Source of the DNA: a virus
Lineage: Duplodnaviria > Caudoviricetes
Length of the DNA: 27,652 nucleotides
IMG/VR virus record: IMGVR_UViG_3300020043_005149
Coordinates: 1 to 27,652 of that record
Reading direction: 5' to 3' (one strand)
Shown: piece after piece, positions 1 to 27,652 of the stretch
Layout of the letters: each line of letters starts with the position of its first letter
Numbering within the stretch: position 1 is the stretch's first letter
Position numbers and translations under genes: made by a program
Notes under the pieces: model-generated
The model's database searches: none
What the model was told of the DNA's origin: nothing
The model's input: only the letters and a program-made list of their open reading frames with translations

Positions 1-405
1 AATAACCATAAACCATTAACCATAAACCATAAACCAATAGTAGAGAAGTCACAGCGTGGCTCACGCCTCGCCAATGATTGGGTTTTGCCAAACGAATGGG
101 AATACTGGTCTAACAAAGAAAGACCTGATTTGAATGCCATGCAGGTAGCAGATCAGTTCAAAGATTTTTGGTGTTCTAAGCCTGGCAAAGATGGGGTGAA
201 GTTGGATTGGGCAGCCACTTGGCGTAATTGGGTGAGAAATCAAAAAGCTCCAAAGATGAACCCTGCCGACATTGTCAGAGTTACTGTTGCCCCATCCAAC
301 CTGCCAGATCCTGCATTGGAAAAGATTAAGGCCGATGAAAAAAAAGCCGCCCCCATGCCTGACCATATTCGACAAGCAATGGAAGCACTGAGGAGAAAAG
401 CTTGA
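1..405 (+). CDS. Phage replication initiator, C-terminal part (lambda O / DUF1376-YdaU-like); 5' end outside the window
   Basis: Frame 1 is open from base 1 (NNHKPLTINHKPIVEKSQRGSRLANDW...FKDFWCSKPGKDGVKLDWAATWRNWVRN). The F.D.W...K.DW.ATWRNW.R motif is typical of DnaT-like C-termini of phage initiators. Confidence 0.7.
   Translation, partial: NNHKPLTINHKPIVEKSQRGSRLANDWVLPNEWEYWSNKERPDLNAMQVADQFKDFWCSKPGKDGVKLDWAATWRNWVRNQKAPKMNPADIVRVTVAPSNLPDPALEKIKADEKKAAPMPDHIRQAMEALRRKA
3..37 (+). repeat. Tandem 7-bp repeat (WAACCAT x4 plus AAACCAA), candidate origin iterons
   Basis: TAACCAT AAACCAT TAACCAT AAACCAT AAACCAA lies inside the initiator gene. Confidence 0.75.
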
Positions 406-521
406 CCCACGCTGAAGCAATGAGAATCTTGGATAAGGTAAGGGATGGAGTGCCCTATCCAATCAAAATAATCCGCATGGCCTTGGAGCTTACTGGTGAC
501 TTACAGCAGACGCAATCTTGA
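402..521 (+). CDS. Small hypothetical protein (39 aa, MTHAEAMRILDKVRDGVPYP...)
   Basis: The TTG start overlaps the upstream stop (TTGA) and AGGAG lies upstream. Not in the ORF track. Confidence 0.6.
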   Translation: MTHAEAMRILDKVRDGVPYPIKIIRMALELTGDLQQTQS

Positions 522-708
522 AAACCCAAGCGATAGGGTCATCCTAGAGCAAGCAGAAGCTCGTGAGCTATATCGCAATTGGGAATCATCAAAAAATGCA
601 GACTTGATTCGAGCCAGACTTGAAAGAGCTGAACGAATTTATGGATCTGGTGCAAGAGACAGAATTCGAGGTTACATGAACAAAATTAAAGATGGAAGTA
701 TTGAATGA
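496..708 (+). CDS. Hypothetical protein
   Basis: GTG start preceded by GGAG; stop overlaps the MTase ATG (ATGA). Confidence 0.7.
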   Translation: MTYSRRNLENPSDRVILEQAEARELYRNWESSKNADLIRARLERAERIYGSGARDRIRGYMNKIKDGSIE

Positions 709-1850
709 ACTATTTATCGGTATGCAGTGGAATTGAAGCGGCAACAGTTGCTTGGCATCCATTAGGTTGGAATCCTGTTGGCTTTTCTGAAATTGATTCT
801 TTTCCGAGCCAAGTATTGAAACATCATTATCCAAATGTCCCAAACCATGGTGACATGACAAAATTTAAGGAGTGGCAAATTGAATCAAATGTCGATGTTT
901 TCGTTGGAGGAACACCATGCCAGTCTTTCTCAGTCGCAGGACTCAGAAAAGGATTGGATGACCCTCGTGGTAACCTCATGCTTACCTATCTTGCCATTGC
1001 TAAACAATATCGCCCCCGCTGGTTGGTCTGGGAGAATGTCCCTGGCGTTTTGTCCTCCGCTGACGGACGGGACTTTGGTAGCTTCCTCGGAGGGTTGGCA
1101 CTCTGCGGGTATGGGTTCGCATACAGGGTGCTTGACGCTCAATACTTCGGAGTGGCCCAAAGACGCAAACGTGTGTTCGTTGTCGGATATCTTGGAAACT
1201 GGCGACCTGCCGCAGCGGTTCTTTTTGAGCGAGAGAGCTTGCAAGGGAATTCTCCACCGAGCAGACAAAAGGGGGAAGGAGCTACCTCCCGCTCTTCTTC
1301 AAGCGTTGACGAAAGTGGCATCCAGCTCACTGTAGGCACTTTATGTGCTGACACACACCCTGGCAGTTACAGTGGACAAGATGCCTACACTGGCAGATTA
1401 GTGCCAACAGGTGTGCCAGATGTTATGGCTACTTTACTGTCCTCTACGGCAGGAATTTCTAGACCTGGCAATGCCGTTACAGAGCATGAAACATACATCC
1501 CAATGACAAGTCAGGTTTCCGCTTCTTCAGAGATGGAATCAATGGCATTTGAAAATAATCGTAGAGATGGTGTTCGTTTGTATGGGGACATCACAAACAC
1601 TTTGCAAGCATTTGCAGGGACGGGTGGCGGGAATACTCCAATGGTTCAAACAACAATGGCAGTTCGCAGATTGACTCCTGTTGAGTGCGAAAGACTTCAA
1701 GGGTTTCCAGACCATTACACCGATATCAAACCAAAGGGAAAGCAAACCCCTGATGGTCCAAGATACAAAGCATTAGGAAATAGCATGGCAGTTCCAGTTA
1801 TGAACTGGATCGGACAAAAAATACAAAAAGTTGAGGATTTAATTAAATGA
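705..1850 (+). CDS. DNA (cytosine-5)-methyltransferase
   Basis: Motif I variant VCSGIEA, motif IV GGTPCQSFS, VI ENVPG, VIII QRRKRVF, IX RRLTPVECERLQGFP and X YKALGNS. Confidence 0.95.
   Translation: MNYLSVCSGIEAATVAWHPLGWNPVGFSEIDSFPSQVLKHHYPNVPNHGDMTKFKEWQIESNVDVFVGGTPCQSFSVAGLRKGLDDPRGNLMLTYLAIAKQYRPRWLVWENVPGVLSSADGRDFGSFLGGLALCGYGFAYRVLDAQYFGVAQRRKRVFVVGYLGNWRPAAAVLFERESLQGNSPPSRQKGEGATSRSSSSVDESGIQLTVGTLCADTHPGSYSGQDAYTGRLVPTGVPDVMATLLSSTAGISRPGNAVTEHETYIPMTSQVSASSEMESMAFENNRRDGVRLYGDITNTLQAFAGTGGGNTPMVQTTMAVRRLTPVECERLQGFPDHYTDIKPKGKQTPDGPRYKALGNSMAVPVMNWIGQKIQKVEDLIK
880..1335 (+). CDS. Nested alternative-frame ORF (151 aa) resembling the beta polypeptide of split C5-MTases (M.EcoHK31I type)
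   Basis: TAAGGAG at 866-872 sits 7 nt before TTG 880. The ORF is open for 151 codons in the +1 frame and contains SLSDILETGDLPQRFFLSERACKGILHRADKRGKELP. Confidence 0.7.
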   Translation: MNQMSMFSLEEHHASLSQSQDSEKDWMTLVVTSCLPILPLLNNIAPAGWSGRMSLAFCPPLTDGTLVASSEGWHSAGMGSHTGCLTLNTSEWPKDANVCSLSDILETGDLPQRFFLSERACKGILHRADKRGKELPPALLQALTKVASSSL

Positions 1851-2275
1851 CATTTATGCTGACCTACATGGTTGAAGGCAACCCAATCGGGAAAGGCCGA
1901 CCAAAATTTGCTAGGAGGGGGAACTTTGTTTCTACCTACACCCCTACCAAAACTAGAGATTACGAAACTGTAATCAAAGAAGCTGCCCAAAAAGCCATGG
2001 GAAGCAATGCAGTTTTGGAAACGCCTGTAACAGTTGCAATCTACATCACAGTACCAATCCCTGCCTCGTACTCCAAAAAACGCACTGAAGCCTGTTTAAA
2101 GGATATTGAAAGGCCAATTAAGAAGCCCGACATCGACAACATTGCCAAATGCTTCTTAGATGCTATGAATGAGATTGTTTACAAAGACGATACCCAAGTG
2201 CTGACGCTCCATGTGACCAAGGTCTATGGCACTGTTGGCATGGTGGAGGTCATGGTCAGGGAAGATTTGGACTAA
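1847..2275 (+). CDS. rusA: RusA-family Holliday junction resolvase
   Basis: N-terminal GNPIGKGRPKF, plus KPDIDNIAK..LDAMN..VYKDDTQV carrying the catalytic Asp residues. Confidence 0.9.
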   Translation: MTFMLTYMVEGNPIGKGRPKFARRGNFVSTYTPTKTRDYETVIKEAAQKAMGSNAVLETPVTVAIYITVPIPASYSKKRTEACLKDIERPIKKPDIDNIAKCFLDAMNEIVYKDDTQVLTLHVTKVYGTVGMVEVMVREDLD

Positions 2276-2289
2276 GGGTAAACACCTAC
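2274..2289. promoter_or_regulatory. Imperfect palindrome AAGGGTAAACACCTAC, candidate operator/promoter element
   Basis: Intergenic, and similar to the reverse complement of the palindrome at 8368-8387. Confidence 0.35.
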
Positions 2290-2349
2290 ACATCTAATCA
2301 AGATTTCAAGTTACAGTCACGACATCAACAAATTTTTAAGGAGAAAGTA

Positions 2350-2586
2350 ATGCACACAATCAATTTTGATGCAACAACAGGCGCAGGTGATGCGGAGGTT
2401 AAGGTCACTATGTCTTTCAAGGCAGACAAGTATTCAACTTGGGCTGAGAACATCGAGATGGTCACCTATAACGGCATGGACATCATGGGCTTGATGACAG
2501 AAGAGCAGTTTGCTGACCTTGAAGCCAAGGGTGTCAGAGCCATTGAAACCCAGCGTCATTGGGAAATTGTGAACCACGAGCCATGA
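2350..2586 (+). CDS. Hypothetical acidic protein
   Basis: Strong SD context TAAGGAGAAAGTAATG. Confidence 0.8.
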   Translation: MHTINFDATTGAGDAEVKVTMSFKADKYSTWAENIEMVTYNGMDIMGLMTEEQFADLEAKGVRAIETQRHWEIVNHEP

Positions 2587-2663
2587 GCAACCGAACTATT
2601 TGGACTTTAGTAATTATTGGCGTAATTGCTTTTTGGACTTTGATGATTGGATTATTTTTATGA
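2583..2663 (+). CDS. Small single-TM protein (26 aa, MSNRTIWTLVIIGVIAFWTLMIGLFL)
   Basis: ATGA overlaps at both ends; hydrophobic. Confidence 0.55.
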   Translation: MSNRTIWTLVIIGVIAFWTLMIGLFL

Positions 2664-2830
2664 ACACCCCAATGCCTGACGATTACATCAAACGACACCT
2701 TGGACCATGGCGGTCCTTGGAGGAGATCATTCGGTGGGTAGAAGCCTACCATGGCATCTATGAGCCTAAATCTTGCCCACCCTGTAACAACCACTGTAAC
2801 CAAGGCAGAGACTGCCCCGCTAAAAAATGA
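2660..2830 (+). CDS. Hypothetical protein with Cys-rich C-terminus (CPPCNNHCNQGRDCP)
   Basis: ATG 2660 is preferred over the track start (2600) because it overlaps the preceding stop. Confidence 0.65.
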   Translation: MNTPMPDDYIKRHLGPWRSLEEIIRWVEAYHGIYEPKSCPPCNNHCNQGRDCPAKK

Positions 2831-3012
2831 TGCCACAAATAGACATTGGTGCAAGATTCGCCAATCACAAATTTAAGCTTTGTACCAAATGCGACATAAG
2901 TAAACCGCCTGAGGGTGGGATTGACATGGGACATAAGTGGATCTGCCAATCGTGTTGGAACAAGCGCATCACAGGCAAATACCTTAGACAGAACCAAGTA
3001 AAAAATGCGTAA
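2827..3012 (+). CDS. Small Zn-finger-like protein
   Basis: CTKC...CQSC pairs; translationally coupled. Confidence 0.7.
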   Translation: MMPQIDIGARFANHKFKLCTKCDISKPPEGGIDMGHKWICQSCWNKRITGKYLRQNQVKNA

Positions 3013-3463
3013 ACGCACTAAACGCAAAATGTGGAACCTGATCGACCCAATTCAGCATGGGATTGTGGGGGCAGCCATTACCCCTAGGCAAACCTTAGAC
3101 AAGCTGAGAATGACAGAATATTCCGCTTTGGACGCAATGACTAAAGGCGCAGGTACAGTTCAAGATTGGCGCACCCTTGTTGATGTGCTTAACCTATCAG
3201 AGGTCATGGCCAAAGGCGGGGTGGGACCCGAGGTATTGCCTGTATGCGAGAAAGCCCAAGATGCCCTGCATAAGGCGGCCATGCGCTACCAGGCAACCAT
3301 GAAAATGGGTTTAGATGGGCTTGGCATTCAAGCTATCAGGGAATTGATTGAATATGCAGACCTTCAGCAAGGCAGTATTTGCCGAAGTGAATTTGAGAAG
3401 TATGTGAAGAAAACTAGGGACTACATCAGATCAAATAACGATAGGGTGGTAGAGATCGTATGA
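3005..3463 (+). CDS. Hypothetical protein
   Basis: 152-aa ORF overlapping both neighbours in the operon. Confidence 0.8.
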   Translation: MRKRTKRKMWNLIDPIQHGIVGAAITPRQTLDKLRMTEYSALDAMTKGAGTVQDWRTLVDVLNLSEVMAKGGVGPEVLPVCEKAQDALHKAAMRYQATMKMGLDGLGIQAIRELIEYADLQQGSICRSEFEKYVKKTRDYIRSNNDRVVEIV

Positions 3464-3729
3464 GCTTGATAAGCAATATCCCACCGGAAGCACTTGCCGA
3501 AGCATGGGAGATTATGGAGCGAAGACGCAAGGAAGAGCTATCCAAAAAGTTGGGTAGAACTGTAGGCACATGGGGAGGTAAGCGTAAAGGCGCAGGAAAG
3601 CCTAGGCAATTGACCTACAACACTGTGGCCAAAATAGAACTTAATTCAGTCCAAAAGAAAATGTTGGCTGAAATGGGTGATGGAAGCATTGATAGAGGCA
3701 TAGAAAAGTTAATCAACGAGGCAATGTAA
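3460..3729 (+). CDS. Putative DNA-binding protein
   Basis: WGGKRKGAGKP (GG.R.GAG.P-type) motif followed by a ribbon-helix-helix-like C-terminus. Confidence 0.65.
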   Translation: MSLISNIPPEALAEAWEIMERRRKEELSKKLGRTVGTWGGKRKGAGKPRQLTYNTVAKIELNSVQKKMLAEMGDGSIDRGIEKLINEAM

Positions 3730-4046
3730 TGGAAAATCCCGCACACTTAGCAATCAATTTCATCCTGACAAACGCACCTAAATATGCCCAATCAAAGGCT
3801 ACTCGGGTGCAATTAGAAGAATATCGCAAGTCCAAAAAGGCAATTCTCATGTCAAACGAGGAGGGCACATTGGGCGCAAAAGAGATGTATGCCTACGCCC
3901 ATGCAGATTATGTTGCGCTATTGTTTGAGATCAAAGAAGCAATAGCCCAAGAAGAGGAATTGCGTTGGAAACTTGAGGCAGCCAAGCTACGGGTGGAGGT
4001 GTGGAAAACCGAAGAGTACACCAAGCGAGTGGAGATGAAGCTATGA
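3729..4046 (+). CDS. Helical/coiled-coil hypothetical protein (possibly UvsY-like)
   Basis: Coupled ORF; LEEYRKSKKAILM...KEMYAYAH...Y pattern. Function not established. Confidence 0.7.
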   Translation: MENPAHLAINFILTNAPKYAQSKATRVQLEEYRKSKKAILMSNEEGTLGAKEMYAYAHADYVALLFEIKEAIAQEEELRWKLEAAKLRVEVWKTEEYTKRVEMKL

Positions 4047-4225
4047 CACATAATGAAATTATTGAAATGGCCAAAAAATGCGGGTGGAATAATCCCGCAA
4101 ACAACATGGCTCCTTTGTATGAGTTTGCCAAACTGATAGCAGAGCATGAGCGCAATGAAATAATTCAAATATTGGATGATTCCACCGGATATGTCCAAAT
4201 GGATCTAATTAGGGAAAGGGGTTAA
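4043..4225 (+). CDS. Hypothetical protein (MTHNEIIEMAKKCGW...)
   Basis: ATG 4043 overlaps the upstream TGA. Confidence 0.7.
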   Translation: MTHNEIIEMAKKCGWNNPANNMAPLYEFAKLIAEHERNEIIQILDDSTGYVQMDLIRERG

Positions 4226-4227
4226 GT

Positions 4228-4569
4228 ATGAATAAAGACAAAGCTATCAAAATTGCATTAGACGCTTTGCACCTTTGGCACTGGACAGGCGAGACTAAAA
4301 ACCTAATGAGGGCGCATGACGTTCTTAGGGATATTGTTGTCAATCAGCCACTTTATCAATCAGATGGGACAGAAAGTTGCGTAGATTGCCAAACTACAAT
4401 GTCATGTTCTGCAAAGGGCAAAGACTTTGACATTTGCTCATATTATGAGCCACCACAAAAAAAATGGGTTGGGCTAACCGAAGATGAACGAGACACGATT
4501 TTAAGGTCAGAATCGAGCATATTTGAAATGACCGAAGCAATATTAAAAGCTAAAAATGAACAAATTTAA
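4228..4569 (+). CDS. Hypothetical protein with WVGLTEDE motif
   Basis: Coupled ORF; CxxC and a W.GLT.E C-terminal module common in phage nin regions. Confidence 0.7.
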   Translation: MNKDKAIKIALDALHLWHWTGETKNLMRAHDVLRDIVVNQPLYQSDGTESCVDCQTTMSCSAKGKDFDICSYYEPPQKKWVGLTEDERDTILRSESSIFEMTEAILKAKNEQI

Positions 4570-4620
4570 TTTAGCAATTTAGTATATTGTTGATAAAGCC
4601 ATTTGAGCAAAGGAACAAGC

Positions 4621-4716
4621 ATGACATGGCCATTCCCACCATTCCCCAACCCTATAGACAAAGGCAATAAAGTGCCTAAATTTAATCCTGACAACCATGA
4701 GGATTCGCCATTTTGA
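4621..4716 (+). CDS. Small Pro-rich protein (31 aa, MTWPFPPFPNP...EDSPF)
   Basis: AAGGA SD; stop overlaps the next TTG. Confidence 0.55.
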   Translation: MTWPFPPFPNPIDKGNKVPKFNPDNHEDSPF

Positions 4717-5096
4717 GCTACCAAAAGCATGAGTATTACAGAGACAAAGACTTGCTGAAACTTGCAGAGGGTATGCCTTGTCTTTTAGAAGCCTCAAAAA
4801 ATTGTTTGGGGGGGGATGGGTCTACAACTGTAGCGTGTCACTCAAACCTGCTGATTCATGGAAAAGGTCGATCCATCAAGGCCGATGACCACCATTCGGT
4901 ATGGGGGTGCAGCAGATGCCACACTTGGTTAGACTCGTCCTATGCCGACTATGACATTAAAAATCTAGCCTACCAAGAAGCCTACAAAAGACAACTTCAC
5001 GCATGGCTTGATTTGGCAGATAATATAACCATCAAGCCTTGGCGTAGAGAAGCAGCAAGGCGTGTTTTAACCAACTTGGGAGTCCCACATGGATAA
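4713..5096 (+). CDS. DUF1364/YbcO-like Zn-binding putative nuclease
   Basis: PCLL...TTVACHSN...GKGRSIKADD...GCSRCHTWLD. Confidence 0.75.
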   Translation: MSYQKHEYYRDKDLLKLAEGMPCLLEASKNCLGGDGSTTVACHSNLLIHGKGRSIKADDHHSVWGCSRCHTWLDSSYADYDIKNLAYQEAYKRQLHAWLDLADNITIKPWRREAARRVLTNLGVPHG

Positions 5097-5448
5097 TGAA
5101 ATTGGTGATCTCGTTCTGACCTTGTTGCACTCAGCGACCAACACCCACATTTTGCATTGGCAATCAAAGTCCTATGCAGAACATCAAGCCCTTGGCGCAT
5201 TCTATGAAGCTTTGCCAGGCAAGGTCGATGAACTTGTTGAAGCCATTCAAGGCCGATACGATTCAACAATCCAATTCCCTGCGGATTACTATCCACCCGA
5301 AAAAACTGGTAAACGTGAACTGCATGATCTGTCAGAATACTTTGAAGAAAAACGCTCTGTTTTGCCACAGGACTCCGAGATTCAAAACATTGCCGATGAA
5401 ATTCAGCAGCTGATTGATTCAACACTTTATCTTCTACGATTTCCATGA
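5089..5448 (+). CDS. Ferritin/Dps-like four-helix protein (DUF5856-like)
   Basis: THILHWQSKSYAEHQALGAFYE...DELVEAIQG, a Dps-like H..HW......H..L...Y pattern. Confidence 0.75.
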   Translation: MDNEIGDLVLTLLHSATNTHILHWQSKSYAEHQALGAFYEALPGKVDELVEAIQGRYDSTIQFPADYYPPEKTGKRELHDLSEYFEEKRSVLPQDSEIQNIADEIQQLIDSTLYLLRFP

Positions 5449-5490
5449 TTTCCAATCTGTAAAAAAACAGAGGTCTAAAATTTTGACGGG

Positions 5491-5523
5491 GGGGTCTTCC
5501 AAATTTTGGGAGACTCCTTTTTT
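5491..5523 (+). terminator. Rho-independent terminator of the rightward operon
   Basis: GGGGTCTTCCAA-ATT-TTGGGAGACTCC stem (with G-U pairs) followed by TTTTTT. Confidence 0.7.
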
Positions 5524-5543
5524 ACGCCCGAAAACGACCAGGC

Positions 5544-5649
5544 GATTATCTACATAATCCCACAGGGGAGGGGAGAGATAATCGATAATGATAATCATCC
5601 GATTTTCCCCATATAATCGATAATATTTTGACATAATCCGCACATAATC
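5544..5649. repeat. Cluster of ATAATC repeats in non-coding DNA
   Basis: ATAATC at 5554, 5578, 5591, 5613, 5633 and 5644; inverted copy at 5544; near-copies at 5585 and 5620. Confidence 0.75.
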
Positions 5650-5841
5650 CAATCAATTTAAGCCCCTAGAATCGATTTAAGCGCAATCATACTACCATGC
5701 CCTAGGCCACCCATCAAAACCCGCTCAAAAGGGCTAAAAATGGGCTTCTAGCACTATTGCAAAGCAAGCGCAATCCCATGCCAATCAATGGCAAGCTTTA
5801 AACCCTTTAAACGTGACAATCCCTAGGCCAAAACCTATAGA

Positions 5842-5868
5842 CAAAAGAAAAAGCCCCTCGAGGGGGCT
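5842..5868 (-). terminator. Rho-independent terminator of the leftward early operon
   Basis: The minus strand reads AGCCCC-CTCGA-GGGGCT-TTTTCTTTTG, 6 nt after the stop of the last gene. Confidence 0.8.
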
Positions 5869-5874
5869 AAATGG

Positions 5875-6093
5875 TTATTGTTTTTCGTTCATTATGAATT
5901 CGGTTTTAATGTAATCCCTCAATCGATCTTTAAAGGTTTCTACCTCTTGAGAGAAACATATTCCCGCAATATCCCCATTATTTATTTTCAATTCATTTTG
6001 AATATATAAGCATGAGGCATTAATTCCCGCTTCGTATGCATCATTAATAAATTGATCCAAATATGATTCATTTAATGTATGCCATGGTTTCAT
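5875..6093 (-). CDS. Early hypothetical protein (MKPWHTLNESY...)
   Basis: ATG 6093 has a GAGG SD and directly follows the upstream stop. Confidence 0.7.
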   Translation of the reverse strand: MKPWHTLNESYLDQFINDAYEAGINASCLYIQNELKINNGDIAGICFSQEVETFKDRLRDYIKTEFIMNEKQ

Positions 6094-6094
6094 T

Positions 6095-6286
6095 TTATGC
6101 CTCTTGAGTATCATTAATAAAATCTAATCTTTGCTCATGGCATTTTTTAGCCAATATTAGCAATTGCTTTGCATCTTCTAAATCTAATCCGTAATATTCG
6201 GAGAATGCCTCATGGGTTAAAAAATTGTTTACCCAATCTAGATATAAATCCGCTAGAGTATCTCTCAAGTAAATAATCTTTTTCAT
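6095..6286 (-). CDS. Early small protein with YLDWVNNFLT..AF.EYYG motif
   Basis: GAGG SD and a coupled start. I recognise the motif from phage early regions; function unknown. Confidence 0.75.
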   Translation of the reverse strand: MKKIIYLRDTLADLYLDWVNNFLTHEAFSEYYGLDLEDAKQLLILAKKCHEQRLDFINDTQEA

Positions 6287-6597
6287 TGCTTTGCCTCTTT
6301 AAATAGTTTATTAATTTTATTCATTGCTACATCCCAAGATTCGGTTTCAAAAACTAAATCAACGTCATTTATATCGTCATTATTGGGCTCAGTAGTGACA
6401 AAAAACTGTTTACCCCATGTTCTCTCTCTCCTTTTGGGGTTTTTATAATCTACCCAAAAAGTGATTAATTTATCGTCTAATACTCTAATAAACGATGGAC
6501 ACACATTGTTGTGCCATGAATCATCGGTGAACCCATCAGGTATTTGGGGAATCTCAAAATCAAAACATCTAAACTCTTTTTTGTAATCATTACGCAT
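6283..6597 (-). CDS. Early hypothetical protein (D.SWHNN.CPSF motif)
   Basis: ATG 6597 follows an AAGGGG SD and is preferred over the track start (6669). Confidence 0.75.
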   Translation of the reverse strand: MRNDYKKEFRCFDFEIPQIPDGFTDDSWHNNVCPSFIRVLDDKLITFWVDYKNPKRRERTWGKQFFVTTEPNNDDINDVDLVFETESWDVAMNKINKLFKEAKQ

Positions 6598-7348
6598 AAT
6601 GAATCCCCTTAATTTGAACAAAACCCGATTGATCTTTTTTGGCCTTACCTTTAGCATATAAAGCCACAACTACATTTTTGGGCTCAATATGCCTTACATC
6701 GGTATCATCCCCATCGATAACCTCCCATGCTCTAAAGCTTGAGGGGATATCCTCCTTTTTTTGGAACACTACCGCTACTCTTGAATTATTAGGATTGGTC
6801 AATCCCTTTATTGAAATTGGCTTTGGGGTAATGCTAGAGAATGAATAGGTAAGATCATAATTACCCGATGTTTTACCCTCTAAATTGCGTGAGGGATGTT
6901 TTGTATAATCATAAAATTGGACATCGGGAAATAAACTAAATATTGTCCGATTAGGTATAACGTGATAATTCTCCCATGCAATATCACTTGTCCCATTCAA
7001 TCGGACTAAAAGCTTTTGATTATTGCGGTTTGCTTTTGCTCTCAATTCCCAAATATCTGCACATAGGGACATTAAAAAAGAGGATTGTTGTGCATACCAA
7101 AAATCAGTTTTTGCTTGCCTTGCTTTTTGTACTGAATTAAATGCACCTCTACCCGATGAATAGAGACATCCTTCCATGCATCCCGCTAATTTAGCCAATG
7201 GGCATAAATCTTCATTAGGGGTTAAATAAAGGATTGCGGTTAAATAACCGATCTTTTCACCCTTGAGGGTTTTAGTGGATGATGTGCCTAATAATCTTTT
7301 ATAGATTAGGCCATCGGTTTTAATGATTGATTTATAAGGATTGTACAT
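6590..7348 (-). CDS. GP88-family protein (Cys-cluster, radical-SAM-like phage early protein)
   Basis: CPLAKLAGCMEGC, VRLNGTSDI, QFYDYTK, YDLTYSFS, IDGDDTDVRH and AKGKAKKDQSGFV. Confidence 0.75.
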   Translation of the reverse strand: MYNPYKSIIKTDGLIYKRLLGTSSTKTLKGEKIGYLTAILYLTPNEDLCPLAKLAGCMEGCLYSSGRGAFNSVQKARQAKTDFWYAQQSSFLMSLCADIWELRAKANRNNQKLLVRLNGTSDIAWENYHVIPNRTIFSLFPDVQFYDYTKHPSRNLEGKTSGNYDLTYSFSSITPKPISIKGLTNPNNSRVAVVFQKKEDIPSSFRAWEVIDGDDTDVRHIEPKNVVVALYAKGKAKKDQSGFVQIKGIHYA

Positions 7349-7415
7349 AATGTTACTTTCGGTCTTAAATTGATTAAAAATTTCAAAATTGGATTTTGCT
7401 GCAAAATATTAACTT

Positions 7416-7637
7416 TTAATATTGGGGTATTTTTTCCCCATTATCTCGATAACATGAACCGCAATGAATTTCAATAGTGTAAAAATCACCATCATATTTA
7501 TGCCACCAATCGGATTCAATATCATATTGTTTAGCGTGATTGGTTAATCCAACCTTGAGAGAAGCAATGGCCACCTCTTCGGTTTCACCATATGCTTCAA
7601 AAGAAAAATTGCGGGAATCAAAAAGAGCTTTAAACAT
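7416..7637 (-). CDS. Early acidic hypothetical protein (MFKALFDSRNFSFEAYG...)
   Basis: ATG 7637 with a GAGG SD. Confidence 0.7.
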   Translation of the reverse strand: MFKALFDSRNFSFEAYGETEEVAIASLKVGLTNHAKQYDIESDWWHKYDGDFYTIEIHCGSCYRDNGEKIPQY

Positions 7638-7645
7638 TGTTTGCC

Positions 7646-7741
7646 TCACTTAGTTAAAACGTCAAAATATGCCAATGCACCAATGGCAAGCAATAGGCCA
7701 ATGGCAATTGCGGAGAGGATATCCAATAATAGGTTTTTCAT
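7646..7741 (-). CDS. Small single-TM protein (31 aa, MKNLLLDILSAIAIGLLLAIGALAYFDVLTK)
   Basis: AAGGGG SD; hydrophobic. Not in the ORF track. Confidence 0.7.
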   Translation of the reverse strand: MKNLLLDILSAIAIGLLLAIGALAYFDVLTK

Positions 7742-7751
7742 TGTGAGCCCC

Positions 7752-7880
7752 TTAGATTTTGGAGGGTTTAGCGGTTAATGAGGGCTCACCTTTTTTAGTA
7801 TGAGCGGTAATTAACTGATAAGAGGGATTGAATTGTTCTGCAATGGTTTTCCAATCGGTAACATCTCTACCTTTTGAACC
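7752..7880 (-). pseudogene. 5'-truncated gene fragment (...SKGRDVTDWKTIAEQFNPSYQLITAHTKKGEPSLTAKPSKI*)
   Basis: The frame is open 7934->7752 but has no in-frame ATG, GTG or TTG. The 3' part looks protein-like and its stop is coupled to the next SD. Confidence 0.5.
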
Positions 7881-7882
7881 AT

Positions 7883-7946
7883 AAACGAGGCAGGAGAAGG
7901 GATAACTCTTTTCAGTTTGGGAGCAACCCCAAACCTAGCCGTGTTT
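7883..7946 (+). ncRNA. Structured RNA element, three-way junction, family unassigned
   Basis: P1 AAACGAGGCAG(G)/(C)CTAGCCGTGTTT; P2 GAGAAGGG-ATAA-CTCTTTTC; P3 GTTTGGG-AGCAAC-CCCAAAC. The G-U pairs in P2 favour the + strand. Confidence 0.5.
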
Positions 7947-7960
7947 CAAATTAATATAAC

Positions 7961-8158
7961 CTATTTTTGACTACGCTTCAAGTTCTTGTAGTTGGTAGTC
8001 GAATGCCCTATGTGGAAAAACGCACAATGAGGGCATTTGTAGATTTGAAAAGAATGATCTCTTTTCTTGTTGATTGTAGAGTCAGCAACAGTGAATGTAG
8101 GAAAAGGGTGCTTCCCGATGCACTGGATAACAGGATCGTACTTGTCAGTTGTTTTCAT
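7961..8158 (-). CDS. Small Zn-finger-like protein
   Basis: C..K..F...YKCPHCAFFHIGH. Confidence 0.7.
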   Translation of the reverse strand: MKTTDKYDPVIQCIGKHPFPTFTVADSTINKKRDHSFQIYKCPHCAFFHIGHSTTNYKNLKRSQK

Positions 8159-8334
8159 TGGTACATCCCAATTATGTTTATTGGTCGTTCCACATGAAGC
8201 TCCAATGCTCTAGCTATTAAACCAACCATGGCAGCATCTCGGTCACCAGGGTGATTGTTGTAAGTTATAACTAAATTGTAGGCATAAGCAAGGAGTGCTT
8301 CAGCACAGGCTTGTTCGGATTGTTCGATGTTCAT
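8155..8334 (-). CDS. Hypothetical protein (59 aa, MNIEQSEQACAEALLAYAY...), possibly leaderless
   Basis: Stop overlaps the next ATG (ATGA); no SD; directly follows an AT-rich divergent region. Confidence 0.65.
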   Translation of the reverse strand: MNIEQSEQACAEALLAYAYNLVITYNNHPGDRDAAMVGLIARALELHVERPINIIGMYQ

Positions 8335-8425
8335 GCTCAGAATATTAGTGTTGTTTTTTTGTCTGTCTATTAGGGTTTATCCTAATACAAATAATCTTTT
8401 AGCCATGGCACATTAGTGGCTCTAA
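8335..8425. promoter_or_regulatory. Divergent promoter region with palindrome TATTAGG-GTTTAT-CCTAATA (8368-8387)
   Basis: Lies between divergent operons. The minus strand shows TAGACA-N16-TAATAT overlapping the palindrome. Confidence 0.55.
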
Positions 8426-8436
8426 AGGAGAAAGTA

Positions 8437-8637
8437 ATGGCAACACTAAACGGCAGAAAAGTTATCGACATTGAAGTAGATGGTGTCGATAGTAGGGATT
8501 ATCCCGATTTCGCAGATGCGTACTTCAGTTACGCTTGCTACGAAGATGGCACAAAACTTACTGATGAGGAACTAGTCAAACTAGCCGATCAGAATGGTGA
8601 TGTACTCTTTGACAAAGCATACGATTCACTTCACTAA
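8437..8637 (+). CDS. Small acidic hypothetical protein (IEVDGVDSRDYPDFADAY)
   Basis: AAGGAGAAAGTAATG start context. Confidence 0.8.
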   Translation: MATLNGRKVIDIEVDGVDSRDYPDFADAYFSYACYEDGTKLTDEELVKLADQNGDVLFDKAYDSLH

Positions 8638-8649
8638 GGAGAAAGTAAA

Positions 8650-8823
8650 ATGACAAACTCAATGGAAATTGAAATCACAAAAGTTTTAGATATAGAAATT
8701 ACTTCTATAGAAGAAAGAACTTTAGGAAGCTACAGAGAAATTTTTATTGAATCAGCAAATGGTAATTTAAGAATTAAACTGTACGCAAACAATGACCCAG
8801 CAGAAATCAAAGTTTTAATTTAA
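8650..8823 (+). CDS. Hypothetical protein (57 aa, MTNSMEIEITKVLD...)
   Basis: TAAGGAGAAAGTAAAATG start; AT-rich. Not in the ORF track. Confidence 0.75.
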   Translation: MTNSMEIEITKVLDIEITSIEERTLGSYREIFIESANGNLRIKLYANNDPAEIKVLI

Positions 8824-8833
8824 GGAGAAAGTA

Positions 8834-9004
8834 ATGAACACACACGCCCTCAAATATGTACGTCAGTTATTCCAAACATATGACGCACCCCCCCAAACAA
8901 TTCGTAGCTATCAGCGTCAATGGATTCGTTCTATCCGATATCTTGGCGACAATTGGTTGTTGGCTAAGAAAGTAGAAAAACTTGAAACTCCAAAGCCTAA
9001 TTGA
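8834..9004 (+). CDS. Hypothetical protein (56 aa, ...YQRQWIRSIRYLGDNWLLAK)
   Basis: TAAGGAGAAAGTAATG start. Not in the ORF track. Confidence 0.75.
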   Translation: MNTHALKYVRQLFQTYDAPPQTIRSYQRQWIRSIRYLGDNWLLAKKVEKLETPKPN

Positions 9005-9020
9005 TCGACAGGGGGACCTC

Positions 9021-9218
9021 GTGAACAATTACATCATTGAGTACAAAGAAGAGTACGCTTACACCAAGTACTGCCCATATTGCGTCCAACCTAAAGGACA
9101 AAAGTTTGTCTGTTGTGGTGAGATGGATTGGGTAGATTTCAAAGACCTTGATGACAACACTCAACTAGAGATCATCAAGGAAGAATATGACAATGCATTC
9201 AAAAACCACAAGGTATAA
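9021..9218 (+). CDS. Small Cys-containing protein (YCPYC...CCGE)
   Basis: GTG 9021 follows GGGGGA. Confidence 0.7.
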   Translation: MNNYIIEYKEEYAYTKYCPYCVQPKGQKFVCCGEMDWVDFKDLDDNTQLEIIKEEYDNAFKNHKV

Positions 9219-9219
9219 C

Positions 9220-9789
9220 ATGACAGTAAATGACCTGCTCAAACTGAACGTAAACGAGCATACAGAGAAAAAAGGCAACCTGACATACCTGTCATGGGCT
9301 TGGGCATGGGATCAAGCTCTCAGGGCTGACCCACAAGCTCATTTCCAAGTACAGATGTTTGGTGACAAGTGCTATACAGAGATCAATGGCACTTACATGG
9401 TCTGGGTAACAGTTACTATGTTTGGCAAACCAATGACCTGCCAATTGCCTGTCATGGACCATCGCAACAAAGCCATTGTTGGAGCAGATGCATTTCAAGT
9501 AAACACTGCCATCATGCGTTGCATGACAAAGGCTTTAAGCCTTCATGGGCTAGGTCTGTACATCTATGCGGGTGAAGACCTGCCAGAGCTTGATACAGGG
9601 ATTATTGATGCAGTAGTTGCTGCCATCAAAGAGAGATACGATGCTGGTGATGAAGCTGGTATGTATGGCGAATGGGAATCTATTACAGATAACGAAGTTC
9701 GCATTAGGGTTTGGGATACGCTCAAGCCTGATAGTAAGGTAAGGTCTGCCATTAAGGCATACAAAGAAAAAATGAAGGAAAGTACATGA
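9220..9789 (+). CDS. Single-strand annealing protein, Sak/DUF1071 family
   Basis: NVNEHTEKKGNLTYLSWAWAW, LPVMDHRNKAI, NTAIMRCMTKA and HGLGLYIYAGEDLP. Confidence 0.88.
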   Translation: MTVNDLLKLNVNEHTEKKGNLTYLSWAWAWDQALRADPQAHFQVQMFGDKCYTEINGTYMVWVTVTMFGKPMTCQLPVMDHRNKAIVGADAFQVNTAIMRCMTKALSLHGLGLYIYAGEDLPELDTGIIDAVVAAIKERYDAGDEAGMYGEWESITDNEVRIRVWDTLKPDSKVRSAIKAYKEKMKEST

Positions 9790-10049
9790 AACGCTTAGAC
9801 GCAATTGCAACAGTGGGTGAATACAAAGACCCAAAAACAGGTGACATTAAGAAACGCTATTCCAAATGCGGTTCAGTGTTCATTAATGACGAGGGTAACA
9901 TCTCATTCAAAATGGACACCATGCCTGTTGGTGGATGGGATGGATGGATTAACGCTCGTGAGCCATTTGATGGTGACAAGCCTGTTCGTCAAAGCAATAC
10001 CCCCACCCGAAAAACTAAGAGTGATTTTGATGAAGATGTCCCTTTTTAA
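9786..10049 (+). CDS. Phage single-stranded DNA-binding protein
   Basis: Follows Sak; short OB-like body and acidic DFDEDVPF tail. Confidence 0.75.
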   Translation: MKRLDAIATVGEYKDPKTGDIKKRYSKCGSVFINDEGNISFKMDTMPVGGWDGWINAREPFDGDKPVRQSNTPTRKTKSDFDEDVPF

Positions 10050-10058
10050 GGAATTAAT

Positions 10059-10220
10059 ATGAAAAAAACAATTATTGGTATTTATTTGGCAACTGTTGCA
10101 TCAATGGTTTGGGCTTCATGCACAACCCATACGATTATGAGTGGTGGCAAGATAGTTACTTGCACAACTTGTTGTTATGGCGAGGGAGCTTTTAGGTCCT
10201 GCAATACAACTTGTTTTTAA
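10059..10220 (+). CDS. Small secreted Cys-rich protein (53 aa)
   Basis: MKKTIIGIYLATVASMVWA signal peptide followed by SCTTHT...CTTCCYGEGAFRSCNTTCF; TAAGGA SD. Confidence 0.7.
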   Translation: MKKTIIGIYLATVASMVWASCTTHTIMSGGKIVTCTTCCYGEGAFRSCNTTCF

Positions 10221-10226
10221 GTAAAC

Positions 10227-10289
10227 GAGGGGAAAGCGGATGCTATGCGGTAATTCTGCCGGACGAACATAGACGTAGCGAGTACCCTC
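10227..10289 (+). ncRNA. Structured intergenic RNA hairpin with loop-E-like motif
   Basis: GAGGG/CCCTC closing stem, GAA/AGUA internal loop, CTATG/CATAG stem and CGGTA-ATTC-TGCCG apical hairpin. Confidence 0.5.
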
Positions 10290-10307
10290 ACCTAATAGGA
10301 GAAAGTA

Positions 10308-10598
10308 ATGATTAATTTATTTAAGTTGTTCCGCAAAGATGCTAAAGACACTTCAGTAGAAGCCGCCAAAAGCATCATGCTTGCCCTGCCAAACATTGAG
10401 GGGGCAGTCTATGAATATGCAGCCATGCGAGGCAGTAAAGGCTTCACAGACGATCAGATGAATGAGCATTTTCAAACCCACAAATCTACTTACAGAGCCA
10501 GGCGTTCTACTTTGGTAGAAAGAGGGTTTATTGAAGATTCAGGCATTCGGGTAAAGGGTCCTAATGGACGCAATATGACTGTCTGGAGGATAGTATGA
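10308..10598 (+). CDS. Winged-helix DNA-binding protein
   Basis: DTSVEAA...GFTDDQM...STYRARRSTLVERGFIEDSG...GRNMTVW. Confidence 0.75.
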   Translation: MINLFKLFRKDAKDTSVEAAKSIMLALPNIEGAVYEYAAMRGSKGFTDDQMNEHFQTHKSTYRARRSTLVERGFIEDSGIRVKGPNGRNMTVWRIV

Positions 10599-10804
10599 GA
10601 TTTCTAATGGACTTGTTCTCAGGTAATGTCTACAACAAAACCGACAATATGATGATTAACCAAGATGGTGATGTGTTTAACAGGGTTGGTGACAACTACA
10701 TTGGTGATGATGGAACACTGATTACCAAGATTGGTAGCGACTACCTTAATACCAAAACTGGAATGATGTCTAGCTTTGGTGACCCATTTTCAAAGGATGA
10801 TTAA
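10595..10804 (+). CDS. Hypothetical protein with short beta-hairpin-like repeats
   Basis: Coupled ORF; QDGDVFNRVGDNY / DDGTLITKIGSDY repeats. Confidence 0.7.
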   Translation: MRFLMDLFSGNVYNKTDNMMINQDGDVFNRVGDNYIGDDGTLITKIGSDYLNTKTGMMSSFGDPFSKDD

Positions 10805-11112
10805 TGAGCTATGCAGATATAGAAATGAAAGTAATTCAGTGGGGGGAAGCTCGTGGCATTGTCCAGAACAGTACACCCTATGCTCAAGCATTGAAAACCC
10901 AAGAAGAATTATTGGAATTGTTTACCGCAATATCAAATAATGACAGGGAAGAAATCAAAGATGCCTATGGCGACATCCTAGTTACATTGGTAATGGGATG
11001 TGCCTGTGCAGATCTTGACCTAGTAACCTGCTTTGAGGGGGCCTATCAAGAAATTAAGAACCGAAAAGGGTTTCTTAATAAAGAAGGCATTTTTGTCAAA
11101 GAATTAGCTTAA
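10804..11112 (+). CDS. MazG-like nucleotide pyrophosphohydrolase
   Basis: QALKTQEELLEL, IKDAYGDILVTL and AYQEIKNRKG...GIFVKE. Confidence 0.85.
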   Translation: MSYADIEMKVIQWGEARGIVQNSTPYAQALKTQEELLELFTAISNNDREEIKDAYGDILVTLVMGCACADLDLVTCFEGAYQEIKNRKGFLNKEGIFVKELA

Positions 11113-11607
11113 AAACAATTCTCGTTCGGCTTGTCTGCGTTTAACTAAACCTTTTACTTCTTTGCCACCCGCTTTTGTCCACATCATAAAAGCATGAGCG
11201 GCTTCATCCCATTCACCACGATTGACCTTCATGCGAATGGTTGATCGTTGGTAATTTCCTAGCCCAGCGTTGTACGCAAAAGAGACAACAGCGTCGAATT
11301 TGCTTTGATGACTAGCAAGATTAGGAGAAAGTCGAAGAACACCACGTTCAAAAGAATTGATGTCCATCTTGAATAAATCGACCAGTTCCTCTTTCGACCA
11401 TACACGATTGTCTTCCCCTTTAAGTTGGTAATCAGATCTGATAAGCCCCGTATAACCCTCTTTACGCACGTTTGGAAGGTTTAGTTGGTCGCTATACATA
11501 GCGTGGCCCCAACCCACTGTCCAAATCGCAGCACTGCACCGATACGGGCGTGTTCTGTAGCCTTCAAAGAAGTGCATCAGATGTTCGCCTTTTTCGCTGA
11601 TTTTCAT
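11104..11607 (-). CDS. Endolysin, GH24 lysozyme
   Basis: E-X8-C-X5-T triad (EGYRTRPYRCSAAIWT), FDAVVSFAYNAG and GLVKRRQAERELF. Confidence 0.93.
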   Translation of the reverse strand: MKISEKGEHLMHFFEGYRTRPYRCSAAIWTVGWGHAMYSDQLNLPNVRKEGYTGLIRSDYQLKGEDNRVWSKEELVDLFKMDINSFERGVLRLSPNLASHQSKFDAVVSFAYNAGLGNYQRSTIRMKVNRGEWDEAAHAFMMWTKAGGKEVKGLVKRRQAERELFLS

Positions 11608-12107
11608 TTCTTAGCCCAACCTCTTGAGCCAAACCAGAAACCAATAATTCCACCCAACATTGCCATCTCATCAGTAGAAAAAATGATATCTGACAAGCGA
11701 ATCAAATCATCTACACTCATTACCAAACTAGGGCGAGAGTAGATGTAGTAGGCAATCCAAGCATTGATGGCACACAACTCAAACACAAAGATGTAAGTTA
11801 CTGTAGGTCTAACAGTACCGACATAATTAGCAACCCATTGAGAAGCTTTTTCTAAAACCTTTTCATCGTGTTTTAAAGCCGCTTCAGTCATCTGTGCTTC
11901 AGACTGCATAGCAATCTGGTCTGTGCGAATCTCTTCCATTCGTTCTTGGGCAGCAAAGCCTTGAGCCATCATCTGAAGTTGCATTTGAACTTGAATGTTA
12001 GCCAAAGCTAATTCATGCTTTTGGTCTGCCTTATTTTGGAAGAATTCTAGTAGTTTTGGTAAACCCGAAATAAGTAAACCGCCAAGTGTTGAAAAAAGGG
12101 AAAGCAT
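11604..12107 (-). CDS. Holin-like membrane protein (3TM holin type)
   Basis: VRPTVTY...IIGFWFGSR; adjacent to the lysozyme. Confidence 0.7.
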   Translation of the reverse strand: MLSLFSTLGGLLISGLPKLLEFFQNKADQKHELALANIQVQMQLQMMAQGFAAQERMEEIRTDQIAMQSEAQMTEAALKHDEKVLEKASQWVANYVGTVRPTVTYIFVFELCAINAWIAYYIYSRPSLVMSVDDLIRLSDIIFSTDEMAMLGGIIGFWFGSRGWAKK

Positions 12108-12109
12108 TG

Positions 12110-12391
12110 TTAATCCTTACAAGATTTTGATTTGTCTTCATTTTGCATGAGTTTGATACCAGACAGGAACCCAATCATGCCTCCGATAAGAGTAGAAAAA
12201 GCAGGTGAAATCATTTTAAAAATCTCTGCGTTGTCTACTTCTTTTGCCCATAAGCCCAACATAAAACTAATCACCATGGCCAATACAGAGAGACATAGGG
12301 TCGTGCTTACCATTAAAGTTACCCACAATGTCAACTTTTCTTTGGTGTCTGGTATTGGTTGTTTGGGTTTGCGTATTGGTTTGCTTGTCAT
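12110..12391 (-). CDS. Two-TM membrane protein of the lysis region
   Basis: Two hydrophobic helices. Confidence 0.7.
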   Translation of the reverse strand: MTSKPIRKPKQPIPDTKEKLTLWVTLMVSTTLCLSVLAMVISFMLGLWAKEVDNAEIFKMISPAFSTLIGGMIGFLSGIKLMQNEDKSKSCKD

Positions 12392-12397
12392 ATGCCC

Positions 12398-12637
12398 TCA
12401 TACAAAAATCTGAAATCTTCTACGATTTTCAAACATACCCAACTCAATGGTGTTTTGTCTAGCTTTTTTATCGTAAAGCTCAACTTCTAATTCAAGAGTT
12501 TGTTTCTCAATTTTATTGGCTTTCAAAGCTTGTTTGTACTCTTCTTGAACACGCTCTACAGCCTTTTCAAAAGAAACAGATTTAACATCATATTGAGCTG
12601 GGTAAACCATGGGATACCACTTGTCCAAGGTAATCAT
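12398..12637 (-). CDS. Hypothetical coiled-coil protein
   Basis: Coupled ORF in the late operon. Confidence 0.65.
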   Translation of the reverse strand: MITLDKWYPMVYPAQYDVKSVSFEKAVERVQEEYKQALKANKIEKQTLELEVELYDKKARQNTIELGMFENRRRFQIFV

Positions 12638-12912
12638 TTCTTTTCCCTCTCCACCGCACGGGCGTAGTAATAAAGAACTTTACCTCGCAATTCAGCACTA
12701 TCTGCAACACCTGCCCACATAGCCAAGTTGTTCCATATTGCAACTAACTGTTCAGATGAACAATTATCTCCATTTGTTGTTAACCATCTAGATAATTGTG
12801 AATGCCTAAGGCCAGGATCACCAAGCCAACTAATTCCATAAAAATCTGAAATGGTACATGGAGACTTTGCATTTACTAGAAGGACAAATGGAATTAACAG
12901 TAGCCATCTCAC
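12634..12912 (-). CDS. Putative exported protein (MRWLLLIPFVLLVNAKSPC...)
   Basis: GTG 12912 overlaps the upstream stop; signal-peptide-like N-terminus. Confidence 0.6.
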   Translation of the reverse strand: MRWLLLIPFVLLVNAKSPCTISDFYGISWLGDPGLRHSQLSRWLTTNGDNCSSEQLVAIWNNLAMWAGVADSAELRGKVLYYYARAVEREKK

Positions 12913-13001
12913 GACATAGCCCAAATGATGATGTAAAAACACCAAATGACAGTAATACTAAAAAGGACTGCGCTTGTAAAAGCAACAGCCCAATCTTTCA
13001 T
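12909..13001 (-). CDS. Small single-TM protein (30 aa, MKDWAVAFTSAVLFSITVIWCFYIIIWAMS)
   Basis: Start and stop overlap both neighbours. Confidence 0.55.
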   Translation of the reverse strand: MKDWAVAFTSAVLFSITVIWCFYIIIWAMS

Positions 13002-13288
13002 TTTTTGTTTCTAGCAGAAATATTCTTTGCTTTTGATTTTGCATCAGCCTTAGAAGATGCACCCCAAGCTTTTAATGACAACAACAAACGAGTTGGTTTG
13101 CCATCCTTATATTCAGGTCCTGCCATGTTTCCCATACGAGCCAAGAAACTAGCCCTTCTAGGATTGTCACCAGATTTAACCGGAGCTTTAAGATTCATGC
13201 CTTCAGCTTTAGCACTAGCTCTACCTTTGGCATTTAATCCACCTTTAGGATTCTTACCCTCAGATCTTTGCCATGCGGGGGACTTCAT
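12998..13288 (-). CDS. Basic hypothetical protein (DUF6321-like)
   Basis: AWQRSEGKNPKGGLNAKGRAS...RRASFLARM...LSLKAWG. Confidence 0.8.
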   Translation of the reverse strand: MKSPAWQRSEGKNPKGGLNAKGRASAKAEGMNLKAPVKSGDNPRRASFLARMGNMAGPEYKDGKPTRLLLSLKAWGASSKADAKSKAKNISARNKK

Positions 13289-13443
13289 CAGTATCCCTTT
13301 TTGGCAGTCTTTGCAGACTTAGTAAAGTCTTTTTTGGTAGGCGCACCCTTAGTGCCAGGCTTTCTCATCTTCTCGCCTGAACCTTCAGCGATACGTTTTT
13401 TCTTTGCATGGATGTTGGCATACAAGCCAGCTTTAGTAGCCAT
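13288..13443 (-). CDS. Small very basic protein (51 aa, MATKAGLYANIHAKKKRIAEGSGEKMRKPG...)
   Basis: TAAGGA SD; coupled stop. Not in the ORF track. Confidence 0.75.
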   Translation of the reverse strand: MATKAGLYANIHAKKKRIAEGSGEKMRKPGTKGAPTKKDFTKSAKTAKKGY

Positions 13444-13452
13444 AATAAATCC

Positions 13453-13680
13453 TTAAAAATGAGATTTAAAGTTCTGCCATGCAATCACTGCAGCAGTAAA
13501 CAATCCACCAATCCAAAGTAATGGCCTTGCAAGCTTCCCAAGCATTTCTAAAACAGTAAATGCACCCTGTGCCGCATTAAAAGCGTTCACGACATTTTCT
13601 GTATTCTTTTCAATACGATCTACTTTTTCTTCCACCTTAATAAGGCGTTCAAATATTTGAGCGTGTGATACTTCAGACAT
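13453..13680 (-). CDS. Coiled-coil protein with C-terminal TM helix (XhlA/holin-like)
   Basis: ERLIKVEEKVDRIE followed by a hydrophobic C-terminus; GAGG SD. Confidence 0.7.
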   Translation of the reverse strand: MSEVSHAQIFERLIKVEEKVDRIEKNTENVVNAFNAAQGAFTVLEMLGKLARPLLWIGGLFTAAVIAWQNFKSHF

Positions 13681-13682
13681 AT

Positions 13683-15341
13683 TTACCTCATGTAAGCAGA
13701 AGGAGGAGCGACACCACGACCTGCGCCAACTTTCTTTGTATAGACCCTGTCAAACAAAGCCTTGGATTCAGGCGAATCTAATGTACCAGAACCCATTGTT
13801 GTCGGTGTCATCAATGCAAAAGGTGTGGCCAATCGTGGGGCTACATTGCCAATAATTAAACCAGTAGCACCTAGACCAAGATCTGACCAATCACCAGTTT
13901 TCTTGCCATGCTTGTAAGCTTCAAACAAAGCTAAAGCACCTAAAGTGTTACCCGCAGTACGAGCCATTACTGCTAAATCAGCAAAACCTTGTTGAGCTTT
14001 AGCAATCTGTGCAGGAGTCTTGGCTTTAGCCATTTCTTCTTGCAAGGCAGTGTGCATTTTATTCAAGTTTTCATCTGTAAAGCGAAAATTCTTAAAGTCA
14101 TCTGCACTCATGTTTGTGCCCATCAACTTATTGGTCATGGACAAAACGTGTTCTTTATTTGGCATACCACCTTTACTTATGCCTTTTTCATTGACATCAA
14201 AAGCCAGTGGTGTGTTTTCAGGCAAGCCACCTTTAACACCATTCAAAATAGCTTGGGCACGTTCAGGGTTTGAGCCATAACCAAAAGTACCAAGCAATTG
14301 GCGTTCAGCGCCAGGGATGGCTTTCTTTTCTGCAGCACTAAAGATGCTAGTTTTAGCTTTAGGTGGAGCAACAGCTTCTTGAGCTTTTTCCACTGCTTGT
14401 GTTGCAGTAGTAATACCTTCAGGAGTAGCTGCAGTGGCCACCACGCTACCCGTAGGACTACCCGCTGAAATAGGAGGTGCGCCAGCAGGTGCAACAGGTG
14501 CGCCAGCAGGTGGCTGAACAGGCGGTGGCAATGGCGACTTAGCTTGTGCAGGTGCAGTATCTGCCACTACAGGCGGTGTCTCAGCCATGTAAGGATTAGG
14601 ACGATTGAAATCTACAGGAGAAGGCGCAACAGGAACTTTAGGTTCTTGTATTGTCCTCATTCCAGATTTTGCATAATCATCAAGTTCAAATGGAATAGGT
14701 GCTGGAGTAGTTGGAGCAATACCAGCCTGTTGTTTAACTGCCGTTTCCATTAAACGCAATTCAGAAGGATCTTTTGCTTTTCGACCAAATGCTTTTTCCA
14801 CATCAGACAATTGGTTTTTAGCTAAGAAAGCTTCATGCTTAACTTGCGCTTGCTGAGTCTTAAATTGCTCACGTTGAAGTCTTAATTCATCAATTTGTTT
14901 TTGTGCTTCAGACGTAGAAATAACAGGACCAGCACCTGATGCAGGTGGAGGTGGAGGAGGTTCACCACCACCAAATAACTTTCTAGCCGCCATGCCCGTA
15001 CCAACTGCGGCAGCTCCACCCAAAGCGGCAGCACCTGGCACTTGTAGCCACTCAGGAATAGCAAAGCTTTGACCTGCTATATCAACAGTAACTTCTTTGC
15101 TTTTCTTGTCGGCTTCACGTTTAGCTCTTTCTTCAGCAGCAAATTCATCAGTCTTTTTACCAAAGCCCTCACTAGGGCCTTCATTGGTAGGTGTGGCCGC
15201 TTCAATAGGTGGACGCTTAAAGTAAGTGTTTGCCCAAGCTTTATGTGATGGATCATCAGATTGATCTAAATGAGTAGCAATATCTTTAAGCTTTGCGCCT
15301 TTACGAACTGCTTCTTCAATTTGTGTATCTAAATCGCTCAT
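13683..15341 (-). CDS. Putative internal virion / DNA ejection protein (552 aa, Pro/Ala-rich)
   Basis: Position after the tail genes; low-complexity and Gly/Ala hydrophobic segments. Confidence 0.65.
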   Translation of the reverse strand: MSDLDTQIEEAVRKGAKLKDIATHLDQSDDPSHKAWANTYFKRPPIEAATPTNEGPSEGFGKKTDEFAAEERAKREADKKSKEVTVDIAGQSFAIPEWLQVPGAAALGGAAAVGTGMAARKLFGGGEPPPPPPASGAGPVISTSEAQKQIDELRLQREQFKTQQAQVKHEAFLAKNQLSDVEKAFGRKAKDPSELRLMETAVKQQAGIAPTTPAPIPFELDDYAKSGMRTIQEPKVPVAPSPVDFNRPNPYMAETPPVVADTAPAQAKSPLPPPVQPPAGAPVAPAGAPPISAGSPTGSVVATAATPEGITTATQAVEKAQEAVAPPKAKTSIFSAAEKKAIPGAERQLLGTFGYGSNPERAQAILNGVKGGLPENTPLAFDVNEKGISKGGMPNKEHVLSMTNKLMGTNMSADDFKNFRFTDENLNKMHTALQEEMAKAKTPAQIAKAQQGFADLAVMARTAGNTLGALALFEAYKHGKKTGDWSDLGLGATGLIIGNVAPRLATPFALMTPTTMGSGTLDSPESKALFDRVYTKKVGAGRGVAPPSAYMR

Positions 15342-16897
15342 TTTTCTTTCCTTTTAATCGGAATCAATGTGTTCAGATCAAGTACTGCAGGAGCGGTTGA
15401 TCCTGATGTGCCAGGTCTTGGCGCAACAGCAGTCTTAGGCTTTGGTGCTACAGGCTTTTCTGCTTTAGCACTTGATTCAAACTTACGAGGTTCAGACAAG
15501 ATTTCTTTTGTCATTCCCAAGTATTTGGCTTGAATGTTTTTATACTCTTCACTGTTTGTAAAAGCATTCTCAATTTCATTAGGCTTTGGAGCTTGACCAG
15601 GCCCATAGTTCTTAATGGATTTATTGTAAAAATTTGTAAAGGCATCCATTACTTCAGCATTAGATGCACCTTGCAAAGCTTGAACACGGCCTCGTGAATA
15701 TTGATCTTCCAAATTAAAAGCAGAAGGCAATGTCAAAAATGTAGGTGTGCCATGTTTACCAACAAGTTCAAGTTGTTCACGACCAATATCTCTAGACAAC
15801 TCTAACGCTCTCAACAATTGAGTTTGATCTGCATCATTTAATTTAGAAGTCTTTAAAAACTTTAGCAAATCAGCTTGTGTCTGGTTAAAGTTCTTAGTGT
15901 TTTCTTGGCTAACATTGTTAGTGTTTTGAGCCATTTCTAAGTCACTAAAACTTTTTGTTTCGCCTTTTTCATTGGTAATTCCACCTTTACCATTAAAACT
16001 CCATGTACCCGCAGGTAAACCAAATTGACTAGCAACTGATTTGCTAACTTGCTCACCCTCTCTAAAACCAACACCTTTTTGGAATTGGTTTAAAAGACTT
16101 TTATTACTACTTTGGGCAGCAGTAGCACCCATAGACTGATTAGCAAATTGAAATACTTTTGCCAATGCATCAGGAGCAATATCTTTGTTTTTAAGATTTG
16201 TAAAGATGTCACTAAGCTCAGTGTACTTAGGTGTCAAAGCAGCAGTTTTGGCACTCCAAGCATTGTTCTTTTCTACATTCTCATTAAGCTTAGTAATGTT
16301 AGTTTTAAGATTCTCTTTTTCTAACAAATTGCCTAATGTGTTCTCCCATGCAGGAAGACCACCACCACGTTTGGCATAGTCAGCCATGCCAATAGGTTGG
16401 CCTGTTTCCAAATCAATAACATCTACTTTTTCACCCAAAGCATTAATTTGTTCTTTGATTTGTTTTCCAAATTTATCAAAAGTAATCCGAGTGGTAATGT
16501 CACCACCCGTAATCATTTTGGCAGCACCTTGCTTGTCACCCAATACATAGCGCAATAAAGCATCACCCCATTGAGGATTGTCTTTAACTGTCTTCCAAGT
16601 ATCAGCAACAGCCATCCGGCCTTCAGGCGTACCCGCTCCACCTGCGGCAGCAATCTTTCCTGTTAGCGAATCAAATTCTTGTAACTTTGAATTAATGTTG
16701 TTAGCTGAAAATAAAGAAATCTGAGACAAAGGTGTGCCAACAGTCTCTTTGGCCAAACTTACCAAAGCTTTTGGATCACGATTGGCAACAGCTACTTCAT
16801 ATTTTTCATCAGGCGTAGCAGGAGGTGCAGGTTGCACATTCTGTTGGGCTACTGGAGCATTAGGCATTACAGCTTCTACAGGCATCTCAATCTCCAA
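15338..16897 (-). CDS. Putative internal virion / DNA ejection protein (519 aa)
   Basis: Helical, Cys-free, typical podovirus position. Confidence 0.65.
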   Translation of the reverse strand: MEIEMPVEAVMPNAPVAQQNVQPAPPATPDEKYEVAVANRDPKALVSLAKETVGTPLSQISLFSANNINSKLQEFDSLTGKIAAAGGAGTPEGRMAVADTWKTVKDNPQWGDALLRYVLGDKQGAAKMITGGDITTRITFDKFGKQIKEQINALGEKVDVIDLETGQPIGMADYAKRGGGLPAWENTLGNLLEKENLKTNITKLNENVEKNNAWSAKTAALTPKYTELSDIFTNLKNKDIAPDALAKVFQFANQSMGATAAQSSNKSLLNQFQKGVGFREGEQVSKSVASQFGLPAGTWSFNGKGGITNEKGETKSFSDLEMAQNTNNVSQENTKNFNQTQADLLKFLKTSKLNDADQTQLLRALELSRDIGREQLELVGKHGTPTFLTLPSAFNLEDQYSRGRVQALQGASNAEVMDAFTNFYNKSIKNYGPGQAPKPNEIENAFTNSEEYKNIQAKYLGMTKEILSEPRKFESSAKAEKPVAPKPKTAVAPRPGTSGSTAPAVLDLNTLIPIKRKEK

Positions 16898-17317
16898 TTA
16901 AATGTTTGGTTTCCAACCCCATGCAGACCTAACTTGTTCATCATCATTAGGTTGCATTGTTGGATTCATTGTTGTCATTGCATTAGGCAAACCATAAGGT
17001 TTATATGCTTTACCTATAGGTGCTGTCATTGATGGAGGTTGAACCCCATACGACATAGAAGGCGGTTTAACTGCTTCTTGCATTGGTGCTTGCATTCCAT
17101 AATCAGGAGTTGGCATAACACCACCGGATGGCGTGTAATCAGCAGGTAATTGCTCTTTTTTACCAAAAGTACTATTTAACCAATCTCTTAAACCTGACTC
17201 TTGAATTCCATATCCAATAGCCATATTTTTGGCAGCAGACAAAGCTTCACCAAGGGGGCCTGGTGGCAATGATGTCCAACTAGCGAATTCCGATCCAAGT
17301 GCTGCTTTTTCTGCCAT
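16898..17317 (-). CDS. Putative virion protein (Pro/Met-rich)
   Basis: TAAGGA SD; operon context. Confidence 0.65.
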   Translation of the reverse strand: MAEKAALGSEFASWTSLPPGPLGEALSAAKNMAIGYGIQESGLRDWLNSTFGKKEQLPADYTPSGGVMPTPDYGMQAPMQEAVKPPSMSYGVQPPSMTAPIGKAYKPYGLPNAMTTMNPTMQPNDDEQVRSAWGWKPNI

Positions 17318-17326
17318 GATGTTTCC

Positions 17327-18031
17327 TTAAATGCGGAAGCCTTTGCTTGATGTATTGGCTCCTTGAGTTCCAGAAAAATTAGGTGTTGTGGATGCCTGAG
17401 GCGTACCATAAACAATGCCAGCATATTTAGAATACAAGTCCATAGGTGCAGTTGAATAACCAACTCGCTGACCTGCGGCTGATAAACCAGTTCCCAACAA
17501 TTGTTGACCTGATCCCATAATTGCTTGAGCCGCTTGTGAACGATTAGCCTGAACTTGAGCTTGTGCGCCAGCAGCAGCAGTAGCTTGTCGTTGAGCATTT
17601 AAAGAAGATAGATTCCTGTCAGCCAAAGCCATGCGAGATGAACCTAGACCGCCTGAGGCTCCATACATGGCATTTTGACCTGCTTGTGATTCACGGGCAG
17701 ATTCACGACCTGCTTGCAAGGCGGCATTAATTTGCCCTTGTTCATAATCAGGCTGAAACAACTCGGTAAGTGTTCCTGTACCCGCATTAATCATATTCCT
17801 TGCGCCAGTTACAGCTTCTTTAGAAACTGTACCTGCTTGATCAAAAGCATCTAAAGCAGCTTTATTTTGATATCCCTGAACATCACGCAAAACAGTACCA
17901 GCATCACCAATTGTCTTTTGGTAAGCTGGCAAAAATGTTTCTTTTAGAGCAGTAGTTTGTAAGCCTAAAAGTTCTTTTTGTTCTGGCGTTAGTACGGCTT
18001 GTGACGAACCTGAAGATTTACCCATTCCCAT
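17327..18031 (-). CDS. Putative DNA transfer / pilot protein
   Basis: MGMGKSSGSS N-terminus; Ala/Gln/Gly-rich; GGLGSSR motif. Confidence 0.65.
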   Translation of the reverse strand: MGMGKSSGSSQAVLTPEQKELLGLQTTALKETFLPAYQKTIGDAGTVLRDVQGYQNKAALDAFDQAGTVSKEAVTGARNMINAGTGTLTELFQPDYEQGQINAALQAGRESARESQAGQNAMYGASGGLGSSRMALADRNLSSLNAQRQATAAAGAQAQVQANRSQAAQAIMGSGQQLLGTGLSAAGQRVGYSTAPMDLYSKYAGIVYGTPQASTTPNFSGTQGANTSSKGFRI

Positions 18032-18033
18032 GA

Positions 18034-18405
18034 TTAGACTCCTTTACCAGACATTTTAAAAGGCTGAAAACCCATGCCCTTAGATTGATTAGATTGATTA
18101 TCCCATGGTTGCATGGTGTTTGAATAGGCATTAGGCATACCTAATTGAGGCTGACCACCTTGGCCTGGCATGGTTATTTTTCCACCCATTAACCCACCTA
18201 AAGGTGGTCCCATGTTGTCTTGGGGCATTTGATTGCCTTGAGGAAAACTAGGTTGCTCCATCTGAAGTTGTTGCATTTTCATCATTTGCTCTTCAGGAGG
18301 AGTCTGAATAGGGTTTTGCCCCATTTGCATGGCAGACATTCCCGCACCCTTACCCGCAGGGTTAGAGGATTGAGGAGACTGCAATTGTGCTGAAAAACCG
18401 CCCAT
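18034..18405 (-). CDS. Gln/Met/Gly/Pro-rich hypothetical virion-associated protein
   Basis: Coupled ORF, low complexity. Confidence 0.65.
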   Translation of the reverse strand: MGGFSAQLQSPQSSNPAGKGAGMSAMQMGQNPIQTPPEEQMMKMQQLQMEQPSFPQGNQMPQDNMGPPLGGLMGGKITMPGQGGQPQLGMPNAYSNTMQPWDNQSNQSKGMGFQPFKMSGKGV

Positions 18406-18407
18406 AT

Positions 18408-20465
18408 TTATGCCTTTAATTGCGCTTTTAACGCCTCAACTTCTGTTGATAATTCTTGAATTGCTTTAGTTAAAACAGCAATATAAGACGGGTAATGAAT
18501 GGTTTTAAAGCCAATTTCATCACCAACTTTCCAATCTGGCTCTTCATAAACTAATGAAGAACCACTTTCAATAATATTTTCAACTTCATCAGCAATAAAT
18601 CCATATCCTTTTTGGTGCTTTGGATCAGCTTTAAGCTTATATGAGACAGGACGCAATTGTTTAACAAAAGCCAAACCTAAATCACAATTAGTAATTTCTT
18701 CTTTTAAACGAATATCAGATGGGCTTGTTGTTGTTACTTCAATAGTAACTGTATTGCCTGTACCGGATGTTGCGACATAAGCACCAACAATACCTGTAGA
18801 TGCAGAACCAAGAATATTTAAACCAGATCCACCAGCATTGGCAGTTCCTGAATTGGTTGGAAAAATCCTAGCCCAAGATGAGGCGGCATAACCACCCATT
18901 GCATCTACTGTAGTCCACTGGCCATCATTTCTAAGAAATGTTGTTGTTGAACCAGTTGGTTGGGCAATTGTGTACGCACCCCAAGCAAATGTTCCTTGAT
19001 TAATTTGAAACGCTCTGCTTGCTCCAGAGGCAGCATTGCAAACAAGTCCAACACCAGAAGTAAGGGTTGAAGCAAAATAACCGCCAATATTATTGCTAGA
19101 ACCAACAACTCCAATTCCTGTGCTACCAGGCACACTTGATGGTGTTGTGCCATATCCAATAACACCAACATTAATAATGCTTCCACTAGAAGTAGCAGTA
19201 CCTAATACACCTGAACGCACATTTCCTAATGCTGCGCTTGTTGTTCCATCACCAAAAGTGGAATAGTCAATAAAGTAAAGACTGTCGTAAACAGGAATAG
19301 TTGTAGAAGTAGGGTTGTCACCCTTAAACACTGCATCACCATTAGTAGTAATGTCAGCCCTAAAAACGCCATTATTAAAGTAGACGTTACCTGTTGTTCT
19401 GCTTATGTAATAACCTGCCGTGCCATAAGTAGCAGGTGTTCCATATGTTGGCGGTGTTGAGCCATTCCAGTTATCAGATCTGATGTCTTGAAAAATAGAG
19501 GCGGCAGTAGGTGTTCCCCAAGCAGTTTGCCCAGAAGGAACACCATCTAATGTTGCTGCACTAGAGTTATAGCGACCAAAAGAATACCAAAGAACATCTC
19601 CAACAGAAACAGTAGGAGCAGTCAAAGACCATCCAGATGGGGCGGTTGGACCAGTTGTATTAGAAGGTGTTGCAGGAGCAGCAGAAGATTGACTTTGCGC
19701 CCTGTAAGCAGTTAACGCACTAATACCATTTCCGCCAGTTGATCCCGTTGCTCCATTAGATGAAAACGCATAAATTGGATAAGACACATTTGTCCAATCC
19801 AAAGTAGAAGTTACTGTATTGGCATTAACAACCAAAGGAATAGTAATAGCCCACAAAAAACTACCTGGCGTTGTGTTTGTTATTGGCTCTGTTGTCCACC
19901 CGCTAGGGGCCGTATAAGCCCCTGTAGCCCATGTATATGTTGATGTGGTGCTAGGACGGGTTGGTGGTGTAGAAGAGGCCGTCCAAATGTAAATAGATGG
20001 TGCAGCAGTGTTATATGCCGTAGTTGTGGTCACCACATCTAAATCAATTGAAGCACCTGTTTCTTGCAAATAAGTGGAATTAGGAGCAGTTGTTCCTACA
20101 AAGAAATTAATCTGCCGACCGCCATTTGTTTGATAAAACAAAAATTTAGTAGTGCCAAATCCACCTGCAGCTAAAAACCAAATGTAGTCAGCAGGGTTTG
20201 TTGACTCTACAGAACTGTTTGTATTTCTCAATCCATAGTACAAACGATTTGTTGGACTGTTACTAAAATTTAAAGTACCATCAAAACTATCAGCATATTT
20301 GACAGCAATATACTGATATAAATAAGCAATGATCACACCCGATGGACCACTAATCTGACCATTATTAGGATCGGCAGATAAGTTAGGTCCAAAGTTAGCC
20401 AATAAATAATTAATGGCCTCGGAAATCTCCGATTGGGATGGATCACTATTTAGTGCGAATGGCAT
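18408..20465 (-). CDS. Tail fibre/spike with C-terminal intramolecular chaperone (Peptidase_S74)
   Basis: S/T/G-rich body; SDIRLKEEI...LRPVSY...YGFIADEV...LTKAIQELSTEVEALK. Confidence 0.85.
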   Translation of the reverse strand: MPFALNSDPSQSEISEAINYLLANFGPNLSADPNNGQISGPSGVIIAYLYQYIAVKYADSFDGTLNFSNSPTNRLYYGLRNTNSSVESTNPADYIWFLAAGGFGTTKFLFYQTNGGRQINFFVGTTAPNSTYLQETGASIDLDVVTTTTAYNTAAPSIYIWTASSTPPTRPSTTSTYTWATGAYTAPSGWTTEPITNTTPGSFLWAITIPLVVNANTVTSTLDWTNVSYPIYAFSSNGATGSTGGNGISALTAYRAQSQSSAAPATPSNTTGPTAPSGWSLTAPTVSVGDVLWYSFGRYNSSAATLDGVPSGQTAWGTPTAASIFQDIRSDNWNGSTPPTYGTPATYGTAGYYISRTTGNVYFNNGVFRADITTNGDAVFKGDNPTSTTIPVYDSLYFIDYSTFGDGTTSAALGNVRSGVLGTATSSGSIINVGVIGYGTTPSSVPGSTGIGVVGSSNNIGGYFASTLTSGVGLVCNAASGASRAFQINQGTFAWGAYTIAQPTGSTTTFLRNDGQWTTVDAMGGYAASSWARIFPTNSGTANAGGSGLNILGSASTGIVGAYVATSGTGNTVTIEVTTTSPSDIRLKEEITNCDLGLAFVKQLRPVSYKLKADPKHQKGYGFIADEVENIIESGSSLVYEEPDWKVGDEIGFKTIHYPSYIAVLTKAIQELSTEVEALKAQLKA

Positions 20466-22084
20466 TAGAAAGCATCCTCAGTCACAGTTGCTTGCATATT
20501 TAATGCGCTCATTTTCCATGTGTTAGTGGCATCGTTTGAGCCAAATTTAACTGCCACAGTACGAAATGTATTTTGCTGAGTAGGAACCCAAGGTGTATCA
20601 GTATCAATTGTGGTTACACCTGTCTCACCATAAACAGAAGTTTGAGCGGTCGAATTAGCACCGCCCACAGTAATATTGATTGCACCCGTACCTGCTATTT
20701 CAGGCAAAACTCGGTGAATATAGACTTTTGAAGAATAAGGAACAGGACCATTGGCAGTCTGCAAAGCAATGTTAGTACGCTCAAACTCAGAATCAATGGC
20801 AGAACCTACAAATGAGTTACCAATGGCTGTCTCTACCAACCTAGAGTTATCAATACCTCCACGGGCATATACAACGGCTCTAGAAGACAAATTGTAGTAA
20901 TCAGGTGATGAGTCTACCCAACGAGGTCCTTCAGTGCCCATACAAGCGTTTTGGACATCTTTAGGAGCATTCCAAACCTGTAAGTCATATCTCCAAGACA
21001 ACATTTTGTTACACCATCCTGTGGAGGTCAAATCAGGATAGTAAATTTCAATCTGAGACTTTTGGGTGTTGTTAACCATAAAAATCCGATTTCCATAAAC
21101 AGGACTTAGGTTAGCAAAGAAGTAATTCTTAACTTTTTGGTTTCCCAAAGAAGTAAATTCAGATCCATTAAACACCCAAATATCACGAGCATCTACGCCA
21201 TAAACATTGGCATCAGTATTTGACCAACAATTATTGTTAATTAATCCTCGACCTTGGTTTAATAATCGAACACCAAATATTGGAGCGGTGGTATTTTGAT
21301 AAGAAATAGGTGAAAAAACTACTGTATCCCAATAAGAACACACATAAAAATTGCTTCCAAGGAAAAATCCATCAATCAATGGACCACGAACAGGCACTTC
21401 TTGCTCGTTAGCCACGTTAGAAAGAGTAGGTTCCCATGTAACTGGATAGCCTTGATTGGCAAAAGCTTGCGACCACCTGACAGTTGTTGGGTAGTTATAA
21501 GTCGTACCACCAATAACTTTGGTTAAATTTCCCGAAATAAGGATGTTTCCCACATTGGGGGAGCAGAAATTACGAACAAATGCTGCTCTTGTAGACGTTA
21601 CGCCAACATCATAATTCCATGATGCATCAGGAGTTACTGTAATTTCATTGCCTGTTGGCAAGAAATACATTGGATTTTGAATGGTGTCATTAATAAAAAA
21701 GACATTTCCAACCCAAGAAGTGGTGATATTTATATCTTCTGTATATCCGGCAATAAAGGCAGAAGGATTAGCCCCCACGCCTGGCGTTATGTTAGATATA
21801 CCCGTGGCAGTAATCATAAACCATTTACCTTGGTTAGATGAATTACGGGTTGCTACGATATACACCCAAGAAGTTTCTGATCTAAACCCACCTTCCATAA
21901 AGATGGGCATATCAGTAATGGTAGAAGCAATCTGAATCTCACCAAAGATCTTCTTAATGCAACGCACATCAGCTTCAATGTTCTTCCCGCTGTTGTACTC
22001 ATTTGGGCCTAAAGCGTTACTAGGCACATCAGGAGTAAAACTCATTGATGTAAATGGAGTACGGAGGCGGGAATAATCGCTCAT
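20465..22084 (-). CDS. Tail hub / packaged-DNA stabilization protein (P22 gp10-like)
   Basis: 539 aa and beta-propeller-like (TTVRWSQA, LSWRYDLQVW); lies upstream of the fibre and ejection genes. Confidence 0.7.
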   Translation of the reverse strand: MSDYSRLRTPFTSMSFTPDVPSNALGPNEYNSGKNIEADVRCIKKIFGEIQIASTITDMPIFMEGGFRSETSWVYIVATRNSSNQGKWFMITATGISNITPGVGANPSAFIAGYTEDINITTSWVGNVFFINDTIQNPMYFLPTGNEITVTPDASWNYDVGVTSTRAAFVRNFCSPNVGNILISGNLTKVIGGTTYNYPTTVRWSQAFANQGYPVTWEPTLSNVANEQEVPVRGPLIDGFFLGSNFYVCSYWDTVVFSPISYQNTTAPIFGVRLLNQGRGLINNNCWSNTDANVYGVDARDIWVFNGSEFTSLGNQKVKNYFFANLSPVYGNRIFMVNNTQKSQIEIYYPDLTSTGWCNKMLSWRYDLQVWNAPKDVQNACMGTEGPRWVDSSPDYYNLSSRAVVYARGGIDNSRLVETAIGNSFVGSAIDSEFERTNIALQTANGPVPYSSKVYIHRVLPEIAGTGAINITVGGANSTAQTSVYGETGVTTIDTDTPWVPTQQNTFRTVAVKFGSNDATNTWKMSALNMQATVTEDAF

Positions 22085-23136
22085 GTCACTTCTTCCATCT
22101 GCGAAAGATTGGTCAATAGACGGGTGTCTGTAGGGTTGAATTCTAAAGCTTTCTTACAGAATTCGATAGCCTGTTCTTTCAATCCAAGCCTCCAAGCTGC
22201 AATACTTGCATAATCGTATGGTTTTTCAGTCCAAACGCTTGGGTCCATTGTGTAAACGGCCTGTTTATCTTTAATATTTAAAGCTGAAAGAGCAGCACCA
22301 TAACTCTCAGGCCACATACTTAACCTGTAAGTTACAGTTGCCAATTCACACCATGGCTCACGGGTATCAGGGGCTTCAGCACAAGCTAATCTGTACCATT
22401 TCAAACCCTCGTGAATCAAACCCAATTCTTCATGGCATTTACCCAATAACCGCATGGCATAACACCGCTCATTAGGCCAAGTAGCTTCAGGCATGGCTAG
22501 ATATCGATTTAATGCCGTTATAGCGTCTTGCCAACGGGAATAGAAGGTTAGCTCCCGTGCATGGTAAAAAGCGTTTCTAGGGCAGTGTGGATCTTCTTTG
22601 ATAGCCAATTCAAGCAATGGCATATATTGGCCACGAGACTTGGTTGGGTCAGGATGGTGGCTGACCAAAAGCATATCTGTATGGGCATAGATTTCATTAG
22701 TTCTGCCATCAGGACGGGGATATTCATGGACAGGGTGATGCCAATGATATCCATGGCGGTGGTGGATTTTCTCGTAAAAAAACGATATTCCAGAACCCCA
22801 ATCAAATTTGTATCTCAAGCGAGTTGTTTCAGCAGTCCAAACCCGCTCAATCTCTTCCCGCCAACCTTCTTCCATAACTTCATCAAGATCTAATGAAATA
22901 CAGACATCAAAATCACGGGGAATCATTGCAAGGGCAGCATCCCTAGCTTTATCAAACCGCCACGGGCTGATGCAAATATCATGCACTTTTGCGCCACATT
23001 CCAATGCTAGTTTTACAGTGTCATCAGTAGAGCCTGTATCTGCAATCAGAATCAGGTCTGCATCTTTAGCTGAATCACAAAAACGCTGAACAAATTGCTC
23101 TTCGTTTTTGGATATGGCGTATACGGCTATTTTCAT
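22081..23136 (-). CDS. Family 2 glycosyltransferase with C-terminal TPR repeats
   Basis: AISKNEE, ADTGSTDDT, FDKARD, SLDLDE (DxD) and PVHEYP; TPR-like helices. Confidence 0.9.
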   Translation of the reverse strand: MKIAVYAISKNEEQFVQRFCDSAKDADLILIADTGSTDDTVKLALECGAKVHDICISPWRFDKARDAALAMIPRDFDVCISLDLDEVMEEGWREEIERVWTAETTRLRYKFDWGSGISFFYEKIHHRHGYHWHHPVHEYPRPDGRTNEIYAHTDMLLVSHHPDPTKSRGQYMPLLELAIKEDPHCPRNAFYHARELTFYSRWQDAITALNRYLAMPEATWPNERCYAMRLLGKCHEELGLIHEGLKWYRLACAEAPDTREPWCELATVTYRLSMWPESYGAALSALNIKDKQAVYTMDPSVWTEKPYDYASIAAWRLGLKEQAIEFCKKALEFNPTDTRLLTNLSQMEEVT

Positions 23137-23165
23137 TGCTATTCCTATATTATTAAATTGTTATT

Positions 23166-23954
23166 TCAACCCACGCCCATTTGTTTGCGTATTTTGGTTG
23201 CTGAAATAGCGTGTGTAGCATCATCAAAAGACTCCTGCTCAATCTTGTAGCCCACATCCCTGCCGTATGTAATATTCACCACATTAGGCACAAGCTGGAT
23301 CTCATACTGACCTTGGTATAGTGGATCAAGGTCACGTTTGATAAAGTCTTTAACCTGATTGGCAGCAAAAGGGTTTGAGCCGTTCCATCCTTGACAATCT
23401 CTGATCTGGATGACTACCTGACCAGTTTTGGCCAAGGCTCTTTCAAACAACTTGCGGTGGCCTTCATGCCAAGGTTGCCATCTGCCAAGCATTTGGACTG
23501 TCTCTTTCTGCCAATCAAAGACAGGGCGTTTCCGGTTGTCCAAAATGCCAGCAGCAATGAACTCACCCCACTTTTCAGCGTTTTGCTCTGTGATTCTGAA
23601 ATCGTACTGCTCTGGCGCAACAAACACCTTGTTGGTGTCTTCAAAACGGCCTTGGTTGATAGTGTCAACCCAAACAGTCCAATCTGCCTTGAAGTTGTTA
23701 CGCATTTCAACCAGAGGGGCAACAAAGTCGCAGATCACATAATCCACATCGTAACTGTCAGCCAAATCACGCATTCTTAGGCTTTGGCGAATACGGCCTT
23801 CATGGGAAAAGTCCCAATCGTTGTATTTCTTACGCACATCATCAGCATTCAGCCACATGACTGTTTTGCGCTCGGCTTGCAAGTGATCAAGAATGTGTTG
23901 TGCAAGGTAAGTTTTACCAGCACCAGGCAAGCCCATAATCAATATGCGTTTCAT
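23166..23954 (-). CDS. Adenylylsulfate-kinase-like P-loop domain fused to an HxGH nucleotidyltransferase domain
   Basis: GLPGAGKT, LNADDVR, DFSHEGRIRQ and FVAP; then GRWQPWHEGH...ISATKIR. Confidence 0.85.
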   Translation of the reverse strand: MKRILIMGLPGAGKTYLAQHILDHLQAERKTVMWLNADDVRKKYNDWDFSHEGRIRQSLRMRDLADSYDVDYVICDFVAPLVEMRNNFKADWTVWVDTINQGRFEDTNKVFVAPEQYDFRITEQNAEKWGEFIAAGILDNRKRPVFDWQKETVQMLGRWQPWHEGHRKLFERALAKTGQVVIQIRDCQGWNGSNPFAANQVKDFIKRDLDPLYQGQYEIQLVPNVVNITYGRDVGYKIEQESFDDATHAISATKIRKQMGVG

Positions 23955-24772
23955 CCTTTAACCTTATAAAGTTGTTTCATTGCAAACTCTAGTGCGGGTG
24001 TGCGCCAGAACTCTTTACCAGAATACTTTTCCCAAACTGATTTAGGCAAGATAGAGGGACGTTCTTGCCATGTAACTTCTTTTCTGACTGTGTGCAGACT
24101 TTTCATGTTCAAGGCTTTGTCATACACCTCGTTGTCATACTCAACATTCTTGTAATCGTGTTCGTAATAAGGCTTGCCAATAAACCCATAAATCTCACGC
24201 ATAACGCTCTCAGGCTTTTTGCACAAAGATTCATACTCAACCAACATAATCATGTCAGGGTTTAACAGTAAGCCTTCTTCTAAGAAGTAGTAGGGCTTGA
24301 CCACCTGACCCTCTTTTTTAACATCCATCAAAGCATCGCATCTTGTGGTGACTGTTTGCCTAGCTTCATCATCCGTCAGGCTTGCACCATACAAAGAGTT
24401 TTTGGAAGCAATGCGCTCAAAGCTATCAAGAATCCAAGGCAAATCACGCACACAACAGACAATCTTAGTCTGTGGGTAAAGTTCCTTGAGCAAGGATGTT
24501 TTGGCTGTCCAACCCCTGCTTGTATCAAATACAGTATTGGGACTGACAGATTCATAGTAGGCATTGAACAAAGAGCGTAGGATGCTTTTGCGTCTGTCTT
24601 CATCTATCAAGTGGTTACTCTCGCTACCTGTAATGACATTGATTGTTGATGCAACCAACCCCAATACTGGCGAGGAAATATCTGCATAGAATTCTGGATT
24701 CTGACGCAAGATAGCCGAGAGCAGGGTTGAGCCTGACCTTGGCAAACCAGAGATGAAGAAAAACTCTTTCAT
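23951..24772 (-). CDS. PAPS-dependent sulfotransferase
   Basis: 5'-PSB loop FISGLPRSGSTLL, 3'-PB motif VRDLPWILDS and VEYESLCKKP. ATG 24772 is preferred over 24793. Confidence 0.9.
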   Translation of the reverse strand: MKEFFFISGLPRSGSTLLSAILRQNPEFYADISSPVLGLVASTINVITGSESNHLIDEDRRKSILRSLFNAYYESVSPNTVFDTSRGWTAKTSLLKELYPQTKIVCCVRDLPWILDSFERIASKNSLYGASLTDDEARQTVTTRCDALMDVKKEGQVVKPYYFLEEGLLLNPDMIMLVEYESLCKKPESVMREIYGFIGKPYYEHDYKNVEYDNEVYDKALNMKSLHTVRKEVTWQERPSILPKSVWEKYSGKEFWRTPALEFAMKQLYKVKG

Positions 24773-24774
24773 TC

Positions 24775-25200
24775 TTAAGCCTGTGGAATCCAATTGACTG
24801 TGGCTTCATCCCATTGATAACGCACGTTGCCGCCATTCATAATGGCATCTACAGGTCTTGGTACAGGCGCACTCCAAGTCATTGTGTCTGGGTAACCAAT
24901 CCAAGATGGGTAAGGTCTACGGGCCAAATGTTCAGCGGCTTTAGCGGCGTTGTATTCTTCTTCAGTCAAAACCTGCAACACGCCCGCAATAGTAGTGTCG
25001 GCATCATCATCACAAGTGCCATAGTATTTAGGCGCACGAAGGTATGTGCCTGTTGAGTCTGTGCTAACAGGCCATGTTGAACTGTCATGCCATAAATGAG
25101 CCCAGCCTTTAATTGCTGGCATTGATGGGCCTGTGCGTTGTGGTTCAACTGTGCAAGGTATTTTTGTAACTGCGTCAACTTCGGTAATGCAAATGTACAT
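24775..25200 (-). CDS. Tail-associated hypothetical protein
   Basis: TAAGGAG SD; C-terminal PYPSW...TW.APVP.P...Y.WDE...W motif. Confidence 0.7.
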   Translation of the reverse strand: MYICITEVDAVTKIPCTVEPQRTGPSMPAIKGWAHLWHDSSTWPVSTDSTGTYLRAPKYYGTCDDDADTTIAGVLQVLTEEEYNAAKAAEHLARRPYPSWIGYPDTMTWSAPVPRPVDAIMNGGNVRYQWDEATVNWIPQA

Positions 25201-25220
25201 TGTGGTGCTCCTTATAAAAT

Positions 25221-25970
25221 TTAAACTGCTACTCTGCGAACGGCGCGAACATAACGATAAGAAGATTGTATTTTATTGGCATAAGTTTGTTGTCCTGTTG
25301 AAAATGATTGCATGGAGCCCGTGTAAGGAGCGCCAATTCCTTGCGTACTTGACCAATAAAATGCGCTTGAAAATGATTCTGAATTTCCTGTTTGGAAAAT
25401 GGCCGCAGATGTTTGGGCGGGTGTTCCGGATGTGTAACTACTAGCCCTTGCTGGAACAGCATTAGCATTTATTCCTGACGCTGTAGAATTACCAGCAGTT
25501 GTTGGTTTTAAATTGTAATAACAAACTTCTAATTCATTTAAAGCTGGCATATACCAATCTGTGAAACCGCCCACATTAACCGCTTCACAAAATTGTGCCG
25601 CCGGATATAAGGCACTATTCATTGTTGCACTATTTGCAGGGCCGTTAATTACAGAAGTTGGATCGCCTGTAGTACCCGTTGTTTTCCATTGAACCGGTGT
25701 TGTTTGACCAGAAGAACGAGGCGCAATCACCAAGTTGTAATCAGCCACACTGTTTCCTGCCGTTGAAATTTGTCCAGCATAATAGCCGCCTTGGTAGGCT
25801 TGACCAATCACTAAGGGAGCAGAATTTCCCGCAGTAGGCCACAGACCTTGCTTCTTAAACTGCATGGCTTGGTCAAGTGTCCATACACCTTTTGCCGTGC
25901 TTGTGTCATACGGCCCAGATGGAAGTGGTGGACTCTTTGTGATAAACCCGCCTGGATATTTTTGGCTCAT
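25221..25970 (-). CDS. DUF1566/Lcl (C-type-lectin-fold) virion protein, paralog 3
   Basis: GFTDWYMPALNEL, YWSSTQ and VRAVRR. Confidence 0.85.
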   Translation of the reverse strand: MSQKYPGGFITKSPPLPSGPYDTSTAKGVWTLDQAMQFKKQGLWPTAGNSAPLVIGQAYQGGYYAGQISTAGNSVADYNLVIAPRSSGQTTPVQWKTTGTTGDPTSVINGPANSATMNSALYPAAQFCEAVNVGGFTDWYMPALNELEVCYYNLKPTTAGNSTASGINANAVPARASSYTSGTPAQTSAAIFQTGNSESFSSAFYWSSTQGIGAPYTGSMQSFSTGQQTYANKIQSSYRYVRAVRRVAV

Positions 25971-25979
25971 GGTTGTTCC

Positions 25980-26654
25980 TTAGACAGGGACTCTGCGGAT
26001 AGCACGAACACGAAGAGAATAGGTTTTACCTGTATCATTTTGAAAACCATTAGAAAATGTTTGATACTCAGCGGCAAAAGGTTTTGCACCGCCAACCTGA
26101 GTGCTAGACCAATATTGAGGCGTTGAAAATGCTTCAGAACCTCCAGTTTGAAAAATAGTTACAGAGGTTTGAACAGGATCTCCCGATGTGTAATTACTTG
26201 CTCTTGCAGGTACAGCGTTGGGGTTTATTCCAGAAGATGTGTTGTTTGCACCTGTTGTTGGCTTCAAGTTGTAATAGCAAACTTCTAATTCGTTTTTAGC
26301 TGGCATATACCAATCGCTAAATCCACCAACAGTTAAATTGTCGCAAAATTGCCCACAAGGGTGTGCTGCCGCACCAGCCGCAATCATTGCTGCCGTGTTT
26401 GCTGGGCCATTAATAACTGAATCTGTTCCAGTTGTTAAATCAGAGGAAGTTTTCCATGAATTTTGAGTTTGACCAGATGACAGAGGTGCAACAACTAAAT
26501 AATGCGTTGCAACACTGCTTACACCAATTTGACCAGCGTAATACCCGCCACCATAAGCCTGACCAATAGTCGTTGGAGGAGGGCTAGGCCAAGTGCCAGC
26601 CGCTATAGCTTGCATCTGAGCCTGTAAAGTAAAAACACCTGAGTAACTTGGCAT
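25980..26654 (-). CDS. DUF1566/Lcl virion protein, paralog 2
   Basis: GFSDWYMPAKNEL, YWSSTQ and VRAIRR. Confidence 0.85.
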   Translation of the reverse strand: MPSYSGVFTLQAQMQAIAAGTWPSPPPTTIGQAYGGGYYAGQIGVSSVATHYLVVAPLSSGQTQNSWKTSSDLTTGTDSVINGPANTAAMIAAGAAAHPCGQFCDNLTVGGFSDWYMPAKNELEVCYYNLKPTTGANNTSSGINPNAVPARASNYTSGDPVQTSVTIFQTGGSEAFSTPQYWSSTQVGGAKPFAAEYQTFSNGFQNDTGKTYSLRVRAIRRVPV

Positions 26655-26662
26655 ATATTTCC

Positions 26663-27571
26663 TTAGACTGCTACTCTGCGAACTGCTCGGACACGATAGG
26701 AACTTACTTTAAAATAGGCATACTGTTGGCCGTTAATAAAGTACTGCCTCCATGCAGTCGTTGCAGAATTTTCTGTACTAGACCAGTAAGGGGGAGAGGT
26801 CGCAAAGTCTTCTGCACCTGTGCTTTGAAAATCAGTAGCAGAAGTTTGTGCTGGTGTTCCAGCTGTGTAGTTAGATGCTCTTGCAGGGACTGCATTTGCA
26901 TTTATGCCAGATGATGTACTGTTGCTTGCTGTTGTAGGTTTTAAGTTGTAGTAACACACTTCTAACTCGTTCTTGGCTGGCATGTACCAGTCTGTAAACC
27001 CACCAATAGTTAAGCCTTCACAGAATTGCGCTGCGGGGTGGGTTACATCATTCATCGCTGCGCTGTTAGCTGGCCCGTCAATCACTGATGAAGTGCCAGC
27101 AGTTGATGTGTTTACTATTTTCCATTGCAACGTGCTTTGAGCAGATGCTACAGGGCCAACAACTAAATTGTAGTCAGCTACGCTGTTACCCGCAGTAGAG
27201 ATTTGGCCAGCAAAGAATCCACCGCCAAAAGCCCCGCCAATAGCAGGCAATGTTGTTACAGAGTTACTTGCCGCACTTAAAGCACTAGGCCCATAACTGT
27301 TTGTCGCAAAAACTTTAAATGTGTAAGCTGTGCCGCCAGATAAGCCGCTAACAGTAACGGGGGAAGATGCCGCAGTGCCTGTAAACCCGCCTGGACTTGA
27401 AACTGCTGTGTATGACGTAATTGCAGAACCACCAATGTCAGAGGGCGCAGTAAAAGCTACAGATGCGGAACTTGCACCTGATAACGTAGCCGTACCAATG
27501 GTAGGCGCATTAGGGTTCTTTAGCGGGTTAAAAAATGCGGAGATAAACCCAGCAGCGTAACGCATGGACAT
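26663..27571 (-). CDS. Fibronectin type III + DUF1566/Lcl virion protein, paralog 1
   Basis: FN3 segment APTIGTAT...VAFTAP..IGGSAITSY...VSGL..GTAYTFKVFATN; then DWYMPAKNEL, YWSSTE and VRAVRR. Confidence 0.87.
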   Translation of the reverse strand: MSMRYAAGFISAFFNPLKNPNAPTIGTATLSGASSASVAFTAPSDIGGSAITSYTAVSSPGGFTGTAASSPVTVSGLSGGTAYTFKVFATNSYGPSALSAASNSVTTLPAIGGAFGGGFFAGQISTAGNSVADYNLVVGPVASAQSTLQWKIVNTSTAGTSSVIDGPANSAAMNDVTHPAAQFCEGLTIGGFTDWYMPAKNELEVCYYNLKPTTASNSTSSGINANAVPARASNYTAGTPAQTSATDFQSTGAEDFATSPPYWSSTENSATTAWRQYFINGQQYAYFKVSSYRVRAVRRVAV

Positions 27572-27580
27572 TGTGAGTCC

Positions 27581-27652
27581 TTATGTTATTTCTTCAAAAC
27601 TAATTGTAGCAACCAAGTCACCAGCCGTGCCAGCAATTGCACCAATTGATTG
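27581..27652 (-). CDS. C-terminal end of an upstream structural gene (...QSIGAIAGTAGDLVATISFEEIT*)
   Basis: Frame open to the window edge; its stop overlaps the TAAGGA SD of the next gene. Confidence 0.65.
   Translation of the reverse strand, partial: QSIGAIAGTAGDLVATISFEEIT

Follow-up and report, generated by a model that had tools for sequence, protein, structure and literature searches.

Does the phage DNA cytosine methyltransferase gene described here encode one protein or two and, if two, what does the second contribute to an enzyme whose main-frame chain already holds all ten conserved motifs? The gene is located in the window, by which we mean the whole stretch of 27,652 nucleotides that was analyzed, a linear record of a Caudoviricetes virus (IMG/VR IMGVR_UViG_3300020043_005149) that is ~58% complete. 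We call the main-frame protein alpha and the product of an open reading frame (ORF) nested in the +1 frame beta (Table 1). The beta ORF starts 175 nt downstream of the alpha start, which places it in the +1 frame, and lies entirely within the alpha ORF, from 12 codons before PCQ (motif IV) to ~50 codons beyond motif VIII. These coordinates agree with the original prediction, made from the sequence alone, of a 151-codon +1 ORF crossing motifs IV to VIII of the methyltransferase, with TAAGGAG 7 nt before its TTG.

Table 1. Features of the methyltransferase locus; positions are counted from the first nucleotide of the window.
Feature	Position	Strand	Basis
Alpha, C5 DNA cytosine methyltransferase, 381 aa	705..1850	+	PF00145, E 1e-55; TIGR00675 over cut-off
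Shine-Dalgarno (SD) TAAGGAG of beta, within alpha codons F-K-E	866..872	+	7-nt spacer to TTG 880
Nested beta gene, 151 aa, TTG start, TAG stop	880..1335	+	ORF; phrog_16143, E 6.5e-12
Alpha motif IV, PCQ (catalytic Cys72), within the overlap	915..923	+	sequence
Alpha motif VIII, QRRKRVFVV; 3' end shared with the beginning of the beta element	1158..1184	+	sequence
Beta residues 101-126, L.DILE...[KR][YF].LS element	1180..1257	+	HMM and pattern comparison
Beta C-terminal helix pair, residues 118-148	1231..1323	+	codon-difference analysis; pLDDT 87-93 over residues 121-150
Motif IX, main frame, aa 321-335	1665..1709	+	sequence; on beta in EcoHK31I
Motif X, main frame, aa 354-362	1764..1790	+	sequence
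RusA-like resolvase, immediately 3' of alpha	1847..2275	+	profile match

Alpha has motifs I to VIII, then a variable region, then motifs IX and X; the positions come from the sequence, and the numbers I to X follow the established C5-methyltransferase scheme. The catalytic PC, ENV and Q.R.R residues, together with motifs IX and X, place alpha among the C5 methyltransferases, and P71 and C72 were invariant in 98 aligned sequences. A structural model of alpha had an M.HhaI-like fold, aligning with M.HhaI over 226 residues (Z 24.2, rmsd 2.5). Residues 194-306 of this model were of low confidence, which may reflect an absent partner or just a variable region with a poor alignment; we give it no weight as evidence.

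The alpha gene is set in a replication and recombination module, with a primosomal-type ORF and a 70-aa ORF on one side and the RusA-like gene on the other. Within 496-2275 of the window, an ORF (496-708), the methyltransferase gene and the RusA-like gene are linked by ATGA stop/start overlaps, and the alpha start has no clear SD, in contrast to the nested beta start. No restriction enzyme was recognized beside alpha, where the neighbors in this ~58% complete record are the 70-aa ORF, which has no known function, and RusA. Farther along, the window encodes a tail fiber with a Peptidase_S74 chaperone domain (18408-20465). A minus-strand cluster beside the virion genes (22081-24793) consists of a glycosyltransferase-TPR protein, an APS-kinase-like/cytidylyltransferase protein and a sulfotransferase, which suggests that components of the virion or the host receive sulfated glycans. 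Upstream of the structural genes is a tandem set of three genes with Lcl C-terminal domains, one of them also with fn3 (25221-27571, minus strand).

Beta itself matched no Pfam or NCBIfam family, and profile searches of beta against PDB sequences returned nothing significant. No sigma-70 promoter was found for it, and the RNA fold at its start was not unusual (z 0.0). AlphaFold, run on beta alone, gave a model of low confidence (mean pLDDT 58.8, pTM 0.30) except over the helix pair at residues 118-148; a fold search with this low-confidence model reached a best Z of 4.3, with no methyltransferase among the 50 matches listed.

An open frame of this length is hard to obtain by chance under the alpha protein. 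Of 20,000 redraws of the synonymous codons over codons 59-210, 0.14% left the +1 frame open when the gene's own codon usage was applied, and none of 20,000 did so with the family's usage outside the overlap. Among 80 viral loci fetched by the main-frame protein only, 79 had a stop-free +1 stretch of at least 152 codons. Interruption of the +1 frame in close homologs, which the original prediction had named as speaking against a nested gene, was thus looked for and seen in a single locus, L029, where a stop falls inside beta while the alpha frame is open. At that locus (L029:1501-3312) the alpha ORF is 603 aa long, the premature stop in beta is a TAA, and a 214-codon +2-frame ORF with zinc-finger/HNH-like motifs overlaps the stretch of alpha that separates motif IX from motif X; it may be an inserted mobile endonuclease.

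Selection was measured on 81 sequences, of which 56 were left after dereplication at 90%. In these 56 non-redundant genes, the overlap held one +1 stop where 366.6 were expected, and the controls matched expectation (153 versus 158 at the N-terminus, 157 versus 165.6 at the C-terminus, and 333 versus 314 in the +2 frame). Four-fold third-position identity was 0.54-0.89 within the overlap and 0.29-0.30 outside it. Stop avoidance and suppressed synonymous variation in the +1 frame, the two marks by which the original prediction proposed to recognize a nested gene, were therefore both found, with synonymous sites frozen only in the overlap. Single-base codon differences, scored in the 53 of 56 genes that aligned without gaps, showed which frame is constrained where. 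Over motif VIII, 83% were synonymous for alpha; over alpha codons 176-200, 80% were synonymous in beta and only 16% in alpha. Downstream of motif VIII, conservation was 0.64-0.77 for beta and 0.25-0.57 for alpha. Selection thus shifts from alpha at motif VIII to beta downstream of it, and beta dominates conservation over the helix pair.

The translation start is conserved as well. The best beta start lay 11 to 13 codons before PCQ in 51 of the 56 genes, 45 of which had an SD match of at least 5 nt, and the alpha codons that spell the SD were favored across the 56 relatives (Lys AAG 41 versus AAA 3; Glu GAG 44 versus GAA 5). The raw count of SD sequences (47/56 versus 42/1015 in the control) is biased, since the best start was chosen per gene, and we therefore rest SD conservation on its fixed position and on codon choice.

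These observations bear on the reading that the ORF is an untranslated shadow of main-frame conservation or of a constraint at the RNA or DNA level. Overlapping frames share bases, so that likeness between betas is partly forced, and the RNA sequencing runs gave only small shares of matching words (at most 0.12). Such a shadow would nevertheless have to account for the one observed stop, in a stretch where one-chain relatives have 2-15 +1 stops, for a beta that is better conserved than alpha past motif VIII, and for changes that are synonymous specifically in the +1 frame; we regard it as barely credible. That beta is a real gene under selection is confirmed.

What beta might do is suggested by its closest characterized relative. 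In the available text of PMC2836561, the beta chain of M.EcoHK31I is encoded wholly in another frame of the alpha gene and bears motif IX; when the EcoHK31I alpha gene had its beta starts silently removed, it gave no protection, and beta supplied in trans restored protection. The truncations of that study extend to beta residue 70, according to its supplementary legends, and so into the L.DILE-type element described below, although motif IX could by itself account for the need that EcoHK31I has of beta.

Using one PMC2836561 primer, we found an E. coli locus (L086) that we treat as EcoHK31I-like because both ends of its 309-aa and 176-aa ORFs agree with the published primers (one internal primer was two bases off). 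Residues 63-148 of beta were 37% identical to residues 27-111 of the L086 beta over 86 residues (E 2e-12, HH probability 97.7), in the same +1 frame. The comparison upheld the likeness on which the prediction had leaned, namely that the segment W..[SA]GM...NT.E.P.....C[ST]LS.[IV]LET matches the EcoHK31I beta. Part of this beta-beta likeness is forced by shared bases, and the downstream helix region is beta-driven. By sequence comparison, then, beta is homologous to the M.EcoHK31I-type beta chain. A pattern search found no viral relatives of the EcoHK31I-like beta.

The nested arrangement is widespread. Beta matched 266 GenBank phage records, 538 plasmid records and, among sequences clustered at 50% identity, 5,341 clusters, of which 3,565 matched at E 1e-10 or better; for scale, alpha matched 1,388 phage records at E 1e-10. 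Relatives ranging from freshwater phages to coliphage P1 keep the nested frame intact, and Caulobacter phage DMCA, Bcep22, Omega gp127 and P1 dmt hold copies of beta that are not annotated. When prokaryote-genome loci were fetched with beta as the query, it was nested in the +1 frame of a catalytic ORF in all 80. Motifs IX and X were both in alpha in 67 of these, IX only in 1, and both on a separate ORF in 4; neither lay within the fetched DNA in 8, and IX was on beta in none. Motif IX in the main frame is thus the common layout and EcoHK31I the minority. The prediction had placed motifs IX and X in the main frame, as they are, and had called this the notable difference from EcoHK31I; the difference stands, but the arrangement is the majority one and not peculiar to this phage.

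Variants of the layout were also observed. Three-part forms, with motifs I to VIII on alpha, a nested beta, and IX and X on a separate downstream ORF, occur in L003 (Omega gp127/gp128), L075, L097, L109, L139 and L161. In the alphas of L004, L005 and L171 (P1-like, Bcep22 and CcrBL9), extra sequence inserted between motifs VI and VIII also lengthens beta while keeping its frame. In the available text of PMC3404938, M.AquI and M.EcoHK31I are the only two-chain exceptions named, and that of PMC3711429, on conserved frame transitions, does not mention the nested-beta case. Literature searches, which covered few subscription journals, turned up no description of the element or of how widespread this layout is.

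The placement of the element differs between dual-coded and one-chain enzymes. The one-chain enzymes of phage H2, Bcp1 and a Klebsiella phage have L.[DE].LE...KY.L in frame after motif VIII. In dual-coded genes a like segment is in the +1 frame, directly over the end of motif VIII, and it is absent from alpha. A set of loci fetched with M.H2I (77 loci, of which 73 were parsed, giving 60 distinct genes) was sorted by the plain pattern. The segment was in frame in 25 genes, all with a closed +1 frame, and in the +1 frame in 27, all open; it was in both frames in none and in neither in 8. An HMM built from 65 beta segments only, with a match defined as at least 8 bits, hit the main frame in 26 of 29 closed genes of the H2 set and in none of the 31 open ones. 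Across all sets it hit the main frame of 0 of 323 open-+1 genes, and of 2 of 6 named closed genes. M.H2I scored 31 bits (0 of 5000 shuffles scored as high), Bcp1 was likewise at 0/5000 and the Klebsiella phage enzyme at 10/5000; E. coli Dcm matched weakly (21/5000), at the expected position, and was missed by a profile of close betas alone. The in-frame and +1 placements of the element are mutually exclusive. The proposal that an L.DILE element following motif VIII, missing from the main frame but in frame in one-chain enzymes, is carried by beta is thereby borne out.

In the opposite direction, an HMM built from 25 monomer elements found its best match on the window's beta at residues 101-126, yet at 0.7 bits (11/5000 shuffles). 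It matched MM1-type betas strongly (78/78) and close viral betas weakly (8/79 at 8 bits), and the beta of phage MM1 shared 14 of 29 residues with the M.H2I element. At the level of sequence, the direct match between beta and the monomer element is therefore weak and the strong link runs via MM1-type betas.

Some dual-coded enzymes seem to do without the element or to use a divergent form. In the Dorothea/Leyra/Wachhund group, which is dual-coded, the element was in neither frame (in frame in 0/74). Members of this group (L173, Leyra; L176, Wachhund; L179, Dorothea; L339-L418) have a +1 chain with repeated LPTP/WPTP motifs instead of L.DILE. Their +1 frame was open from motif IV to VIII in 52 of 77 parsed loci, and motifs IX and X were on alpha, on beta or split, by member.

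If beta served a purpose unconnected with alpha, such as the binding of a factor from host or phage, its likeness to the element would be convergence. The weak direct match to monomer elements, residues 1-70, which have no assigned role, and the low confidence of the isolated beta model are all compatible with this. We nevertheless find it very improbable in view of the homology to the EcoHK31I beta, a proven subunit, of the nesting of beta in a methyltransferase gene in every one of the 80 loci, and of the residues shared between the MM1 beta and M.H2I.

An accessory or regulatory chain, which binds alpha and influences stability, processivity or timing while alpha is active alone, has somewhat more in its favor. 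Activity without beta is conceivable, since alpha has all ten motifs, and its model aligns with M.HhaI over 226 residues; L029 has lost the integrity of beta, and dual-coded relatives without the element exist. The absence of the element from the main frame of all 323 open-+1 genes and its presence in 26 of 29 closed genes of the H2 set is, however, the pattern of a structural part, and loss of beta is rare (1 of 80 alpha-picked viral loci, 0 of 78 parsed MM1-type loci). An accessory role is accordingly one that we judge unlikely.

The protein of the conserved +1 gene carries the segment that one-chain enzymes have after motif VIII, and we consider it likely that the two proteins together form one enzyme, in which the segment is predicted to be supplied in trans by the small chain. 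Ribosomes would begin beta at TTG 880, independently of alpha, on the mRNA that the two share. Beta residues ~100-148 would take the place that the proximal small-domain segment has in monomeric enzymes and so complete the DNA-binding domain, and alpha would supply SAM binding, the catalytic Cys, the target-recognition region and motifs IX and X. The resulting alpha-beta heterodimer would be needed for methylation and would methylate phage DNA as an orphan enzyme, probably shielding it against host restriction; we propose this role by analogy with other orphan phage methyltransferases and because no restriction gene was recognized next to alpha.

The +1 segment could instead be joined to alpha in cis by programmed ribosomal frameshifting, with no separate protein. 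Motif IX follows beta in 65 of 120 long database matches, as a joined product would have it. The element overlaps the end of motif VIII, however, so that one chain cannot hold both, and the conserved SD and start lie ~100 codons upstream, from where the whole +1 frame is stop-free and constrained. None of the 80 DNA loci retrieved by means of a protein of this kind showed the fused form, and EcoHK31I functions as two separately encoded chains, according to the available text of PMC2836561. We think frameshifting highly unlikely.

As for origin, it is plausible that a deletion in the linker that follows motif VIII shifted the frame and so moved the element, but the intermediate that this predicts, with beta fused to motifs IX and X, was met among database proteins and not in DNA loci. 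An ancestor in which beta was fused to the target-recognition domain (TRD) and motifs IX and X was considered and rejected: 52 of the 120 long database proteins have this form, but none of the 80 DNA loci, fetched with one of the fused-type database proteins, has IX or X on beta. Indel errors, or rare mutants, may explain the fused database proteins. The Dorothea group was the only one with a true split of this kind, and its +1 chain is without the element. A quick tree of 105 catalytic domains had 6 label changes and an unresolved backbone, and its "closed" labels for the Dorothea group are partly an effect of how the +1 stretch to be scored was delimited.

More broadly, we lean towards the view that two chains are obligatory in thousands of clusters of phage and prophage C5 methyltransferases, those of Streptococcus phages, P1 Dmt and mycobacteriophage Omega included, and that in these enzymes the element has moved to the +1 frame over the catalytic motifs. 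The element, and not motif IX, would then be the conserved reason for beta, EcoHK31I would be a derived oddity, and most of the annotated genes would be half-enzymes that are dead if codon-optimized. The literature, as far as its available text goes, treats EcoHK31I and AquI as rare exceptions and explains the EcoHK31I beta by motif IX, whereas the nested chain described here is mostly unannotated and IX is mostly in the main frame. If beta is a required subunit, its functional core has to be reassigned. The arrangement would also be an unusually widespread and long same-strand overlap across the active-site motifs of an enzyme, and a rare case of a structural element traceable from in-frame to overlapping-frame coding; recoded synthetic genes for such enzymes would lose a subunit. 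Nested alpha and beta chains are already annotated in MM1, and what is new here is the test of complementarity between element placement in these genes and in one-chain enzymes.

In Streptococcus phage MM1, orf13 and orf14 (DQ113772.1) are annotated as the alpha and beta subunits of a C5 methyltransferase. The layout is as here, with a +1 nested beta (141 aa) without motif IX and an alpha with motifs I to X, and the two betas are 34% identical (E 2e-14); the MM1 beta ends straight after the element, without the last helix of the beta described here. The MM1 chains are known from annotation alone, and we found no paper testing the pair. The one-chain H2/Bcp1 type and E. coli Dcm share the catalytic fold and motif order of alpha and carry the element, but have it in frame, ~25-60 residues past motif VIII, under a +1 frame full of stops. 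Coliphage P1 Dmt, the C5 domain of which falls in the same supported clade as alpha, is fused to a Dam domain and, according to RefSeq, "perhaps" methylates C5 cytosine. Its gene (NC_005856.1; L499:711-1199; L004) contains an unannotated 162-codon +1 ORF with the beta element, in which an internal ATG near position 727 is preceded by GGAG at a distance of 7 nt.

Two enzymes offer the model of a C5 methyltransferase in two chains. M.AquI is naturally two-chain, as is proposed here (available text of PMC3404938); compared by description, its alpha has motifs I to VIII and its small chain the distal variable region with motifs IX and X. The beta described here has neither IX nor X and so does not follow the M.AquI type of split. 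M.EcoHK31I (E. coli, YGGCCR) has, as here, a beta wholly inside alpha in the +1 frame, and the EcoHK31I-like alpha of L086 is 39% identical to our alpha over 209 residues. Its beta starts later than ours, which begins before motif IV and ends after the helix pair. It also has a C-terminal extension bearing the motif IX that its alpha is missing; in the L086 beta this extension matches residues 318-341 of our alpha, that is, motif IX. EcoHK31I is paired with a restriction enzyme (a NotI-family gene in L086), whereas none adjoins the gene here. By analogy, the pair described here would resemble M.EcoHK31I in its working, but it differs in the defining placement of motif IX, which it keeps in the main frame.

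Follow-up and report, generated by a model that had tools for sequence, protein, structure and literature searches.

A 262-residue phage kinase-nucleotidyltransferase fusion as a candidate PAPS synthase with a putative minimal ATP sulfurylase domain

We consider it quite probable that a 262-residue phage fusion protein, consisting of an APS kinase-like domain followed by a small nucleotidyltransferase domain, makes PAPS as a bifunctional synthase whose ATP sulfurylase is of a minimal, undescribed kind, and that the same minimal domain is also a candidate for the Sat missing from SAR11. With moderate confidence, we further propose that this domain of 115-129 residues, one third as large as Sat, arose independently from NMNAT/PPAT stock as a third class of ATP sulfurylase, that it is the missing Sat of SAR11, where it completes the route from sulfite through APS to sulfate and ATP, that it has taken the place of sat in at least one further alphaproteobacterial operon, and that its fusion to a lidless kinase gives a 262-residue PAPS synthase for particle sulfation by thousands of aquatic phages. 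An earlier, sequence-only reading of this DNA had suggested a minimal bifunctional PAPS synthase, and this predicted activity is still the best-supported reading. Its support now comes from a sulfotransferase gene overlapping the fusion gene and from the swap of sat for the domain in bacterial operons, neither of which that reading had seen.

The window, meaning the whole 27,652-nucleotide stretch that was analysed, is a linear virus record that is ~58% complete and also encodes a lysozyme, Sak, a C5 methylase and tail genes. The features of interest are as follows.

23166..23954, minus strand: fusion gene, 262 aa, lid-trimmed APS kinase plus minimal HxGH nucleotidyltransferase; candidate mini PAPS synthase
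23535..23954, minus strand: kinase domain, approximately residues 1-140, with profile and fold matches to APS kinases
23169..23519, minus strand: nucleotidyltransferase domain (C-domain), approximately residues 146-262; candidate minimal ATP sulfurylase, from its motifs, its model and the sat slot swap
23951-24769, minus strand: sulfotransferase, 272 aa from ATG (Pfam Sulfotransfer_3, E 5.9e-18); likely PAPS consumer
22081..23136, minus strand: GT2-TPR glycosyltransferase, downstream of the fusion and in the same operon here (GmaR match, E 8e-6)
24775..27571, minus strand: a gene of 141 aa plus three of the Lcl_C (DUF1566) type, of which one includes an FN3 domain, upstream of the sulfotransferase
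18408..22084, minus strand: genes for a virion structural protein (539 aa) and for a tail fibre carrying an S74 chaperone (685 aa)

In addition, a 151-aa ORF with a plausible protein start (880-1335, plus strand) lies in another frame within the C5 DNA methylase gene (705-1850).

The fusion ORF is intact, and every motif listed in the sequence-only reading was confirmed (GLPGAGKT at residue 8, ADDVR at 37, DFSHEGR at 48, GRWQPWHEGH at 157 and ISATKIR at 250). In a profile search, PHROG_10255 matched residues 1-260 (E 2.5e-50), and both domains occurred together in 260 of 270 viral loci. A single 36-kb contig from another run spanned positions 21800-25250 unbroken, with 187 differences. Comparison with 76 close loci gave dN/dS values of ~0.04 for the kinase and ~0.014 for the C-domain; although rough, given a pS of 0.57-0.67, they point to strong purifying selection on both. 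These results indicate that the fusion is real, being neither a chance ORF nor a misassembly.

The sulfotransferase gene immediately upstream had been overlooked in the earlier reading. Its stop codon and the start of the fusion share four bases (ATGA), and the ORF has an alternative start at TTG 24793. In the PDB, its product was matched weakly by the CurM sulfotransferase and by tyrosylprotein sulfotransferases (E 0.002-0.01). Read along the coding strand, three Lcl_C genes come first, followed by the 141-aa gene, sulfotransferase, fusion, GT2-TPR, virion structural gene and tail fibre, an order that places the sulfotransferase-fusion cassette within a run of structural genes. Parts of the Lcl_C tandem (25221-27571, minus strand) were skipped or replaced in contigs from other runs, which suggests that this variable stretch is a receptor-binding cassette.

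The family is very common: all 8000 of 8000 scored candidates passed E<=0.001, and motif-pattern matches were found in an estimated ~4400 stored viral stretches and ~1600 GTDB stretches. Matches were present in 15 GenBank phage records, 12 of them covering >=80% of the fusion, and PHROG_10255, named 'kinase', includes Xylella phages Sano and Salvo and Stenotrophomonas phage DLP6. Existing annotations of family members read kinase, hypothetical, adenylylsulfate kinase or cysC. The two halves can also be encoded by separate neighbouring genes, with the kinase either first (L109 and many SAR11) or second (L110).

Flanks of 1.5 kb on either side were available for 63 of 80 close loci; within that distance, 45 had the sulfotransferase and 43 had the 141-aa and Lcl_C genes. 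The viral loci formed 66 clusters at 80% identity, 48 of which had 3 kb on both sides; of these, 11 had a sulfotransferase within 300 bases, 20 had one within 3 kb and 22 within 6 kb, and none was seen within 6 kb in the remaining 26. These counts are partly circular and may miss divergent enzymes, as the search seeds were 23 hand-picked neighbours with Pfam matches, some of them weak (E up to 0.01). In the 37 clusters with full flanks, sulfotransferases were concentrated near the fusion (17/37 at 0-3 kb vs 4/37 at 3-6 kb). The neighbouring sulfotransferases span five Pfam families. With the same seeds, a sulfotransferase was found within 3 kb in 8 of 53 GTDB loci. The sequence-only reading had offered, as an alternative, that the C-domain activates a sugar or phosphonate for the adjacent GT2. 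This alternative found no support, as the window's GT2 was near the fusion in 0/63 close loci, against 45/63 for the sulfotransferase, and in only 3/270 viral loci; the GT2 was accordingly rejected as a functional partner.

Several other neighbourhoods were noted. In Xylella phage Sano and relatives (L081:5963-7732), three genes lie side by side, far from the structural genes: one divergent and Sulfotransfer_4-like (E 4e-4), one for NADAR, and the fusion; these cultured phages are ones in which the sulfate acceptor could be found. In Ralstonia phage phiRSL1 (L084:5995-12232), a kinase-only relative leads a cluster containing a TET-associated glycosyltransferase (PF20691) with two paralogs, nucleotidyltransferases and a Sulfotransfer_2 gene, possibly for sulfated sugar modification of DNA bases. 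A small DUF2061-type gene adjoins the fusion in unrelated phages and bacteria (L093:6780-7016, L151:6755-7000, L192, L193, L245), and PAPS-independent arylsulfotransferase (ASST) genes follow it in two alphaproteobacteria (L218:7835-9250, L231:7880-9292).

The kinase half matched APS kinases best. With a profile built from an alignment of 40 diverse family members, the best 24 PDB matches were all APS kinases or APS-kinase domains. In the fold search, five APS kinases ranked on top (Z 14.1-16.4; next family Z 12.9), with the Mycobacterium tuberculosis (Mtb) enzyme 4rfv as the best match (Z 16.4, rmsd 2.0, 128 residues aligned). A NadR-, COASY- or FAD-synthetase-like combination of kinase and adenylyltransferase was considered and set aside: nicotinamide riboside kinase (Z 9.8) and dephospho-CoA kinase (Z 10.0-10.2) ranked far below APS kinases. 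Residues G8, G13, K14, D38, R41, F49, R54, R60, F77, P80 and T107 were invariant (40/40). According to the available part of PMC4373884, Mtb CysC binds APS through Asp480, Arg483, Phe492, Arg497 and Phe576. D38, R41, F49 and R54 of the fusion have the spacing of the first four, and this APS-binding pattern was found in 339 of 343 homologous kinase domains. F104 may correspond to Phe576, as judged by counting back from the conserved Pro.

The absence of the usual lid, pointed out in the sequence-only reading, extends to its homologues: the RDPKG motif was found neither in the fusion nor in any of 343 homologous kinase domains. The Mtb lid stretch carries Arg559 and Lys562, and the same source, in the part available, calls lid closure essential (PMC4373884). 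This stretch is missing from the fusion kinase, and LNAD replaces the LDGD motif at residues 35-38, with Asn at the position of Asp478. R103 and F104 may substitute for the missing lid residues. The domain scored above the cut-off for PF01583 (36.9 vs 21.1) and below that of the TIGR00455 equivalog model (25.1 vs 138.7 bits). The N-terminal half is predicted to work like an APS kinase, as a trimmed variant below the equivalog cut-off. One subgroup (L087, L092, L099, L104, L107) carries an insertion of 16-23 residues after the P-loop helix of the kinase.

The C-domain is 109-117 aa long across the family and ~115 aa in the window. When modelled alone, it gave a pLDDT of 90.4, and a full-length fold from a shallow alignment was poor in the C-half (pLDDT 61.5). 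Its motifs are GRxQPxHxGH, an additional Arg (R185), GR(D/G)VGY and ISATxxR, and an NPF is also present. HxGH and SxTxxR were invariant in the alignment, as was GR; among 319 C-domains, R185 was kept in 311, ISAT in 316, and GRDV and GRGV occurred in 271 and 42, respectively. In sequence and fold, the C-domain is closer to NMNAT/PPAT than to Sat; the earlier reading had remarked on the nearness of GRWQPWHEGH to the NMNAT/cytidylyltransferase motif. The best sequence matches were NMNATs (E 1.6e-9), with PPATs also matched, and no ATP sulfurylase was found among the 35 PDB sequence matches. A Foldseek search with the C-domain returned nothing at E<=0.001. In the fold comparison with Sat, NMNAT, TagD and others, PPAT ranked highest (Z 10.1), followed by NMNAT (Z 9.8), Thermus thermophilus Sat (1v47; Z 8.7, rmsd 3.1, 113 of 116 residues aligned) and TagD (2b7l; Z 7.6, 89 aligned), with only Z 6.3 for the sulfurylase of PAPSS1. 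These fold scores do not discriminate between substrates.

Sat hallmarks, as given in the available part of PMC3779200, are QxRN (QxRNxxHxxH), the GxxKxxD loop, GRD and SxTxxR. The C-domain has altered counterparts of the GRD and SGTxxR motifs, namely GR(D/G)VGY and ISATxxR, and lacks the sulfate-binding QxRN and GxxKxxD, with GRxQPxHxGH in place of the former. A profile-profile comparison with a Sat gave a probability of 4.8%. We found no match to PF01747 (Sat) among the window's proteins or the contig and none to TIGR02039 (CysD) in the contig; the C-domain is of the HxGH type and not the PP-loop type. NMNAT/PPAT family models reached at best 30.6 bits against a cut-off of 127, PF01467 20.7 against 21 and TIGR00125 18.7 against 27.7. 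Over the aligned range (model 6-115 vs MJ0541 1-134), the C-domain is ~25 residues shorter than MJ0541, the gap falling at MJ0541 76-108, which we take to be the nicotinamide (NMN) pocket. By the features tested, the C-domain belongs to none of Sat, NMNAT and TagD, and NMNAT/PPAT is its likely ancestral stock. The idea of a shrunken Sat or PAPSS was rejected on account of the missing QxRN, the low profile probability and the greater closeness to NMNAT/PPAT. For that last reason, and because the halves are also found unfused, as neighbouring genes with either one first, the kinase-then-sulfurylase order cited in the earlier reading is a weak argument for PAPS synthase, and the likeness to PAPSS is better explained by convergence.

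The strongest evidence in the analysis came from aprMBA operons of alphaproteobacteria, in which sat has been replaced in place by the unrelated-looking domain gene. In the order containing L198 (SAR116 cluster; 71 genomes, 8 regions read), we detected aprA in 7 genomes, the domain in 9 and Sat in 6. The locus is laid out as LOG-[slot]-aprM-aprB-aprA...cysC, and sat-aprMBA is a known operon of A. vinosum (PMC3779200, in the part available). G306 and G286 carry LOG, a 390-aa Sat, aprM, aprB, aprA, a phosphodiesterase-like gene and a 117-119-aa gene; cysC comes next in G306, and the G286 contig ends before that point. G302, G298 and G290 have the identical gene order with a 129-aa domain homolog at the Sat position. 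Between G306 and G302, identity was 71% for LOG, 84% for AprM, 97% for AprA and 77% for CysC, and Sat, LOG and CysC were each confirmed by scores above the NCBIfam cut-offs. The 129-aa slot protein is 56-57% identical to the window's C-domain and shares all of its motifs; across SAR11 and this order, sat-slot homologs were 53-58% identical to it. AprA is identical in G298 and G290, and the swap was therefore probably a single event. Among the other regions, G310 shows LOG, domain and aprM only, on a 2.3-kb contig, G346 has sat-aprMBA with different flanks, and G316 has kinase and domain beside a TPR gene, with aprA not found there.

Among 50 other alphaproteobacteria with the fusion, CysD exceeded its cut-off in 14 and Sat in 4. 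The CysD frequency compares with 50/81 in the order of G003 (p 3e-4), a control unmatched for taxon and completeness, and CysD depletion in fusion-bearing alphaproteobacteria is only suggestive. An aprA search of the genomes of L198, L212, L193 and L271 gave no match; as this search matched nowhere, it shows little.

The domain was similarly linked to aprA in SAR11. According to the available part of PMC5069961, P. ubique/Pelagibacter has AprBA, sat and cysDN are reported absent, and cysC and aprA occur in the same five of seven strains (Table 3). Across 151 genomes sampled from the family to which G001 belongs (L270 comes from this complete Pelagibacter genome), we detected the domain in 107, aprA in 99, Sat in 6, CysD in 7 and NadD in 142; the mini-kinase was present in 80, all among the 107 domain carriers. 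Domain and aprA occurred together in 95 genomes, the domain only in 12, aprA only in 4 and neither in 40 (p 3e-21, uncorrected for kinship). Two of the sampled genomes, G127 and G050, are flagged as unpublished, and none of the conclusions depends on either; without G127, the domain was present in 94 of 98 aprA carriers. It was found in 0/7 CysD genomes and in 5/6 Sat-bearing genomes. This coexistence, together with that in G290, which carries Sat elsewhere in its genome, and with the common coexistence with CysD or Sat in other alphaproteobacteria, means that exclusion is not strict.

In 24 of the 95 double-positive genomes, the domain gene preceded aprA on the same strand by 1.4-4 kb (1415-1444 bases in 20), and 19 of these 24 lacked a kinase match. 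In the other 71, it was distant from aprA or on another contig. Five of eight SAR11 regions read had a stand-alone 126-aa domain gene immediately followed by an aprM-like gene (so named from its position, following PMC2211403), aprB, aprA, a 116-aa gene and the sulfite exporter gene TauE; in the other three, one to three genes intervened between the domain and the aprM-like gene. Of 65 metagenome loci whose flanks were long enough, all of them close to the query, 38 had aprM directly after the domain. SAR11 domain-apr operons fell in one or two subclades of the tree, which indicates few independent events. The 116-aa gene between aprA and TauE is conserved in G072 (L352:7327-8847) and other SAR11 aprMBA loci and has no Pfam or NCBIfam match. 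In several SAR11 genomes, among them G072 (L352:415-3691), the domain-aprMBA block comes after genes for cystathionine beta-lyase-like, MFS and CADD-family (TIGR04305) proteins.

The PAPS synthase reading is based on the slot swap, the co-occurrence in SAR11, the APS-binding residues of the kinase, the coupling to sulfotransferases, and the Sat-like GRD, SxTxxR and fold. Counterpoints include the missing kinase lid, the missing QxRN and GxxKxxD, a GRD with its D in only 271/319 domains, and PPAT and NMNAT folds that score above Sat. HxGH and SxTxxR bind NTP phosphates in the nucleotidyltransferase superfamily. Under the proposed mechanism, the C-domain would hold ATP through HxGH and SATxxR and join sulfate to it, yielding APS and PPi; conservation points to R158, Q160 and R185 as the residues that might hold sulfate instead of the Sat QxRN loop. 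The N-domain would then phosphorylate APS to PAPS. Sulfurylation of ATP is an unfavourable reaction that APS kinase and pyrophosphatase pull along. In the phage, the fused kinase would trap APS as PAPS and pull the reaction forward. The overlapping sulfotransferase would spend the PAPS, possibly on virion proteins or their sugars, acceptors suggested by the position of the cassette among structural genes and by the GmaR-like GT2; the Lcl_C and 141-aa gene products might be such acceptors. The stand-alone domain of SAR11-type cells would act downstream of AprBA in the reverse direction (APS + PPi -> ATP + sulfate), like Sat in sulfur oxidizers.

We weighed three other explanations against this proposal. 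The C-domain might handle APS without being a reversible ATP sulfurylase, for example by only discharging it with phosphate or water or by running only from APS to ATP, and the phage kinase would then use APS from host CysDN or Sat. The strongest genomic link is indeed to AprBA, where flux would consume APS; no kinase accompanies 19 of the 24 copies adjacent to aprA, the QxRN loop that binds sulfate in Sat is absent, and in phiRSL1 a kinase-only relative serves a sulfotransferase cluster. However, an enzyme converting APS and PPi to ATP and sulfate is thermodynamically reversible, and fusion to a kinase would draw it forward; the NTP-phosphate motifs HxGH and SxTxxR are invariant, and an APS destroyer fused to an APS kinase beside a sulfotransferase would make little sense. 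We regard this explanation as unlikely.

It also seems quite improbable that the C-domain is NMNAT/NadM-, PPAT- or TagD-like with a non-sulfur substrate (NMN, phosphopantetheine, or a sugar or polyol phosphate for the GT2) and is merely fused to an APS-kinase-like domain. Such an identity would fit the NMNAT sequence matches, the PPAT and NMNAT folds, the ESM Atlas neighbours auto-named cytidyltransferase (0.95) and the NADAR gene adjoining the fusion in Sano-like phages. Against this, every NMNAT/PPAT model scored far under its cut-off, the substrate-side region, where we presume the nicotinamide pocket to lie, is shortened, NadD is already present in 100 of the 107 SAR11 domain carriers, the GT2 is absent near the fusion in close loci, and a non-sulfur substrate leaves the sat slot swap unexplained. 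A different purpose for the same activities, namely host assimilatory sulfate reduction with the gene as a 'cysC auxiliary metabolic gene' rather than a supply for the phage sulfotransferase, appears very improbable. Phage cysC has been read as an assimilation gene (PMC10914622; bioRxiv 2021.01.05.425418; both as partly available), and 26/48 viral clusters had no sulfotransferase within 6 kb. The fusion is nevertheless tied to a sulfotransferase by a 4-base overlap within a structural gene run, and no cysH reductase was found among the 23 window proteins, from a ~58% complete contig, or the 93 neighbours scanned.

Two types of ATP sulfurylase, Sat and CysDN, are textbook knowledge. The family described here is real, abundant, and annotated but unexplained; PAPS synthase is a known function, and this form of the enzyme is likely undescribed. 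Our literature search, which had most subscription journals outside its scope, found no paper assigning a function to the C-domain, and the annotation libraries searched give it none either. In the available parts of the two papers on phage cysC as an assimilation gene (PMC10914622; bioRxiv 2021.01.05.425418), the fused domain is unmentioned, and their supplements may include the family. If the proposal is true, a third, tiny ATP sulfurylase would close a gap in the fate of Pelagibacter APS and, running backwards, would let one of the most abundant groups in the ocean gain ATP from sulfite. The minimal domain would have escaped pathway surveys based on sat and cysD. Likewise, many phage 'cysC' genes would become self-contained PAPS supplies for phage sulfotransferases and not assimilation helpers, and a very small PAPS-making enzyme would be usable for in vitro sulfation.

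Among known systems, human PAPSS1 (PDB 1x6v, 630 aa) and the Aquifex Sat-APS kinase (2gks) combine an APS kinase and an HxxH-superfamily adenylyltransferase in one chain, as in the fusion. PAPSS1 also has the kinase first, and its kinase fold matched with Z 14.2 (rmsd 2.9, 141 aligned). However, bifunctional PAPS synthases are 546-630 aa long, compared with 262 aa for the fusion, which lacks their PUA-like domain and QxRN. CysD-type enzymes are PP-loop subunits working with the CysN GTPase, unlike the HxGH C-domain. Archaeal-type NMNAT/NadM (MJ0541, 1f9a; Francisella, 2qjt) and PPAT/CoaD share GRxQPxHxGH and NPF with the C-domain, whereas after strand 2 the C-domain has Arg where NMNAT has G-S, and its neighbours are sulfur genes and not NAD genes. 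The fusion kinase, at ~135 aa, lacks the RDPKG lid stretch and LDGD of CysC (TIGR00455, PF01583; Mtb 4rfv) but shares its P-loop, its APS-binding Asp/Arg/Phe/Arg and F-x-x-P. Sat (PF01747, TIGR00339) is a three-domain protein of 350-390 aa, compared with ~115-129 aa for the minimal domain, and its motif spacing is 88 and 62 residues instead of 68 and 20; nevertheless, the two share the nucleotidyltransferase fold, the HxxH/GRD/SxTxxR order and the slot preceding aprMBA.
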